The position numbers and the translations under genes were made by a program. A stretch of DNA of 64,000 nt from Spirochaetia bacterium (GTDB taxonomy: Bacteria > Spirochaetota > Spirochaetia > UBA9216): positions 544,001 to 608,000 of the forward strand of contig CAXXYH010000004.1 in NCBI GenBank assembly GCA_963677925.2, written 5' to 3'. The notes beneath the pieces are model-generated. The model was not told the origin of the DNA and made no database searches. It saw only the letters and a program-made list of their open reading frames with translations. Below, one piece after another: positions 1 through 64,000 of the stretch (position 1 is its first letter; every line of letters begins with the position of its first letter).

Positions 1-549
1 GCCCGGATTCTTTACAAAGAGCCTTAACAGTTCAAATTCCTTAACTGTCAGATCAAGCTCAACACCCTTCATCATTGTTTTATGCTTGTTAAAGTCCACG
101 GTTAAATCGCCGATCTGTACAAGGTCTCTGTTTTCATCCGCTTCTTTGCAGGCTTTTCCCGATCCAGCGGCAGAGCGTCTGAGAAGCGCTTTAACCCTTG
201 CCTTTAATTCCCGAACGCTGAAAGGCTTTGTCATATAGTCATCAGCACCAAGCTCAAGTCCAAGCACCCGATCTATTTCTTCAGCCTTTGCGGTCAGCAT
301 CATTACCGGAATGTATGGATCAGTTTCCCTCAGTTTTCTGCAGACTGTGATACCGTCCATGCCGGGCAGCATAATATCAAGAATTACAAGATCAAAACCT
401 CCCCGTGATGCCTGTTTCAAACCGGTTTCCCCGTTATAAACCTGAAGGGTTTCAAGACCCATATCCTTCAGATTCATTGAAACAAGGTCGGATATTTCGC
501 GATCATCCTCAATTATTACCACTCTGCTGTTTTCTGCTGAAACCGTCAT
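1..549 (-). CDS. OmpR/PhoB-family response regulator (3' end runs off the window)
   Basis: Not in the ORF track. Manual translation from ATG at 549 gives MTVSAENSRVVIIEDD...FDLVILDIMLPGMDG...MLTAK...GADDYMTKPFS...LTVKEFELL, a receiver domain plus the start of a winged helix. Confidence 0.93.
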   Translation of the reverse strand, partial: MTVSAENSRVVIIEDDREISDLVSMNLKDMGLETLQVYNGETGLKQASRGGFDLVILDIMLPGMDGITVCRKLRETDPYIPVMMLTAKAEEIDRVLGLELGADDYMTKPFSVRELKARVKALLRRSAAGSGKACKEADENRDLVQIGDLTVDFNKHKTMMKGVELDLTVKEFELLRLFVKNPG

Positions 550-665
550 AATAATCCTTACTATTAATATAAGGCTTAATGGCCGGAAATGAAAAGGATT
601 TTTACTTTCCAACCTCCGCCTTTATGCTTACCTTTTTACTAAGTTAAAATAATCCGGAGGCTTTA

Positions 666-2744
666 ATGGCGTCAGAAAACCATAAATATACGAACAGTCT
701 GATAAACGAGAGCAGTCCCTACCTGCTGCAGCATGCACATAATCCTGTGAACTGGTATGCCTGGGGTGATGACGCCTTTTCTAAAGCAGTTACCGAAAAT
801 AAACTGATTTTTCTGTCTATCGGGTACTCAACCTGCCACTGGTGTCATGTAATGGAGCATGAGTCGTTTGAGGATGAAGAAGTCGCCGGGGTAATGAACG
901 AATCATATGTTTCAATCAAGGTGGACAGGGAGGAACGGCCCGATCTGGATGCGGTTTTTATGGATACGGCGATGATGATCACCGGAAACGGAGGCTGGCC
1001 GCTTAATCTGATACTTACACCGGAAGGGAAGCCATTTTTTACCGCTACATATATACGGAAGGCCGGCAATTCCTATTCAATGGGGATGATGGAACTGCTG
1101 CCGCATATTGAGAATTTGTGGCGTAAAGAGCCGCAGAAACTTATTGATGCATCTGAACAGATTCTAAAGGCTCTGAATGAAGGGAATGCGGGCTCTGTTT
1201 CTGCCGGGGCTGATCTGCCTTCCGGAGAAGTGCTGGTCCGTATAAGGAAGGCTGCAGGAGCGCATTTCAAAGAGATTTATGATAAGGATTTCGGCGGTTT
1301 TAACAGTCAGCCCAAGTTTCCCCAGCCTCAGAACCTTCTTCTTCTCATGCGGGAGTTCCGTTCATCAGGGGACTCTGGGCTGCTGGAAATGGCGGAAAAT
1401 ACCCTGCGGCAGATGAGAGCCGGCGGAATATATGATCATATAGGGTTCGGATTCCACCGCTACTCAACCGACAGTAAATGGCTTCTGCCCCACTTTGAAA
1501 AGATGCTTTATGATCAGGCAATGCTGATACTTGCCTATACCGAAGCATTCCAGCTTACGGCCAGGCCGGAATACAGAAAAACGGCTGAGGAGATCATTGA
1601 GTATGTCCTTCGTGACATGCGCTCGGAGAAAGGGGCTTTTTATTCGGCTGAGGATGCAGACAGTGAAGGCCGGGAAGGCAAATTCTATGTCTGGGAATAT
1701 GATGATTTTACCTCTTTTCTGAACAGCAGAGGGTTCGACGGAGCCGCATGGGCTGCATATTTCAGTCTTGAGCCTGAAGGCAACTTTGCCGACGAGGCAA
1801 GCCGGACTAAGAGCGGAGAAAATATTCTGCATATCAAACCCGGCGGCCTTTCACCTGAAGATGCGGATGCAGTCAGAGAGCTGCTTTTCCGGGAAAGGGA
1901 AAAGTGCATCCGCCCTCACCGGGATGATAAAATACTGACAGACTGGAACGGACTGATGATCACTGCTCTCGCAAAGGCCGGATGGACTTTCGGACGGAAG
2001 GAATATGTCGAGGCCGCCGGAGCCGCAGCAGGTTTCATTCTGGAAACAATGCAGATGGAGGACGGAGCCCTTCTTCATTCTTTCCGGAATGGAAAAAAGC
2101 ACACCCGGGGTATGATAGATGATTATGCTTTTTTGATTCGGGGACTGCTTGAATTGTACAGGGCGGATTTTGATCCGGCTTATATTAAAAAGGCTGTAAG
2201 TCTGGCGGAGTACACAAGGAGTCAATTTGAAGACAAAGAATATGGAGGTTTTTTTCAATCTGATATAAAGCAGACTGATATCCTCATAAGAAAAAAGAGT
2301 CTGATGGATAATGCAATACCATCGGGCAATTCTGTAATGTATGAGAATCTGATGCAGCTGTTTAAAATCACAGCAGAAACTTCTTGGAGAGATTCGGCGG
2401 ACGCAATCCTCCGGACTGTTTCAGCCGACCTTGAAAAATATCCCTCGGCCTTTGCCATGCTTTTATCGGCATTTGATTATGCGGGAAGTTCAGGCAGGGA
2501 AATCCTTGTTGCCGGAACCATGCAGGATTCTGATAAGTTTATCGCGGTCATCAACCGGTATTTTCTGCCTGGCTCAGTTGTCCTTTTAAAGACCGCAGAG
2601 AATTCATCCGGGCTTTCAGATACGGCAGGTTACACCGATGGCTACAGTCTGCCTGATGATTCTGCCGCAGTATATATCTGTACTGATTTTACCTGCAGTA
2701 AGCCTCTGAATAATACTGATGATTTAATTCAGGTTCTGAAATAG
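666..2744 (+). CDS. Thioredoxin-domain protein, YyaL/DUF255 (SPATA20-like)
   Basis: [54 protein letters not shown] motifs; GGAGG SD upstream. Confidence 0.93.
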
Positions 2745-2800
2745 ACAGAGATCTCCTTACAGAGAGAATTCATCGAATTTCACAACATCGGAACGCAGAA

Positions 2801-3226
2801 CTACTTAAAAAAGGAATCCGCCTTTGCCCTCCATGAAAGTTCCTCCTGGTCCTCTGTTTCGTCCAGAACAAGTCCGTGCTCCACCGATTCGTTTGAACCG
2901 GGTTTAACCGAGACAAAGGTTGTATAGCCTTCTGCTTTCAGCTCTCCGGTTTTCTCTGAAATTAAACCAACTCTAATAGTCATGCTTTTACTTCCTGTCC
3001 GAACTACAGTGCTTCTGAAACTTATGATTTCTCCGGGCTCTACTGATTTGTCAAAGCTGAACTGATGCGTATTTTTGTATAATAGACCATGCCCGTCCCC
3101 GTATTCGAGTGAAACCGCAATGAAGGATGCCTCTATCATCCATTCTATGGCTCTTCCGGCATAAAGATTAGTATGGTGATTAAGGTCTTCCATTTTTACC
3201 ATATGTGCTGCTGTATAATTCTTCAT
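2801..3226 (-). CDS. Hotdog-fold acyl-CoA thioesterase
   Basis: DLNHHTNLYAG motif, VVRTGSKSM, TTFVSV; 141 aa. Confidence 0.85.
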   Translation of the reverse strand: MKNYTAAHMVKMEDLNHHTNLYAGRAIEWMIEASFIAVSLEYGDGHGLLYKNTHQFSFDKSVEPGEIISFRSTVVRTGSKSMTIRVGLISEKTGELKAEGYTTFVSVKPGSNESVEHGLVLDETEDQEELSWRAKADSFFK

Positions 3227-3250
3227 TCTGTATGACTCCGTGATGTAAAT

Positions 3251-4489
3251 TTAAAAATTCAAAGTAGCCAGATAATCTTCCGGGGTTTCCGCCCTGCGGA
3301 TTAATTCATGGCTTCCGTCTTCCTTAAAAAGAATTTCTGCGCTTCTTAGTTTTCCGTTATAGTTATATCCCATTGAAAATCCGTGGGCTCCGGTGTCATG
3401 GATATAAATCAGATCACCGCGTTTAATTTCGGGAAGCATTCTGTCTATTGCAAATTTATCATTGTTTTCACAGAGTCCGCCTGTGACATCATAAAGATGA
3501 TCCTTTTCTTCTGCTTCCTTACCCATAACTGTTATATGATGATAAGCACCGTACATAGCAGGTCTCAGCAGGTTGGCAGCGCTTGCATCCACCCCTATAT
3601 AATTTTTGTGGATTTTTTTCTCATGTACTGCTGTAGTAATCAGTGCTCCATGCGGGCCCAGCATAAACCTTCCAAGCTCGGTATATAGATCGATGTCTCC
3701 GTAACCCGAATCTATAAGAACTTCATCATAGTGTTTTTTTATAAGGTTTCCAATTTCAAAAATGTCGATGCCCTCTTCCTCCGGTAAATATGGAATCCCG
3801 ATACCTCCGGATAAATTGATAAACCTGACTCTGACTCCTGTATCCTTCTGCAGACTGACGGCTGTTTCAAAAAGAAGCTTTGAAAGCGCAGGATAGTAAA
3901 CAGTATTTAAAGTATTGCTTGCCAGAAAAGCGTGCAGACCGAAATCATTGACACCCTTATTTCTCAGTATCTTAAAACCCTCAACAAGCTGATCGTAGGT
4001 AAATCCGTATTTGGCATCTGAAGGGCTGTCCATAATATCATTGCTGCTTGTAAAAGAGTTTCCAGGATTGTAGCGGCAGCAGACAGTCTCCGGGATTCCC
4101 GCAGCCTTTTCAAGAAAATCAATATGGCTGATATCGTCCAGATTGATGACAGCACCAAGATCCGCCGCATATCTGTAGTCTTTTGCAGGAGTAACATTGG
4201 ATGAGAACATTATACTGCTGCCGGAGAATCCGGAGCGTTCGGACAGCATCAGCTCCGTGTAGGATGAGCAGTCAACCCCGCAGCCTTCATCTTTAAGTAT
4301 TTTAAGTATTGCCGGATTCGGTGTCGCTTTAACTGCAAAATATTCCCTGAAGCCTCTATTCCAGGAGAAGGCCTTATTCAAATTACGTGCTGTTTCACGG
4401 ATGCCCTTTTCATCATAAAGATGAAAGGGTGTAGGATTATTCCTGATTATCTGCTCAAGCTGAGCTTTTGTAAGAAATGTTTTTTTCAT
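3251..4489 (-). CDS. lysA: Diaminopimelate decarboxylase
   Basis: PTPFHLYDE, FAVKATPN (PLP lysine), NLSGGIG, ELGR, GGLCENND, GAHGFSMGYNYN. Confidence 0.92.
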   Translation of the reverse strand: MKKTFLTKAQLEQIIRNNPTPFHLYDEKGIRETARNLNKAFSWNRGFREYFAVKATPNPAILKILKDEGCGVDCSSYTELMLSERSGFSGSSIMFSSNVTPAKDYRYAADLGAVINLDDISHIDFLEKAAGIPETVCCRYNPGNSFTSSNDIMDSPSDAKYGFTYDQLVEGFKILRNKGVNDFGLHAFLASNTLNTVYYPALSKLLFETAVSLQKDTGVRVRFINLSGGIGIPYLPEEEGIDIFEIGNLIKKHYDEVLIDSGYGDIDLYTELGRFMLGPHGALITTAVHEKKIHKNYIGVDASAANLLRPAMYGAYHHITVMGKEAEEKDHLYDVTGGLCENNDKFAIDRMLPEIKRGDLIYIHDTGAHGFSMGYNYNGKLRSAEILFKEDGSHELIRRAETPEDYLATLNF

Positions 4490-5181
4490 TTATTTTCTCC
4501 CCTGATTTTTATCAGTTCTATTTCATTTGTAAGTGAATCTTTCAGCAGTTCCACAAGATTCTTTTTCTTTGAGTATAAACAGGTAGATGTTGACTCTTTG
4601 ATATCACCTGTCATTACCTTCGCGGAGTCTGTAATTAGACGGATTTCCTCCAGTTTTTTTTCTGTCAGATATATTGTTGCTCCCGGCAGAATGACTTCGC
4701 CGTTAGTAATGATTACTACCTTGAGGTTATTTTTAATTGATGTCAGCAGGTGTTCTTCAAGCTCCTCTATGACTGACTTATGCATTGAAAGGTAGATTCG
4801 TTTTTCCGCATTTGCAATCATTGCAATCATTTGATCAATAATGTTGTCTTTTCCCTGAATTGTTAGATAGCCCTGATATTCGGCTTTTCTCCCGGGCATT
4901 TCTTTACTTATCTTTTCAGATGTTTTTTGCATTCTTCTGATTTTATTGGAACAGAAGTCCTCTACAGGAACCGGAGAGTACAGTTTTTTTTCACCTTCAA
5001 TAAGATTTGCAGCACCTTTTTCTGTCAGGTTTGCCAGGGCTGTGTAAGCATTTGAGCGTGAAATTCCTGTAAGTTTTGATACTTCATAGCCTGTAAGCAC
5101 TCCCTCTGTATGCAAAGTTATATAAATTGTTGCTTCCTGACTTGTTAAGCCGAATTGATTGAACCATTTGATCAACTGCAT
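4486..5181 (-). CDS. TrmB-family transcriptional regulator
   Basis: FGLTSQEATIY...TGYEVSKLTGISRSNAYTALANL..KG wHTH; stop overlaps the lysA start by 4 nt. Confidence 0.88.
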   Translation of the reverse strand: MQLIKWFNQFGLTSQEATIYITLHTEGVLTGYEVSKLTGISRSNAYTALANLTEKGAANLIEGEKKLYSPVPVEDFCSNKIRRMQKTSEKISKEMPGRKAEYQGYLTIQGKDNIIDQMIAMIANAEKRIYLSMHKSVIEELEEHLLTSIKNNLKVVIITNGEVILPGATIYLTEKKLEEIRLITDSAKVMTGDIKESTSTCLYSKKKNLVELLKDSLTNEIELIKIRGENK

Positions 5182-5200
5182 TATAGAATTTCTCCCCTTT

Positions 5201-5249
5201 TAGTGTTCCTGATAAGGACAACTATAATAGTATAAAGTTCATTTGTCAA
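5201..5249 (-). promoter_or_regulatory. Sigma70-like promoter with overlapping imperfect palindrome (candidate TrmB operator)
   Basis: Minus strand TTGACA-N17-TATAGT (5249-5221); palindrome TAGTGTTCCTGATAAGGACAACTA at 5201-5224. Confidence 0.6.
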
Positions 5250-5351
5250 TTGACTTTATAGGTAATCTCAAATACGCCGAAAATTGAAAGATATCTACAT
5301 GAAATATTATATTATCAGTGATAATTAATAATAGGATAGCATGGAGAAAGA

Positions 5352-6896
5352 TTGAAATATTTACTACTGATTATTTTTATTGCTGTTTCCGGAACCGCCT
5401 ATCCTCAGGATTTCTACCATGAAGAGGAACAGGAAATTCAGAATCTTTATTCTATTTATCTTGGTGTTACCGATACCGCGGAACAGTTTATCAATGGACA
5501 TCCTGATAAAGCTCTTGAGATACTTTCTGATTTACCTGAAAAAATCAGTAATCTGTCAAATGAACTACCAAAACTTCTAATCGAGATAGAGGAGGAAAGC
5601 AGGGAGACGCGTATTCCGGAGTTTCAGGTTGTAGCGGGCAATCTTAACGATATTCTGTCGGATTTGGATAAACTTACCGAACGTGTTGATGAATTAACTG
5701 ATATAGCCCGTGAAAAGGTTTTCAGCTCTTACAGATTCCGTCAGGAAGGAGAGAGGCGGCTTGATGAGACCAGAACCCTGATTCGGCAGGAGAATTATTC
5801 CGCAGCAAAAATAAAGCTGGAACAGGCTTCTCAGCGTTTTGAACAGGCTCTTGCTCTGCTTGAGGATCCCTCTTTTAGAATAGTATCAGAAAATGAAGTG
5901 TCGGCTCTTTCTCTGCAGATTCATTCCGGAGAAAATTCACTTGTTGTCCAGGAAGTAAGGCAGTCTCTTATAAAAGCAAGAAGACTGTATCTACAGTCTG
6001 ATTTTGCATCTGCTAACGATGTTTTAGTCCGGGCAAGAATACGATGGGCTGATACAAACTCAGAGCCCAATCCTGAGGTTGAATACTGGCTTGAACTGTC
6101 GGGCTCTGCCATCTCAGTTAATTCAAAACGTGTGATATCTGAGACCGATCCTTTGTATTCGGAAATGAACCAGTATTTGAGCAAGGCTCAGACTGATTTT
6201 CTAAAAGCTAAAGAATTACTGGAAGCCGGTAATAAAACTGAAGCTGAAAAATATTTTGAATCGACAGAGCAGAGTATTCTTCGTGTGCAGCAGTTCTACC
6301 CGCTTAATGAAACTGCCAGAATTTTAAGTTTCCAAATCAGTCAATACAGGGATCCGGAAGCTTTTAAAGAAGTTTTCAAGATTAATGTTCAGAATGCTAT
6401 GAGCCTTTTGAAAACAAATCCTCAAAAAGCCTATATTGATCTAAAAGCTCTTGAGAGTATCGACCCGGATTTTTCGGGTCTGCAGGCTGCTATTCTTGAA
6501 GCTGAATATGCTTCTGGTCTAAGGGTAAAACCGCCTGATACAGAGAAACTCAACAAGAGCAGAGAGCTTTTCGAAAAAGCCTACGCTATAATAAGCAGAA
6601 ATGTGAAATCAGAATACGGTGTAGCCCTTGTTTATCTGGATGAAGCAATCAGGCTGAATCCTGAAAATTCTGAAGCAGTAGTATTGAAAGACAGAATTTC
6701 GGCTGAAACAAACGGAACTGCCGGGGATGTTCTTTCTGCATCCGATCAGCAGCTTTATCTGGATGCAGTTAATGAATTTGCAGCCGGAAATTATCTGAAG
6801 GCAAGGATTATTGTTGAAACCCTTTTGAAAAATCCAGATAACCGGAACAATACCAAGCTGCTTCAGCTTCAAAATCGAATTGAAAAAACCCGTTAG
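5352..6896 (+). CDS. Secreted alpha-helical/TPR-like hypothetical protein
   Basis: Signal peptide MKYLLLIIFIAVSGTAY; repeated TPR-like helices (LDEAIRLNPENSEA). Resembles the C-terminal part of large spirochaete TPR proteins (from memory). Confidence 0.65.
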   Translation: MKYLLLIIFIAVSGTAYPQDFYHEEEQEIQNLYSIYLGVTDTAEQFINGHPDKALEILSDLPEKISNLSNELPKLLIEIEEESRETRIPEFQVVAGNLNDILSDLDKLTERVDELTDIAREKVFSSYRFRQEGERRLDETRTLIRQENYSAAKIKLEQASQRFEQALALLEDPSFRIVSENEVSALSLQIHSGENSLVVQEVRQSLIKARRLYLQSDFASANDVLVRARIRWADTNSEPNPEVEYWLELSGSAISVNSKRVISETDPLYSEMNQYLSKAQTDFLKAKELLEAGNKTEAEKYFESTEQSILRVQQFYPLNETARILSFQISQYRDPEAFKEVFKINVQNAMSLLKTNPQKAYIDLKALESIDPDFSGLQAAILEAEYASGLRVKPPDTEKLNKSRELFEKAYAIISRNVKSEYGVALVYLDEAIRLNPENSEAVVLKDRISAETNGTAGDVLSASDQQLYLDAVNEFAAGNYLKARIIVETLLKNPDNRNNTKLLQLQNRIEKTR

Positions 6897-6993
6897 CCGG
6901 TGTTATCACTGCGTCTTATCGGCTATAACAACATCTGCAATTAACTTGAAAATCCGGTATTTAATGAATTACGATTAAAGTACGGAGGAGTTA

Positions 6994-7881
6994 ATGGCCG
7001 TTATCGAATTACATGAATTAACGAAATATTATGGAAAGACCAGAGGCATTGAAAATGTAGATCTTACAGTTGAGGAAGGTGAGATCTTTGGTTTTATAGG
7101 ACCCAACGGTGCTGGTAAATCAACAACAATCAGAACTATGCTCGGCCTCATCTTCCCGACAAGCGGAAGAATTAAAATTTTCGGTGAAGATGCTCTTGCC
7201 AGGGGAGCGGAATTACGGAAGCGTATAGGATACCTGCCTTCGGAAGTCTTCTATTACGATAAAATGAGGGTTCTTGATTTGCTTAACTATTCGGCTAGTT
7301 TCTATGATCATAACTGCAGTGAACGTCTGCATGAACTTGCCGATCTGATGGAGCTTGATTTAAAACGAAGAATAGAAGATCTGTCCTATGGAAACAAGAA
7401 AAAAGTCGGGATAGTTCAGGGACTTTTACACAGCCCTGATCTGATAATGCTTGACGAGCCGACCAGCGGGCTTGATCCTCTGATGCAGCAGAAATTCTTT
7501 GATATTATTCAGGCTGAAAATATGAAGGGCTCAACTGTATTCTTCTCATCCCATATCCTGTCCGAAGTTCAGGAGTTATGCAACAGGGTTGCCATCATCC
7601 GTGATGGTTCAATAATTAAGGTTGAGGATATAAAAACCCTGCGCACTGATCATTACAAAAAGATCAGGATTAAAGGTAATGCTCTGGATTCTTCATCATT
7701 TAATGCAGAAGGCGTGATAAATATGGAATGCAGAGATAATGAATTAAGTTTTTTCTTTAAGGGAGATATGAACCGACTCATTCATATGATAAGTGCACAG
7801 AAGATTCAGGATGTACACATTGAGGAACCGACTCTTGAGGAAATCTTTATTCATTATTATGAACAGGAGAAGTCTGAATGA
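6994..7881 (+). CDS. ABC-2 type exporter ATP-binding protein
   Basis: GPNGAGKST, LSYGNKKK, LDEPTSGLDP, SSH. Confidence 0.93.
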   Translation: MAVIELHELTKYYGKTRGIENVDLTVEEGEIFGFIGPNGAGKSTTIRTMLGLIFPTSGRIKIFGEDALARGAELRKRIGYLPSEVFYYDKMRVLDLLNYSASFYDHNCSERLHELADLMELDLKRRIEDLSYGNKKKVGIVQGLLHSPDLIMLDEPTSGLDPLMQQKFFDIIQAENMKGSTVFFSSHILSEVQELCNRVAIIRDGSIIKVEDIKTLRTDHYKKIRIKGNALDSSSFNAEGVINMECRDNELSFFFKGDMNRLIHMISAQKIQDVHIEEPTLEEIFIHYYEQEKSE

Positions 7882-8681
7882 ATATTTTCCTGTATGAGCT
7901 GAAAACCTACCGAATCTCCCTTATATTCTGGAGCCTTGGGATATTGGGGCTGATGGCTATGTTTATGATGATCTATCCTTCATTCGCTGCAGATACAGAG
8001 CTGATGGATAAGATGCTTGCCAATTATCCGGAGGCTATGCTCAAGGCTTTCGGAATGGATGCAGAACTTCCTCTGTCATCAATTCCGGGGTACTTTACTT
8101 TTACCTTTGCATTTATCCAGCTCGTTCTGGCTATCCAGAGTGCTAATTACGGTTTTCATTTTCTTTCTGTTGAGGAACGCGAGCTTACTGCAGATTTTCT
8201 TCTTTCGAAGCCAATCTCAAGAAGCAGAATTCTGTCTGCAAAGCTATGTGCAGTTGTTTTGGGTTTGATTATCATCAATGCGGTGGTCTGGGCAGCCAGT
8301 TATGGGTTCATTGAACTTTTTAGTGACGGTCATTCCTATAACCCGGAGAACATTGCTGTTCTGCTTGCTTCAGTTCCGGTTTTTCAATTATTTTTTATTG
8401 GAGTAGGTGCGGTTCTTTCTGCTGCTCTGAAAAAAATACGGAGTGTCCTGGCCTTTTCAATGGCACTTGCATTCGGTACATATATTATGAATGCTCTGAG
8501 GAATATTGCGGGAGGAACTGTTCTCGGCCTTCTAACCCCGTTCTACCATTTTGATCCGGTGTATATACTTAAAAATGGATCCTGGAATATGCAGACGGCG
8601 ATGATAAGTATTTCCATAATTGTCGTTACTGTAATAGGCGCATATGTGCTGTACCTGAAAAAAGATATCCATTCACTTTAG
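7878..8681 (+). CDS. ABC-2 type exporter permease
   Basis: About 6 TM segments; EERELTADFLLSKPISR motif; overlaps the ATPase stop. Confidence 0.88.
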   Translation: MNIFLYELKTYRISLIFWSLGILGLMAMFMMIYPSFAADTELMDKMLANYPEAMLKAFGMDAELPLSSIPGYFTFTFAFIQLVLAIQSANYGFHFLSVEERELTADFLLSKPISRSRILSAKLCAVVLGLIIINAVVWAASYGFIELFSDGHSYNPENIAVLLASVPVFQLFFIGVGAVLSAALKKIRSVLAFSMALAFGTYIMNALRNIAGGTVLGLLTPFYHFDPVYILKNGSWNMQTAMISISIIVVTVIGAYVLYLKKDIHSL

Positions 8682-8690
8682 GAGGCTCAG

Positions 8691-9485
8691 ATGAATATTT
8701 ATCTGCGTGAATTACGCGCCAATCTGAAATCATTGCTCATCTGGAGCACGATAATGATCGTAATTATTTTTATGATGATGTCTGAATTCGAGGCTTATTA
8801 CAATAATCCGGAAATGATGAGTATTCTTGATGCAATGCCTGAATCTTTGATGAAAGCATTTTCATTTTCTGGAGTAAATATAACAACTCTTTCCGGATTT
8901 TTGAGTATGGCATCAATTTACTTTTACCTGATGCTGACTGTATTTGCTTCTCTGCTGGGAAATTCGATAATTTCGAAAGAAGAACGTGATAAAACAGCTG
9001 AGTTTCTTATGACTATGCCTATCTCCAGGCCCCATATGCTTACGGCAAAAATTTTTGCAGCGATAACATATAATCTGATTTTAAATTTGATTACATTTGG
9101 AACTGTTCTGATTGCTTCATTAAAATATGATCCGGATTCTGAATTTCTAAAATTTTCATTATTAATGATGTCTGCTGTATTTTTATTACAGCTTGTTTTT
9201 TCGAGTATGGGTATGCTTTTTGCGTCTGTTCTTAAAAATCCCAGAAAAAGCGGAACGATAGCAATTGTTGTCCTGTTAATTATGTATGTTTTTTCCATAG
9301 CCGTTTCTCTAAGCGATTCCATCGAATTTATTAAGTTTGCATCACCCTATACTTATTTTGAACCGAATTATCTTCTTGTTAATGATCGTTTGAACAATTT
9401 GAATATAATCCTGTCGGCTGGTTTTATCTTGACTGGTGTTATCGTTACATATACTTTTTATCCCAAAAGAGATTTACAAATTTAA
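8691..9485 (+). CDS. ABC-2 type exporter permease (paralogue)
   Basis: About 6 TM segments; KEERDKTAEFLMTMPISR motif. Confidence 0.88.
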   Translation: MNIYLRELRANLKSLLIWSTIMIVIIFMMMSEFEAYYNNPEMMSILDAMPESLMKAFSFSGVNITTLSGFLSMASIYFYLMLTVFASLLGNSIISKEERDKTAEFLMTMPISRPHMLTAKIFAAITYNLILNLITFGTVLIASLKYDPDSEFLKFSLLMMSAVFLLQLVFSSMGMLFASVLKNPRKSGTIAIVVLLIMYVFSIAVSLSDSIEFIKFASPYTYFEPNYLLVNDRLNNLNIILSAGFILTGVIVTYTFYPKRDLQI

Positions 9486-9498
9486 TTATCAGAACTTA

Positions 9499-10131
9499 TT
9501 ATCTTTTTAGGTATTCAATTAATCCGGAATACCTAAAAAGTCTGTACGAAATGCTCCACATAATAGCAAAAATTATTAGATTCAAAATACGCCAGGTTAT
9601 CGGTTTTCGAAAAAGCGGGGAAAGCAGTCCTGCGCCTATGGATAAGCCGAAAAACCAGATGTATGACATCGTTACAGCTCCGGCACCGAACAGGTAGCGT
9701 CCGGAACCATCGAAAGTTCCGCTGATGCTGCCGAGCAGAACAACTGTATCCAGATAAACATGGGGGTTGAGAAGTGTTAATGCCAAAGCTGTTAATGCTA
9801 CCTGTTTACGGCCTTGAATATTCTGACTGTTATCACCCATACTGCCGGAACCCCGGACTGCAGATATCAGGTTCATAAGTCCGTATATGAATAAGAAGAC
9901 TGCTCCTGCTGCTGATGTAATAGTAATCAAAAGAGGCAGTCTTTCAATAAAGCGTCCAAGTCCGGCGACGCCTGCACCTATGAGAACTGTATCGCAGAGC
10001 GCACAAATAAAAGCAACTTCCAGATGATATTGCTTTTTGATTCCCTGTGTTAATACAAAGGCATTCTGAGAGCCGATAGCAATTATCAGTCCGGCTCCGA
10101 TTCCCATTCCTGTAAAATATGGAGTAAGCAT
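9499..10131 (-). CDS. argO: LysE/ArgO-family amino-acid exporter
   Basis: LIIAIGSQNAFVL, LTLLNPHVYLDTVVLLGS; divergent from an ArgP-type regulator. Confidence 0.9.
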   Translation of the reverse strand: MLTPYFTGMGIGAGLIIAIGSQNAFVLTQGIKKQYHLEVAFICALCDTVLIGAGVAGLGRFIERLPLLITITSAAGAVFLFIYGLMNLISAVRGSGSMGDNSQNIQGRKQVALTALALTLLNPHVYLDTVVLLGSISGTFDGSGRYLFGAGAVTMSYIWFFGLSIGAGLLSPLFRKPITWRILNLIIFAIMWSISYRLFRYSGLIEYLKR

Positions 10132-10157
10132 GTGATAAGCATATAGAAAATTTACAA

Positions 10158-10201
10158 ATTAGTATAATTAATAATTTTAATATAAAATTAGTGATGTTAA
10201 T
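10158..10201. promoter_or_regulatory. Three LysR-type ATTA-N7-TAAT boxes (candidate ArgP sites)
   Basis: ATTA-N7-TAAT at 10158-10172, 10167-10181 and 10187-10201 in the argO/argP divergent spacer. The region is AT-rich, so some chance matching is possible. Confidence 0.6.
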
Positions 10202-10209
10202 ATAAACAG

Positions 10210-11100
10210 ATGATTGAATACCGTAATCTCGAGGCTCTTGCTGCAGTTGTAGAAAATAAAGGTTTTGACAAGGCCGGTGAGGCCTTAGGCATCACCCAGT
10301 CTGCCGTAACCCAGCGAATTCGTCAGCTGGAGGAACTTACAGGGCAGGTTCTGCTTATTCGAAGCCAGCCTCCGGCTGTCACCGGTGCCGGGAGCATACT
10401 TCTTGAACACTTCAGAAAGGTAAGGCTGCTTGAACAGGAACTTTCAGTACAAGCCGGTTTGACTGACTTTTCCCAACTGCCGCTTATCTCGCTTGCTGTA
10501 AATGCGGACAGTCTTGCCACCTGGTTTTCCAAGGTTGTCAGCCGATATTTTTATTTGAGCAGCGGTTATCTTGATATTAAAAGTGCCGATCAGGATGTAA
10601 CTCACAGACTGATGACAGACGGCGAGGTTATGGGATGCATTAGTTCAATGGCTGCATCTTTCAGAGGCTGCAGGAAAGATTTTCTGGGAAGCCTGGTTTA
10701 TCGTTTTGTTTCCATCCGGGATTTTTCAGCTTATCATTTCCCTGATGGTATTGACCGGGATTCTTTTAATGCAGCTCCGAAACTGAACTTCAACCGGGAT
10801 GATCAGCTTCTTGCCAACTGGGCCGGACAGTTTTTTAAAGATTCAAAAGCTTTTAATAACAGCAGTTTTGTTCCCTCTTCTGAACAGTTTCCAATAATGA
10901 TACGTGAGGGAGCTGTATGCGGAATGCTGCCTGATGAGCAGTTTAAGATGTATCAGTCTGAATATGATCTTGTTGATTTATCAATGGAAAAGCCGGTTTC
11001 AATTCCGCTTTACTGGCATCGCTGGAGTATTTCTTCTGTTGAGCTTGACGTTTTAAGCAGAATAATTCGGGAAGAGGCTGAGGTTTCGCTGACCAAATAA
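10210..11100 (+). CDS. argP: LysR-family regulator, ArgP/LysG type
   Basis: LysR HTH (FDKAGEALGITQSAVTQRIRQLE), LAVNADSLATWF, LYWHRW. Confidence 0.9.
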   Translation: MIEYRNLEALAAVVENKGFDKAGEALGITQSAVTQRIRQLEELTGQVLLIRSQPPAVTGAGSILLEHFRKVRLLEQELSVQAGLTDFSQLPLISLAVNADSLATWFSKVVSRYFYLSSGYLDIKSADQDVTHRLMTDGEVMGCISSMAASFRGCRKDFLGSLVYRFVSIRDFSAYHFPDGIDRDSFNAAPKLNFNRDDQLLANWAGQFFKDSKAFNNSSFVPSSEQFPIMIREGAVCGMLPDEQFKMYQSEYDLVDLSMEKPVSIPLYWHRWSISSVELDVLSRIIREEAEVSLTK

Positions 11101-11137
11101 AAAGGGCCGGCTTCTTTTTAAAAGCCGGCCCTGATTT
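11092..11137 (+). repeat. 46-bp direct repeat, copy 1 (argP 3' end plus terminator hairpin)
   Basis: ACCAAATAAAAAGGGCCGGCTTCTTTTTAAAAGCCGGCCCTGATTT; 45/46 identical to 13896-13941. Confidence 0.95.
11101..11137. terminator. Bidirectional intrinsic terminator
   Basis: AGGGCCGGCTT...AAGCCGGCCCT stem between convergent genes, with an A-tract on the left. Confidence 0.8.
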
Positions 11138-11802
11138 TAATCCTTTACGCAGCGTACACTGAATCCGACAAGTTTCGGGAATTCTTCCCTGTTTGCTGTG
11201 GTGTAATAATCATGTACAGAATAACCGAAGGGATAATCCAACCCCAATGTATCACTCCACCAAACTGCACGAGAGTCTCCGTCGCTGAAACCTGAACCTC
11301 GTGATCCTCCCGGAACAGCTTTAAATCCTTTCGTATCTTCTCCTTCTCTTCCAGATGCCCACCTTGTCTCGGATTTTAAACAGGTCCATACGTACTCTGT
11401 CCCCTCAATGAGTTCCATATATTCAATTAAGGCTGTCCATTCTGCATCAGTTGCAACATGCCATCCTGTGGGTGCCAGCTTATCCGTTTCTACGGTATAC
11501 CAGTTGTATAATGCTCCTGATATGTCTTTATTGGAAATATCATTTTCATACCAGCAGTATGCTGCTGTCGAAGCTTCATCCCATTCTGTACTGTCCGTTA
11601 TATTCGCTATATTGGTGCCGTCATTAAGTTTGGTGGTCTTCAGGTTTTCAGCCATCCATTCAACACCGTTAATTAAAACTGTATCATAGTTATTTCCATC
11701 TTCATCTACGACCCCACTGCCGGGACCATCGGGAATAATGGATTCACCGCATGAAAGTATTATTGCTAAAAATGCTGTTAAAATTAAAAGTTTTTTTACC
11801 AT
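11137..11802 (-). CDS. Lipoprotein with Fibrobacter succinogenes major paralogous (FISUMP) domain
   Basis: Lipobox AIILSC; DEDGNNYDTVLING..WMAENL, GALYNWY, LAPTGWHVATDAEW, GFSVRCVKD. Confidence 0.88.
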   Translation of the reverse strand: MVKKLLILTAFLAIILSCGESIIPDGPGSGVVDEDGNNYDTVLINGVEWMAENLKTTKLNDGTNIANITDSTEWDEASTAAYCWYENDISNKDISGALYNWYTVETDKLAPTGWHVATDAEWTALIEYMELIEGTEYVWTCLKSETRWASGREGEDTKGFKAVPGGSRGSGFSDGDSRAVWWSDTLGLDYPFGYSVHDYYTTANREEFPKLVGFSVRCVKD

Positions 11803-12284
11803 GTTTCTCCCTCAGGTATGTAATAATCGGCTCCAGATGTTCCTCCGGTATAGGACCTTTTAAATGCAATAATTTTCCAGAGCTCATTATCTTTTCTCAT
11901 TATACAATAATATAAGTACACGCTTCCGGAATAGCTGGTTAGTGTTGAGTTATCATTGTATGTTCCCCAGGCAATCATATCTCCGGAACGCCCCGGACCT
12001 CCGTCATCTTCCGTCCATTCATAAACTGTTGGGGTGCCCATATATATCGGCGGAGAAAAAAAATCACGCCATGGATCAATCGATTTCCAGTCTTCATATC
12101 CTGCAAAATCCGGGTGAAGATAGGTATAAAGCTGTTCATATTCGGCCGGCAGCTGAGAATTAATTGCCTCAACAAAATCTTCCATCAAGTTATCAATCAG
12201 GCTTCTATCGGAGGGAGTGTCTTCACAGTTTGTGAATAATGCTAAAAACAATAAAATCAGAAAGGATGATATATTCTTTTTCAA
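11796..12284 (-). CDS. Hypothetical lipoprotein (possibly NTF2-like)
   Basis: Lipobox LALFTNC; GGAG SD before TTG; LHPDF...WKII pattern. Confidence 0.7.
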   Translation of the reverse strand: MKKNISSFLILLFLALFTNCEDTPSDRSLIDNLMEDFVEAINSQLPAEYEQLYTYLHPDFAGYEDWKSIDPWRDFFSPPIYMGTPTVYEWTEDDGGPGRSGDMIAWGTYNDNSTLTSYSGSVYLYYCIMRKDNELWKIIAFKRSYTGGTSGADYYIPEGETW

Positions 12285-12394
12285 CTTTTTCTCCCTAGGC
12301 TGTTTATCCTGATATAGATTTTTTGACTTGTCAATAATTTTTTTGGTGCACTAAATGATATCTTCTGCTATCATTTTTTTGATGGAGGTCTCTA

Positions 12395-12769
12395 ATGAAA
12401 AAAAATGTATTTATAAATATATTTCTGGCGGTTATTCTTTTTTCAATTTTTAGCTGCGGTGATCCTTTTGATACTGATGATATTGTCGGATCCGAATGGG
12501 TTGATGATTCAGGAAGTGATTTTATGATAAGGTTTATCACCGACAGGGCTTTTAATAAATTTGAAGTGGAGGATAATGTCGAAGAATTCTACCACTCGTT
12601 TTATTATGTCTATGACTCGGAAACCCTGACAGGATATTCTGTTACAAATTTGATTGTGGAACCGGACTTCGGTGTAGGTACAAAATTTACAATTTCTGAT
12701 GACGGATTATCTTTAACATTCTGGAATAATTTCGGGGGTAATGAATTCTACACAAGGAAATTATTTTAA
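12395..12769 (+). CDS. Hypothetical lipoprotein
   Basis: GGAGG SD; MKK..LFSIFSC lipobox; IVGSEW lipocalin-like start. Confidence 0.75.
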   Translation: MKKNVFINIFLAVILFSIFSCGDPFDTDDIVGSEWVDDSGSDFMIRFITDRAFNKFEVEDNVEEFYHSFYYVYDSETLTGYSVTNLIVEPDFGVGTKFTISDDGLSLTFWNNFGGNEFYTRKLF

Positions 12770-13335
12770 AATTGTACATCAAACCAGTCATATGGTTTGA
12801 TATTTGTATTAGACATATCCAGATAACTTACCGGTACAAGTTTTTTAGAATATGCTTCCCAGTTTACAGTTCCTATAGAACTGTCTCTTTCCCCGTATGA
12901 ATAGAATGAGACCCAGAAGGGAAATACAGCTTCTTCAGGATTAGAAGAGATTGCAGGAGCATAATATTCACCGTCATCAAGTTCATCATTTATATTAGAA
13001 TCAATCCAGAAAAGAATATCAATATAATTCTGATGATCTTCAAAGGTAGTAAAATCCGGAGCTGAAATATTGAGCGTATATTCAGCATTTTCTTCTACAG
13101 CGACTATGTTTGAAACAATAGACGGAGGACTTGAAAAACTGCCGGGGTCAATATCTTCTCCTGAGCCATTTCGGTAAAAAGCTGCAATTTTTGTATCGCT
13201 GACCGGGTCTGTTCCGGTTTCAATGGTTCCTGAAACTGACCATTCCAGAGTTTCAATATTTAATAATGCTTCAAAGTCACAGGAAGTTATGAAACATAGC
13301 GAAAGAATTCCTAAAAGTAATTTATAAATTTTCAT
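12766..13335 (-). CDS. Hypothetical lipoprotein
   Basis: MKIYKLLLGILSLCFITSC; acidic, with a DSNINDELDDGE possible Ca-binding loop. Confidence 0.72.
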   Translation of the reverse strand: MKIYKLLLGILSLCFITSCDFEALLNIETLEWSVSGTIETGTDPVSDTKIAAFYRNGSGEDIDPGSFSSPPSIVSNIVAVEENAEYTLNISAPDFTTFEDHQNYIDILFWIDSNINDELDDGEYYAPAISSNPEEAVFPFWVSFYSYGERDSSIGTVNWEAYSKKLVPVSYLDMSNTNIKPYDWFDVQF

Positions 13336-13344
13336 AGTATATTC

Positions 13345-13797
13345 CTACATTCCGAAGTAATCAAATATGAGATCATCATAATCATCGTAGCGGAAAGAGC
13401 TGTATTTATGGGTTAAAGTGTATTCATTTGATCCTGTTAAATTTACACTGCCTGAGACATAGTTCCAATCCGCCGTTACTGTTGCAGTTTCGTAATCCTC
13501 AAATGTCACTACTAAACTGATACCATCTAAATCGTAGGTGTATGGCTGGGATATATCTGTCGAATCAGATATTTCAATAGTGCAGGGAGGAATTTCAGTT
13601 ACAGTCGTACCTCCTGAACTGGCTTCTACCATAAATCTCACTACTAAATCACCATCCATGGGTTTTCTTGAAATGACCGCAGTTTCTAAGGGTTCAGTAT
13701 CATCTGTAGACCAAAGTCCTGTAAAAGATGTGAACTCGTTTGTTACAGGATCGCAGGCGTATAGGATAACAACGATTATGAATATAAGTTTTTTCAT
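13345..13797 (-). CDS. Hypothetical lipoprotein
   Basis: MKKLIFIIVVILYAC lipobox; acidic, beta-rich; FTGLW. Confidence 0.72.
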   Translation of the reverse strand: MKKLIFIIVVILYACDPVTNEFTSFTGLWSTDDTEPLETAVISRKPMDGDLVVRFMVEASSGGTTVTEIPPCTIEISDSTDISQPYTYDLDGISLVVTFEDYETATVTADWNYVSGSVNLTGSNEYTLTHKYSSFRYDDYDDLIFDYFGM

Positions 13798-13895
13798 AAG
13801 GCTATAATATTTTATTAATATCTGTTTGTCAAAAAATAATTTTAAAAGCGGTTATTAGAGATTTTCCGGAAATGAAAAAAGCTGCGGCCTCGTTA

Positions 13896-13941
13896 ACCAA
13901 ATAAAAAGGGCCGGCTTCTTTTTAAAAGCCGGTCCTGATTT
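13896..13941 (+). repeat. 46-bp direct repeat, copy 2 (terminator of the amino-acid ABC operon)
   Basis: ACCAAATAAAAAGGGCCGGCTTCTTTTTAAAAGCCGGTCCTGATTT; preceded by GCTGCGGCCTCGTTA, a degenerate argP tail. Confidence 0.95.
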
Positions 13942-13943
13942 AC

Positions 13944-14732
13944 TTACAGTACATTCCGTAGAAAGTTTTTAGTTTTTTCGTGTTTGGGATTTTCGAACAG
14001 CTTGCTGGGTTCTCCCTCTTCCAGAATCATTCCGTCTGCCATGAGGACAACTCTGTCTCCAACCTCGCGGGCAAACCCCATTTCATGCGTAACGCATATC
14101 ATGGTCATTCCCTGTTTTGCAAGATCCTTCATTACCGCAAGAACTTCACCGACAAGCTCCGGATCAAGCGCACTTGTGGGCTCGTCGAAAAGCATGATTT
14201 CAGGTTCCATCGCAAGTGCTCTGGCAATGGCAACTCTCTGCTGCTGACCACCGGAAAGCTTACTTGGATAAACATCACGCTTATCTGACAGTCCGACTCT
14301 TTCGATCAGTTTCTCGGCTGAAGCGATGGCCTCGGCTTTTGATTTTTTACGAATCAGGATAGGTGCAAGCGTCAGGTTCTCAAGAACTGTCTTATGGGGA
14401 AACAGATTAAACCGCTGGTATACCATTCCCATTTCAAGAAGCATTGCCTTCTGCTGGTCCGCCGGAACTCTGTGAACCGTTTTGTTATGATGCCGGTGAA
14501 GAAACAGTTTATCTTCTACAAAAATCTTTCCGCTTGTAATTTCTTCAAGATGTATCAAAGAGCGGAGGTAGGTGGATTTTCCTGCACCTGAGGGTCCGAT
14601 TATGCAGATAACCTCTCCCTTTTTAACCGCCAGGTCAACGTCCTTAAGAACTTCCAGAGGCCCGAAAGATTTGCAGAGCTTCTCTGTTCTGATTAGATAT
14701 TCATATTCATGTGACTGATTTTCTTTATTCAT
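13944..14732 (-). CDS. Polar amino-acid ABC transporter ATP-binding protein (GlnQ family)
   Basis: [37 protein letters not shown]. Confidence 0.95.
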
Positions 14733-15768
14733 AAACAGCTAACCTCGTTTCCATCTTTCCGAATATCCAGGTAAATATTGCGGTTACGATCAGGTAGATT
14801 ACAAGTGCCGGAAGGAATACAAGATAGCTTCCTTCACTGGTCATGATAGTTTTGGATATTGTTGTGATGTCCATCAGTGAGATCGCAAAAACAAGCGATA
14901 CGTCTTTGATCATCATGATAAACTCATTACACAGCGGCGGAATCATTCTGCGTGTTGCCTGCGGAATGATAATATGGGTCATTGTCTGAGCATAACCAAG
15001 TCCTAGAGTCTTAGATGCTTCATGCTGTCCCTTGTCAATTGACTGGATTGCTGCCCTGACAATTTCTGCGCAGTATGCTGCAGAGTTGAGTGAAAACGCA
15101 ATAAGAGCTGCTATAAAAGCGCCCTTATACACGGCTTCAGGATCCGCGGTATCGAATAATCCTCTCCAGGAGAAGCCGAAAATTCCCGGTATTGAAAAAT
15201 AGACAACAAAAAGCTGTATAAGAAGCGGGGTTCCTCTAAAGAAGAAAATATAGGCGCTGCTGATTTTACTGATTATTTTATTGGCTGATATTTTTCCAAG
15301 TGCAAGAAAGATGCTGAATATAAATCCTATAACTATTGATAGGGTTGTAAGCATCAGCGTAAGTTTTACACCATGCAGAAGGTTCTGCTTGATGCCAAGC
15401 ATCCGGTATGTATAGTTTACCATCTGGCCTGTAAACTTTCCGAATCCCTCATCTGCATGAAAAATGGTTCCTGCAAATCCAACATAAGATTCCTGGAATG
15501 CCTTTGCTCCGGAAGTTGAAAAAGAAAGGTAGCTTATAATATGAAAATCATTGTATGTAATTGTAAGACGCTTTCTGGAACTGTCTTTTTCATCTTCGAT
15601 CATCTGCTTTACCTGCGGTGAAGCATGATCCATCATTTCTGACTCAGAGACGTTAATAATCGAAAGAACAATAAACAAAATAACAGCAGCTATAACGACT
15701 ATAGCTGCTGTTTTAACAGATTGTTCCCATTCTCTAAAGTTAATTAGTTTTTTTAGGAAATCCTTCAT
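14725..15768 (-). CDS. Polar amino-acid ABC transporter permease (HisM/GlnP family) with N-terminal extension
   Basis: [32 protein letters not shown]. Confidence 0.92.
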
Positions 15769-15779
15769 TTATACTTTTA

Positions 15780-16571
15780 TCAGCCGCCGAACCAGTATTC
15801 AGTGCTTTCCTGGAAGAAGCCTTCAGCTTTAAGTTCATCAATGGCTTTATTGATTGCTGCCTGAAGTTCTGCATTTCCTTTCTTGATTGCAACGCCGAAC
15901 TGCTCAGCTTCACTCTTATCAAGGTAGGCAATTTTGTATTTATCAGAATATTTACCAACCTGACCGTCAGCAACGGTAGAGTCTACAACTACAGCATCAA
16001 TTTCTTTGTTGTCGAGCTGAGTAAAGCAGGTGATAACTTTTTCATTCTGAGCAACTGTACAGTTCAGTGAACCTGTAGAGATATAATCAGAAATGAGAAT
16101 ATCTGATGTTGTTTCTTTCTGAACAGCAAGTGCGAGTCCATCGAGGTCAAGGAAGCTTTCTACTTTAAGATCAGAATCAGCACGAACAACTACAGCCTGG
16201 TAATTGTCGATATAGGGGTTTGAGAAATCCATTGTTTCTTTTCTTTCTTCTGTGATGGTTACTGCAGAAATTACAACATCATAATTAACACCGATACCCT
16301 GAAAGATACCATCCCATGCTGTGTTGATGAAAACAATTTCAAGACCGAGTTTTTCACCGAGTGCGTTTGCGAAGTCAATATCGTAACCGATAGGTGTTGT
16401 TCCGTCCTGTGCGAAGTCCTCGAAAGGCGGGTAACCGATTTCAACACCGATTGTAAGTGCACCATTTTTCATAAGGTTAAGATCGGATTCTGCAGCTTCC
16501 TGGGTACCTCCGGCGAATACTGCACTAAGGGCTGCAATACAGAAAAGTACTGCTAAAATGCTCTTTTTCAT
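15780..16571 (-). CDS. Polar amino-acid ABC substrate-binding protein (SBP family 3)
   Basis: Likely start MKKSIL at 16571 (GGAG SD); VFAGGTQE signal; YPPFE, GYDIDF, ITEERKETMDFSNPY. Confidence 0.92.
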   Translation of the reverse strand: MKKSILAVLFCIAALSAVFAGGTQEAAESDLNLMKNGALTIGVEIGYPPFEDFAQDGTTPIGYDIDFANALGEKLGLEIVFINTAWDGIFQGIGVNYDVVISAVTITEERKETMDFSNPYIDNYQAVVVRADSDLKVESFLDLDGLALAVQKETTSDILISDYISTGSLNCTVAQNEKVITCFTQLDNKEIDAVVVDSTVADGQVGKYSDKYKIAYLDKSEAEQFGVAIKKGNAELQAAINKAIDELKAEGFFQESTEYWFGG

Positions 16572-16672
16572 TAAATTACTCCTGTAAAAAATCATTTTTT
16601 AGGAAGTAAGTATATCATAAAATCCTTTATCTGCACCAGAATGCTTTTTCAAAATTATGACAGGATAATAAC

Positions 16673-17323
16673 TTATACAGAAATATATTCACTGAATACC
16701 TTTATTTCTTCACACAGTTTTCCGAAATCTGAGGTTTCTTCATCCCATTTAATATTTAAGTTTTCCCTGAAGGAATAATCAAAGAAAATGGCAGCCAGCA
16801 TTCTACCTGTTGTTTCACAATCTATGTTAGGTCTGATTTTTCCGGCATCTTTTAGTGATGAGAGCAGATTTGAGAAAAAAGATGATGGTGAATCAAGCAG
16901 GAATGTTCTGACACTGTCTCTGGCCGTTTCAAATCTGAATTGATGTGAGACCAGGATCCGCCATGTGTAATGGGTTTTCTCATTCGCTCTGTTAAAGAAG
17001 GTCTTTGCCCCTTCAATCAAAAAATCAGAAAGTATAAAATTCTCCATATTTATAAAGTATTCAGATGGGGGAACAGTGAATCCGGGCTGTATCAGATCAT
17101 TATTCATTTTATCAAAAATTGCATTCAACAGCTCTTCTTTGCTTTTATAATGGTTATATAGGGATGCTTCATTTAAACCAAGTGATTTTGTGATATTCCG
17201 GATAGAAACTGCATCATAACTGTATTTGGAGAAAAGTTTCATTGCCTCATCTAAAATCTTTTGTTTTGTTGGAATTGCTCCGATTTCTGCTTTTTTTGGT
17301 CTGGCCATAACTATTCTTACCAT
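16673..17323 (-). CDS. TetR/AcrR-family regulator
   Basis: TKQKILDEAMKLF..YSYDAVSIRNI...SLYNHYKSKEELL; true start probably MARPKK. Confidence 0.9.
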   Translation of the reverse strand: MVRIVMARPKKAEIGAIPTKQKILDEAMKLFSKYSYDAVSIRNITKSLGLNEASLYNHYKSKEELLNAIFDKMNNDLIQPGFTVPPSEYFINMENFILSDFLIEGAKTFFNRANEKTHYTWRILVSHQFRFETARDSVRTFLLDSPSSFFSNLLSSLKDAGKIRPNIDCETTGRMLAAIFFDYSFRENLNIKWDEETSDFGKLCEEIKVFSEYISV

Positions 17324-17429
17324 AAATTTCAGAAAAAACCAACAATTGTTTATAAAAAAGGAAAATTCTGCTTGCGTTAAACAAACAAACGTTGGTATAT
17401 TAAATAAAAAGAAAGCGGAGGACTATTAG

Positions 17430-18401
17430 ATGAGCAGGATTGGAAAAATAATCACTATGGCAGGGGGAGTAATAATACTTATGGGATGTGCTAGTAATTC
17501 CGTTAAACCGGAGACAGCAGGACTGTACAAGTCAAAGGCTTCAAAGGAAATTGCCTACAGCAGCTATGACAGGGCAATGAAATTATGGGGTATTGAGTAT
17601 TCCGAAGAATGGGTTTCTACTGAGCATGGTAAAACACATGTAATTATATCCGGACCGGAGAACGGTAGACCCGTATTTCTTATTCCGGGGCTATGGGGAG
17701 ATGCTTCCATGTGGTATCCAAATGCAGGAGCCCTGTCAGAGAAATTCAGGGTATACACTTTAGATATGATAAATTATGCCGGAAAGAGTGAACCGTCAGA
17801 CAGGAAGATTTCAAATATCAAAGATTATTGTACCTGGTATGCCGGTCTGCTTCAGCATTTTAATTATGAAGAAGCATCAATTGTCGGTGTTTCATACAGC
17901 AGCTGGCTGGCTCTTGCAATGGCAAGAGAAATTCCGGATTCAATAACAGCACTAGCCTTATTGGATCCCGCTTCAACCTTCATAAAAATGGATGGCGGAA
18001 TTGCCTGGAAAGGTTTTTGGGCTTTTGGATTTTTTCCGAACAGGGATAAATACAGAGATTTCTTCAGATGGATTGGAGGCGGCTATTCTGACAGGAACTC
18101 AAGTGTCTGGGAAGAGCATATGTTTGATATAGTTGAACATGGTGCTGTCGGAATGTTTGATATTCCCCAGCCTGAAATATATAAATCAGAAGATCTTGAA
18201 ATGATTGATATGCCTGTCCTTCTTATGGTGGGAGGAAAACCCATTTTATATAAAGAACCTGCGAAATTTTTAAAAGCGGCTAAGGAGGCTCTGCCTCTTG
18301 CTGAGGTGGATCTGATAGAAAATACCGGGCATGGACTTAACATGGAGAAGGCTGAGTATGTCAATAAACGTATTTATGATTTTATTTCAGAAACCGAATG
18401 A
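17430..18401 (+). CDS. Alpha/beta hydrolase, probable lipoprotein esterase
   Basis: IILMGC lipobox; GVSYS nucleophile elbow; TGHGLN catalytic His; divergent from TetR. Confidence 0.85.
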   Translation: MSRIGKIITMAGGVIILMGCASNSVKPETAGLYKSKASKEIAYSSYDRAMKLWGIEYSEEWVSTEHGKTHVIISGPENGRPVFLIPGLWGDASMWYPNAGALSEKFRVYTLDMINYAGKSEPSDRKISNIKDYCTWYAGLLQHFNYEEASIVGVSYSSWLALAMAREIPDSITALALLDPASTFIKMDGGIAWKGFWAFGFFPNRDKYRDFFRWIGGGYSDRNSSVWEEHMFDIVEHGAVGMFDIPQPEIYKSEDLEMIDMPVLLMVGGKPILYKEPAKFLKAAKEALPLAEVDLIENTGHGLNMEKAEYVNKRIYDFISETE

Positions 18402-18416
18402 AGGAGGGGATACGGG

Positions 18417-18944
18417 ATGAAGACATTAATTATCAGCTATTCATATACCGGAAATAATAAAGTTCTGGCTGAAGAGACTGCAAATATATTAAATGCGGAT
18501 CTATTTATATTAGAAGAAAATAAGCAGAGAACAATTAAGAAAATTGTACTTGATATGATTCTGCACCGGTATCCTGGAATTAAAAAATGTCCTGACAAAA
18601 TCTATGAATATGATTTAGTGATTTTTTTCAGTCCTGTATGGATGTTTGGAATATCATCGCCGGTACGGACATGCATGAAAGAAATACGAAGGCAAATAAA
18701 ACGATACGCTTTTGTTTCTTTAAGCGGGGGTGCTCTAGGACCGAATACAGGTATTTCCAGAGAACTTGTTAGAAGACTTGGGAAAAACCAGGCTTTTCTT
18801 CTTGATTTTAATATTTCAAACTTCCTGGCAGACTTGGAGGCTCAGGATGTTAAAACAACTTCAAGTGTACTTCTAAACAAAAAATCCAATGAACTGGATA
18901 GCCTGACATCTATCATTTCACAGACAGTAAAATCTTTAAATTAA
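18417..18944 (+). CDS. Flavodoxin-like protein
   Basis: SYSYTGNN, YDLVIFFSPVW. Confidence 0.75.
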   Translation: MKTLIISYSYTGNNKVLAEETANILNADLFILEENKQRTIKKIVLDMILHRYPGIKKCPDKIYEYDLVIFFSPVWMFGISSPVRTCMKEIRRQIKRYAFVSLSGGALGPNTGISRELVRRLGKNQAFLLDFNISNFLADLEAQDVKTTSSVLLNKKSNELDSLTSIISQTVKSLN

Positions 18945-18951
18945 TTATCTA

Positions 18952-18982
18952 ACCCCCTTATTTCTATACTGATTAAGGGGGT
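18952..18982 (+). terminator. Hairpin, putative terminator
   Basis: ACCCCCTTA...TAAGGGGGT stem just downstream of the flavodoxin gene. Confidence 0.55.
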
Positions 18983-19078
18983 AATTTCCTGTCCATAATT
19001 TCTTAAAAACCATCTCCGGACTTGAAAACTGCTTCTCAGCTGATATTATGAAAAGAAAGACAGTCAAGGTGGATAAAG

Positions 19079-20452
19079 ATGGAAGAAATTCGTGAATATC
19101 TTAATGTCAGCAAAGAAAAAATCTTAGAGGAATATTTCAGATTGCTTAAGATTCCCTCGGTAAGTCCGGGGGGCTTGTTTTCTGATGAATGCCGCGCGGC
19201 CGCGGAACTTCTGTGCGGATACCTGAAGGATGCCGGTGCGGAGAAGTCGGAATTAATAGAAACCGCCGCGAATCCGCTTGTTTTCGGAGAGAAGATACTT
19301 TCTGCTGATTTACCTACTGTCCTTGTTTACGGTCATTATGATGTTATGCCTGCGTCAGCAGATGAAGGATGGCAATCGGATCCATTCTCACCTCAGCTGA
19401 AGGGTGGGGACGTCTTTGCCAGAGGAGCACAGGATAACAAGGGGCAGCTTTTTATTCTGCTTAAGGCTTTTGAGTATCTTGAAACTTTTAATCAGCTGCC
19501 CTGCAACATTAAGTTCATATTTGAAGGAAATGAAGAAACCGGATCATTGCCTTTTCAGAAGGTTCTGGAAACTGAGAAGCTTAAGGAAAAACTAAAGGCG
19601 GATATTGTACTGATCAGTGATACAGATCTGGTTGATTCCGAGACCCCTTCAGTTGTAACCGGCTTAAGAGGGGCTGCTATATGGGATATAGATGTGACTG
19701 GACCTTCCTCGGATCTTCATTCCGGGATATACGGAGGGGCTGTTGTTAATCCGTTAAATGAGCTTGTACGCGTGCTGGGTCTGCTTCATGACGAAAAGGG
19801 ACGTGTGACTCTGCCCGGATTCTATGATGATGTAAAAGAATACAGCGGGAAAGAACGCGCGGAATTTGAACTTCAGCCTTTTAATGAGAATGAAATCCTG
19901 AAATTTGCAGGCGTTGAAATGCTGGACGGCGAAACCGGTTTTTCTCCGCTTGAAAGAACAACTGTCCGTCCGACTCTTGAGTTTACAGGAGTTTCAGGAG
20001 GATACACAGGCGATGGGTTTAAGGCTATTATTCCTGCAAGTACTCATGCAAAGATTTTTGCAAGGCTGGTTCCGAATCAGAACCCTGAAATGATAATCGA
20101 TATGCTTGAACCCTATCTTAAATCTAAAATTAATCCTGCTGTCAGGCTTACGGTTACGGCCGGTCCCAGAGTGAGTGCCTTTTCAAGTGATACAGAGAAT
20201 AAATTTTACCGTGCCTATGCTAAAGCCTGTATAAAGACTTTTGGAAAAAGTCCTGTAAAGATTAGAATGGGCGGAAGTATCGGAATCGTTCCTGCTTTTA
20301 AAGAATATCTTGGAATAGAATCGCTATTAATCGGTTTCGGTCTTGGAAGCGATAATATACACGGTCCAAATGAACATTTCAGTTTAGAACGAATTTGGAA
20401 GGGGATAGAGACAGTGATTATATTTTTTAAAAGCATAGAGAAAGGTAAATAG
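19079..20452 (+). CDS. M20-family dipeptidase
   Basis: YGHYDV, ARGAQDNKGQ, EGNEE, DLHSG, HGPNE. Confidence 0.92.
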   Translation: MEEIREYLNVSKEKILEEYFRLLKIPSVSPGGLFSDECRAAAELLCGYLKDAGAEKSELIETAANPLVFGEKILSADLPTVLVYGHYDVMPASADEGWQSDPFSPQLKGGDVFARGAQDNKGQLFILLKAFEYLETFNQLPCNIKFIFEGNEETGSLPFQKVLETEKLKEKLKADIVLISDTDLVDSETPSVVTGLRGAAIWDIDVTGPSSDLHSGIYGGAVVNPLNELVRVLGLLHDEKGRVTLPGFYDDVKEYSGKERAEFELQPFNENEILKFAGVEMLDGETGFSPLERTTVRPTLEFTGVSGGYTGDGFKAIIPASTHAKIFARLVPNQNPEMIIDMLEPYLKSKINPAVRLTVTAGPRVSAFSSDTENKFYRAYAKACIKTFGKSPVKIRMGGSIGIVPAFKEYLGIESLLIGFGLGSDNIHGPNEHFSLERIWKGIETVIIFFKSIEKGK

Positions 20453-20453
20453 T

Positions 20454-20684
20454 TTATAATTCTGTATCTGTAACCAGCTCCGCCTCATAACCTATTTTAT
20501 TTACAAGACCTTTAAGTTCGCTTTCAATATATGAGCAGTCATCTTCGTAGGTCAGGTTTATACTGTGTGAGGCTATGTCAACTTCAATTTCCTTTACGCC
20601 TTTAATGTGTCTGCCGGCGTGTTCAATAGCTCTTTTACAGCTTACACATCCGGCATGTCCAAGATCAAAAACTGCTTTTCGCAT
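20454..20684 (-). CDS. Heavy-metal-associated (HMA) domain protein
   Basis: GHAGCVSC, GVKEIEVD, IGYEA. Confidence 0.82.
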   Translation of the reverse strand: MRKAVFDLGHAGCVSCKRAIEHAGRHIKGVKEIEVDIASHSINLTYEDDCSYIESELKGLVNKIGYEAELVTDTEL

Positions 20685-20696
20685 TGTTAAATACCT

Positions 20697-21713
20697 TTAG
20701 AAAATTTTATCCGCCAGTGATTTGCTTTTCTGCATCAGCATCTTCACATAACCGCTTCGTTTGTATGCCCAGTGTTTTTCCGCTCCCAGATTTTCGCGGG
20801 CCATTCGTCCTTTAAAATCCTCTATTGATGAGTAAGACTTGCTGTCCATCCATTTTTCAATACCTGAAAGCATCTCCCCGATATGATTTATTCCGTTTTT
20901 ATAGAGGCTGGTGACAATCTGAACAGCACCTGCTCCTGCCAGCAGCATCCTGATAACATCGTCATAATCCATTACTCCGGTACTTGAGCAGATATCTCCT
21001 TTAAGATTGGCTGAAAGAAGCCCTGTATATCTGAGCGGGAGGCGGTTGTCATCTTTAGTGCTGAAATTAAAGGGGAAGGTAAACTCCTCGTTTTCTATAT
21101 TGATATTAGACTGGAAAAACCGGTTGAATAACACAAATCCGTTAATACCCATGTTATCAAGTTCTTTGATGAATTTTGCCGTGTTTGTGTAATAAGGGCT
21201 TAATTTTACAGCTATTGGAAGATCCACTGCCTTTCGTATTTTTTTAAGTATCTCCAGCTGCTGCAGTTCAATATCAGTGGCAGATGTCAGCTCATAGGAT
21301 GAGGAGTTGTAAAAATTAAGCTCCAGGCCGTCAACTCCGGTGTTTTCAATCATGCGCGAGTACTCAAGCCAAATTTCACTGTTAACTGCATTGAGGCTTG
21401 CAATTACGGGTATCCCGATTTCCTGTTTTGTTTTTTTTACCCAGTACAGGTGGTATTCAGGACCAATGTCTTTGATGTCAGGAAAGGTTGTTACCATTTC
21501 TGCATGGATATCGTCGTATTTATGAAGCTCCTTGTTCTGCTCCATTGCCTCAAGTGCTATCTCTTCTTCAAAAAGTGATTTGCATACTATTGCACCGGCG
21601 CCTGCGGCTTCAATTCTTTTTATAGTTTCAAGATTTGAAGTAAGTCCTGATGCTCCGGCAATTATGGGGTTTTTCAGTTCTATATTCATGTAGGAGGTTT
21701 TTAAATCGGCCAT
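20697..21713 (-). CDS. Dihydroorotate dehydrogenase-like flavoprotein
   Basis: Start MADLKT at 21713 (AGGAG SD); LKNPIIAGAS, KSLFEE, VKLSPY, VLFNRF. Confidence 0.88.
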   Translation of the reverse strand: MADLKTSYMNIELKNPIIAGASGLTSNLETIKRIEAAGAGAIVCKSLFEEEIALEAMEQNKELHKYDDIHAEMVTTFPDIKDIGPEYHLYWVKKTKQEIGIPVIASLNAVNSEIWLEYSRMIENTGVDGLELNFYNSSSYELTSATDIELQQLEILKKIRKAVDLPIAVKLSPYYTNTAKFIKELDNMGINGFVLFNRFFQSNINIENEEFTFPFNFSTKDDNRLPLRYTGLLSANLKGDICSSTGVMDYDDVIRMLLAGAGAVQIVTSLYKNGINHIGEMLSGIEKWMDSKSYSSIEDFKGRMARENLGAEKHWAYKRSGYVKMLMQKSKSLADKIF

Positions 21714-21745
21714 ATATTTTCTCCTTAATACTTTATGTATATTAA

Positions 21746-21766
21746 ATATAACCAATTTAGTTATAT
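21746..21766. promoter_or_regulatory. Palindromic operator candidate
   Basis: ATATAAC-CAATTTA-GTTATAT upstream of the DHOD-like/HMA operon. Confidence 0.45.
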
Positions 21767-21908
21767 ATTCCAAATTTTACAGATATCTATTTTATGAACC
21801 GGGATCGACCCCGACGTTCAGTATTATTACTGCCGACTTATTTTATTGTTGGTGAAAAATAAGAACTGTATTAAAATCTTAGATATTTTTAGAACAGCAG
21901 AGATTAAA

Positions 21909-22361
21909 ATGAATATAGATGAAGTGAATAAAAGTGTAAAAAAACTGATCGAAAAACAGTACTCATGCAGCCAGATTACGCTTGGTGTTCTCTCCGGGGA
22001 AATAGGAATGGATATTGATAAGGCAATGAGGATTGCCTCATGTTTCGGCGGGGGGATGGGCCGCGGTGATACCTGCGGAGCTGTCTCCGGAGCTCTGATG
22101 GCGATAGGCTTTCTGTCAGGCGGTACACCTGAAGAAAAAGAAGTTAATCACGAGCGTACCTCCGAATTTGTAAATGCTTTTATTGAAAGGACAGGAAGCT
22201 GCTACTGCAGGGATCACCTTGGCTTTGATTTGTCCACTCCGGAGGGAGGGGAGATGATGCAGAGCCTTCATGAAGCCGGAACACCGCCGGAAATTTGTGA
22301 AACACTGATGAATACAGTAGTAGAGATGGTGCTTGAAAGGCTTGAAAGCTTCAGGCGCTGA
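21909..22361 (+). CDS. C-GCAxxG-C-C family putative redox protein
   Basis: YSCSQ, FGGGMG..DTCGAVSG, GSCYCRD, C-terminal Cys; start likely MNIDEV. Confidence 0.88.
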   Translation: MNIDEVNKSVKKLIEKQYSCSQITLGVLSGEIGMDIDKAMRIASCFGGGMGRGDTCGAVSGALMAIGFLSGGTPEEKEVNHERTSEFVNAFIERTGSCYCRDHLGFDLSTPEGGEMMQSLHEAGTPPEICETLMNTVVEMVLERLESFRR

Positions 22362-22364
22362 TTA

Positions 22365-22958
22365 TCAGACCCCGGGTTTATAAACCATCAGTACAAAAAC
22401 AATCACCAGCGGAATTACTCCCGCAAGTGAAATTTTAAGCCGCATCCGCAGAAGCCTCATCAGTTCATCTGGTATTGTTTCCGCTTCAGCCGGAATTCCG
22501 GCTGTAAGCTCCTTTATTTTATATTGGGTGGGAATATCGCTTATTACCCAGATTGCCCCTGAAAGCAGGAATAGAATGAAAGCAGTCAGAAGCCATCCGA
22601 TTTTCCAGATATCACCTATTATCAGGGTCAGTATTATTCCACTGGTAATACCTATTATCAGCATTGGCGTAGAGAAGCGTGCATCAAGCCAGGCCACAGT
22701 CCTGTAGGTGTGAAGGATAACGTCCTTGCGGCCGGAATTAAGGCTCCGGTATTCCCATAGCGTTCCGACTACTGCATTAGCGAAAAAGAGTGTTACCGAA
22801 ATAATATGAAGAAACAGGACATGCGGATAAAGACCTGACTTACCAAGCAGCGCCCTTATTTCACTGTAGAAAATAATACCGGTGACAGCCAGGGCCGCCA
22901 TTATAATGATAAAAAGAATTAGAATGAGTTTTGAGTTTTTGTCAGTCTTATCTGTCAT
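22365..22958 (-). CDS. DUF2269-family membrane protein
   Basis: LFLHIIS helix, several TM segments, C-terminal LMVYKP. Confidence 0.75.
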   Translation of the reverse strand: MTDKTDKNSKLILILFIIIMAALAVTGIIFYSEIRALLGKSGLYPHVLFLHIISVTLFFANAVVGTLWEYRSLNSGRKDVILHTYRTVAWLDARFSTPMLIIGITSGIILTLIIGDIWKIGWLLTAFILFLLSGAIWVISDIPTQYKIKELTAGIPAEAETIPDELMRLLRMRLKISLAGVIPLVIVFVLMVYKPGV

Positions 22959-25624
22959 TAATTTGTTCCATTCATATCAAGCAGAACTTTCTGCAGAATT
23001 CCGCCGCAAAGGTAGTATTCAATTTCCGCAAGGCTGTCCAGCCGGACTTTTATATTAAATGATTTCTCAGTTCCGTCAGCGGAGACGGCTCTTATACCGA
23101 TACATTCACCAGGGCCGAATCCTTCCGGCAGTCCGTCGATTTCATAGGTTTCAAGGCCGGTCAGCCCCAGAACTTCAGCAGATTCTCCGTTAACAAATTC
23201 AAGCGGAAGGACTCCCATTCCTACAAGGTTGCTTCTGTGAATCCTTTCGTAGCTTTGAGCTAATACTGCCTTAACACCAAGGAGGTTTGTTCCCTTGGCC
23301 GCCCAGTCCCTGGAGCTTCCGGTTCCGTATTCCTTTCCGGCAATGACTATCAGCGGAATCTCTGCGTTTTTATATGCTGCTGCCGCATCAAAAACCGATT
23401 CCGTATTTCCGTTAAGCTGATTAAGCGTGTAGCCGCCCTCTTTATCAGTCAGTTTATTCCGTATCCTGACATTGGCGAATGTTCCGCGCATCATTACCTC
23501 ATGGTTGCCGCGGCGGCTGCCGTATGAATTGAAATCACCCACAGCAACTCCGGCGGATGTCAGGTAAATGCCCGCAGGGCTTCCGGCGCCAATGCTTCCT
23601 GCAGGGGATATATGATCGGTAGTAATGGAATCGCCGAGAAACAGCAGCGCCTTTGCACCTTTGACAGGTGCGATTGACTCTTTCCGCTCTAAATCCACGA
23701 AGAAGTCAGGTTCCCTGATATATGTGGAGTCTTCCTCCCACTGATAGCAGGAGCTGCCGGCTGATTCTATCGCATTCCATACAGGATTATTGTCGAATAC
23801 TACGGCATATTGCTTCGTAAAGATTTCTTTCGTTACAGACTTTGAAATTAAATCCTGAATATCAACAGAGTCCGGCCAGATATCTTTAAGATATACAGGC
23901 TTTCCTGAGCTGCCGGTGCCCAGCGGATCCTTCTCAAAATCGATGTCTATTCTTCCGGCCAGGGCATATGCGACCACAAGCATCGGGGAAGCAAGATAAT
24001 TAGCCTTTATTTTACTGTGAATACGGCCTTCAAAATTCCTGTTCCCGCTGAGTACTGAAGCGGCTACAAGATCCTCTTTTTCTATCTCATCCTCGAACTC
24101 AGGTTTCAGCGGGCCGCTGTTGCCGATGCATGTAGCGCACCCGTATCCTGCAATATAAAAGCCCAGAGTTTCCAGAGCTTCAAGAACCCCGGAATTTTTC
24201 AGATACTCGGTAACAACCATTGAGCCGGGAGTCAGAGAGGTTTTTACGTAATCAGGGACGGTAAGGCCTTTCTCAACCGCCTTCCTGGCCAGAAGTCCCG
24301 CGCCTATCATCACAAATGGATTTGAAGTATTAGTGCAGCTTGTAATTGCTGCAAGAACAACGGAGCCATGGCGGAGCTTTCCGACCTTCTTTGCTGCTGC
24401 ATCAATTGTTTTTCCATACCCCCCGTCTTTTACCGGCTTCACCAGTTCTGATAAAAAGGCTTCTGAAACTGCTTCCAGATCAAGTCTGTCCTGCGGTCGC
24501 TTCGGGCCGGCCAGAGACGCTTTTACCGTGGATAGATCGAGATCAATTGTACGGCTGTAAACACCGGGATTGTCCTCGATGCCGAAAAGTCCCTGAGTGC
24601 TCAGGTATGCCCTGACAACATCAAGGTGTTTTTCATCACGGCCGGTCATTTTCAGGTAGTCGAGAGTAACATCGTCAACGCCGAAATATCCCATAGTCGC
24701 TCCGTATTCCGGCGACATGTTTGAGACAGTTGCGCGGTCGGGAAGGCTGAGGGTTTTAATTCCGTCCCCGAAGAACTCAACAAACTTACCTACTACCTTA
24801 TGCTCGCGCAGAAGCTGAGTAACCCTTAAGGCGAGGTCGGTTGCTGTTACTCCCTCCTTCAGTTTTCCTGAAAGATTTACGCCTACTACTTCGGGCATAA
24901 CCATATAGACCGGCTGTCCAAGCATTCCTGCTTCAGCCTCAATTCCACCGACGCCCCATCCTACAACCCCGATTCCGTTAATCATGGTTGTATGTGAGTC
25001 GGTCCCTATCAGGGTATCAGGGTAGAGAAGGCCCTTATCTTCGGTAACTACTGTAGCAAGGTATTCAAGGTTTACCTGATGAATAATTCCGGTGGCGGGC
25101 GGAACGGTCCGGAAATTCTGAAGCGACTCCCTGGCCCACTTCAGGAATCTGTAGCGTTCCCCGTTCCGATCAAACTCTTTATTCATATTAATTTTCAGGC
25201 TTTCAGGTTTTCCGTAATCATCAACCATAACAGAATGATCGACTATGAGGTCCACAGGAACCTTCGGGTTTATCAGCTCAGGATTAAGCCCCATTGACCT
25301 GACCGCCTCACGCATTGCCGCAAGATCAACAACCGCCGGCACTCCGGTAAAATCCTGCATGACAATTCTTGACGGAACAAAGGGTATTTCACCCTCCGCG
25401 GCCTTTGTTCCGTACTGAGGAAACCTGAGCAGATGCTGAGGTTCAATAAGTGTCCCGTCGAAGTTTCTGATTGCTCCCTCAAGCAGGATCTTGATAGTCC
25501 GGGGAATCTCAGCCTGACTGTTAAATCGGGTTAGAAATTTGTTTATGCTGTAATAGCGGTATGTCTTATCTGAAACAGTAATTTCTGAAAGGTAGTCGTC
25601 TTTTAATATTTTTTCATCGTTCAT
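22958..25624 (-). CDS. acnA: Aconitate hydratase A
   Basis: MQDFTGVP, DHSV, IIHQVNLE, GTDSHT, ITSCTNTSNP, GCATCIGNSG, GSSRDWAAKG. Confidence 0.97.
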   Translation of the reverse strand: MNDEKILKDDYLSEITVSDKTYRYYSINKFLTRFNSQAEIPRTIKILLEGAIRNFDGTLIEPQHLLRFPQYGTKAAEGEIPFVPSRIVMQDFTGVPAVVDLAAMREAVRSMGLNPELINPKVPVDLIVDHSVMVDDYGKPESLKINMNKEFDRNGERYRFLKWARESLQNFRTVPPATGIIHQVNLEYLATVVTEDKGLLYPDTLIGTDSHTTMINGIGVVGWGVGGIEAEAGMLGQPVYMVMPEVVGVNLSGKLKEGVTATDLALRVTQLLREHKVVGKFVEFFGDGIKTLSLPDRATVSNMSPEYGATMGYFGVDDVTLDYLKMTGRDEKHLDVVRAYLSTQGLFGIEDNPGVYSRTIDLDLSTVKASLAGPKRPQDRLDLEAVSEAFLSELVKPVKDGGYGKTIDAAAKKVGKLRHGSVVLAAITSCTNTSNPFVMIGAGLLARKAVEKGLTVPDYVKTSLTPGSMVVTEYLKNSGVLEALETLGFYIAGYGCATCIGNSGPLKPEFEDEIEKEDLVAASVLSGNRNFEGRIHSKIKANYLASPMLVVAYALAGRIDIDFEKDPLGTGSSGKPVYLKDIWPDSVDIQDLISKSVTKEIFTKQYAVVFDNNPVWNAIESAGSSCYQWEEDSTYIREPDFFVDLERKESIAPVKGAKALLFLGDSITTDHISPAGSIGAGSPAGIYLTSAGVAVGDFNSYGSRRGNHEVMMRGTFANVRIRNKLTDKEGGYTLNQLNGNTESVFDAAAAYKNAEIPLIVIAGKEYGTGSSRDWAAKGTNLLGVKAVLAQSYERIHRSNLVGMGVLPLEFVNGESAEVLGLTGLETYEIDGLPEGFGPGECIGIRAVSADGTEKSFNIKVRLDSLAEIEYYLCGGILQKVLLDMNGTN

Positions 25625-25666
25625 AGATAAAGGTTAGTCAAAGAGTCTGGGTCTGTCAAATGGAAT

Positions 25667-25684
25667 CCCCGGAAAAATCCGGGG
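25667..25684. terminator. Hairpin, putative terminator of the lipoprotein operon
   Basis: CCCCGGA-AAAA-TCCGGGG. Confidence 0.55.
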
Positions 25685-25712
25685 TAATTCAGGTATTATA
25701 TTTAAAAAATTA

Positions 25713-27899
25713 TTAATGTAGACCGCCCCAAAAGGATTTTAACGAGTTCAACCATTCCCAAAGAAAATCAAAGCCTTCTGAGAGTGTAACCTCTCTATTG
25801 TTTTGTATTGTCTGAGAAGGATTCTTCTCAACCAAGACTTCATATATTTCACAAGAAGGATCATAAACCGTATCACGTTTATTTCCTGTAATTGTATAAA
25901 AAGACTTTAAAGTTCCTGCTGTCAGGTTTAATAGTTCACTCATGACTAAGTATGAACTATCTAAACCTCCTTGGGCGATTTGAAAATTATATTGTTTTGT
26001 TTCAGAATCATAATCTGGTAAACCAATTTCTAAAAGAATTGTAGGGTATTGCTCTGTTGATTCAGAAAAATCTTTTCTGCCAATATCTAAGATCCAGAAA
26101 TTGCCATCAAACTCAGGCTCCATGAATGTTTGTGAATACCCATCCGGATAGGATACTCGGATGGGATCTGTAATTCCGATACCAGAAGAAACCCATTCAA
26201 GTCCCCAGTTATTAAGCTCATATAGTCTAATCCATTTAGGTTCAAAATTTAGGGATATGATTGGATGATAATATAAATTTGATTTATCAAATTTGTTAAA
26301 ATTACCGAAATGATATGTTAAAATATTTGGAAGGCTGAAATAATTAAATTTACCATAAAAGTTTTTTCTCCAAGAAAACCAAGTCATTTCAGAAGATGCT
26401 ATAAGCTTAGGGATTGTTTCAAAGGCCAACCCATATTCAGACTCTAATATTTCATCGATGTAATTTTTTGTATTAGAAGTCTCAATTAAAGGAGCAGTAT
26501 TGTTTTGAATTTCATTAGTTCCAGGCACTTTAATATATCTCTGTAGATAACTCTGTTCCCCATCACTTTTTATTAGTGTATTTCCAGATTCAAGTTGCGT
26601 ATCTTTTAAATTTGAAGTAAAAACTGAAAAAAATTCATCTGTTAAGTTATGTCCATTTATTTCTAATCCATCTTGCAAATCGACATGGTTAATATAAACA
26701 CGATAATAAAAATAATCTGTTAAGCTATCCAATTCTACACTATTAAGGATAATAGACTTGTCTATTGTATATTCCAACTGAGGTATCGCTTCAGTATCTA
26801 ATAAAGTAGTGCCCGAAGAATCCCATTGTTTAATTTGAAAATTATAAATAGCATCAGTAATAGAAATATCACTTGCTAAAATTGGGATTTGTTTCACTAT
26901 GCGTTTATCTTTATCATAAATTCCAACTTTAAAAGTTATGTCGGATGAACTTGCATAACTGTTTACTTTAAAGTTAAGATTTAAAGTTGTTCCTGAAAGA
27001 GATGTATTACTATAATAAATCAGAGTAGCTGCTGTTTGTTTTACAATATCACGTATTTCTTCAACTTGGGCACTATTTGGAAGTGAACCTGTATATTTAC
27101 TTAATATTCTATCATCAGAAATCATATTAATTGTTAGGCCGCAATCTGATGTTGTCTGATATGAATTTGAAGTATCAATAGCAATAAACCTCATGATATA
27201 ATCCTGATCAAATATAGAAGTGTTGGGTTCTGTATTTGTGCTGTGCCGGTTTGATGATGAAAGATATGGAATGTACACAGTTGACTTCGAATTTGCAATA
27301 TCAAATCCATATAACACTTCTTTTCCAGATTGAAAAGGAATATTATAGCTCCAAATACGTACCAACATATCAGGAGTTAGCTCGTCAATTTCTGAAGGGC
27401 TAAGAGGTAAGTCGAAATTTATATGAAGTATATTTTGAAAAATATTTGAATTCTTATAAAGCTCAAATCCACTTTTTAATTGAGTTATAGCTGAGGATGG
27501 AATTTTGAACCTTTCAGTAATTTGCACATCTGTGTCATCATATGGTTGGCTTAATGCCATATATAAGTCAATATCACTAATATCTAAATAGGTTGAAACC
27601 TCGAATTCAATATGTACAGAAGAATTAGAATGAATATAAATATTTGAACCATTAATTAGACAGGGAACCAAACGTCCTGCCCACTGTCTGATTTCAGTTT
27701 CATCAGTTATGTTACGAGAATTATTACTTTCTTTTGAGTTAGTAGCGTCAATTCCGATTGTATCAAATCCAAAATACTCAATTGTGAGATTCGCGTTTGA
27801 TTCTATTACACCATCTGGTAGCCATAAATTACAACTGAATAAAAATATTAAAAGTATTACTATAATTAAATACTGGGTTCTATCTTTTTTATATTTCAT
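25713..27899 (-). CDS. Large hypothetical lipoprotein (AT-rich gene)
   Basis: 728 aa ORF with lipobox LIFLFSC; two loosely similar internal segments; no recognised domain. Confidence 0.7.
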   Translation of the reverse strand: MKYKKDRTQYLIIVILLIFLFSCNLWLPDGVIESNANLTIEYFGFDTIGIDATNSKESNNSRNITDETEIRQWAGRLVPCLINGSNIYIHSNSSVHIEFEVSTYLDISDIDLYMALSQPYDDTDVQITERFKIPSSAITQLKSGFELYKNSNIFQNILHINFDLPLSPSEIDELTPDMLVRIWSYNIPFQSGKEVLYGFDIANSKSTVYIPYLSSSNRHSTNTEPNTSIFDQDYIMRFIAIDTSNSYQTTSDCGLTINMISDDRILSKYTGSLPNSAQVEEIRDIVKQTAATLIYYSNTSLSGTTLNLNFKVNSYASSSDITFKVGIYDKDKRIVKQIPILASDISITDAIYNFQIKQWDSSGTTLLDTEAIPQLEYTIDKSIILNSVELDSLTDYFYYRVYINHVDLQDGLEINGHNLTDEFFSVFTSNLKDTQLESGNTLIKSDGEQSYLQRYIKVPGTNEIQNNTAPLIETSNTKNYIDEILESEYGLAFETIPKLIASSEMTWFSWRKNFYGKFNYFSLPNILTYHFGNFNKFDKSNLYYHPIISLNFEPKWIRLYELNNWGLEWVSSGIGITDPIRVSYPDGYSQTFMEPEFDGNFWILDIGRKDFSESTEQYPTILLEIGLPDYDSETKQYNFQIAQGGLDSSYLVMSELLNLTAGTLKSFYTITGNKRDTVYDPSCEIYEVLVEKNPSQTIQNNREVTLSEGFDFLWEWLNSLKSFWGGLH

Positions 27900-28812
27900 C
27901 TGATTCGCTCCTACGGATATTTACGATATATGTTTTTTGAGACACACCATCCTCTGAGGTAATAAAAATATTCAGGATGTTATTTCCATATTCAAGCGGA
28001 AACCCTGAATAAATTTCTCCAGAAGATAATAGAATGCTGTCATTGGCAAGAATTGAAATGTTTGAATCCGTTCCAAAAAACTCAAAGCTTATGTTTTCTA
28101 CATTGACAGCTACCTGATTAGTATATGTGTAAGTGTTTGTATCAAAAGCGGGATCCAATATGCCGTCAGAAAATAATACAGATGATAATGATGCTGCGGT
28201 CCCTGCCGAATTACGGGTAACCGATATTGAGTATTCGGATTCAGAAGTACCGGAACTGTCCGATAGCTTAATTGTAATGGAATTATCTCCTTCAGCAAGA
28301 TCTACCGTCGAATTATCTTCTATCCCATTTATTTTGGTAATCAAATCCGTTTTACCTGGAATTGTAAATACTTCCAAGCTGGTACATGAATATGAAACTG
28401 AGGTTGAATATTCATAAATATCTGAAGAAAATTCCGGGATAAGAAGGCCTTCAGAAAGATAGAGATTATACAATCTTGTATCCACTGAATTAACAACGTT
28501 TACTGTACATGTAGCATAATCCCCGGTTTTTGTTTCACCAATGAAAATTTCTGCGGTACCCAGGCTCTCAGCTGTTAAGGTCCACTGAAAATCTGTGTCG
28601 GGGATGACCTCAATCGAAACGATGTCGTTATCGCTCGAATTCCACCACATGTAAGATTCGTCACTGCGCGGCAGAATAGTTGCAGATAATGTCTTGATAT
28701 CCCCAACGTTCATTTCAACTTCTGTATTATCCAAAGTTATTGATGTTATTGGATTACATCCAATAAGAAGCAGCAATAACGGACCGATAATAAGCCACCT
28801 TCTTTTTGTCAT
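27889..28812 (-). CDS. Lipoprotein with Big_2 Ig-like domain and two cadherin-like beta-sandwich domains
   Basis: LLLIGC; ITLDNTEVEMNVGD..LSATILP...WNSSDNDIV; L.P.F....Y.Y...V and L.EG.N.I.I...YxI.VxR repeats. Confidence 0.85.
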   Translation of the reverse strand: MTKRRWLIIGPLLLLLIGCNPITSITLDNTEVEMNVGDIKTLSATILPRSDESYMWWNSSDNDIVSIEVIPDTDFQWTLTAESLGTAEIFIGETKTGDYATCTVNVVNSVDTRLYNLYLSEGLLIPEFSSDIYEYSTSVSYSCTSLEVFTIPGKTDLITKINGIEDNSTVDLAEGDNSITIKLSDSSGTSESEYSISVTRNSAGTAASLSSVLFSDGILDPAFDTNTYTYTNQVAVNVENISFEFFGTDSNISILANDSILLSSGEIYSGFPLEYGNNILNIFITSEDGVSQKTYIVNIRRSESDEI

Positions 28813-28827
28813 GTTTTTCTCCTCTTG

Positions 28828-29211
28828 CTAATTATCTGAAAAGCTTGATAGCTCTACATATTCCTGATCAATTATGTATTGTGAATCTCCATCCTGTATA
28901 ACGGCCGAGATATAAATGAAATTCAGATCTAATTGCACAGATACTTCCTGCAGTTTTCCAACTTCAGCGTTTGAAACTTCAATCAGCAGTTCAGCCTCTT
29001 GATCTGCAGTTTCGGTATAATATAAGGTTATATTGTCAATGTAGTAATTAAGGTTGTTGGTTGTTTGAGCTCCGAATTTCAGGATGCCGGGATATAGCTT
29101 ATAAAAGATAGTTATTTCATCAATTTCGTTACGACACCCTGTTGAAGATATAAAAAAAAGGGATATAAGGAGTAAGCCTTTCATAAATTTTGATAGTAAA
29201 TTAAGTTTCAT
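28828..29211 (-). CDS. Hypothetical lipoprotein
   Basis: Lipobox FISSTGC; co-oriented within the operon. Confidence 0.65.
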   Translation of the reverse strand: MKLNLLSKFMKGLLLISLFFISSTGCRNEIDEITIFYKLYPGILKFGAQTTNNLNYYIDNITLYYTETADQEAELLIEVSNAEVGKLQEVSVQLDLNFIYISAVIQDGDSQYIIDQEYVELSSFSDN

Positions 29212-29226
29212 AATTTATAATTATTT

Positions 29227-29673
29227 TCAATAATAGGTGATTGCTTTACTGTCCTTGTATAAAACTGAATATGAGCCATCATAGTTATCTTCCTCGAGAC
29301 TTAATTCAATCGTATAAGGCTCAAGATATGAAGCATTTTCCTCAGGTTCAAATGTCGCACTTACCGGAATAATGCCTGTTTTAGTCGTAAGAGTGTTTGA
29401 TTCATTATTTAAAAGTGTACCTATATACGGCCATTTGTCATCTGTAAATCTTAGAGTCACAACTATCCGATAAGTCTTCTCAATATCAAAATCTGTTATA
29501 TTGTATTTAAGGTAGATTTCTATAGAATCACCCTCTGATATTTCTGTCCCAGCTTCAGGGCTGACAGAAATAATTTCCAGATAACTGGACTCAAATGAAC
29601 AGGAAGTGATTAAAATCGTTAATATAATTGTTAGTATTTTAAATATATTTTTCATATACAGCCTGAACTCCAA
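29227..29673 (-). CDS. Hypothetical lipoprotein, Ig-like
   Basis: MKNIFKILTIILTILITSC (start likely 29655); IISVSPEAG. Confidence 0.7.
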   Translation of the reverse strand: MEFRLYMKNIFKILTIILTILITSCSFESSYLEIISVSPEAGTEISEGDSIEIYLKYNITDFDIEKTYRIVVTLRFTDDKWPYIGTLLNNESNTLTTKTGIIPVSATFEPEENASYLEPYTIELSLEEDNYDGSYSVLYKDSKAITYY

Positions 29674-29814
29674 GGCGATTTAATGATTAGTATATTGATA
29701 TGATATAGCAGGTTTTCGATTCAGACAAAACATTTTTTATTTTTTACCAGCTTAGGGATAAATCTCCTAAGTTTTGCAGACTCAATTCTAATACAGTATA
29801 ATTAATATAGAACA

Positions 29815-32073
29815 ATGAATAATTCCCGGGGTGGTTCAGAACTTAAACTCTTTGGAAACCCCGTCCTGATGCAGGGCGGTATGGCGCTGCAGGTTTCCCG
29901 GAGGAAAATTTACGGCCTCCTTGCGTTTCTTGCCTTCTCAAAAAGACAGTACAGCAGGGACAGACTCTCTGATCTGTTTTGGCCGGCACAGGATGAAAAA
30001 CGTTCCCGCGGCAGTCTCCGCGTCCTTCTTTCTGAGATTCATAAAATCATGCCCCCGGAAATTCTTCCGGTATCAAATGAAATGATTGGTCCTCTAGATC
30101 TTCGTGCTGTATCTGTGGATACAGAAACCTTTCAGGAACTGATAACCCTGGTTCGTCATAATATGCATTCTGCAGATAAGAATGAAAAGTCCGGAAAACA
30201 GGCTGATGAGGATTTTTTATTAAAAGCAATCTCTCTTTACAGGGGAGATTTTTTGTCCGGCTTCAGTCTTAAAAATTGTCTGCAGTTCAGCGACTGGCAG
30301 CTTCAGCAATGCGAATTTCTGAATCGTGAGCTTTGTTTTGCACTTGAGTCTCTTGTTGCTATTTACGAAAAGAAGGCAGATTTTGAGAAGGGCATACATT
30401 ACTGCAGAAAGTATGTGGAGCAGGATTATCTTAATGAAGAAGCTCACTGTACAATGATGCGTTTATATGCCGCTTCCGGGCAGCGGAACCTTGCGGTTAA
30501 TCAGTTTCAATTATGTAAAAAAGCTCTTATTGAAGAACTTAATTTACGGCCTGAAGAGTCAACTTTTGAGCTGTATGAATCTATACTTCACAGCCGGCCT
30601 GTCCGGAAAAAATCTGAAAATATTGCTTCTCCGGTAAGGCCCAGAATTGCGGTTCTCCCTTTTAAAAACCTTACACATGAGCAGGAATGGTTCAGCGATG
30701 CGATGACTGATGCCCTGATTACCGAACTATCAGGTAAAAACACTCTTGAGGTGATCAGCTATAATTCGAGCCGGTATTTCAAAGACACTGAACGATCTGT
30801 ACGTCAGGTTGCTTCAGAACTCAGGGCTCATTACCTACTTGACGGATCAGTTGTTAAGTCAGGTGACGAAATCCGTATATCCGCCCGGCTGATTGAAGCT
30901 GCCGGAGAGCGTAATGTATGGGGTGAAAGCTATCATGGAAGCTTTTCAAATTTACTGGCGCTGCAGGGAAAGATTGCCGGGATGATTACAGGCTGCGTTA
31001 CCGGTGAAATTATCGGAAATCCTGAAAACGAACTGGAGGCTGATGTAAAAACAGAGGCCAAAGAAGCCTGCCTGATGGGTGATTTCTATTTAAGGAAAAG
31101 TGAAAGCGATGAAGAAATTGATAAAGCCAGAGGGTTTTATCAGAAGGCCGCCGAAATTGATTCCTCCTGCGCCGAAGCCTATGCAGGCCTTGCCTTTACT
31201 TATTTTTCCATTGCAGGAAACGGCAGGGATCTGCTGCCCACTGAAGAGGAAAAGGAACGGGTCCGTTTTTATACCGGGAAGGCATTAAAACTGGATCCGC
31301 GGAATTGCAGAGCCCGTATGATTCTTGCAGGCTCACACTGGGAGTGGGATTTTAATTTTTCTGCCGCCGAGAAAGAGTTTGATGAGGTATTAAGGATAAA
31401 TCCGAATAATATTGAAGCGCTATGCTGGTTTGCAGAACTGAAAATGCTTTTAGGTAAAATTGATGAAATGGGAGACCTGGTACAGAAGGCATACAGTTTA
31501 AACCCGATTGATTTTCTGAGCCTTGATCATATGTTCAGATACCATATAATGACGCTTCAGTATCGCCGCTGTTTTGAGATTATAGACAGGATTGAGGAGC
31601 TGTATCCCGGTCACAGCAGTACCTCATTTATGTATGCTTTAATGTTCATTCGTAATGGACAGTATGATAAGGCTGTAGGACATATAGAAAAAGCGTTAAG
31701 TATAATTCCAGAATTTGATGCGTACCGGAATGTTCTCTCTCTGGCTTATGCCGGGGCAGGACGGAACCAAGAGGCTTCCGGGATATTATCAGGAATGATG
31801 AAGGATCGGGAAAACGGAAAAAATATCAGGGCTTTTGATATAAGCCTTTCCTGTCATGCTGTAGGAAGGGATGAAGAGGCCCTTAACTGGCTGGAAGTTT
31901 CTCACAGGGAGGATAAAATGTACACATTTAACGCGTTGTTTATTCCCTCGTTCGGCGAGCTTCACTGGGATTCCCGGTTTCAGAATATTTTCTCCGATGA
32001 TGGTGTTCCGATGCAGCTTGAATATATCCGAAAAGCCCTGGATCTGCAGAAAGCCGGAGAGGCCTCCTCCTGA
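29815..32073 (+). CDS. SARP-type regulator: wHTH + BTAD + TolB-like + TPR
   Basis: LLAFLA...SRDRLSDLFWP (wHTH); AISLYRGDFL...FSDW...EEAHCTMMRLYA (BTAD); IAVLPFKNL...FSDAMTDALITELS (TolB-like); TPR repeats. Confidence 0.9.
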   Translation: MNNSRGGSELKLFGNPVLMQGGMALQVSRRKIYGLLAFLAFSKRQYSRDRLSDLFWPAQDEKRSRGSLRVLLSEIHKIMPPEILPVSNEMIGPLDLRAVSVDTETFQELITLVRHNMHSADKNEKSGKQADEDFLLKAISLYRGDFLSGFSLKNCLQFSDWQLQQCEFLNRELCFALESLVAIYEKKADFEKGIHYCRKYVEQDYLNEEAHCTMMRLYAASGQRNLAVNQFQLCKKALIEELNLRPEESTFELYESILHSRPVRKKSENIASPVRPRIAVLPFKNLTHEQEWFSDAMTDALITELSGKNTLEVISYNSSRYFKDTERSVRQVASELRAHYLLDGSVVKSGDEIRISARLIEAAGERNVWGESYHGSFSNLLALQGKIAGMITGCVTGEIIGNPENELEADVKTEAKEACLMGDFYLRKSESDEEIDKARGFYQKAAEIDSSCAEAYAGLAFTYFSIAGNGRDLLPTEEEKERVRFYTGKALKLDPRNCRARMILAGSHWEWDFNFSAAEKEFDEVLRINPNNIEALCWFAELKMLLGKIDEMGDLVQKAYSLNPIDFLSLDHMFRYHIMTLQYRRCFEIIDRIEELYPGHSSTSFMYALMFIRNGQYDKAVGHIEKALSIIPEFDAYRNVLSLAYAGAGRNQEASGILSGMMKDRENGKNIRAFDISLSCHAVGRDEEALNWLEVSHREDKMYTFNALFIPSFGELHWDSRFQNIFSDDGVPMQLEYIRKALDLQKAGEASS

Positions 32074-32153
32074 TATCAGTTTTACTGTCAGGATTAAAAG
32101 AATAGAAGAATCAATTTAATCATCCATCTCCAAAAAATTAATTTTAATTTTTT

Positions 32154-32195
32154 TGTAACGCATTTTGTAACAGCGGGTGAAACGCCGCTGTAATG
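32154..32195 (+). promoter_or_regulatory. Four tandem heptamer repeats (candidate SARP/wHTH sites)
   Basis: TGTAACG 32154, TGTAACA 32166, TGAAACG 32178, TGTAATG 32189; spacing 12/12/11 bp. Confidence 0.6.
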
Positions 32196-32248
32196 AGTGA
32201 ATCTTAGTCTTTCCTCATAACCGGAAATATCCGGAGAGGAAGGGCTTT

Positions 32249-32896
32249 ATGAAAGCTGTAAGAATGATAGTTATAAGTGTATTCAGTTTACTCCTGTTAA
32301 ATGGAGCTGAGCTTGATAAGGATCTGAAGAGCAGATTAGAGCTGGAGAAGCTGTGTCAGTCATATTCATTTATCCCTGAGGAGGAAGCATATACACATAT
32401 AGCAGGCGGATTTTTCTCAGTGTTTGAAGGGCGGGTGGGAAAAATCTTTAAGGAGTCAAAAACCCTTTCCGGTGAAAGCTTATTTAATCAGGTTGATAAC
32501 AGTCAGAATATCGGCTGTGTATGTATGAGCCTGAAAAAGATGGGGTATAACTCAAGGTTCAACTATAAGCTTGAAGGCAAATTAACTGTTTCTTTTTCTG
32601 ATGGAAATAAACAGAGTTTCTCAATGTCGGAAATTGATTATATTGATTCCGCCCATAAAGACCTGCCCTTCTACCGTATTAGTTTTATGCCTGCTGCAGG
32701 GAGTAATCATGAAATAAGTGAGGCATACTTTATCAGCTGCGCATCCGTAAGTTCCAAACCGTCTTTATACGGTCTGCTTGTAATAATCCGGGAAGACCAC
32801 TGGCCGGTTAACTACTATGTCAGAATAAGCGGCCGGAATGAACTTGATGCGGATGTACATCTTCATAAGGTTATTCAGGCTGTGAGTGATTTTTAA
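32249..32896 (+). CDS. Secreted hypothetical protein
   Basis: Purine-rich SD; N-terminal signal peptide; 215 aa. Confidence 0.65.
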   Translation: MKAVRMIVISVFSLLLLNGAELDKDLKSRLELEKLCQSYSFIPEEEAYTHIAGGFFSVFEGRVGKIFKESKTLSGESLFNQVDNSQNIGCVCMSLKKMGYNSRFNYKLEGKLTVSFSDGNKQSFSMSEIDYIDSAHKDLPFYRISFMPAAGSNHEISEAYFISCASVSSKPSLYGLLVIIREDHWPVNYYVRISGRNELDADVHLHKVIQAVSDF

Positions 32897-32908
32897 AAAC
32901 AATCCGGC

Positions 32909-33625
32909 TTAGGGAAATATCTGAAGCCAGGCCCATGAAAACGGCATGATCAGAACCAGGGAGGGGAGCATCCCTATAACCGGGAATGGAACCACTCCGC
33001 ATATTTTTAGACCTGTTGCAAGGAGGATGATACCTCCCGCAGCTGAAAAGTCGGCAAGCATTACAGGACTTACAAGGGGCATGATCCATGTCGCGGCAAA
33101 GAACAGCGCTGCCTGTAAGATAAACTGAGGTATTGCAACAAAGGCAAGGGTGTGCCCCAGAAAAGCCCCGAAGATTGCTGCAGTGAATAGGTCCAGTATT
33201 GCTTTAATAATCAGAAGGTTCGGATCTCCGGACATCCCCTCATTCAGGGCTCCGAGAATTCAGGTAGTACTCGCGCAGAATAGAACTATTACTGATATAA
33301 ACCTTTCCATATAAGCCATATGGTCGAGGGAATCTTTCGGCGGTTTAGAAATCTTTTCAACAATTGTTCTTGCATGACCGGCAAGGACTGTAACTCCTTC
33401 CTCCAGTTTTATCAGCTCACCGATTATTGTACCGATTATGATTGCAAGAATTACCGGAGGAAATAGATTCACTTTTACAATCATGGAAATACCGAGCCCC
33501 ATAGAAATACTTCCGAAAACCAGCGGGAGCCGTTCTTTCAGACGAATCGGGATGCGGTGTCCAAGTGTTGCGCCTATCAGGCTTCCTGCAATTATTCCTA
33601 TGCTGTTTACTATAGGTCCTGTCAT
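32909..33625 (-). pseudogene. DUF554 (YqgA/YdfK-like) membrane protein interrupted by one in-frame TGA
   Basis: The two ORF-track pieces are in the same frame and read ...LFCASTT*ILGALNEGMSGDP...; TGA (33260-33262) sits where the family usually has Gly. Confidence 0.85.
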
Positions 33626-33649
33626 TTAATAAAATTATCATGGTGAAAA

Positions 33650-35308
33650 TTAATATTCTATATCTACTGGGATATTTATTATTTTCTTCAGGTGTCTGAC
33701 AAAAAGCTGCGGTTTCAGCTTCTCTCTATTATTATGTGATTCCGGAATAAAAAGTATTGCGCGTTTAAGTTCGCTCTTTGTAACCTCCGGAAAATTTTTA
33801 AGTACAGTTTGGCTGACTTCCTTCTTCATATTATTTATAGCCTGTGTATTCCTGTATTCAATAAATTGCGGATATCGCTGCGAGTTTGCAAAAGGGCACC
33901 AGTCAAGCCGGAGCAGATCAATAATATACTGCAGTTCTTCTGCAGGAGCAGTCTCTGCCGTCTTAAGTAATCTTTCTCCCCAGTATTCCCATCGCTTAAT
34001 TTCTGTATCGGCGGGGGTGTCCGATCCTTTTCCACTTAAAATATCTTCTAGGAGCCTGAACCAGCCGCAGTATTTTTCCGCTAAAAAGTTCAGGCTCCGC
34101 CGGAAATAGCCGCTGTTATACAGGATTGATATAAGTTCTTCGAGTCTGTGAAAATGCTGAAGCTCAGAAAAACTGAAATCTGCCGAGTTTAAAATTTCAT
34201 ATGGCGGGGCGGCTGAAGCTTTTATCCTGTAGCTTTCTGTTTCGTTTTTCAGTGGGGTACCGGGAAGAACTTTAAGAAAGCCCGGCTGAAAGACCTCCGG
34301 TTTCAGAGACAGTATTCGGTCCATCGTTTCTGCGGCCTTTCGTGGCGTATCGCCGGGGAGCCCGATTATCTGATCAAGATGAACATGAAGTCCCGAATCC
34401 GCCGTGAGCTTTTTAATTTTTTTTTCAGATTCCATCCAGGAATCAGCGCGTCTGATATTTTTAAGCACAACCGGATCTGTAGACTGAATACCTATTTCAA
34501 GACGGGCAGTTCCCGGAGGGAGGTTAATCAGAAGGTCTATGTCTTCATCATCAAGAAGTGCCGGATGAATCTCAAAATGAAAGCAGCCCTTCGGCGGATT
34601 TTCTGTCATCATCCTCCAGATAAGTCGTGATATTGTTTTGTTATAGTTAAATGTACGATCCACAAACTTTACGGTGCCCTTAAATTCCGATAAAAGTTTA
34701 ATCTCTTCTATTATCTGATCCTTCTTACGGTACTCTGGCGGTTTTCTCGAAGCGGCCGACAGACAGTAGCTGCAGTTAAAAGCACAGCCCCGCGATGCTT
34801 CATAATAGATAAGTCTTCCTTCAAGTTCTTTTAAAAGCTCAGTGTCGTAGGGGAAGACCGTCTTAGAGAATTCAGCGGGATTAACTTTTACGATCTCAGC
34901 GGATTTATTCAGCGTTCGATCAAGTCCGGGTGAAGGGAGGAGCTTAGACAGAGCCGCTGCATAGTCTTCGGCGTTGCCGTCGAGGATGTAGTTCAGGCCG
35001 GGGAGCTTCTTCCAGTCACTGCTGTTGTATACGGCTTCAGGGCCGCCGCAGCAGATTACGGCATCTGGTTTGATATTTGCGAGATCCTGTATAATCTGTT
35101 TAATGTATTCTGCGTTCCATATGTAAACTGAAAAAATATAATGTGAATAATCAGTTTCAAGCAGTTTCTCGAGAAGTCCCCGCATCGATCTGTTGATATC
35201 CCATTCAATTAGAGAACATCTTCCTCTCAGTGCCCTTCGAAGATAGAGCAGTGCTAAGTTTGAGTGTGAATAGCGGGAGTTAACTGCTATTAAAGCCGGG
35301 TTCACCAT
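33650..35308 (-). CDS. B12-binding-like radical SAM protein (DUF4080 type)
   Basis: HSNLAL, FSVYIWN, GGPE, YYEASRGCAFNCSYCLS, KFVDRTFN, EIGIQS. Confidence 0.88.
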   Translation of the reverse strand: MVNPALIAVNSRYSHSNLALLYLRRALRGRCSLIEWDINRSMRGLLEKLLETDYSHYIFSVYIWNAEYIKQIIQDLANIKPDAVICCGGPEAVYNSSDWKKLPGLNYILDGNAEDYAAALSKLLPSPGLDRTLNKSAEIVKVNPAEFSKTVFPYDTELLKELEGRLIYYEASRGCAFNCSYCLSAASRKPPEYRKKDQIIEEIKLLSEFKGTVKFVDRTFNYNKTISRLIWRMMTENPPKGCFHFEIHPALLDDEDIDLLINLPPGTARLEIGIQSTDPVVLKNIRRADSWMESEKKIKKLTADSGLHVHLDQIIGLPGDTPRKAAETMDRILSLKPEVFQPGFLKVLPGTPLKNETESYRIKASAAPPYEILNSADFSFSELQHFHRLEELISILYNSGYFRRSLNFLAEKYCGWFRLLEDILSGKGSDTPADTEIKRWEYWGERLLKTAETAPAEELQYIIDLLRLDWCPFANSQRYPQFIEYRNTQAINNMKKEVSQTVLKNFPEVTKSELKRAILFIPESHNNREKLKPQLFVRHLKKIINIPVDIEY

Positions 35309-35345
35309 AATCTATATTAGCATAAAATTGATGAACCGTTATGAG

Positions 35346-36341
35346 CTATGGCGTTTCGATGTTGTAAAACAGACTGTTGAATTCAGCCATTTCCGATTCA
35401 AGGTCATAATCTACTTTTTCGGGATAAAGTACCGCCTGCAGCCAGAGAATGCCTGCTACCCGATTTACGGAAGGCGGCTTTGCAAATATATCGAAAGGAA
35501 TGTGCGGAACTACTTCCACCTTCGCGCCCAGAGACTTCCATGCCGGCTTGTTGTAAACGCTGCCTTCGTTTGCCGGAGAATTACCGAAGGAGCCGGCTAT
35601 AATATACTCAGGCTGCCATCCTGCAAGTTCTTCAAATGATATAGTCATGTGTCCGATTTTTTTGAGGTAGGGAACTTTCACCACATTTACAGCGCCGCAG
35701 AGCTCCATATATTCCGACAGGCTTGTTCCGGTCGGATATGTTTTTAGTCCGTCTGCATCAAGGCTATAAAAGATTGTTTTCTTTTCGCTGTCTGAAAGAG
35801 TTGCCGTTAGAGCTTTCGCACGGTCAATTACATTCCGGCAGTAAGCTGCAAGTTCTGCCGCCCGTTCTTCTTTACCGCAGATTTTACCAAGTAATTTATA
35901 GGCGGCATCAACCTTGTTCAAATCTCCATCGATTACTACGACCGATATCTGAAACCGATTCTGAATCTCATCGGCCTTTGTGATTAAATCTCCAGTAAGG
36001 TCACCCATTAGAAGTATAAGCTGCGGGTTGGCAAGAAAGACTTCTTCCTCACTGATGGCCTTTCCGTTTCCGTAAAGAGTTCCGTATTTAGGAAGATTGC
36101 GGACAGGTGCCGGAAGCAGAGGTTTAACATCCTTGTAAAGAGTCAGATTCCATCCGGCCATTTCTGTATAATCCATGGTGTAAAGAAATACAGCCGCTGT
36201 GGGATTTGCCGTAAAAATTGTTTTTATTTCTGAAGCTTCAGGCAGTTTAATCTGCCGTCCGGCCATATCTGTCATATTTCTTTCGGCGAATACCGAATAT
36301 CCTGCTGTAATTAATAGAAGAAAAACTATTACTTTTTTCAT
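35346..36341 (-). CDS. Iron-chelate/cobalamin ABC substrate-binding protein
   Basis: Signal peptide; TDMAGRQIKLP; SFEELAGWQPE; KPPSVNR. Confidence 0.88.
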   Translation of the reverse strand: MKKVIVFLLLITAGYSVFAERNMTDMAGRQIKLPEASEIKTIFTANPTAAVFLYTMDYTEMAGWNLTLYKDVKPLLPAPVRNLPKYGTLYGNGKAISEEEVFLANPQLILLMGDLTGDLITKADEIQNRFQISVVVIDGDLNKVDAAYKLLGKICGKEERAAELAAYCRNVIDRAKALTATLSDSEKKTIFYSLDADGLKTYPTGTSLSEYMELCGAVNVVKVPYLKKIGHMTISFEELAGWQPEYIIAGSFGNSPANEGSVYNKPAWKSLGAKVEVVPHIPFDIFAKPPSVNRVAGILWLQAVLYPEKVDYDLESEMAEFNSLFYNIETP

Positions 36342-37147
36342 GATATCTTCTCCATATTATAAATTGATGGTTTAAACATGGGGCCGCAATGGCTTGTTCC
36401 ATTCTCATCCCTGACCACCGCTATCGGCGTTGCGTATATTCTGGAAAGGGTTTCCCCTTTTATTACGTCTTCAGCCTCGCCGCTGGCAATGATTGAACCC
36501 TTATGAAGGATAATTGTCCTGGCCTGCAGCCACAGGCTGTGCTGCGGAAAATGGCTGCTCATTAGAATTCCCATACCCTCTGATGCGAGTTCCTCAATCA
36601 CTTTGAGTACCTTAATCTGATTTCCAAGATCAAGATTTGCCACCGGTTCATCAAGAACCATATACTCAGCCGACTGAACAAGAGCCCGGGCTATCAGAAC
36701 AAGCCTCTGCTCTCCGCCGGACAGTTTGGTGAAGATTTCATTCATACAGTCTGTCAGCGACAGCCTCTCAAGAACCCTTTCTGCTTTTTCATAATCTTCG
36801 CGGGACGGTTCGGCAAAGATTCCCCTGCAGTACTGTCTTCCGAGTACAACCATGTCCAGGACTGTAAGCGGCAGCCCCGGTTTGTGTGACTGCGGTACGT
36901 ATGATATTCTTGCTGCACGTTCACCGTGTTTCAATCCTGAAAGATTTGCACCGTTTACCAGAACTGATCCTGTTCTTGATTTCTTGAGCTGGCAGATAGC
37001 TTTTATAAGGGTTGTCTTACCTTCTCCGTTTGCACCGAGGATGGTTACTATCCTGCCTTTTTCAACTTCAAAAGAGATATCTTTAACTATGGTTTTAGGG
37101 CCGTATCCCAATGTGAGGTTGTTAACTGATAAAGCCTTGGCTGTCAT
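36338..37147 (-). CDS. Iron-chelate/cobalamin ABC ATPase (FecE/BtuD family)
   Basis: GANGEGKTT, LSGGEQRLVLIARAL, LDEPVANLD. Confidence 0.92.
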   Translation of the reverse strand: MTAKALSVNNLTLGYGPKTIVKDISFEVEKGRIVTILGANGEGKTTLIKAICQLKKSRTGSVLVNGANLSGLKHGERAARISYVPQSHKPGLPLTVLDMVVLGRQYCRGIFAEPSREDYEKAERVLERLSLTDCMNEIFTKLSGGEQRLVLIARALVQSAEYMVLDEPVANLDLGNQIKVLKVIEELASEGMGILMSSHFPQHSLWLQARTIILHKGSIIASGEAEDVIKGETLSRIYATPIAVVRDENGTSHCGPMFKPSIYNMEKIS

Positions 37148-38166
37148 CGGGCGCCTCCTTTCTGTCTTAAAATTACAAGAGCGAAAAACGGAGCTCCGAT
37201 AAGCGCCGTCATTATACCAAGTGGAAATTCAAGAGGGGACAGTGTCCGTACCGCTGTATCTATAATTAGAAGGTATCCTGCCCCTGCGATGAGGGAATAT
37301 ACAAAAAGGTTTCCAAAGCGTATGCCGGGATGTATCAGTCTCACAAGGTGGGGGACAACAAGCCCGACCCAGCCTATCACACCGCTCTGCGAAACTGCAG
37401 CTGAAGTCATGAGTGATGAAAAGATGATTACCGCATACCGGTAGGGTGCAGGATTTATTCCCATTGTCAGAAGCTCTTCCTCATCCAGAGAGAGTGCGGT
37501 AATTTTCCAGCGCAGTCCATAAAGACAGAGGCTGCTGATTACAACTACAATCCCTGTAAAGAGAGTTCCGCCAAGTTCGCTTCCTGAAAGTGAGCCCATT
37601 AGCCAGTACGTAATAGCCGGCAGAGTATTCAGCGGATCGGCTGTGAATTTCAGCAGGGATATCAGTGCAGTGAAAAATGTGCTCACAAGCATCCCCGATA
37701 AAACCAGCATCAGAATCCTGCTTCGTCTGTTTGAAAATGATGCGACAGACATTGCAGCAAGTACAGCAAGGGTTCCGGTTGTGAAGGCTCCTGCCTGAAT
37801 AAGCCATGGGGATAGTCCGAGCAGGATGGCAAGTGCAGCGCCGAAGGCGGCCCCTGATGAAGCCCCCATTACGGAGGGTGAAACCATCGGATTTTTAAAT
37901 ACCGTCTGAAAAAGGGTTCCCGCACCGGAGAGCGCTGCTCCTGTGAACAATGCTGCAAGTATACGCGGAAGTCTGACATTAAGCAGAATGATGGATGCGG
38001 CATTATTATCAGATCTGGACAAAATGATATCCAGAAGCTGTGAAATGCTGATGGGATAGCGCCCCAGGAGGAGGGCTGCTGAACTGAGGATCAGAAGAAG
38101 GAGTATTCCTCTGCTCCATATTAAAAAGGCTGAATAGTTCTGATTCCCCGAAATCTGCGCTGTCAT
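37144..38166 (-). CDS. FecCD/BtuC-family ABC permease
   Basis: VRLPRIL, FKNPMVSP..GASSGA, IGWVGLVVPH, GAPFF. Confidence 0.92.
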   Translation of the reverse strand: MTAQISGNQNYSAFLIWSRGILLLLILSSAALLLGRYPISISQLLDIILSRSDNNAASIILLNVRLPRILAALFTGAALSGAGTLFQTVFKNPMVSPSVMGASSGAAFGAALAILLGLSPWLIQAGAFTTGTLAVLAAMSVASFSNRRSRILMLVLSGMLVSTFFTALISLLKFTADPLNTLPAITYWLMGSLSGSELGGTLFTGIVVVISSLCLYGLRWKITALSLDEEELLTMGINPAPYRYAVIIFSSLMTSAAVSQSGVIGWVGLVVPHLVRLIHPGIRFGNLFVYSLIAGAGYLLIIDTAVRTLSPLEFPLGIMTALIGAPFFALVILRQKGGAR

Positions 38167-38406
38167 GCAGTATATTATGCAAAAATCGAGCCAAGTCTAG
38201 GAAATATTCTGTAACAGCAGAGATTGAAGAATAAAAATAAATTAAAACAGATAATTCAGCTGGGTGAATCAATGATTACCGGTTGGTATTGGTCCGGTTT
38301 GCACTTTCCGGTTGAAGTTCTGCCTCCTTCCGGTAATAATTTGGTTACCTTTATGTAGGAAAGAGCTGATTATGTACAGATATGTAAGAATTTACCTGAA
38401 GGTAAT

Positions 38407-39075
38407 TTATCTGCCTATCGTGTACAGGTAGGCTATCTGCAGAAAAGCTCTCCAGCCAGGCTGATTTACTGCAGTGTCGGCATCTTCATACGTGTAGTCA
38501 TTGCGCGGGCGCTCATCAAGCCCGTCAGGAGTATAATAGTAGGTTCCGTGTGCATCCAGCTGTGATTTAAAGAAGTATTCGCCACCGCCCTTGAGAAGAA
38601 GGGTGCTGCTTGAGTCATTTATCGGGAAACGCAGTGCTGCACCCGCCCCGATACCGAAAGGATCAGATGTGACGGTGAACGCTTCGTTATTTCCGATAAA
38701 TGCATAGTGTGCAGAGTAGTAATTCCATAGCCCGGAAACTGTAACTTCAAGAAAGAGCTTTTCGGAAGGCGTCCACTTCCAGCCTAAATCCATGGCTGCA
38801 AGATAAGATTCGCCGTACTTTTCAATATTTCCGCCTGTGTTGTCATTTATGAATATCGCCCTGGCATCTGTTGCATTGCCCGGATCAAGCTGATACACAT
38901 ATCCGCCCCGTGCCTGTATGAAAAACGGGAAATCTGATGATTCTTCTTCAAGCCTCAAAGCGAGGGAAACACCGGTATCTCCGTAATAGCCGGCACTGAT
39001 TTCATGGAAGGGTTCCAGAGCAAAAACTGATATAGATATAAGAATGAATAGAGTTATAAATAAAACTTTTTTCAT
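38407..39075 (-). CDS. Putative outer-membrane beta-barrel protein
   Basis: Signal peptide; alternating aromatic/Gly beta-strand pattern; C-terminal AFLQIAYLY. Confidence 0.6.
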   Translation of the reverse strand: MKKVLFITLFILISISVFALEPFHEISAGYYGDTGVSLALRLEEESSDFPFFIQARGGYVYQLDPGNATDARAIFINDNTGGNIEKYGESYLAAMDLGWKWTPSEKLFLEVTVSGLWNYYSAHYAFIGNNEAFTVTSDPFGIGAGAALRFPINDSSSTLLLKGGGEYFFKSQLDAHGTYYYTPDGLDERPRNDYTYEDADTAVNQPGWRAFLQIAYLYTIGR

Positions 39076-39145
39076 GATAACCTGCCTTACAGGATAATAT
39101 ACATATAATATAACTCAAAGATAAGAAAAATTTTATATAGAAACA

Positions 39146-40207
39146 TTAAAAACCTGAAAAACCAAGACCCGGCAGATCTGACGGAGAGAGGCTTCCTCTG
39201 TTCAGCAGCACAGTTCCCTCGGCTGGATCTTCAAGAATGTCCAGATGACCGTCGAGATCGGCATAAAGGATGTTTCTGCTGCTGAGTGCAAAATGAAGAC
39301 CGGCCGAGATGCTTAAGGCTGACTCATCCATGCAGCCGACCATGACCTTTATCCGGGCTGAGCGGGCAACGCTGTTTACCTGAATTGCGTCGGAGATGCC
39401 GCCTGTTTTCATCAATTTAATATTAAGCATATCAACAAGCCCCTTTTTTGCCAGCTTGAATGCATCCATTAAGGAAATAAGGCTTTCATCAGCCATGACC
39501 GGAACCGGAGACCGGCTGGTAATGGCGCCCAGGGAGTGTGAGTCTTCCTTGATTGTCGGCTGTTCAAGAACTTCAAGCGGGACGGTCCTGACTCTCTCAA
39601 GGAACAGCAGAGTCTGTTCCCTGCTGTAGCCCTGGTTGGCATCAAAGCGCAGCCGGATATTTTTACCCCAGCGTTCCTGAAGCTTGATAAGTCGGTATGC
39701 GTCTTCTTCAAAGTCATTTCCGCCTTTAACTTTCAGGATGTTAAATCCCTGCGAAATAAAGTTTTCAGCCTGTTTTTCAGTTTCATCTGCAGAGCAGATT
39801 CCTATGGTTACACTGGTTTCTATTCTGGAGCGATATCCTCCAAGAAGTTTCCATAGCGGCAGATCCGCCTGTTTTCCCAGAAGATCCCATAGCGCCATGT
39901 CTACTGCTGCCCAGATTCCCGGATATTCAGGAAAGGCTTTATGGATCTTCTCCATTATTTTACCGCGCCTGAAGGGATCTCCTCCTTTAAGAAGTTCAGG
40001 CAGCTGTGCAGCCGCTTCCGGAAAGATATGTTCGACAACTTCACCGGTCACGAAGGGGTCAGGTGCCATACAGCCCCAGCCGCAGAGACGGCCGGTGTCG
40101 ATCTGTATGAAGATGTGATCTGCATGATCGAAATGATTATATGCAATTGTATAGGGAACTTTCAGCTTCAGAGAACGACGGGTAACATTGACTTTCAGAA
40201 TTTTCAT
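39146..40207 (-). CDS. Enolase-superfamily dipeptide epimerase / N-acyl-amino-acid racemase (DgcA/YcjG-like)
   Basis: LKVKGG, RFDANQG, EQP, ADES, NIKLMKTGG, MVGCMDE, YADLDG. Confidence 0.9.
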   Translation of the reverse strand: MKILKVNVTRRSLKLKVPYTIAYNHFDHADHIFIQIDTGRLCGWGCMAPDPFVTGEVVEHIFPEAAAQLPELLKGGDPFRRGKIMEKIHKAFPEYPGIWAAVDMALWDLLGKQADLPLWKLLGGYRSRIETSVTIGICSADETEKQAENFISQGFNILKVKGGNDFEEDAYRLIKLQERWGKNIRLRFDANQGYSREQTLLFLERVRTVPLEVLEQPTIKEDSHSLGAITSRSPVPVMADESLISLMDAFKLAKKGLVDMLNIKLMKTGGISDAIQVNSVARSARIKVMVGCMDESALSISAGLHFALSSRNILYADLDGHLDILEDPAEGTVLLNRGSLSPSDLPGLGFSGF

Positions 40208-41265
40208 AGTGACTGTATTGCTTTTAAAATCCCTTCACAGGACTGTGTAAGCGGGTCGCATGCCGGTATTCCGTGCTGATCCTCAAGGCTTCTGCAGACA
40301 GTTTCTATCGCTGCGGGATCCATTTCTTCATGGTTGATTGTTATGCCGATAACCTTCTTTTTTGAAAGGAACTCGGCAAGGAAAATCTGATCTTTTAGAG
40401 AATCGATCGGGTATCCGGGGAAGCCGTCATACTCCTTCCTTGCAGGTGCGTGCTGCATGATAATTCCGTGGGGCCGGGTTGCCGCGAGTATTTCAAATCC
40501 GCCGGGATAGCCCGGATTCATTAAACTTCCCTGTCCTTCTATAACAAGGAAATCCGGCTTTATCTCATTCCAGGCTGTCCATGTTGTGTGTTCAAGTTCA
40601 CCGCTTACATAGTCATTTATAAGCGAATCAAGAACCATACTGTAGCGTGCTCCCTGCAGCCATGCTGTCTGTCCGGTTCCAATCAGCTCGGCACTTCTCC
40701 CTGCTTCCTGCAGGCCGTGAACTATTATCCATGCAGTGGTGCGTTTTCCCAGTGCGGAATCTGTTCCCATCAGAGCGATACGTCTGGACGTCACTTCCTC
40801 AATTTTACCGCTGAACATATGGTTGCTCTCAGCGCCGGGGCGCCGGATATCTCTGAGCTTCAAACCCTTGCTTTCTGCTAGTTTTGAAATTTCAGGGTCG
40901 TCCTGCATATAGTCGTGGAGGCCTGAATCGGCATTAAGTCCGGCATTCAGGGCTTCTTTCACCGCAGCTCGGACTTCCCTGGTCATATAGCCTCCGTCGG
41001 TTGCAAGGCCTATAACAAAATGGGTAAGTTCTTTACCCTGTTTTTTTCCGGCGGAGACAGCGCTTTTAAGATCCTTGACTATTGGGATACCGTTTTTCTT
41101 TCGATCAAGGAGTTCTCCGGCGTCGGGAGCCCCATCTATACTGCTGTCAATAACAGCAATCACATTATACCGCTCTGTGAAGCGGACAAGCCCGTGGGCG
41201 GTCTTTCCGTAGGTATTAAGAAAAGAGTTTTCGCAGTATATTGCTGCATTTCCTTCAGCTTTCAT
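40204..41265 (-). CDS. DUF1611 protein (DgcN-like N-acetyltransferase)
   Basis: GKTAHGLVR, SGLH, GTDSALGKRTT, GTGQT, IEGQGSL..P. Confidence 0.88.
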   Translation of the reverse strand: MKAEGNAAIYCENSFLNTYGKTAHGLVRFTERYNVIAVIDSSIDGAPDAGELLDRKKNGIPIVKDLKSAVSAGKKQGKELTHFVIGLATDGGYMTREVRAAVKEALNAGLNADSGLHDYMQDDPEISKLAESKGLKLRDIRRPGAESNHMFSGKIEEVTSRRIALMGTDSALGKRTTAWIIVHGLQEAGRSAELIGTGQTAWLQGARYSMVLDSLINDYVSGELEHTTWTAWNEIKPDFLVIEGQGSLMNPGYPGGFEILAATRPHGIIMQHAPARKEYDGFPGYPIDSLKDQIFLAEFLSKKKVIGITINHEEMDPAAIETVCRSLEDQHGIPACDPLTQSCEGILKAIQSL

Positions 41266-42327
41266 CTATTTCCTTCCCGTTAAAACGGCAACATATCTGT
41301 CTCCGGGCAGCGGAGACTGTTTATTCCACTCAAGAAGGGCACAGAGTCCTGCGGTAGAAGCCGGCAGTACCGAAAGCCCCTCATTTGTTTTTATGAAGTG
41401 TGAAAATGACATCATTGTCTTGTCTGAGACATCAAAGGCTTTTCCGCCTTCCGATTTGATAGCCTGGAAGGCAAGCTCTCCATCGATCGAGTGCCAGTTG
41501 ATAAGCGGTTCGTTGATTACGCTTTCCTTGATCTTGGATGGAGATAGATCTATGCAGTGATCTGCTCCATGAATAATGCTCGTCACAATCGGGTTTTTCC
41601 GGGCGGCGGAACCGGCAATCATTTTAGGAATACGGGAGGTCTTTCCTCGCCGGTATAATGTCTGAAAGCCCTTGTAGATGCCGGCGAGAGTTGTTCCGTT
41701 GGATACCGGCAGTGCTACAGCTGCAGGGGCATCCCTGAGTTCATCGTAGATTTCGAAGGCTATTTCGCCATAAGCTTTCAGCTGAATATCGATGTTTATT
41801 ACACCGGGGTTTGCATCGTAAAGATCCTGCTCCTGGGCAATCCTGCTTGAAATTACTATTGCTTCTTCATAATCATGGCCGGCACGGATAATCTTTGCGC
41901 CCCATTTAAGCATTTCCTGTTCGCGGGGAGTGTGATAGGTTTCAGGGATATAGATAAGGCATTCAAGCCCGGCGAGTGAGGCGGCAAATGCCATCGCTGC
42001 ACCGTAATTTCCGCAGGTTGCGAATACTATTTTTTCGTAACCCTGACGGAAAGCATCCTCGACCTGTGCGAAGGCAATGCGATCTTTCTGGGTTCCGGAC
42101 GGATTGGAGCCTTCAAACTTCAGAAAGACCTGTCTAAGACCGTATTCTCTCTCGAGGTTTCTTGCCCGGGACATAAGCGTATCCCCGACTTCCGAGGCTA
42201 TGATATCACCGTATGCTTCCGCACGCTGGGCGATAGTCAGGCGGGTATTTAAAACCTGGTCTTTCAGGTTTCCAATTTCGTCATAAACCGAGTTCAGCTG
42301 TCCCCGGGCTTCATCCAACAGACGCAC
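41266..42327 (-). CDS. Fold-type II PLP enzyme, threonine-synthase-like
   Basis: KFEGSNPSGTQKDR, ATCGNYG, PVSNGTT, PAST; GTG start at 42327 after GGAGG. Confidence 0.85.
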   Translation of the reverse strand: MRLLDEARGQLNSVYDEIGNLKDQVLNTRLTIAQRAEAYGDIIASEVGDTLMSRARNLEREYGLRQVFLKFEGSNPSGTQKDRIAFAQVEDAFRQGYEKIVFATCGNYGAAMAFAASLAGLECLIYIPETYHTPREQEMLKWGAKIIRAGHDYEEAIVISSRIAQEQDLYDANPGVINIDIQLKAYGEIAFEIYDELRDAPAAVALPVSNGTTLAGIYKGFQTLYRRGKTSRIPKMIAGSAARKNPIVTSIIHGADHCIDLSPSKIKESVINEPLINWHSIDGELAFQAIKSEGGKAFDVSDKTMMSFSHFIKTNEGLSVLPASTAGLCALLEWNKQSPLPGDRYVAVLTGRK

Positions 42328-42495
42328 TAACTGTACCTCCATCATGTATATGATCAATGATAGAATCAATTGGATTTATGCGCAATCATAGGAATATCAT
42401 TTTTGTGATGATATATATATTTCTTTCAAAGTTTTTATAATCGGGTGTAAGATAATATATCAATTAAATATATTCGTATTTCAAAAGGAGTCTAT

Positions 42496-42906
42496 GTGTT
42501 TAATACAAGCTATCTGCTGGTTTTGATGTCGGCGTTCTGTCTTGGTGTTGCAAATATCTTTTATAAAAAAAGTACTGATCTTATAGGCGGTATTAACACG
42601 GCATTTTTTTATTACATGTTCGGTTTTTTACTTGTATCAATTGTTTGGATTATCTTCAGAGAAGAGAGACAGATTAATTTTAAGGCTCTTTTAAATCCCT
42701 TAATTATTGCCGTTTTTCTTACTACCAGTGTTGTTACTTTTATGCTTGGAATTACAAACACAAGAATTGCGATTTCATCAACAATTCGATCTCTTTCATT
42801 TCTGTTTACAATACTGATAGCTGTCCTGTTTTTAAGGGAGAAAATATCAGTTAAACAGATTTTTGGTATCTGTTCAGCGGTACTGGCAATTTTCCTTCTT
42901 GCCTGA
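42496..42906 (+). CDS. EamA/DMT-family small membrane protein
   Basis: 5 TM segments; AVLFLREKIS..QIFG. Confidence 0.8.
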   Translation: MFNTSYLLVLMSAFCLGVANIFYKKSTDLIGGINTAFFYYMFGFLLVSIVWIIFREERQINFKALLNPLIIAVFLTTSVVTFMLGITNTRIAISSTIRSLSFLFTILIAVLFLREKISVKQIFGICSAVLAIFLLA

Positions 42907-42962
42907 TTTGTCAGGAAATATATTTTTGGTGTGAAAAAATACTTTTTTTAATCATAGTCTAT

Positions 42963-43130
42963 CTATTCTTCTTCGCTTTGATCTTCTGAATATTCTTCAG
43001 TTATTGATTCATCATCATCGTTGTCTTTGGATAATTTTTTTTCCAGACGTTTTTTTAGTTTTTCCTCTTTTTTCTTTTTCTTTTTTAATTCCTGCTGTCT
43101 TTTTTCGTATGAATAGAAATTTTTAGCCAA
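42963..43130 (-). CDS. Small charged protein (MAKNFYSYEKRQ type, often found next to RRM genes)
   Basis: TTG start at 43130 after AAGGAG; Lys-rich then acidic; 55 aa. Confidence 0.6.
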   Translation of the reverse strand: MAKNFYSYEKRQQELKKKKKKEEKLKKRLEKKLSKDNDDDESITEEYSEDQSEEE

Positions 43131-43151
43131 TCTTTTCTCCTTTTGACAGTT

Positions 43152-43177
43152 AAAAAAAGCCGCTGTTAAGCGGCTTT
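43152..43177 (-). terminator. Intrinsic terminator after the RRM gene
   Basis: AAAGCCGC-TTAACA-GCGGCTTTTTTT on the minus strand. Confidence 0.8.
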
Positions 43178-43190
43178 GCAATCTGAGATA

Positions 43191-43469
43191 TTAACGGAAA
43201 TTATTGTAACCGGTTCTTTCTCTTCTATCCTGAGCTTCATTAACCTTAAGGTCTCTGCCCAGAAGTTCGGCACCGTTTAGTGCAGAAATTGCTGCAGTTC
43301 CTGCTTCTTCATCATTCATTTCTACAAAACCAAAACCCTTGGAACGGTTTGTGTATCTGTCAATGATGATTTTAACATCTGCAACTTCGCCGTACTGAGC
43401 GAATAAATCCCTTAAATCGTTTTCCTGTGCGTTGAAACTGATGTTTCCTACATAAATTTTCTTTGACAT
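43191..43469 (-). CDS. RRM RNA-binding protein
   Basis: KIYVGNI (RNP2), SKGFGFVEM (RNP1), GRDLKVNEA. Confidence 0.96.
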   Translation of the reverse strand: MSKKIYVGNISFNAQENDLRDLFAQYGEVADVKIIIDRYTNRSKGFGFVEMNDEEAGTAAISALNGAELLGRDLKVNEAQDRRERTGYNNFR

Positions 43470-43743
43470 AAATGCTCCTTGCCCGAATCTTATCGGTAAT
43501 AATATTTAACCAGTAAGTGAGATAATCTTTGGTTAGTTTTGATGATAAGTACCAGATTATTAAAGGGCAGGACAGAAAAGGATCTATATGCTTCTTTTAT
43601 AAAAGATAGAAACAATTAAACTATTGTTAAAGAATATAACTACTATTTGGTAATTATCAGTTTATAATGCTGTCTGATAAAGATCAAGCTTAGAGGCTTC
43701 TTTGGATGTATAATTATTTAAATATTGATGATAGAATTAGAGC

Positions 43744-45003
43744 TTGAAAAACACAATTAACCAAAACTGGCATCGTCTTGATAATACCGGAAAGATGTAT
43801 CCTTTAATTCGTTCCGACTGGCAGACTACTCTTTACAGGCTGACTGCTGTTTTGAAATCAAATATAGATGTTCAGCGACTGAAGGATTCAATACCGAGAG
43901 TTTATGAGGTCTATCCGGAATTCAATGTCGTGCTCAAGCCGGGTCTGTTCTGGTTCTATTTTGAAAAAACAAATGAAAGACATACGGCAAAACCTGATGA
44001 TCACTATCCGTGTACATCTTTTGAGAAAGATTTTTCAATTTTACCAATTCATGTGTATTATTCCGAAAATCTGCTGTCGGTAGAATTCTGTCATGCTCTA
44101 ACTGACGGCTATGGTGCAACTGAATTCTTTAAAACGCTTCTGTCAGAATACTTTTCAGGGTCAGGTTACAGTACTGTGGAAAATACAAAAACTGTGATCG
44201 ATGAAAAAAATAATAGATGGGAGGATTCATATTTAAAACATTATGATCCCTCAATACCCGGAATGAAGCGCCGTTCAAAGGCTTTTCATTTTCCGTATAA
44301 TATAGTTTCCCCCGGGGTTTATTATTCAACAACAGGAACCATTCCGTTAAATGATATTCTAAAAAAAGCCAAATCATACGGCTGTACAATAACGGAGTGG
44401 CTGACATCTTTCTATATTCTGACAATATCAGAAATGATACAGGATTTTCACTGGAAACCTGCTCCTGTGGTAATTAATGTCCCGGTCAATCTCAGAGTCT
44501 TATATAATTCAAAAACATTGAGAAACTTCTTTGTAACGATAATGCCTCAGATAGACTGCCGGTTCGGGTATTTTACTCTTGAAGAAATAATTTCTCATGT
44601 TAAAAATTATATGAGCCTGGAAGTTGATCGGCGCTACATAAACCAGCAATTCAAACGTAATATAGATGTAGAGTCCAATATGGCGATAAGGCTGATTCCT
44701 CTTCCGTTAAAAAGATTAATTTTTTCTGTTCTTTACTATTATTTAGGTGAAAGACAATACAGCGGAGGATTGTCAAATCTGGGGGCTTTTAAATTGCCGG
44801 AGGCGATTCGTCATGAAGTTGAGGAAGTCAGGCTTCTGACGCCGCCCAGTCAGGGAACTTTGATAAAAGCGGGATGTATTTCATATAATGATCGTTTTTG
44901 CATCACATTCGGATCTCTTGTGAATGAACGGGAATTCGAAAGACGTTTTTTTTCGGGTTTGAGAAAGCAGGGTCTTCCTGTTAAGATCAGCGTAAATTAT
45001 TAA
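43744..45003 (+). CDS. Alcohol acetyltransferase/condensation-like acyltransferase
   Basis: LDNTGK, GLFWFYFE, HALTDG (HxxxDG), PVNLR, TLRNF, SNLG. Confidence 0.82.
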   Translation: MKNTINQNWHRLDNTGKMYPLIRSDWQTTLYRLTAVLKSNIDVQRLKDSIPRVYEVYPEFNVVLKPGLFWFYFEKTNERHTAKPDDHYPCTSFEKDFSILPIHVYYSENLLSVEFCHALTDGYGATEFFKTLLSEYFSGSGYSTVENTKTVIDEKNNRWEDSYLKHYDPSIPGMKRRSKAFHFPYNIVSPGVYYSTTGTIPLNDILKKAKSYGCTITEWLTSFYILTISEMIQDFHWKPAPVVINVPVNLRVLYNSKTLRNFFVTIMPQIDCRFGYFTLEEIISHVKNYMSLEVDRRYINQQFKRNIDVESNMAIRLIPLPLKRLIFSVLYYYLGERQYSGGLSNLGAFKLPEAIRHEVEEVRLLTPPSQGTLIKAGCISYNDRFCITFGSLVNEREFERRFFSGLRKQGLPVKISVNY

Positions 45004-45013
45004 GGAGAACATT

Positions 45014-45748
45014 ATGCCATACTGCCCGAAGTGCGGCGTTGAGCTTGATTCACAAATTAAAAATTGTCCGCTATGCAGTTTTCCCATACCCGATACAGGA
45101 TCGCCCGATTCTGAGTCGGGTTCCAGATATTCATTTCTGCTGAACCGTCATAATTTGAAGAAAGCTGAACAGAAAAAGAAGTGGATGGAGGCTAAACCCT
45201 TTGTCTTTATATCATTATTATTAACACTTATAGTACTTTCAGCTGTTTTCGGGATACTTGATATACACTTCTTTAAGGGCTTTACATGGTCCCGTTATGT
45301 AATAGCTATTAATGCTGCTGTTGTTTTGATAATGTTCTTCCTCATGCGGCTTATTCCTTCTATTAGTTTTAATTTTATCGGGATAGGCATGACAGTTATG
45401 ATTTTCCTTTATCTGATTGATAGCTTTTCTGATAATGTCAACTGGTTCTGGACACTTGGTCTAATAATCTGTTTCAATACAATGTTCTGGACCCTTATTT
45501 TAAGAAAAGCCATTCTGCATAGTAAGAGAAAAGGTTTAAACATCGTATCATATATTTTGTTTTCAATATCAATAGCCTGTTTTTCAATTGATCTATTTTA
45601 TAATTTTGCAGTATCTACCCTGATAAAATTATCGTGGTCTATCCCTGTAATAAGTGTAGCTGTCCCTTTAGCAATATTATTTATTCTTTTACATCTTCTT
45701 CTTTCCCCTGTAGTGAAAGAAAAATTAAAAAGGAAATTTCATATCTGA
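45014..45748 (+). CDS. Zn-ribbon membrane protein (DUF6320-like)
   Basis: YCPKCGV..CPLC, about 5 TM segments, C-terminal LKRKFHI; typical partner of the preceding acyltransferase. Confidence 0.75.
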   Translation: MPYCPKCGVELDSQIKNCPLCSFPIPDTGSPDSESGSRYSFLLNRHNLKKAEQKKKWMEAKPFVFISLLLTLIVLSAVFGILDIHFFKGFTWSRYVIAINAAVVLIMFFLMRLIPSISFNFIGIGMTVMIFLYLIDSFSDNVNWFWTLGLIICFNTMFWTLILRKAILHSKRKGLNIVSYILFSISIACFSIDLFYNFAVSTLIKLSWSIPVISVAVPLAILFILLHLLLSPVVKEKLKRKFHI

Positions 45749-46197
45749 TGCAGAAAAGGAAGAATTTTATACAAGCAGTCATCATGGTTTTATCAATGAC
45801 GGTTTGTATAGTTTTTCCGGTATCTGCACAGAATAGAGACTTGCCCGGCGATATCCCGGACGGCATACTGATCCCCGGGCCGGAACCCTTTTCTCTGGAT
45901 GTCCGCAGCGCCATTTACTGCATCAGCCTCTTAAAAAATAACCGCTATATAGAAAAGAAAAGCGAGTCGGAGAAATACAGAATTATAAAAGTCGATACTG
46001 TATGGTCGTGGTTTCTTGATTATGATGAGAGCTTTCCCGAGGGCTACAGGAAACGATATGACATTATAGTAAACGGAACTCCGCTCGACTGGGACCACAG
46101 TTTCATTGAGTACGGCGGAGAAATGATTAATATGCGCCTGCTCTTTCTGTACCGCAATCAGTATCCCCCTGATGTGCTGGAGAAGTTCAGGGACTGA
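45748..46197 (+). CDS. Secreted hypothetical protein
   Basis: ATG overlaps the previous TGA; signal peptide ending VSAQ. Confidence 0.6.
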   Translation: MQKRKNFIQAVIMVLSMTVCIVFPVSAQNRDLPGDIPDGILIPGPEPFSLDVRSAIYCISLLKNNRYIEKKSESEKYRIIKVDTVWSWFLDYDESFPEGYRKRYDIIVNGTPLDWDHSFIEYGGEMINMRLLFLYRNQYPPDVLEKFRD

Positions 46198-46240
46198 GAG
46201 TTCACTTATTCCAGATACATCAGTTTTTGATATTTTGTCT

Positions 46241-46855
46241 TCATTTGTATACCCGTGGATAGTCTGCGTTAGTCTTATCTTCAAAAACCTTCCGAATCAC
46301 AGCGGCTATCTTTGCCGAGCCCTGTCCCGACGGTTCAATCGGTGAAACAGATGAGTAGTCTTCCGCTTCGGTACAAACCGCTCGCAGGTCGATGATTGAA
46401 ATCCCGGCGCTGACAGCTTCCCTGATGATGCCATCGTTGAATACCGCTAGGGCGGCCAACTGCCAGGGTTCCATAGCCGGGCTTTTATCATAGATAGAAC
46501 AGACGGTTACCGGCAGACCGGTTGCGAGGGCCTTCTTTAGTAGTTTGCTGTAAACAGTTCTGAAGCCCTGCTGTATGACGGCAATGGTTTCAAGCTGGTT
46601 CGGCACATTTAAAAGCGGCTTCACCCTCAGGCCTTCATTTCCGCCTGAACTGATGAAAATATGCGAAGTCTCTGCCGACAGTTTGTCAATCTGGTCAGTT
46701 ATCAGTGCAGTTACGCTTCCGCCAACGGCATATAACACCGGTACCGCGGCTGTTTTCAGTTCTCTTTTGAGGCAGTCCGTAACGGCCTGTCCCGGTTCAG
46801 TATAATTTTTATTATCGAATATGGAATCACCAAGCAGTGCAATTTCTGGAGTCAT
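46241..46855 (-). CDS. SGNH/GDSL hydrolase
   Basis: LLGDSIFDN, SSGGN, PIEPS (non-canonical block V). Confidence 0.82.
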   Translation of the reverse strand: MTPEIALLGDSIFDNKNYTEPGQAVTDCLKRELKTAAVPVLYAVGGSVTALITDQIDKLSAETSHIFISSGGNEGLRVKPLLNVPNQLETIAVIQQGFRTVYSKLLKKALATGLPVTVCSIYDKSPAMEPWQLAALAVFNDGIIREAVSAGISIIDLRAVCTEAEDYSSVSPIEPSGQGSAKIAAVIRKVFEDKTNADYPRVYK

Positions 46856-46898
46856 ATTAATGAATTATATCCTGAATAAAAGGATCTTACAGTATATT

Positions 46899-47771
46899 TT
46901 ATTCTGAAGCATTTCTTACTTCAGGATGAATCAGGCAATACAGTCCGGAGGTTTTAAACAGAAACGTTTCAAGACTCGATACGCAGTCATGGGCTTCCTT
47001 CAGTTTAATATCATCACGAAAATACCCGTGAAAGGTAATCTCGATGTGTCTGCCGTATTTATGATACTTGAAATTATGCAGTCCCTGTATCTGAGGTGTC
47101 TGCTCCGCTGCCGCGGTTGTTATCAGGTTTTTAATTTCTCCGGGAATTGTTTCTCCGATGATGCTTTTAACCGTATCTTTAATAATTTCAAATGCGGCGT
47201 AAATTATCATTGCTGCAACAATTAACCCGAGGATACTGTCGATACCGGGAAGCCTTGGATTAAGCCAGATTCCTATCAGTATAACCACAGAAGAGATTGC
47301 GTCGCTTCTGTGATGCCAGCCGTCTGCAATAAGAGAACGCGAGCTTTCTTTTTTACCTGTTCTGATTGAAAGCCGGGCCAATGATTCCTTAACTGCAACA
47401 GTTACTGCCATAATGATTATTGAAGACAGGGAATAGTGTACTTTCGGTGTATTTGCGGCCAGGTTTTGTATTGATTCAATTAAAAATGTGAAGCCTATGT
47501 ATCCCAGCATTATTCCTACGATAATGCTCGTAATTTCTTCAAAGCGTCCGAATCCATATGGATGATTTTCACTTTTTGGTTTATTTGAAATCCATAGGCC
47601 TGCCATTACTATGATGGAACTGATGGAATCGGACAGCGTATGCCAGGCATCCGCTTTGATTGCGAGCGACTGGTTCTGGATACCAATAATGTACTTTACT
47701 GAAAAAAGAAGCAGGTTTGCTATAATTGAAATGGTAACTACAGCCGAGCCTTTAAAAAGAATTTTTTTCAT
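46899..47771 (-). CDS. Cation diffusion facilitator metal exporter (FieF/CzcD-like)
   Basis: ADAWHTLSD, HPYGFGR.E, ADGWHHRSD. Confidence 0.93.
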   Translation of the reverse strand: MKKILFKGSAVVTISIIANLLLFSVKYIIGIQNQSLAIKADAWHTLSDSISSIIVMAGLWISNKPKSENHPYGFGRFEEITSIIVGIMLGYIGFTFLIESIQNLAANTPKVHYSLSSIIIMAVTVAVKESLARLSIRTGKKESSRSLIADGWHHRSDAISSVVILIGIWLNPRLPGIDSILGLIVAAMIIYAAFEIIKDTVKSIIGETIPGEIKNLITTAAAEQTPQIQGLHNFKYHKYGRHIEITFHGYFRDDIKLKEAHDCVSSLETFLFKTSGLYCLIHPEVRNASE

Positions 47772-47806
47772 GAATACCCCCTCTCTGAGTCAGGGAATGT
47801 TCCATG

Positions 47807-47852
47807 AAAATAAAAAAACCTGTAGAACACCCCTGATAATGGGTCCCACAGG
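47807..47852 (-). terminator. Riboswitch expression-platform terminator
   Basis: CCUGUGGGAC...GUUCUACAGG followed by U7; the 5' arm overlaps the aptamer 3' end. Confidence 0.8.
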
Positions 47853-47909
47853 TTTTCCTGCTGCATCTATATGCCCGACTGCGCCGTTTAAGGCCGCCTG
47901 ATCCTTACT
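47836..47909 (-). ncRNA. czcD (NiCo) metal-sensing riboswitch
   Basis: Minus strand GAUCAGGC-GGCCuuaaacGGC-GCAGUCGGGC-auauagau-GCAGCAGGaaaaCCUGUGGGAC follows the NiCo pattern GAnCAGGC...GCAGyCGGGC...GCArCAG...CUGUGGGAC; directly upstream of a CDF exporter. Confidence 0.85.
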
Positions 47910-47944
47910 CTCAAACTAATATTTCTAAAATACTAATATATAAT

Positions 47945-48133
47945 CTATGATCTGTCTATTACAAAAGTAAAATCTTCTTTTTCCATTTCATCAATAGGAT
48001 TATGTATCCTTTCATTTTTTTGTGAGTTGTTTCTGACAAGTGTTGAAATTATTATTAAGGTGAGAATCAGTCCGGTTAATATCAATAGCCAGTAATGATT
48101 AAAAAATCCGTCAAAAAGGTATGAATGTCGCAT
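47945..48133 (-). CDS. Small single-TM hypothetical protein
   Basis: AGGAG SD; one hydrophobic helix; 62 aa. Confidence 0.55.
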   Translation of the reverse strand: MRHSYLFDGFFNHYWLLILTGLILTLIIISTLVRNNSQKNERIHNPIDEMEKEDFTFVIDRS

Positions 48134-48346
48134 ATTATAAAACTCCTTTGCTTTTATTTAGCAAATATAGCATAAATATTATATAGAATATTTGTTTGTT
48201 TTGTGAAGAGTTTAAAAGGCTGATCTTTTCCGCAGGATTACCGATAATTAAAAAATAAGTAATTTTCTTACAGGGTATTGCAAATTTGAATTGAGTTCAT
48301 AAAATTTATTTATAAGCTAAAAAGTAAAGTTCTGGAGGACTATTTC

Positions 48347-50299
48347 GTGAAATTAAAAACTACCTTATTAACAGGCTTCCTTGGTATGGCAGCTCTTACA
48401 TTTCTTATTGGTTTAATAGCTTTTCTCATCAGCAACAGTACTATTGGGAGCTATGAGAATGTTGTTTCTCTCGGAGAAGTAGAAACCAGCCTTCTAGATG
48501 CAGTTAATGCCCATAATGAATGGAAATCAAGCCTGGAGGAATCTTTTCTTTTTAATTCTGATGAAATTAATGTTCAGTTTGACGGACATAAATGCGGATT
48601 CGGAACCTGGTTTTATCAGGGCGGACTGGACTCTCTGAAGCAGCTTTCACCTGATTCTGCAGAGGTCATAATGAAGGCCGAGCAGGATCATTTAGCTCTG
48701 CATTCATCGGCAATCAGGATTGATGAGCTCTGGGCCAGTATTCATCCTGGTCTTGGTGAAGAGTTATATAAAAGGCTCAGCGATCATAATCTTTGGGCGG
48801 CAAATCTGATTGAAGATATAATGAAAGATCAGGTTTCCGATGTACAGGTTGATCCGACATTATGCGGATTTGGTCAGTTTCTATCGAGCAGCTGGAATAA
48901 GGAGCTTGAAGATTCCTGGCCTGAATATAAAAAGATAATGGTTCCGATAATTTCTGCTCACGAAAAACTTCATCATGCAGTTCCGGCAATAAATGATGCT
49001 GTCGAATTTAATGATAAATACTATTTATTTGAAACTGAAGTCCTTCCAAATCTTGAATCAATAAGGGTTGCTTTTCAGGAAATTATTGAAATGGAAAATA
49101 CCCTGATAGAGAATCAGGAGGCTGCAAATGATATTTTCAATACTGAAACTGCAGGTTATCTGAATGCAGTAAAATCCGGAATAAAAGATACGGTTGCACA
49201 ATTGAATCTTGAAAGAGAAGGCCTTGTTAAGGATGCTGAACAGTTGAATTTTATGCAGAGTATAATTATCTGGGCAGGAATAGGCCTGGGAATTCTGATT
49301 GGTATTTTTGTTGCAGTGATGATTACAAGATCTGTACTTAGACGGCTTGGCGGAGAGCCGGATGAAATTTCATTGATTGCTGAGAGCATTGCAGAAGGAA
49401 ATCTTGATATAGAATATGACGATCGAGAGCTGCGGGGTGTCTATGCTTCCATGAAGACTATGTCGCTGAAACTCTCTCAAATAGTCAGTTCTGTATTAAG
49501 CGGTAGTGAACAGGTGGCCTCTGCAAGTGAACAGCTGGCATCCGGAAATCAGGATCTTTCCAACAGAACAGAACGGCAGGCTGCTTCTTTGGAAGAAACA
49601 TCCTCTGCTATTGAACAGATGAATGCCTCAATTAAATCCAATGCCGATAATACTCAGACGGCTGACAGCCTTTCAAGAGAGGCTGCCGGAAAGTCTGAAT
49701 ACGGAGCCGAAACCATTCATGAAATGGTGAATTCGATGAATGAAATAAGTATCTCCAGCAATAAAATTGCTGATATTATAGAAGTTATTACAAACATTGC
49801 ATTCCAGACAAATCTGCTTGCATTGAATGCCTCCATTGAATCAGCGCGGGCCGGTGAACATGGAAAAGGCTTTGCTGTTGTTGCTGTTGAAGTTAGAAAG
49901 CTTGCCAAGCGTTCGGACCGGGCTGCAAAAGAAATAACTGATATTATTAAATCAAGTAACGAAAGGGTATCTGAAGGTGTTGAAATTGCCAATAAGGCAG
50001 GTGTTGTTCTTCAGGATATTAATGATGCGGTTAGAAAGGTTACCGCACTAGTTGCAGAAATCTCTGCGGCGTCCCAGGAGCAGATATCAAGTTCCGATGA
50101 AATTAACCAGGCTCTTATTTCTCTTGATGAAAACACCCAGAAAAATGCAGCGTTAATTGAAGAATCTGCTTCTGCTACCGAAGAGCTCTCCGCTCAGGCT
50201 CAGGAGCTGAATACAATAATGCAGTTCTTCACTTCTAAAAGAGCGTTGACTTATGAATCAAATGAGACGCTCCAACTGGAGAGTCCCGAATTTGATTAG
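48347..50299 (+). CDS. Methyl-accepting chemotaxis protein with two CZB zinc-binding domains
   Basis: TM1, then H..W...CGFG.W...H..LH and H..W...CGFG.F...H..LH, then TM2, HAMP-like segment and signalling hairpin [30 protein letters not shown]. Confidence 0.92.
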
Positions 50300-50445
50300 A
50301 AGCTCTGTTTCATGGATCTGCAGAGATATCATTTTTATACAATGGGTATCAGCAATATCCTTGATTATGTATCTAGTGGGGAAAAAGTTATAATATATTT
50401 ATCACCTGAACAATAAAAAATAACCTATTGAGAGGTGAAAATATA

Positions 50446-53400
50446 ATGTCCTACAAATTTACTGAAAAACTTAAACTCAGATGCGGAGCGGAGCTTAAAA
50501 ACCGGATTTTTATGGCACCTATGACTACCTTGTGCGGTAACTCAAATGGTACTGCACCGCATGAACTTGTTAGATACTATGGTCTACGTGCAGGCGGCCC
50601 CGGTGCTATAGTAGTTGAATGTGTGCATGTAAATGCTACCGGCCGTGTTTTCCCAGGCGGTATAGGTCTTGATAATGACGGTGAGATCGAAGGACTCGCA
50701 AAGATTTCCGAGGCTATTAAAGAAAAGGATACAAAGGCCATTCTTCAGGTTTTTCACGGCGGCAGAATGACTAATCCTTCCCTTATTAATGGAGCACAGC
50801 CGGTCTGCCCAAGTGCAATAGCAGCTCCCCGGGCAGGCGCGGTTGTTCCGAGAGAACTTACAGCATCAGAAATTGATAATCTTATTATTGAATTTGCAGA
50901 AACATGTAAAAGAGCTGTACGTGCAGGTTTTGACGGTGTAGAGATACATGGTGGAAATACCTATCTTATTCAGCAGTTCTTTTCACCTCATTCAAACCGA
51001 AGAACCGATAAGTGGGGTGGTGATGTTAAATCAAGAGCTCAGTTTCCGCTTGCTGTACTTAAGGCTATTAAAACTACGGTTCCTGCCGAAGGTTTTATTA
51101 TAGGATACCGATTCAGTCCTGAAGAACTTGAAGTTCCGGGCATCAGGTACAATGATACGCTTTTTCTTTTAGAGCAGCTTGCAGCCGAGGGAATTGATTA
51201 CCTGCACTTTTCAACCAAGACCCTTCATCAGACTTCAATTGTAAACAGGGATGATCAGGAGACTCTTCTTGAAAAACTTATTGGCAGTGCCTCCAATACT
51301 TTAAAATCAGTTCCGCTTGTCGGTGTCGGTGGGGTAATGAAGGGGGAGCAGGCAGATAAGGGAATCGAAGCTGGATTCTCGGCTATTGCTATAGGACGTG
51401 AACTCATTGTTGAGCCTGAATGGGTCCAGAAGACTGTTTCAGGTGAACCGGCATCAACCTATGTAAGGCATGATCAATGCCGAAAGCTGGCTATACCTGA
51501 GTCTCTCTGGAACTTTGTTGAAAGTGACATGTCGGCAGAATACAAGCGCGTTAATGCTGATAAGCTTGCAGCAAGAGTATTCCAGCCCGGTACCTATCGT
51601 GAGAGCTTTGATGATCTGCATGGCATAATTACTCTTAAGGTAAAGGTAAACGAGAAAGGGATTGAAGATATTGAGGTTATCGGCGGTTCAGAAATTGAAG
51701 GAGCCGAAGAGGATGTATTTGATGTTCTTCCCAGGCGCATGATTGAGCTGAATTCTACTTCAATTGATATTATTACCGGGGCTTCAATGTCATGCAAGGG
51801 TATTATCGCATGTGTTGACAGGGCTCTGGCAAAGGCTTGCGGAGAGGAGGACCCTTTTGCGGTTCAGTATAATGGTGAAGTTATTCCTACTCCAACATGG
51901 CTCGGTGATGAACCTGTAATTATTGATGAGCAGATTGAGAAATATATTGAGACTGATGTTATCGTTGTCGGTGCAGGTGTCGCCGGTGTAAGTGCTACAC
52001 GTTCAGCAGCTGAAGAGGGAGCTGAGGTTGTTGTGTTCGAAAAAGCTGACGGACCTCAGACCAGAAGCGGCGAATATGCGGTTATTAATGGCCGTCTTCA
52101 GAAGATGTGGGGCCGTGATGGTCTTGATACTGATGAAATTGCCGATGACATGATGAAGGAATGTTCATACAGAATAAAAAGACCTATTATCAAGAGATGG
52201 GCTGATGAATGTGCAGAAGTTTTTGACTGGTGGATTGCTGCAAAACCGGATCTTTATATATGTAAAACCAATAGAGAAGATGTTCCGGATGAATACAAAG
52301 ACTCATTCCTTGTTCCGCTTTATCATCCGCTTCCAGAGCATTATAATTACCGTGAAGAAGTTTTTCCGACTATTCCGACATCAGTTGAATTCCTTCCAAC
52401 CCAGCATCCTGTTGTATTCGCTAATATGGATAAAGCTGTCAGTGAAAATAAGGTGACTCCCTTCTACGGGCATTTTGTCGTTAAGCTGATTACTGATGAA
52501 CACAAAAAAGTGATTGGTGTATACGCCCGTAATGCTGAAACAGGACAGTATGTTAAAGCCGTTGCCAGAAAGGGTGTTATTCTTGCATCGGGTGACTATG
52601 CCAGCAATACCGAGATGGTTCGCTATTACTGTCCGCATATAATCGAAAACGGAGTTCCGTCAATCTGGATGAACAGGGATGTTGAGGGTATGCCGACCAA
52701 TACCGGTGATGGACTGAAATTCGGAGCCTGGATTGGTGCGCGAATACAGCAGAACCATGCTCCTATTACACATAATATGGGCGGCCCCGGAGGTACCGGC
52801 GGAGCCATGGGAAATACCCCCTTCCTCTTCCTGAATGACAGGGGTGAACGTTTCATGAATGAAAGTGTTCCCGGACAGCAGCTTGAAAACCAGATAGAAA
52901 TGCAGCCCAATCAGGCGGCTTTTCAGATTTTTGATGACAACTGGCCTGAAGCAATTCCGTTCATGCCTACAAACCACGGTACAGTCTGCTACTATGATGA
53001 TGGAATAAAGCCGAAGAACAATGAAGAAGACAGAAGTTACCGCAGCCGTAAAGAGATTGACGAAGCTGTAGAAACATATCAGTTGGTTAAAAAGGATACT
53101 CTTGAAGAACTGTTCGAAGAGCTGGGAGTAGAGGTAAAAACCGGTCTTGCTTCAGTTAAAAGGTATAATGAACTCTGTGCAAAGGGTAAGGATGAAGATT
53201 TTGGTAAGCCTGCAAAGAGGTTGTTTCCAGTCGACAAAGCTCCTTTTTACGGTGTCAAGATGGGTGTTACTGCAATGCTCTGCTGTCTGGGCGGGCTTGA
53301 AAGTGATGAAAACTGTCATACATTTGATCAGAGTACACGTGAAATTATTAAAGGCCTTTATGTTGCCGGAAATATTCAGGGAAATAGGTTTGCTGTTGAA

Positions 53401-53487
53401 TATCCGATTGCTATCAAGGGTGTAAGTCATTCAATCTCAGTTTTTTACGGTTATGTCGCCGGAAAAAACTGTGTAAAAGGTATATAA
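50446..53487 (+). CDS. Fusion oxidoreductase: OYE-like NADH:flavin oxidoreductase + FMN_bind + FAD_binding_2
   Basis: KNRIFMAPM, GFDGVEIHGGNTYL..QFFSP..NRRTD.WGG; DIITGAS flavinylation-type motif; DVIVVGAGVAG, NTGDG, N.RGERFMNE, GLYVAGN; no signal peptide. Confidence 0.88.
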   Translation: MSYKFTEKLKLRCGAELKNRIFMAPMTTLCGNSNGTAPHELVRYYGLRAGGPGAIVVECVHVNATGRVFPGGIGLDNDGEIEGLAKISEAIKEKDTKAILQVFHGGRMTNPSLINGAQPVCPSAIAAPRAGAVVPRELTASEIDNLIIEFAETCKRAVRAGFDGVEIHGGNTYLIQQFFSPHSNRRTDKWGGDVKSRAQFPLAVLKAIKTTVPAEGFIIGYRFSPEELEVPGIRYNDTLFLLEQLAAEGIDYLHFSTKTLHQTSIVNRDDQETLLEKLIGSASNTLKSVPLVGVGGVMKGEQADKGIEAGFSAIAIGRELIVEPEWVQKTVSGEPASTYVRHDQCRKLAIPESLWNFVESDMSAEYKRVNADKLAARVFQPGTYRESFDDLHGIITLKVKVNEKGIEDIEVIGGSEIEGAEEDVFDVLPRRMIELNSTSIDIITGASMSCKGIIACVDRALAKACGEEDPFAVQYNGEVIPTPTWLGDEPVIIDEQIEKYIETDVIVVGAGVAGVSATRSAAEEGAEVVVFEKADGPQTRSGEYAVINGRLQKMWGRDGLDTDEIADDMMKECSYRIKRPIIKRWADECAEVFDWWIAAKPDLYICKTNREDVPDEYKDSFLVPLYHPLPEHYNYREEVFPTIPTSVEFLPTQHPVVFANMDKAVSENKVTPFYGHFVVKLITDEHKKVIGVYARNAETGQYVKAVARKGVILASGDYASNTEMVRYYCPHIIENGVPSIWMNRDVEGMPTNTGDGLKFGAWIGARIQQNHAPITHNMGGPGGTGGAMGNTPFLFLNDRGERFMNESVPGQQLENQIEMQPNQAAFQIFDDNWPEAIPFMPTNHGTVCYYDDGIKPKNNEEDRSYRSRKEIDEAVETYQLVKKDTLEELFEELGVEVKTGLASVKRYNELCAKGKDEDFGKPAKRLFPVDKAPFYGVKMGVTAMLCCLGGLESDENCHTFDQSTREIIKGLYVAGNIQGNRFAVEYPIAIKGVSHSISVFYGYVAGKNCVKGI

Positions 53488-53489
53488 AA

Positions 53490-54467
53490 TTGTCTGATCA
53501 GCAGACCATAAACAGTGAAAATCTAATGGGTACGCTGATCCGCACTATTATTCCCGGAGAGGTTCCGCATGCTGTTACTGATGCAGTCTTCGATCTTCTC
53601 CGCAGTCTGGAAGCCCGGCTGACTGTTAACAGCCCTTCGGCATCCGGGCAGAAATCTCAGCTGAAAGAAATAAATGATTCAGCGGGTGTTTCAGCTGTTG
53701 TCGTAGATTCGGATGTTTACAGTATTGTCCGGAAGGCCGTTGATGCCAGTCTTGAATACCGCGACAGCTTCAATGCTTTTCTGGGGCCGGTTGTTAAGGC
53801 CTGGGGAATTGGTTTTGATAATCCCCGAATTCGTTCTGATGATGAAATTTCCGAACTTTTAAAACTTACAAATCCCGAAGACGCTGTACTTGATAATGAA
53901 AGGCAATCTGTTTTTCTTACCCGTAAAAATATGCAGCTTGATCTTGGAGCAATTGCGAAGGGATATGCTGCAGATCTTGCAGGCCAGCTTTACAATTCAA
54001 GCGGAATCTATCAGGGGTTGATAGACCTCGGCGGAAATGTCCTGGCTATGGGCGGTTCGGATAGAGCTGCGGACGGTTACTGGCGGATCGGAATCCAGTC
54101 ACCTTTTGATTCAAGAGGCGCCGTTGCAGGAACTCTTGCTATCCGGGATGCATCGGTTGTTACTTCGGGTATTTATGAACGAATCTTTGAGTCCGGCGGA
54201 AAGAAGTATCATCATATGATTGATCCGCAGACAGGACATCCCTTTGAAACGGATCTTGCAAGTGTGACGGTTATTGCCGGTACTTCTCTCGAAGCCGATC
54301 TATGGGCAACGATTCTTCAGTCCGGAGGACTTGATGAGGCATATGAAAAAGCCGAAGGCTGCTCTGACATTGAAGCTGTTTTTATCACCAGGGACAGCAT
54401 TGTTGTCCCGACTCCGGCAATACGCAACTGGTTTTCTCTGACTGACAATTCCTTCCGGCTGAATTAA
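53490..54467 (+). CDS. apbE: FAD:protein FMN transferase, lacking a signal peptide
   Basis: LMGT, LDLGAIAKGY, DLGGN, VTSGIYER, YHHMIDPQTG, AD..AT. Confidence 0.92.
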   Translation: MSDQQTINSENLMGTLIRTIIPGEVPHAVTDAVFDLLRSLEARLTVNSPSASGQKSQLKEINDSAGVSAVVVDSDVYSIVRKAVDASLEYRDSFNAFLGPVVKAWGIGFDNPRIRSDDEISELLKLTNPEDAVLDNERQSVFLTRKNMQLDLGAIAKGYAADLAGQLYNSSGIYQGLIDLGGNVLAMGGSDRAADGYWRIGIQSPFDSRGAVAGTLAIRDASVVTSGIYERIFESGGKKYHHMIDPQTGHPFETDLASVTVIAGTSLEADLWATILQSGGLDEAYEKAEGCSDIEAVFITRDSIVVPTPAIRNWFSLTDNSFRLN

Positions 54468-54955
54468 TTCAGAATGTCATTTAAGCAAATATTTTTACAG
54501 CCTTTGCTTTGATAATATTCCAGCATCTCGGGAATTTTTTTCATTGACCAGCTGGTAATGCAATCTGATAAAACATTTACATCAAAACCTGCTTTGATTA
54601 AATTGAAACAGGTTGATTTAACACATATAGCTGCATCTGCTCCTGCTATATAAAATTCTCCAATTTCATTTTTATCGATAAAGTCTTTAAATTCTTCACT
54701 GGTTAATGCATTAGTCCTGGTTTTTGTAAAGATATTCTCTGAAACTACTTTCAAGTCTTCAGCTAACTCAGCCCCGAATGTATTGGGTTTAAGCACCCTC
54801 GAACCGGCTGATAGATTTTCATGCTTTATATAGACTACATGAACTTTATTATTGGCGGCCCAATCGATTGCTTTATTTATGTTTCCAATAACATTTTTAT
54901 AATTCCCGGTTATGTCATTTTGAATATCTATTACGACGATGGCTTTTTTCTGCAA
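54464..54955 (-). CDS. Isochorismatase-family cysteine hydrolase
   Basis: VVIDIQND, FTK, AGAD..ICV.ST. Confidence 0.88.
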   Translation of the reverse strand: MQKKAIVVIDIQNDITGNYKNVIGNINKAIDWAANNKVHVVYIKHENLSAGSRVLKPNTFGAELAEDLKVVSENIFTKTRTNALTSEEFKDFIDKNEIGEFYIAGADAAICVKSTCFNLIKAGFDVNVLSDCITSWSMKKIPEMLEYYQSKGCKNICLNDILN

Positions 54956-55010
54956 AATATATCCTCCTCATCAGCAGATTTATATGCTTATTTTTCAATT
55001 ATACATACAA

Positions 55011-55034
55011 TTGTTGACAACAGTGTGGCAACAA
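55011..55034. promoter_or_regulatory. Inverted repeat, candidate operator of the WYL regulator
   Basis: TTGTTGACA-ACAGTG-TGGCAACAA between the divergent hydrolase and WYL genes. Confidence 0.65.
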
Positions 55035-55063
55035 TATAAAAATATTAAACAGGTAATTATCTG

Positions 55064-55996
55064 ATGAAAATTGACAGGCTGGTTAGCATAATAATGATGC
55101 TCCTTGATAAAAAGCGTATCGGCGCACAGGAGTTAGCGGATATTTTTGAAGTATCACCCCGTACAATTTACCGTGATATAGACACCATCAATATGGGTGG
55201 TATTCCAGTCAGATAAATACCGGGAGTGGGCGGCGGTTTTGAAATTATGCAAAACTATAAAATTGAAAAAAATGTTTTCTCTACTGCTGATCTTTCTGCA
55301 ATTTTAATGGGGCTTTCCAGTATTTCCAACATGATACGGGGTGATGAACTGATAAACGCCCTTGCAAAAGTGAAGAGTTTTATCCCTGCAGACAGGGCGA
55401 AAGACATTGAATTAAAAGCAAATCAAATATATATAGATTTAAGCCCCTGGATGGGCAACAAAAACATACAATTGTATTTGGACCTGATCAAAAGATCCTT
55501 ACATAATAGTAAGCTGTTGTCGTTTGAGTATTCAGCTCACCATGCAAATCTAACCGTACGAATTGTAGAGCCGTATCAGCTTGTATTGAAAAGTAATCAC
55601 TGGTATTTATACAGCTACTGCCATACCAGAACTGATTATCGATTATTCAAACTATCCCGTATATCGAATCTTAAAATAGAAGATGAATCTTTTATACCAC
55701 GAGACTATCAGAAACCGATTTTAGAATTTTCGGAAATTTTAGAAACAATTCAAATGAAGATCAAACTCCGTATTCATAAAGATGTATTGGATAGGGTGCG
55801 TGATTTTTGTTCTCATGAAGACTTTTCACCGGAAGATAACGGGTATTATATTGTCAAATTTCCTTTCATTGAAAATGAATACTACTACAATATGCTTTTC
55901 AGTTTTGGAGATAAATGCGAATGTTTAGAGCCGTTACATATCCGTAAAGAAATCAATCGAAGAATACATGATATGGCTGCCATATATGAAAATTAG
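55064..55996 (+). pseudogene. YafY-family HTH-WYL regulator with an in-frame TAA at codon 51
   Basis: MKIDRLVSIIMMLL...ELADIFEVSPRTIYRDIDTINMGGIPVR*IPGVGGGF (TAA 55214-55216), in frame with the ORF 55226-55996 that carries VEPY, WYLYSYC, RLFKLSRI. Confidence 0.88.
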
Positions 55997-56059
55997 ACAT
56001 CTGTAACAGATAATGTAATTTCATAACGTTATAATCAGCGTCATCAATAGGATAAATTT

Positions 56060-57076
56060 CTAAGGCTTGTCCTCTGTTCCGTCTGCGTATTTAGCGAAAC
56101 GGACTGCATCAATAGAATGAACCGGTTCGCTGCTTTTCCAGGGCCAGCCTCCGAACTGTGTCTGCTGATAGTCTGAAATAGCCTGATTGATTTCACTTCC
56201 TGTATTCATAACGAATGGCCCGTACTGTGCAACAGGTTCATTAATCGGATTACCCTGAAGCATCAGCAACCTGCTTGATTTACTGCCGCTATTCTCCAGT
56301 TGAATAGTTTTATCTGATACTGTATCAAACCCGTGGTTTTCAGGGATTTCTTTTCCTTCAGCGGTAAGTCCGCTTCCTTCGTAATAGTACAGTGTTCTTT
56401 CGCTTTCCGCAGGAGCTTCCGGGAGTGTCCATACTGCACCGGGCGCAAGGTTTATTATCCATATTGCTACATTGTTCTCCGGTTTGTTTGCCCATGAATC
56501 GGGTGCAGGGGCAGGAGCTGATTCTCCGTGCAGCGTACCTGCAATTATCCGAATTGAAATATCTTTTCCGTTCTCATCGGACTCATGAAGCACCGGAATT
56601 TTTTCAGCCCACAGCATTGTATAGTGCGGATTAACAAATTTGTCTTTTGCAGGGAGATTGAGCCATACCTGAAAAAGATGCAGTGTGTTCGGTTTATCTT
56701 TATAAACGCAGGGAAACATTTCCGAATGCTGCAGTCCGCTGCCGGCAGTCATCCATTGGACATCACCCTCTCCGTAGCGCCCGCCGGAGCCGTGTGAGTC
56801 AGAATGGTCAACAAAGCCTTCAAGTACTATCGTAACAGTTTCAAATCCTCGGTGCGGGTGTTCGGGAAAGCCTGGAACTTTCTCTCCATGATACATTCTC
56901 CACCCGTCTTTAAGTGTGAAGTCCTGTCCTATCATTCTGCCTGCGAGAGATGCGTCCGGACCCTGCTGATCGTTACCATTCGGATAATGATCATAGTGAT
57001 GAGCACAGAACAGAAAAGGATCCCGGGTTTCCCAATGGAACCCAAGCGAACGAATATTGCTTATTGTATCTTTCAT
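56060..57076 (-). CDS. Pirin-family protein
   Basis: DPFLFCAH, GFPEHPHRGFETVT, QWMTAGSG..HSE, GPFVMN; start likely MKDTIS. Confidence 0.92.
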   Translation of the reverse strand: MKDTISNIRSLGFHWETRDPFLFCAHHYDHYPNGNDQQGPDASLAGRMIGQDFTLKDGWRMYHGEKVPGFPEHPHRGFETVTIVLEGFVDHSDSHGSGGRYGEGDVQWMTAGSGLQHSEMFPCVYKDKPNTLHLFQVWLNLPAKDKFVNPHYTMLWAEKIPVLHESDENGKDISIRIIAGTLHGESAPAPAPDSWANKPENNVAIWIINLAPGAVWTLPEAPAESERTLYYYEGSGLTAEGKEIPENHGFDTVSDKTIQLENSGSKSSRLLMLQGNPINEPVAQYGPFVMNTGSEINQAISDYQQTQFGGWPWKSSEPVHSIDAVRFAKYADGTEDKP

Positions 57077-57146
57077 AAACACAATATTAATGTTTCTGTT
57101 TTGTTTAATCAAGAAAATGGTATAAAATCAGTTACGGAAAAATCCA

Positions 57147-58847
57147 ATGGAAAAAGCTGATTTAATAATAACGAATGCAAAAATATTTACTTCGAACATT
57201 AAGCAGAAATGGGCAGACTGTCTTGCAGTTAAAGGGGATCGCTTTATAGCTGTAGGCAGCGGAAGTCTTGAGGAATACAGAAGTAATACTACGGTGATTT
57301 ATGATGCCGGCGGCAGGATGATTCTTCCGGGTATTATAGATGGACATACCCATGTTGAGCCGGTAATTTTGTCAAAATGGAGAATTCAACTGCCGAAAAC
57401 TGACAGCCTTGAGGTGCTTCTTGAAGCGGCAGCTGAATACTGCAGGCAGCATCCCGTCCATGAAGTACCTTATTTCTTTGGCGAGAGTTACTACCCTGAA
57501 ATGTTTGACGGAGACGAACCGTCCAGAGAACTTCTTGATAATTATATTTCTGACAGACCCGCCAGGCTGCAGGATTTTACGGATCACGCCTGCTGGTTCA
57601 ACAGTATGGCTCTTGAGTATCTGGGTATTACAAAAGAGACTCCTAACCCTATTGGGCCTTTCGGCGAGATAGAATTTATCCGGGATCAGGATGGGAATCC
57701 TACCGGATGGGTAAAGGAGCCTGAATCAGACATTCTTGAAGACCCCATTTATGACAGGGTCGGCTGGAGCCCTCCCGGGGCTGTCTCAAAGAACGAGCTG
57801 ATATCTCTTCTTGATTATTACAGCAGTTTCGGTATTATCGCTTTCTTTGATGCTATTACCGAGTCTGAACATCTGCTTAAGCTTCTTTCTGAGCTGGAAG
57901 CTTCCGGAAACCTGCATTCATATTATGAAGGAGCAAGCATCCTTAACTCATATGAAAATCTTGATGAGTCGATTGGCAGAGCAAAGGAATGGCAGGCCGG
58001 ATATAAAAGCAGACATATCAACATCCGTACCGTAAAATTTTTTCTGGACGGTACAAATGAACTAGGCGACTGTGCGTCTCTTGTTCCTTTCAGTAATGAT
58101 CCCGGCGGGACAAAATACGGCTCAATTAATATGGAAGCGGAAGAACTTACTAAAACTATTTTAAGGCTTAATGCCGAGGAGCTCGATTTTCACATTCATA
58201 TGGTCGGAGACCGGGCATTCCGCACAGCCTGTGATGCTGTTGAATCAGCGCAGAGGATCTGTAAAAAAAGTAATACCGAATTTGTTATTTATATAACCTT
58301 CTGTCACTGTGAGCTTGTACATCCTGATGACAGATCCCGTGCGTCAAAACTAGGTATCATCATTAACTGGAGTCCTCAATGGTCAGGCGGATATTTCGGT
58401 GAAGCTGCAATAGATTATCTCGGTCTGGAACGTTGGAATACCATGTACGATTTTAGACAGATGATTGACGCCGGTACTGTTGTTACCTATGGAAGTGATA
58501 TCTACTCATGGCAGGAAGTTGATCGGTGCAATCCGTTTCTGGGAATTGAATGCGGCAGTACTAGGGTTGATCCTCAGTTTCCCCTTAGTGAAAGCCGGTA
58601 TCCGGGAAGTGTACGTCCGCCGGCTGATGCTGTTCTAAGCATAGAAGAGCTGATTCTCGGTTATACAATAAAAGGTGCAGTTCCCTTCCGTCTTGAAAAT
58701 GAAATGGGCTCAATTGAGAAGGGAAAACTTGCACACTTTGTTGTAATGAACGAGGATATTTTTTCAATCCCAAAAAATGAAATTCATAACATTACTGTTA
58801 AATCAGTTTTCTTTGAAGGGAAGCCTGTCTTCGGTAAACTTCTTTAA
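57147..58847 (+). CDS. Amidohydrolase 3 (YtcJ-like)
   Basis: PGIIDGHTH, KFFLDG, HIHMVGD, HCE, YGSD, GSIEKGKLA. Confidence 0.9.
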   Translation: MEKADLIITNAKIFTSNIKQKWADCLAVKGDRFIAVGSGSLEEYRSNTTVIYDAGGRMILPGIIDGHTHVEPVILSKWRIQLPKTDSLEVLLEAAAEYCRQHPVHEVPYFFGESYYPEMFDGDEPSRELLDNYISDRPARLQDFTDHACWFNSMALEYLGITKETPNPIGPFGEIEFIRDQDGNPTGWVKEPESDILEDPIYDRVGWSPPGAVSKNELISLLDYYSSFGIIAFFDAITESEHLLKLLSELEASGNLHSYYEGASILNSYENLDESIGRAKEWQAGYKSRHINIRTVKFFLDGTNELGDCASLVPFSNDPGGTKYGSINMEAEELTKTILRLNAEELDFHIHMVGDRAFRTACDAVESAQRICKKSNTEFVIYITFCHCELVHPDDRSRASKLGIIINWSPQWSGGYFGEAAIDYLGLERWNTMYDFRQMIDAGTVVTYGSDIYSWQEVDRCNPFLGIECGSTRVDPQFPLSESRYPGSVRPPADAVLSIEELILGYTIKGAVPFRLENEMGSIEKGKLAHFVVMNEDIFSIPKNEIHNITVKSVFFEGKPVFGKLL

Positions 58848-58942
58848 TTCACTGAGTATCTTTGTTTACTTTTTCTATAGGACATTATTGCATATCAGTT
58901 TTTTCCAATTAAAATTATTATATAGAGTTAACAGGAGGGATT

Positions 58943-59191
58943 ATGGAATATCAGATAGTTGCAATTAAAGTAGGTCGCCGTGAAGAATCTTCGACTAATG
59001 TACAGTCAATACTTACTTCATTCGGCTGCAGTATAAAAGTCAGGCTTGGCCTTCATGATGCTGTTGAGGGTGCATGCTCGCCTACAGGATTGATTCTTCT
59101 TCAGGTTTCAGCTGCAGAAAATGAATTAAATTCTTTTCTTGATGACCTTAATAGTCTGGAAGACGTTACTGCAAAGGCGCTGAAAATTTAG
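58943..59191 (+). CDS. TM1266-like ACT-fold protein (iron-only hydrogenase system regulator-like)
   Basis: R......VQSILT.FGC.IK.RLGLHD; GGAGG SD; 82 aa. Confidence 0.75.
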   Translation: MEYQIVAIKVGRREESSTNVQSILTSFGCSIKVRLGLHDAVEGACSPTGLILLQVSAAENELNSFLDDLNSLEDVTAKALKI

Positions 59192-59496
59192 AAAACCAGC
59201 TTAAAAGTATAATTCTGTAATTGATTCTACATTTTTGATATCTGTTTCAGCCATAAATTATTTGACGCAGAAAATATTTCGGGTAAGAATAATTTATATT
59301 GCGCAATATTATTTAAGGTTGAGGCAGATGAGAACATAAATTTCGTTTGTCTCAAGAATCCTCTAAAAAATGAATTTGTCTGAGTGTCTCGGACTGAATT
59401 CGGGTGAGAGTATTTATAAAATTGTGCTAATCATTTCTTCTGAAATATCAATCTCCTGAATAGTCCAGTATTCTCAGCAGTTTTAAAAAACAGAAA

Positions 59497-61632
59497 TTGA
59501 GGGTAATTATGAGAAAAACTATCAGAACTATTCAAAAAAGTAATTTACTATTTTCATTTATTGCAGCTGTGCTGCTGTTTGCAGCAGGATGCAGTAATCC
59601 GGTTATTACTGTTGATGCAGAAAGTAGAAAGGCCGGTAACACGGTTAATTCAGATTTAATTATTGCGGCTGACACTTTAATTGAAATAAACGAAACTACA
59701 AGCTATGAAACTCTTGAGATAGGTGCGGATGCATCATTCAGTATACCTGAAGGTTATTATCTGACAATGCTGGTTGACGGCATTGAAACAGTTATAGAGG
59801 AAGGTGTTTATTCTGATGTTACACTGGTGTTAACCAGGGATACAGAATTTATGGGAAGCTGGACCTGGGGCGGCAGAGACGCAGCTGCTTCAACTGCAAC
59901 ACCTCCATTCAGGGCCGCCGCGTATATTGACAGTGAGGGAATGAATGAAGAATGTTCTGTTCTTGAGGCTGTGGGATCAGGAAAGGTTTTTGATGATAAG
60001 GCAAACGGAATAAAAATTCAGGGCCAGACCGGTGATTTCTCAGGTATTGTTGTTAATAATGCTGATTATTCAATCCATGGTGCAAAAATCACTCTGGGGG
60101 GTGATACTGTCGACGGTTCCAATACAAACGATTTTGCAGGACTCGGAGCTGCAGTTGTCGTTTCTGGTGAAGATGCATTTCTTAAAGTAAACGGTTCGAA
60201 GATAGAAACCACCGGTGTCGGCAAACTGCCTGTTTTTGTTGATGATGGTGCTGTTGCAGTTTTTGAAGGCTGTAAAATAAGGGCTAACGGCGGAACCATT
60301 TATGACGGTTATATGTCTACTGCTGATCAGACTATCATGGTTGCTCCGCCGTGGGTTCTCGGCCTGGACAATGCAGAGTCAAATGCCCGAGGTTCCAACC
60401 TGATGGGTGATTATTCCGTAGCAGCATATGTAGATTCTGATATTTACGCACACGGCTGGGCCGGTCTATCAACCGACAGCGGATCCCAGATGCATTTGAT
60501 TGTTGTAAACTCTGATATCAAAGTTGAGAACTCAGGTTACGGAACATACAATATCGGCAGTGCTACCGAAGACTTCTACGGTGTCAGAATGGATGTAGCA
60601 ACAATCGGTATCATCCATACCGGCGGTCAGTCAACAATCCGGTCCTCAAGAGCAGGAGAAGAAATTAATGTTGCCAAGATGGATGGCGATACTGATGAAT
60701 ACGGATTCCAGGCTGAAGGTGCTGCTGTAACAGCTGTTTCAAGCAGAAGCTCAAGGCCTTCAGAAATAGTTGCCGGCAGCTTCGGTATTATGGCTCATCA
60801 GGGAACCAATGTAGTGAATATACTCGATAAAACATCAATAACATCCGGTGATGCCATGTTCCTGATAAAGGGCGGCAACAACTACATTAATGTTGATGAT
60901 TCTTTGCTGAAATCAGAATCAGGCGTTCTTCTTCAGCTTTTTGATAATGATGATCCCGCAGTCGGTCTTGATATGGGAACTGAATGGGGAATTGATGATC
61001 TTTTCTACGGCCACACCTACGGAATGCATATGCCTACATTCAATGAGTCATTCACCGAAGGTGAAGGCTACAGCAGTGAATTCGGCGGTATGACAGACTA
61101 CGGGACCAGCGGGATCTGTGACCTGACGCTTTCAAACGGAAACTACGAAGGTGATATCTGGAACTCAACCGGCTACCTGGTACAGGGCGCGATGGGTCCG
61201 GCAAGTGCAACCGGTTATGATGTAACAGTGACCATCGGCGAAGGTGCAACCCTTAAAGGCTTTGTCTCAGCGGGAGAGTTCAGTCATGTTGAAAAAGATC
61301 TTGCTGTCGGCAACGGTGACTGGTCTGATGCTGAATATCTGGGTCATGTAACTAATCAGGTTTACTGGAACGGATATAACAATATTGATGTTGTTGTTGA
61401 AGAAGGTGCTATATGGATTGTCACAGGAAGCGATCAGGATGATGCGGAAGGTATAATTACAAGTTTAACAAACAACGGAAGAATAATAGGTATTATTACA
61501 GAGGTTGATGAGGACTCAGACGGCATAGTTGATTATTATACTGTTGCTCCGGATCCTGATTATAAAGATGACCGGCCCGGAGATTTTCGACATAAAGATT
61601 TTAAAAATAAGGATAAAGGAAGACACAGATAA
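59497..61632 (+). CDS. Large acidic Gly-rich lipoprotein, probable beta-solenoid
   Basis: Lipobox LFAAGC (start probably ATG 59509); repetitive beta-turn composition; basic C-terminal tail. Confidence 0.7.
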   Translation: MRVIMRKTIRTIQKSNLLFSFIAAVLLFAAGCSNPVITVDAESRKAGNTVNSDLIIAADTLIEINETTSYETLEIGADASFSIPEGYYLTMLVDGIETVIEEGVYSDVTLVLTRDTEFMGSWTWGGRDAAASTATPPFRAAAYIDSEGMNEECSVLEAVGSGKVFDDKANGIKIQGQTGDFSGIVVNNADYSIHGAKITLGGDTVDGSNTNDFAGLGAAVVVSGEDAFLKVNGSKIETTGVGKLPVFVDDGAVAVFEGCKIRANGGTIYDGYMSTADQTIMVAPPWVLGLDNAESNARGSNLMGDYSVAAYVDSDIYAHGWAGLSTDSGSQMHLIVVNSDIKVENSGYGTYNIGSATEDFYGVRMDVATIGIIHTGGQSTIRSSRAGEEINVAKMDGDTDEYGFQAEGAAVTAVSSRSSRPSEIVAGSFGIMAHQGTNVVNILDKTSITSGDAMFLIKGGNNYINVDDSLLKSESGVLLQLFDNDDPAVGLDMGTEWGIDDLFYGHTYGMHMPTFNESFTEGEGYSSEFGGMTDYGTSGICDLTLSNGNYEGDIWNSTGYLVQGAMGPASATGYDVTVTIGEGATLKGFVSAGEFSHVEKDLAVGNGDWSDAEYLGHVTNQVYWNGYNNIDVVVEEGAIWIVTGSDQDDAEGIITSLTNNGRIIGIITEVDEDSDGIVDYYTVAPDPDYKDDRPGDFRHKDFKNKDKGRHR

Positions 61633-61645
61633 TACTTTGTATATA

Positions 61646-61680
61646 AGGGTTGTCCGGTCTGGGCAGCCCTTTTTTAAAAA
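61646..61680. terminator. Intrinsic terminator
   Basis: AAGGGTTGTCC-GGTCT-GGGCAGCCCTT followed by a T-tract. Confidence 0.8.
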
Positions 61681-61937
61681 ACTATAAAGTCGCCTTTCCT
61701 GTTAAGCTCGTCTGTATATCTTTTATTACCTGAATCGGTGAGTATATAATAAGTATCTTTACCCTTAATCTCCTCTTTGAAAAGATCGTAGTACTGACAC
61801 ATTTTAACATCATCACCCGGAGCAATTTCCGAGGGAGTCCAGTGGGTAGCTTCATCTGCTGAATAAACAATTTCGTAGCTGGTAGACATGGGTCAATAAT
61901 AGACATCCGATAAAAGCATGTCAATTGTGCTCTTCAT
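61674..61937 (-). CDS. Small protein with in-frame TGA at codon 15 (possible selenoprotein or nonsense allele)
   Basis: ATG 61937 after AGGGA, with TATAAT at 61974-61969; reads MKSTIDMLLSDVYY*PMSTSYEIV..., in frame with the 71-aa ORF. Confidence 0.5.
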
Positions 61938-62008
61938 TGTTTCCCTGTCTTGTCGGAAAGTGTTAATCATTATAACCTGAAAACTAACTGGAATTCTGGA
62001 GTACGGAT

Positions 62009-63232
62009 ATGAAAACTATTAATCTGACAATCCCCGATGAATTAGCTGAAAAATACGGATTCAGTCGGGATGGGCAGTACGATATAAAAGAATATGCTGA
62101 CGGAATTTTTATCAGGCAGTCTTCAGATATCCTTAAACGTATTTACCTTGAGGTAACCAATCAATGCAATCTGAAATGCAAGACCTGTGTCAGAAATGTC
62201 TGGGAAGAAAAAAACGGATTGATGTTCTATACGGATTTTCTGAAAATTATTGAAGATACCGGCAGGATGCTTGCCGGGAATGAGCAGCCTTTTACTTTTA
62301 TCTTCGGAGGCTGGGGCGAGCCGCTTATTCATCCTGATATTTTTAAAATGATCCGCGAAATAAAAAAATACGGATGGCGGACCGAACTGATTACTAACGG
62401 AACCCTGCTTAGCAGTGATACTTCAGAAAAACTGATTGATGCCGGCCTGGATATTATCTGGGTTTCTCTGGATGGAGCAAAGCCTGAAAGCTATAAGGAT
62501 GTCAGACTTGGAAATATGCTTCCTGTGATTCTTGAAAATCTAAGTAATCTTAGGAAGACCAAGGTTCTGAAATTTTCAGAAACCCCTAATCTGGGTATAG
62601 CCTTTGTTGCTATGAAGAGCAATATAAAAGACCTGCCGGGAATAATTGATATATGCCGCAGAATGAATGCTGTGAAGCTTTCGGTGAGTAATGTCCTTCC
62701 CTTTACAGAAGAACTGGCTGAGGAACGTCTGTATAAAATGTCTTCAGGAAACTGGTGGGGGCGGGGAGACATTGAAATCTCTTTTCCCAGAATTGATGTT
62801 TCCGATGAGGTAAGCGAAATAATAAAAACAACTGCCGGTGCAGGCGGCTGGTATTCAATTGCAGGAAATGAGCGGGACCAGAGAATTGGTGTCTGTCCTT
62901 TTATGAAAAAAGCAAGCCTTTCGATCCGCTGGGACGGCAAAGTAAGTCCATGTACACCGCTTTTTTACAATAGTGAATCCTACCTTGATAAAACTCTCCG
63001 AAAAAGCGATGCCTGTCATTTCGGGGATATTCATTCAGGGAGTCTGTCCGAAATATGGATGAAGTCCGAATACCGTGAGTTCAGAAAAAGGCTTCAGTTT
63101 GAAGAATTTTCTCCATGCACCTACTGCAACTCCTGTGAGATGGCTGAAGACAATGGTGAAGACTGTTTCGGAAACAATCACCCCTCCTGCGGCGGATGTC
63201 TGTGGCAGCAGGGATTCATTCAGTGTCCGTGA
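62009..63232 (+). CDS. Radical SAM/SPASM protein, tungsten-cofactor-oxidoreductase maturase type (TIGR04317-like)
   Basis: AbrB-like N-terminus (LTIPDELAEKYG); CNLKCKTC; GGWGEP; CPF...DGKVSPC; CTYCNSC..AE.N..DCFGN..PSCGGCLW..G.I.CP. Confidence 0.8.
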   Translation: MKTINLTIPDELAEKYGFSRDGQYDIKEYADGIFIRQSSDILKRIYLEVTNQCNLKCKTCVRNVWEEKNGLMFYTDFLKIIEDTGRMLAGNEQPFTFIFGGWGEPLIHPDIFKMIREIKKYGWRTELITNGTLLSSDTSEKLIDAGLDIIWVSLDGAKPESYKDVRLGNMLPVILENLSNLRKTKVLKFSETPNLGIAFVAMKSNIKDLPGIIDICRRMNAVKLSVSNVLPFTEELAEERLYKMSSGNWWGRGDIEISFPRIDVSDEVSEIIKTTAGAGGWYSIAGNERDQRIGVCPFMKKASLSIRWDGKVSPCTPLFYNSESYLDKTLRKSDACHFGDIHSGSLSEIWMKSEYREFRKRLQFEEFSPCTYCNSCEMAEDNGEDCFGNNHPSCGGCLWQQGFIQCP

Positions 63233-63242
63233 TCCTGAGTCT

Positions 63243-64000
63243 TCAGTTAATTGGAAAAGTGATAGTAAAGATTGTCTCTATTCCCAACTTTGAATTGATG
63301 GTCAATTCACCTGCTATCTGATCTACAAGAGCTCTGGTGATTGTAAAACCAATTGCCTCTTTCTTTTCCATCACCTTGTCAAAATCTATTCCAAGACCGT
63401 TATCTGATATTTTATAGACAACCTGTTCTGTTTCCAAGTGCTTCATACTGATCATGATCTTTGGATGATCCATTTCCCTGTTAAAGGCATGTTTTAGAAT
63501 ATTCGTAATTATTTCATTAGTTATCAGGCCTATTGGTATAAGTGTATCCAGATCAAATTCAATCTCATCAATATCGAGCTCTTTCTCTATTTCCAGACCC
63601 TCCGGCTTAAACGTAAGAATAAGATCCGAAATAAAGTCCATCAGGTAGTCTTTGATATTTATACTTTTTATTTTTTCATTAGCATAAAGATATTCATGGA
63701 TAGATGCCATGGTTTCTATCCGTTGAATGGAATCCAGAAGTGGCTGCTTTGTTTCATCTTCTTCCAGGGCGGTACATTTAAGATTTAAAAGAGAAGAAAT
63801 TACAGTCATATTATTTTTCACACGATGATGTATTTCCCTCAGTAATATTTCTTTTTCCATGAGTGATTCTTTTATTCTTTCTTCACTTTCTCTTCGCCGC
63901 TGTACCTCATCTTCAAGCTCTTCAATTTTTTTCTGAAGTTCAGGATAATAGCTTTTTCGGGAAGAAAATTCCCCCAGCCCCAATAGCTGGCCTAATTCAT
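63243..64000 (-). CDS. HisKA_2 sensor histidine kinase (start lies beyond the window)
   Basis: LLREIHHRVKNN, GLITNEIITN..KHAF, DNGLG; frame is open to the window edge (ELGQLLGLGEFSSRKSYYPEL). Confidence 0.88.
   Translation of the reverse strand, partial: ELGQLLGLGEFSSRKSYYPELQKKIEELEDEVQRRRESEERIKESLMEKEILLREIHHRVKNNMTVISSLLNLKCTALEEDETKQPLLDSIQRIETMASIHEYLYANEKIKSINIKDYLMDFISDLILTFKPEGLEIEKELDIDEIEFDLDTLIPIGLITNEIITNILKHAFNREMDHPKIMISMKHLETEQVVYKISDNGLGIDFDKVMEKKEAIGFTITRALVDQIAGELTINSKLGIETIFTITFPIN

What the first reader, a model, noticed from the sequence alone, without database searches (positions are those of the whole stretch)
11077..13941. Five-lipoprotein cassette bracketed by a duplicated argP 3' end and terminator
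Seen: a 46-bp direct repeat (45/46 identical) at 11092-11137 and 13896-13941. The similarity extends further upstream at codon level: argP ends A-E-V-S-L-T-K-stop (GCTGAGGTTTCGCTGACCAAATAA), and the non-coding copy reads A-A-A-S-L-T-K-stop (GCTGCGGCCTCGTTAACCAAATAA). Between the repeats lie five mutually unrelated AT-rich genes, all with lipoboxes, and no recombinase. Removing one repeat plus the interval would leave argP convergent with the ABC ATPase over one shared terminator. Inference: this is an att-like integration or recombination hotspot that captures surface-lipoprotein cassettes at a protein-gene 3' end, possibly with a recombinase acting in trans. It would be a variable surface module.
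Basis: partly seen in the sequence, partly recalled or inferred. Interest (0 to 1): 0.72.

Follow-up and report, generated by a model that had tools for sequence, protein, structure and literature searches.

The report
Lipoprotein islet bracketed by duplicated terminator
Five small lipoprotein genes sit between two copies of the last few codons of a regulator gene plus its terminator hairpin, which looks like the scar of one old DNA insertion rather than a working gene-capture site.

Summary
A 66-nt direct repeat (11072-11137 / 13876-13941; core 45/46) consists of the last 9 argP codons, the stop codon and a bidirectional intrinsic terminator. It brackets five mutually unrelated, single-copy lipoprotein genes. 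It is not a dispersed element: the 5.04-Mb genome has only these two copies.

The anatomy matches attL/attR of an element inserted at a gene's 3' end. The genome's own integrase-bearing tRNA-Glu island shows the same pattern of an identical core plus a degenerate inner flank.

Several points count against a working capture site:
- No recombinase lies in the interval or the 64-kb window.
- No third copy of the core marks a cognate element.
- No empty site was found in any relative.
- argO-argP and the ABC operon are never adjacent elsewhere.
- A relative about 90% identical carries the same five genes in the same order.
- Low GC applies only to three of the genes and is shared by another lipoprotein cluster nearby.

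Best reading (about 0.5): a fixed scar of one Campbell-type insertion, with both copies now serving as terminators. Present mobility could not be tested, because the contigs break inside the repeat.

Interest is low to moderate.

The parts
9499..10131 (-). argO/lysE-type basic amino-acid exporter, divergent from argP
   Evidence: PF01810 LysE, E 3.6e-32. NF006801 ArgO scores 188.8 bits, below its cut-off. It is conserved next to argP in 4 relatives.
10210..11100 (+). argP (ArgP/LysG LysR-type regulator); its last 9 codons and stop lie inside the left repeat
   Evidence: NF002964 at 304 bits (cut-off 197) and TIGR03298 at 288 bits (cut-off 273.6). ORF.
11072..11137 (.). Left repeat copy: argP 3' end, stop codon and terminator. 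The near-identical core is 11092-11137.
11103..11132 (.). Bidirectional intrinsic terminator hairpin. It serves argP on the + strand and LP2-LP1 on the - strand.
   Evidence: Terminator scan on both strands. Fold energies are -22.8 (+) and -27.9 (-) kcal/mol, z -4.7 and -4.9. The minus-strand stem is followed by a nine-base U-rich run.
11137..11802 (-). LP1, lipoprotein with a complete FISUMP / Fib_succ_major domain. Its stop codon abuts the left repeat.
   Evidence: PF09603, E 1.9e-30, profile positions 1-187 of 187. TIGR02145 at 96.9 bits. Single copy in the genome.
11796..12284 (-). LP2, lipoprotein of no family, with a TTG start
   Evidence: No Pfam or NCBIfam match. The Atlas gives only a weak SnoaL/NTF2-like lead, score 0.88. 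Single copy.
12395..12769 (+). LP3, lipoprotein of no family. It is the only + strand gene of the block, and its stop overlaps that of LP4.
12766..13335 (-). LP4, lipoprotein of no family
   Evidence: Only 2 homologues were found in 5.8 billion proteins: 89% (a 1160-nt Logan contig, the same length as X1 record 4) and 68% (an 8830-nt ENA contig). The structure model was unusable, pLDDT 43.7.
13345..13797 (-). LP5, lipoprotein of no family
   Evidence: It is alone in its 50% cluster. There are only weak multi-stretch matches to repeats of giant proteins. The Atlas gives a lipocalin-like lead, score 0.89. Structure model pLDDT 41.3.
13804..13832 (-). Promoter-like site for LP5-LP4 (TTGACA, 17 nt, TATTAT), inside the 78 nt between LP5 and the right repeat
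   Evidence: Best site of the scan, 11 of 12 matches.
13876..13941 (.). Right repeat copy: non-coding pseudo-argP end plus terminator. The core is 13896-13941 and the hairpin 13907-13936. It ends 2 nt before the ABC ATPase stop codon.
13944..16595 (-). Polar amino-acid ABC operon: ATPase 13944-14732, permease 14725-15768, binding protein 15780-16595. It is terminated by the right copy.
   Evidence: PF00005, PF00528 and PF00497. The operon is 76-92% identical at protein level in 10 of 400 class genomes, each in a different context.

Best explanation
The 2.74-kb block 11138-13875 holds five lipoprotein genes in three transcription units. It is a fixed genomic islet. Its two borders are copies of one 61-66-nt segment: the last 9 codons of argP, the stop codon, and a bidirectional intrinsic terminator.

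The most economical origin is a single reciprocal crossover. A circular DNA carried a diverged copy of that segment, and it recombined with the chromosomal argP terminator. This is Campbell-type integration, either by a site-specific recombinase that has since been lost or by RecA acting on the roughly 46-nt identical stretch.

That event leaves an intact argP end on the left. On the right it leaves the incoming, diverged pseudo-argP end joined to the shared core.

Today both copies are kept because both are working terminators. The left one stops argP and the LP2-LP1 unit. The right one stops the ABC operon.

What is shown: the repeat, its uniqueness in the genome, its terminator nature, the gene content, and the absence of a recombinase. 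What is inferred: the insertion event, its direction, and its age.
For: - There are two copies only in the genome, and chance is excluded.
- Mismatches are clustered: 7 of 20 in the coding-derived part against 1 of 46 in the core. With the counts taken this is Fisher p about 3e-4 (my own calculation, no call); one search's printed 1.6e-4 used a hand-entered 8 of 20. The boundary was chosen after the fact.
- Six of the seven differences are transitions, and one codon pair is a synonymous Leu change. This is what a diverged allele of a coding end would show.
- The genome's own classical island has the same anatomy: tRNA-Glu, a 13-kb island, a 442-aa integrase, a 42-nt identical core and a degenerate inner flank.
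- The block is self-contained. LP1's stop abuts the left copy, and a near-consensus promoter fills the 78 nt before the right copy.
- Both copies fold as strong hairpins with a U-run on the minus strand.
- All five genes are singletons in the genome and nearly orphan in public data.
- The insertion is old. Run X1 holds all five genes in the same order at about 90-96% identity, similar to the flanks at 82-95%.
Against: - No empty site, donor element or circular form was seen.
- No relative has argP next to the ABC operon, so the supposed target state is hypothetical.
- After a residence at least as long as the split from the X1 relative, a core still 45/46 identical needs extra pleading. That could be terminator constraint plus gene conversion. 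The X1 left copy differs by two 1-nt deletions, so constraint alone is not strict.
- Low GC is not specific to the block. The other lipoprotein cluster at 25713-29673 has 33% GC, and LP1-LP2 are at 41%.
- The X1 contigs do not bridge the repeats. One X1 contig carrying the ABC ATPase runs 41 nt past the stop without matching the right copy. So even the linkage in the relative is not shown.
Confidence: 0.5

Rival explanations
1. Local, non-mobile duplication. The lipoprotein genes are native neighbours of argP. The argP-end-plus-terminator segment was copied 2.8 kb away. This could be a tandem segmental duplication followed by deletion, or a short conversion event. The copy was retained because it gave the ABC operon a terminator.
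For: - A second pair of look-alike terminators (55 nt, 85% identical, G000:C3:1081122 and 1083092) brackets a single 619-aa gene in the same genome. Terminator duplication may therefore recur here without any mobile element.
- Cargo and flanks differ from the X1 relative by similar amounts.
- Low GC is shared with another lipoprotein cluster.
- No recombinase and no empty site were found.
Against: - The model needs two steps, or a conversion event without prior homology.
- The copied piece includes 20-29 nt of argP coding sequence with no terminator role.
- The sharp step from 65% to 98% identity inside the repeat does not fit uniform decay of an in-situ copy unless conversion is added.
Confidence: 0.28
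2. The two copies are live attL/attR sites. The block is an integrase-less, cis-mobilizable cassette (CIME-like) that a recombinase encoded elsewhere can excise and re-insert, making a variable surface module.
For: - The structure fits the CIME definition: att-like repeats kept, recombination genes absent (definition read in passages of PMC5704250).
- The core is 45/46 identical although the terminator loop differs in the X1 relative. Repeated exchange between the copies would explain this.
- The genome encodes 7 tyrosine recombinases, including an integron integrase. One of them lies in an island about 60 kb before the window.
Against: - No third copy of the core exists in the genome, so no resident element shares this att site.
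- No recombinase family matched any of the 59 window ORFs.
- The only close relative has the same five genes in the same order.
- The block was not found on plasmids or phages, nor in 400 class genomes by DNA search (only 2 candidates were scored per genome).
- Profiles of the genome's own attC-like repeats find nothing in the window.
Confidence: 0.12
3. Chance resemblance, or a member of a dispersed REP-like or terminator repeat family.
For: - One weaker look-alike terminator sits at G000:C3:770511 (83% over 41 nt).
- The hairpin pattern matches one terminator in an unrelated Zixiibacteriota MAG.
Against: - Zero matches in 100 shuffles.
- Only two full copies in 5.04 Mb.
- The similarity extends into argP codons, beyond the hairpin.
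- The MAG match shares nothing beyond the hairpin and the few bases beside it.
Confidence: 0.02

Closest known systems
CIMEs (cis-mobilizable elements): decayed ICEs or IMEs that keep attL and attR but have lost their integration and transfer genes (review PMC5704250, passages read)
   Same: Direct repeats flank a small cargo. One repeat includes the 3' end of the target gene. No recombinase lies inside.
   Different: A CIME is recognised through a cognate ICE or IME that uses the same att site. Here no other copy of the core exists in the genome, and neither excision nor accretion has been seen.
Genomic islands integrated at the 3' end of a gene, for example SGI1 at trmE (abstract of PMC8409611, seen in the listing), and this genome's own tRNA-Glu island at G000:C4:2146906-2160049
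   Same: An intact gene end on one side, and on the far side a partial copy with an identical core of about 42-46 nt and a degenerate inner flank.
   Different: Those islands carry an integrase next to the att site; the internal example has a 442-aa one. The lipoprotein block has none, is only 2.7 kb, and its core is a terminator hairpin lying mostly downstream of the stop codon.
Integron gene cassettes with attC sites
   Same: Hairpin-forming repeats bracket genes. The genome does carry an integron integrase and arrays of attC-like repeats.
   Different: The repeat is a perfect GC-rich terminator stem. By eye I saw no boxes of the recalled attC core type at its ends. Profiles of both attC-like types of this genome give no hit in the window at E up to 10. 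The block holds five genes with their own promoters in both orientations.

Membership tests
Integrative element (genomic island, ICE or IME) att scar | Direct repeats flank the element, and one repeat overlaps the 3' end of the target gene | tested here: met
   The left copy holds the last 9 argP codons and the stop.
Integrative element (genomic island, ICE or IME) att scar | An integrase or recombinase gene inside the element, next to an att site | tested here: not met
   The 5 interval ORFs have no recombinase family. None was found in any of the 59 window ORFs of 100 aa or more. The nearest PF00589 hit is G000:C4:481611, about 73 kb from the locus.
Integrative element (genomic island, ICE or IME) att scar | An empty target site or different cargo in relatives | tested here: not met
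   No relative has argP next to the ABC operon. This covers 4 argP loci and 9 of the 10 ABC-bearing relatives' loci. The X1 relative has the same five genes. The sample of close relatives is very small.
Integrative element (genomic island, ICE or IME) att scar | An excised circular form and a restored junction | tested here: inconclusive
   Only assembled contigs were available. They break inside the 37-nt exact repeat (8000-11121, 11099-13925, 13903-15816). Their depths of 11.5, 5.4 and 6.0 do not discriminate.
CIME (cis-mobilizable element) | attL and attR retained, with integration and transfer genes lost | tested here: met
   Met structurally only. Definition from PMC5704250.
CIME (cis-mobilizable element) | A cognate element or recombinase with the same att specificity | tested here: not met
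   No third copy of the core in the genome. Nothing in metagenome contigs, and only one chance hairpin match in species-representative genomes.
REP-like or dispersed terminator repeat | Many copies spread over the genome | tested here: not met
   2 copies plus one 83%/41-nt look-alike in 5.04 Mb.
Integron cassette / attC | Similarity to attC sites (imperfect hairpin with inverse-core and core boxes) | tested here: not met
   nhmmer profiles built from 31 and 11 attC-like repeats of this genome give no hit in the window at E up to 10. By eye there are no core-type boxes at the repeat ends; the motif is recalled.
Transposon with target-site duplication | A short identical duplication, terminal inverted repeats and a transposase | tested here: not met
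   The repeat is 61-66 nt with clustered mismatches. No inverted repeat pairs the two ends of the block. No transposase family was found.
DGR (diversity-generating retroelement) target | A reverse transcriptase and a template repeat matching the C-terminal variable region | tested here: not met
   No PF00078 hit in the genome. No second copy of any part of the LP1 gene.

The most novel reading that the evidence does not exclude
The terminator hairpin core is itself a recombination site. One of the genome's seven tyrosine recombinases uses it in trans; two of them are integron-type. Under this reading, intrinsic terminators act as docking sites for promoter-bearing, multi-gene lipoprotein modules. 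The second duplicated-terminator pair at G000:C3:1081122/1083092, which brackets one gene, would be another product of the same process.
Probability: 0.08. Interest if true: 0.65.

Novelty: new member of a known kind. Interest (0 to 1): 0.27.

Why it matters
If the scar reading is right, this is an ordinary example of how small surface-protein islets enter a spirochaete chromosome at the 3' end of a gene and then become fixed. The duplicated target is re-used as a terminator on both sides. That is useful for annotation, but it is not a new mechanism.

It would matter more if the hairpin core proved to be a live recombination site. That would be an integrase-less, terminator-targeted cassette system for surface lipoproteins. 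Nothing found here shows this.

Tried and rejected
- Dispersed repeat: rejected.
- Searches for relatives: metagenome contigs gave nothing with ArgP or with the hairpin pattern. The species-representative genome scan gave one unrelated hairpin in a Zixiibacteriota MAG.
- Synteny with the same-genus genome G001: none. DNA matches are 65-70% and scattered, or absent. ArgP, LP5 and the ABC-2 permease were not found there.
No ArgP or permease cluster with that contig length appears in the lists. Clustering at 90% identity could hide one.
- Plasmid and phage collections: no match.
- Class-wide DNA search with the block: only a weak LP1-domain hit in G106.
- DGR idea for the FISUMP protein LP1, prompted by the listing: no reverse transcriptase and no template repeat.
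- Integron idea: no attC-like similarity.
- Structure prediction of LP4 (3-row alignment) and LP5 (single sequence): pLDDT 43.7 and 41.3, so no fold search was run.
- Atlas leads for LP2 (SnoaL-like, 0.88) and LP5 (lipocalin-like, 0.89) are below the level that counts.
- LP5's weak matches are to unrelated repeat families: DUF4347, SpaA-type and CHRD proteins.
- Rfam: nothing near the gathering scores.
- Contig depths in run X2 (11.5, 5.4, 6.0, 7.6) say nothing about excision.
- One search scanned the wrong locus for tRNAs and is void. The tRNA was confirmed.
- Literature: searches (listings only) showed no paper on argP as an integration site or on terminator-flanked islets.
Full report
**1. 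Observation**

The repeat finder reports one two-copy family, 11072-11137 and 13876-13941. It is 66 nt long, 88% identical, with start-to-start spacing 2804. The 46-mer 11092-11137 recurs at 13896-13941 with one mismatch. None of 100 dinucleotide-preserving shuffles of the window gave any match.

In the fixed register there are 7 mismatches in 11072-11091 and 1 in 11092-11137. Identity drops to background outside: 6 of 32 upstream and 10 of 23 downstream. A gapped local alignment does not extend the repeat.

The left copy is the end of argP (E-A-E-V-S-L-T-K-stop) plus a hairpin. The right copy reads K-A-A-A-S-L-T-K-stop and is attached to no gene.

**2. What the repeat is**

Each copy contains a strong hairpin that scans as an intrinsic terminator on both strands. 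The hairpins are at 11103-11132 and 13907-13936. Fold energies are -22.8 and -27.9 kcal/mol for the left copy (+/-) and -20.1 and -21.4 for the right, with z-scores of -4.3 to -4.9.

On the minus strand the stem is followed by a nine-base U-rich run that overlaps the argP stop codon. LP1's stop codon abuts the left copy. The ABC ATPase stop lies 2 nt beyond the right copy. So the left copy can terminate argP and the LP2-LP1 unit, and the right copy can terminate the ABC operon.

**3. Copy number**

The whole genome is 5.04 Mb in 4 contigs, and the window is C4:544001-608000. It holds only these two copies, plus one terminator at C3:770511 that is 83% identical over 41 nt. The repeat is therefore not a REP-like or dispersed element.

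The hairpin pattern was absent from the metagenome contig collection. It matched one Zixiibacteriota MAG terminator that shares nothing beyond the hairpin and the few bases beside it.

**4. The genes**

- Left flank: argO/lysE (9499-10131, -) and argP (10210-11100, +). ArgP/LysG models score above their cut-offs.
- LP1 (11137-11802, -) has a complete FISUMP / Fib_succ_major domain.
- LP2 (11796-12284, -), LP3 (12395-12769, +), LP4 (12766-13335, -) and LP5 (13345-13797, -) match no Pfam or NCBIfam family.
- All five have a basic, then hydrophobic N-terminus and a Cys at residue 15-21. This was a rule-based check only.
- They resemble each other only in the signal peptides. Each is single-copy in the genome.
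- The best promoter-like site of the region (11 of 12 matches) lies in the 78 nt between LP5 and the right copy.
- Right flank: an ABC ATPase, permease and binding-protein operon (13944-16595, -).
- No recombinase or transposase family matched any of the 59 non-nested window ORFs of 100 aa or more (ORF list; scans).

**5. Composition**

LP3-LP5 plus the promoter region have 34.8% GC, the 4th percentile of 1.6-kb genome windows. LP1-LP2 have 41.4%, the 32nd percentile. A second lipoprotein cluster in the window (25713-29673) has 33.0%. Low GC therefore goes with lipoprotein clusters here and is not a specific mark of recent import.

**6. Relatives**

Species-representative genomes are distant.

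- *ArgP.* It was found in 3 of 40 relatives at E 1e-20 or better, and not in the same-genus genome G001. It was found in 4 of 400 class genomes at E 1e-90 or better.
- *argP loci.* In the four argP loci read (G008, G197, G241, G312), only argO-argP is shared with the window and the downstream genes differ.
- *ABC permease.* It has relatives at 82-92% identity in 10 of 400 class genomes.
- *Downstream of the ATPase.* In the 9 loci that reach past the ATPase stop, the downstream sequence differs in every case and none has the repeat.
- *Wider flanks.* When 9 of those loci were extended to 7-20 kb, only the three-gene operon is shared.
- *Linkage.* G197 has argP and the ABC operon on different contigs.

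It could not be refuted either, because no close genome is available.

The block itself was not found in 400 class genomes by DNA search, apart from a weak LP1-domain hit. It was not found on plasmids or phages. LP4 has just two homologues in 5.8 billion proteins. LP5 is alone in its 50% cluster.

**7. The one close relative**

Of two public runs, X2 holds 99% of the sampled words and is probably the source. X1, a metagenome from another study, holds a relative.

Laid at 80% or better, the X1 contigs give the following:
- 11194-12507 covers LP1, LP2 and the start of LP3, with 136 differences in 1314.
- 12558-13637 covers the rest of LP3, LP4 and two thirds of LP5, with 86 differences in 1073. 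At the LP3/LP4 junction, 87 letters replace 7.
- Flank pieces are 82-95% identical.
- A contig over the left terminator carries two 1-nt deletions.

The five genes are therefore present in the same order in a relative about 90% identical, and cargo and flanks have diverged by similar amounts.

There are limits to this evidence:
- No X1 contig bridges either repeat.
- The X1 contig carrying the ATPase gene runs 41 nt beyond the stop without matching the right copy. It may belong to another organism, since this operon is widespread.
- The X2 contigs end and start exactly as a k=31 graph must at a 37-nt exact repeat (8000-11121, 11099-13925, 13903-15816). They can show neither an empty junction nor a circle. 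Their depths (11.5, 5.4, 6.0) do not discriminate.

**8. Internal comparators**

A self-comparison of the genome lists few isolated local direct repeats.

- *tRNA-Glu island.* One pair is a textbook island. It comprises a tRNA-Glu gene, a 13-kb insert, a 442-aa ORF with a PF00589 hit next to the tRNA, and a partial tRNA copy at the far end. The partial copy has a 42-nt identical core and a degenerate inner flank. The lipoprotein locus has the same anatomy minus the integrase.
- *Second terminator pair.* Another pair is two look-alike terminators, 55 nt and 85% identical, bracketing a single 619-aa gene at C3:1081122/1083092. Terminator duplication around an inserted gene has therefore happened at least twice.
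- *Recombinases.* The genome has 7 PF00589 hits above the cut-off. One is an integron integrase at 383 bits against a cut-off of 265, next to an array of attC-like repeats. Profiles of both attC-like types find nothing in the window.
- *Earlier finding.* An earlier finding of this scan places a genomic island with an integrase about 60 kb before the window. The PF00589 hit at C4:481611 agrees with it. No copy of the core lies there.

**9. Mechanism**

The best-supported reading is a scar of one Campbell-type insertion. A circular DNA carried a diverged copy of the argP end plus terminator. It crossed over with the chromosomal copy inside the roughly 46-nt identical stretch.

This explains four things:
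- the intact argP;
- the displaced, diverged pseudo-end (6 transitions and 1 transversion, including a synonymous Leu codon change);
- the sharp identity step inside the repeat;
- the compact, self-sufficient cargo.

Whether the crossover was made by a site-specific recombinase or by RecA cannot be told.

The main rival is a local duplication of the terminator segment with native lipoprotein genes. The second terminator pair and the unremarkable composition favour it.

The near-perfect core, despite loop changes in the relative, hints at exchange between the copies. But the model lacks a recombinase, a cognate element, an empty site or any variation in cargo.

**10. Comparison with known systems**

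[quoted passage not shown] The cognate-element criterion is not met, however.

Islands at the 3' ends of protein genes are well known, for example SGI1 at trmE (abstract in the listing). Literature searches gave no listed paper on argP as an integration target or on terminator-flanked islets (listings only).

**11. Verdict**

The claims of a capture hotspot and a variable surface module are unsupported. I rate it a new member of a known kind, of low to moderate interest.

Noticed in passing
G000:C3:51630-129455 (outside the window): A large chromosomal integron. An integron-integrase match (TIGR02249, 383 bits, cut-off 265) lies at C3:128526-129455. Beside it is an array of about 135-143-nt attC-like repeats spaced 1-5 kb apart: 27 copies on C3 and 4 on C4 in the opposite orientation.
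   Followed up: partly
G000:C4:1138286-1160265 (outside the window): A second IntI-like tyrosine recombinase. It gives two partial TIGR02249 matches of about 98 bits each, below the cut-off. It is followed by an array of a different, roughly 90-nt attC-like repeat with 10 copies.
   Followed up: partly
G000:C4:2146906-2160049 (outside the window): A classical 13-kb island at the 3' end of tRNA-Glu(ttc). A 442-aa integrase ORF lies next to the tRNA, and a 58-nt direct repeat has a 42-nt identical core.
   Followed up: yes
G000:C3:1081122-1083145 (outside the window): Two look-alike terminators (55 nt, 85% identical) bracket a single 619-aa gene that lies between an ABC ATPase-like gene and a 265-aa gene. 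This is a second case of a duplicated terminator around an inserted gene.
   Followed up: partly
window 13944-16595: The binding-protein, permease and ATPase operon is 76-92% identical at protein level in 10 of 400 class genomes from several families. Each copy sits in a different neighbourhood, and the operon was not found in most genomes of the window's own family. It behaves like a horizontally moving three-gene module.
   Followed up: partly
window 12766-12779: LP3 and LP4 converge with overlapping stop codons. The X1 relative has 87 letters in place of 7 here. The last residues of LP4 differ from both of its homologues, suggesting a small deletion that fused the two 3' ends.
   Followed up: partly
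window 10134-10294: In the X1 relative, the argO-argP divergent promoter region (159 nt) is replaced by 160 unlike letters, while both genes are kept.
   Followed up: no
window 25713-29673: A second cluster of four minus-strand genes with lipoprotein-type N-termini, one of which has Cadherin-like domains. Its GC is 33%, the 2.6th percentile of the genome.
   Followed up: no
window 32909-33625: A DUF554 membrane-protein gene is split into two adjacent ORFs covering profile positions 1-109 and 120-220. This could be a frameshifted or interrupted gene.
   Followed up: no
G000:C4:2167813-2173908 and 2195799-2201901 (outside the window): A 6.1-kb direct duplication at 98% identity, with the copies 28 kb apart.
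   Followed up: no
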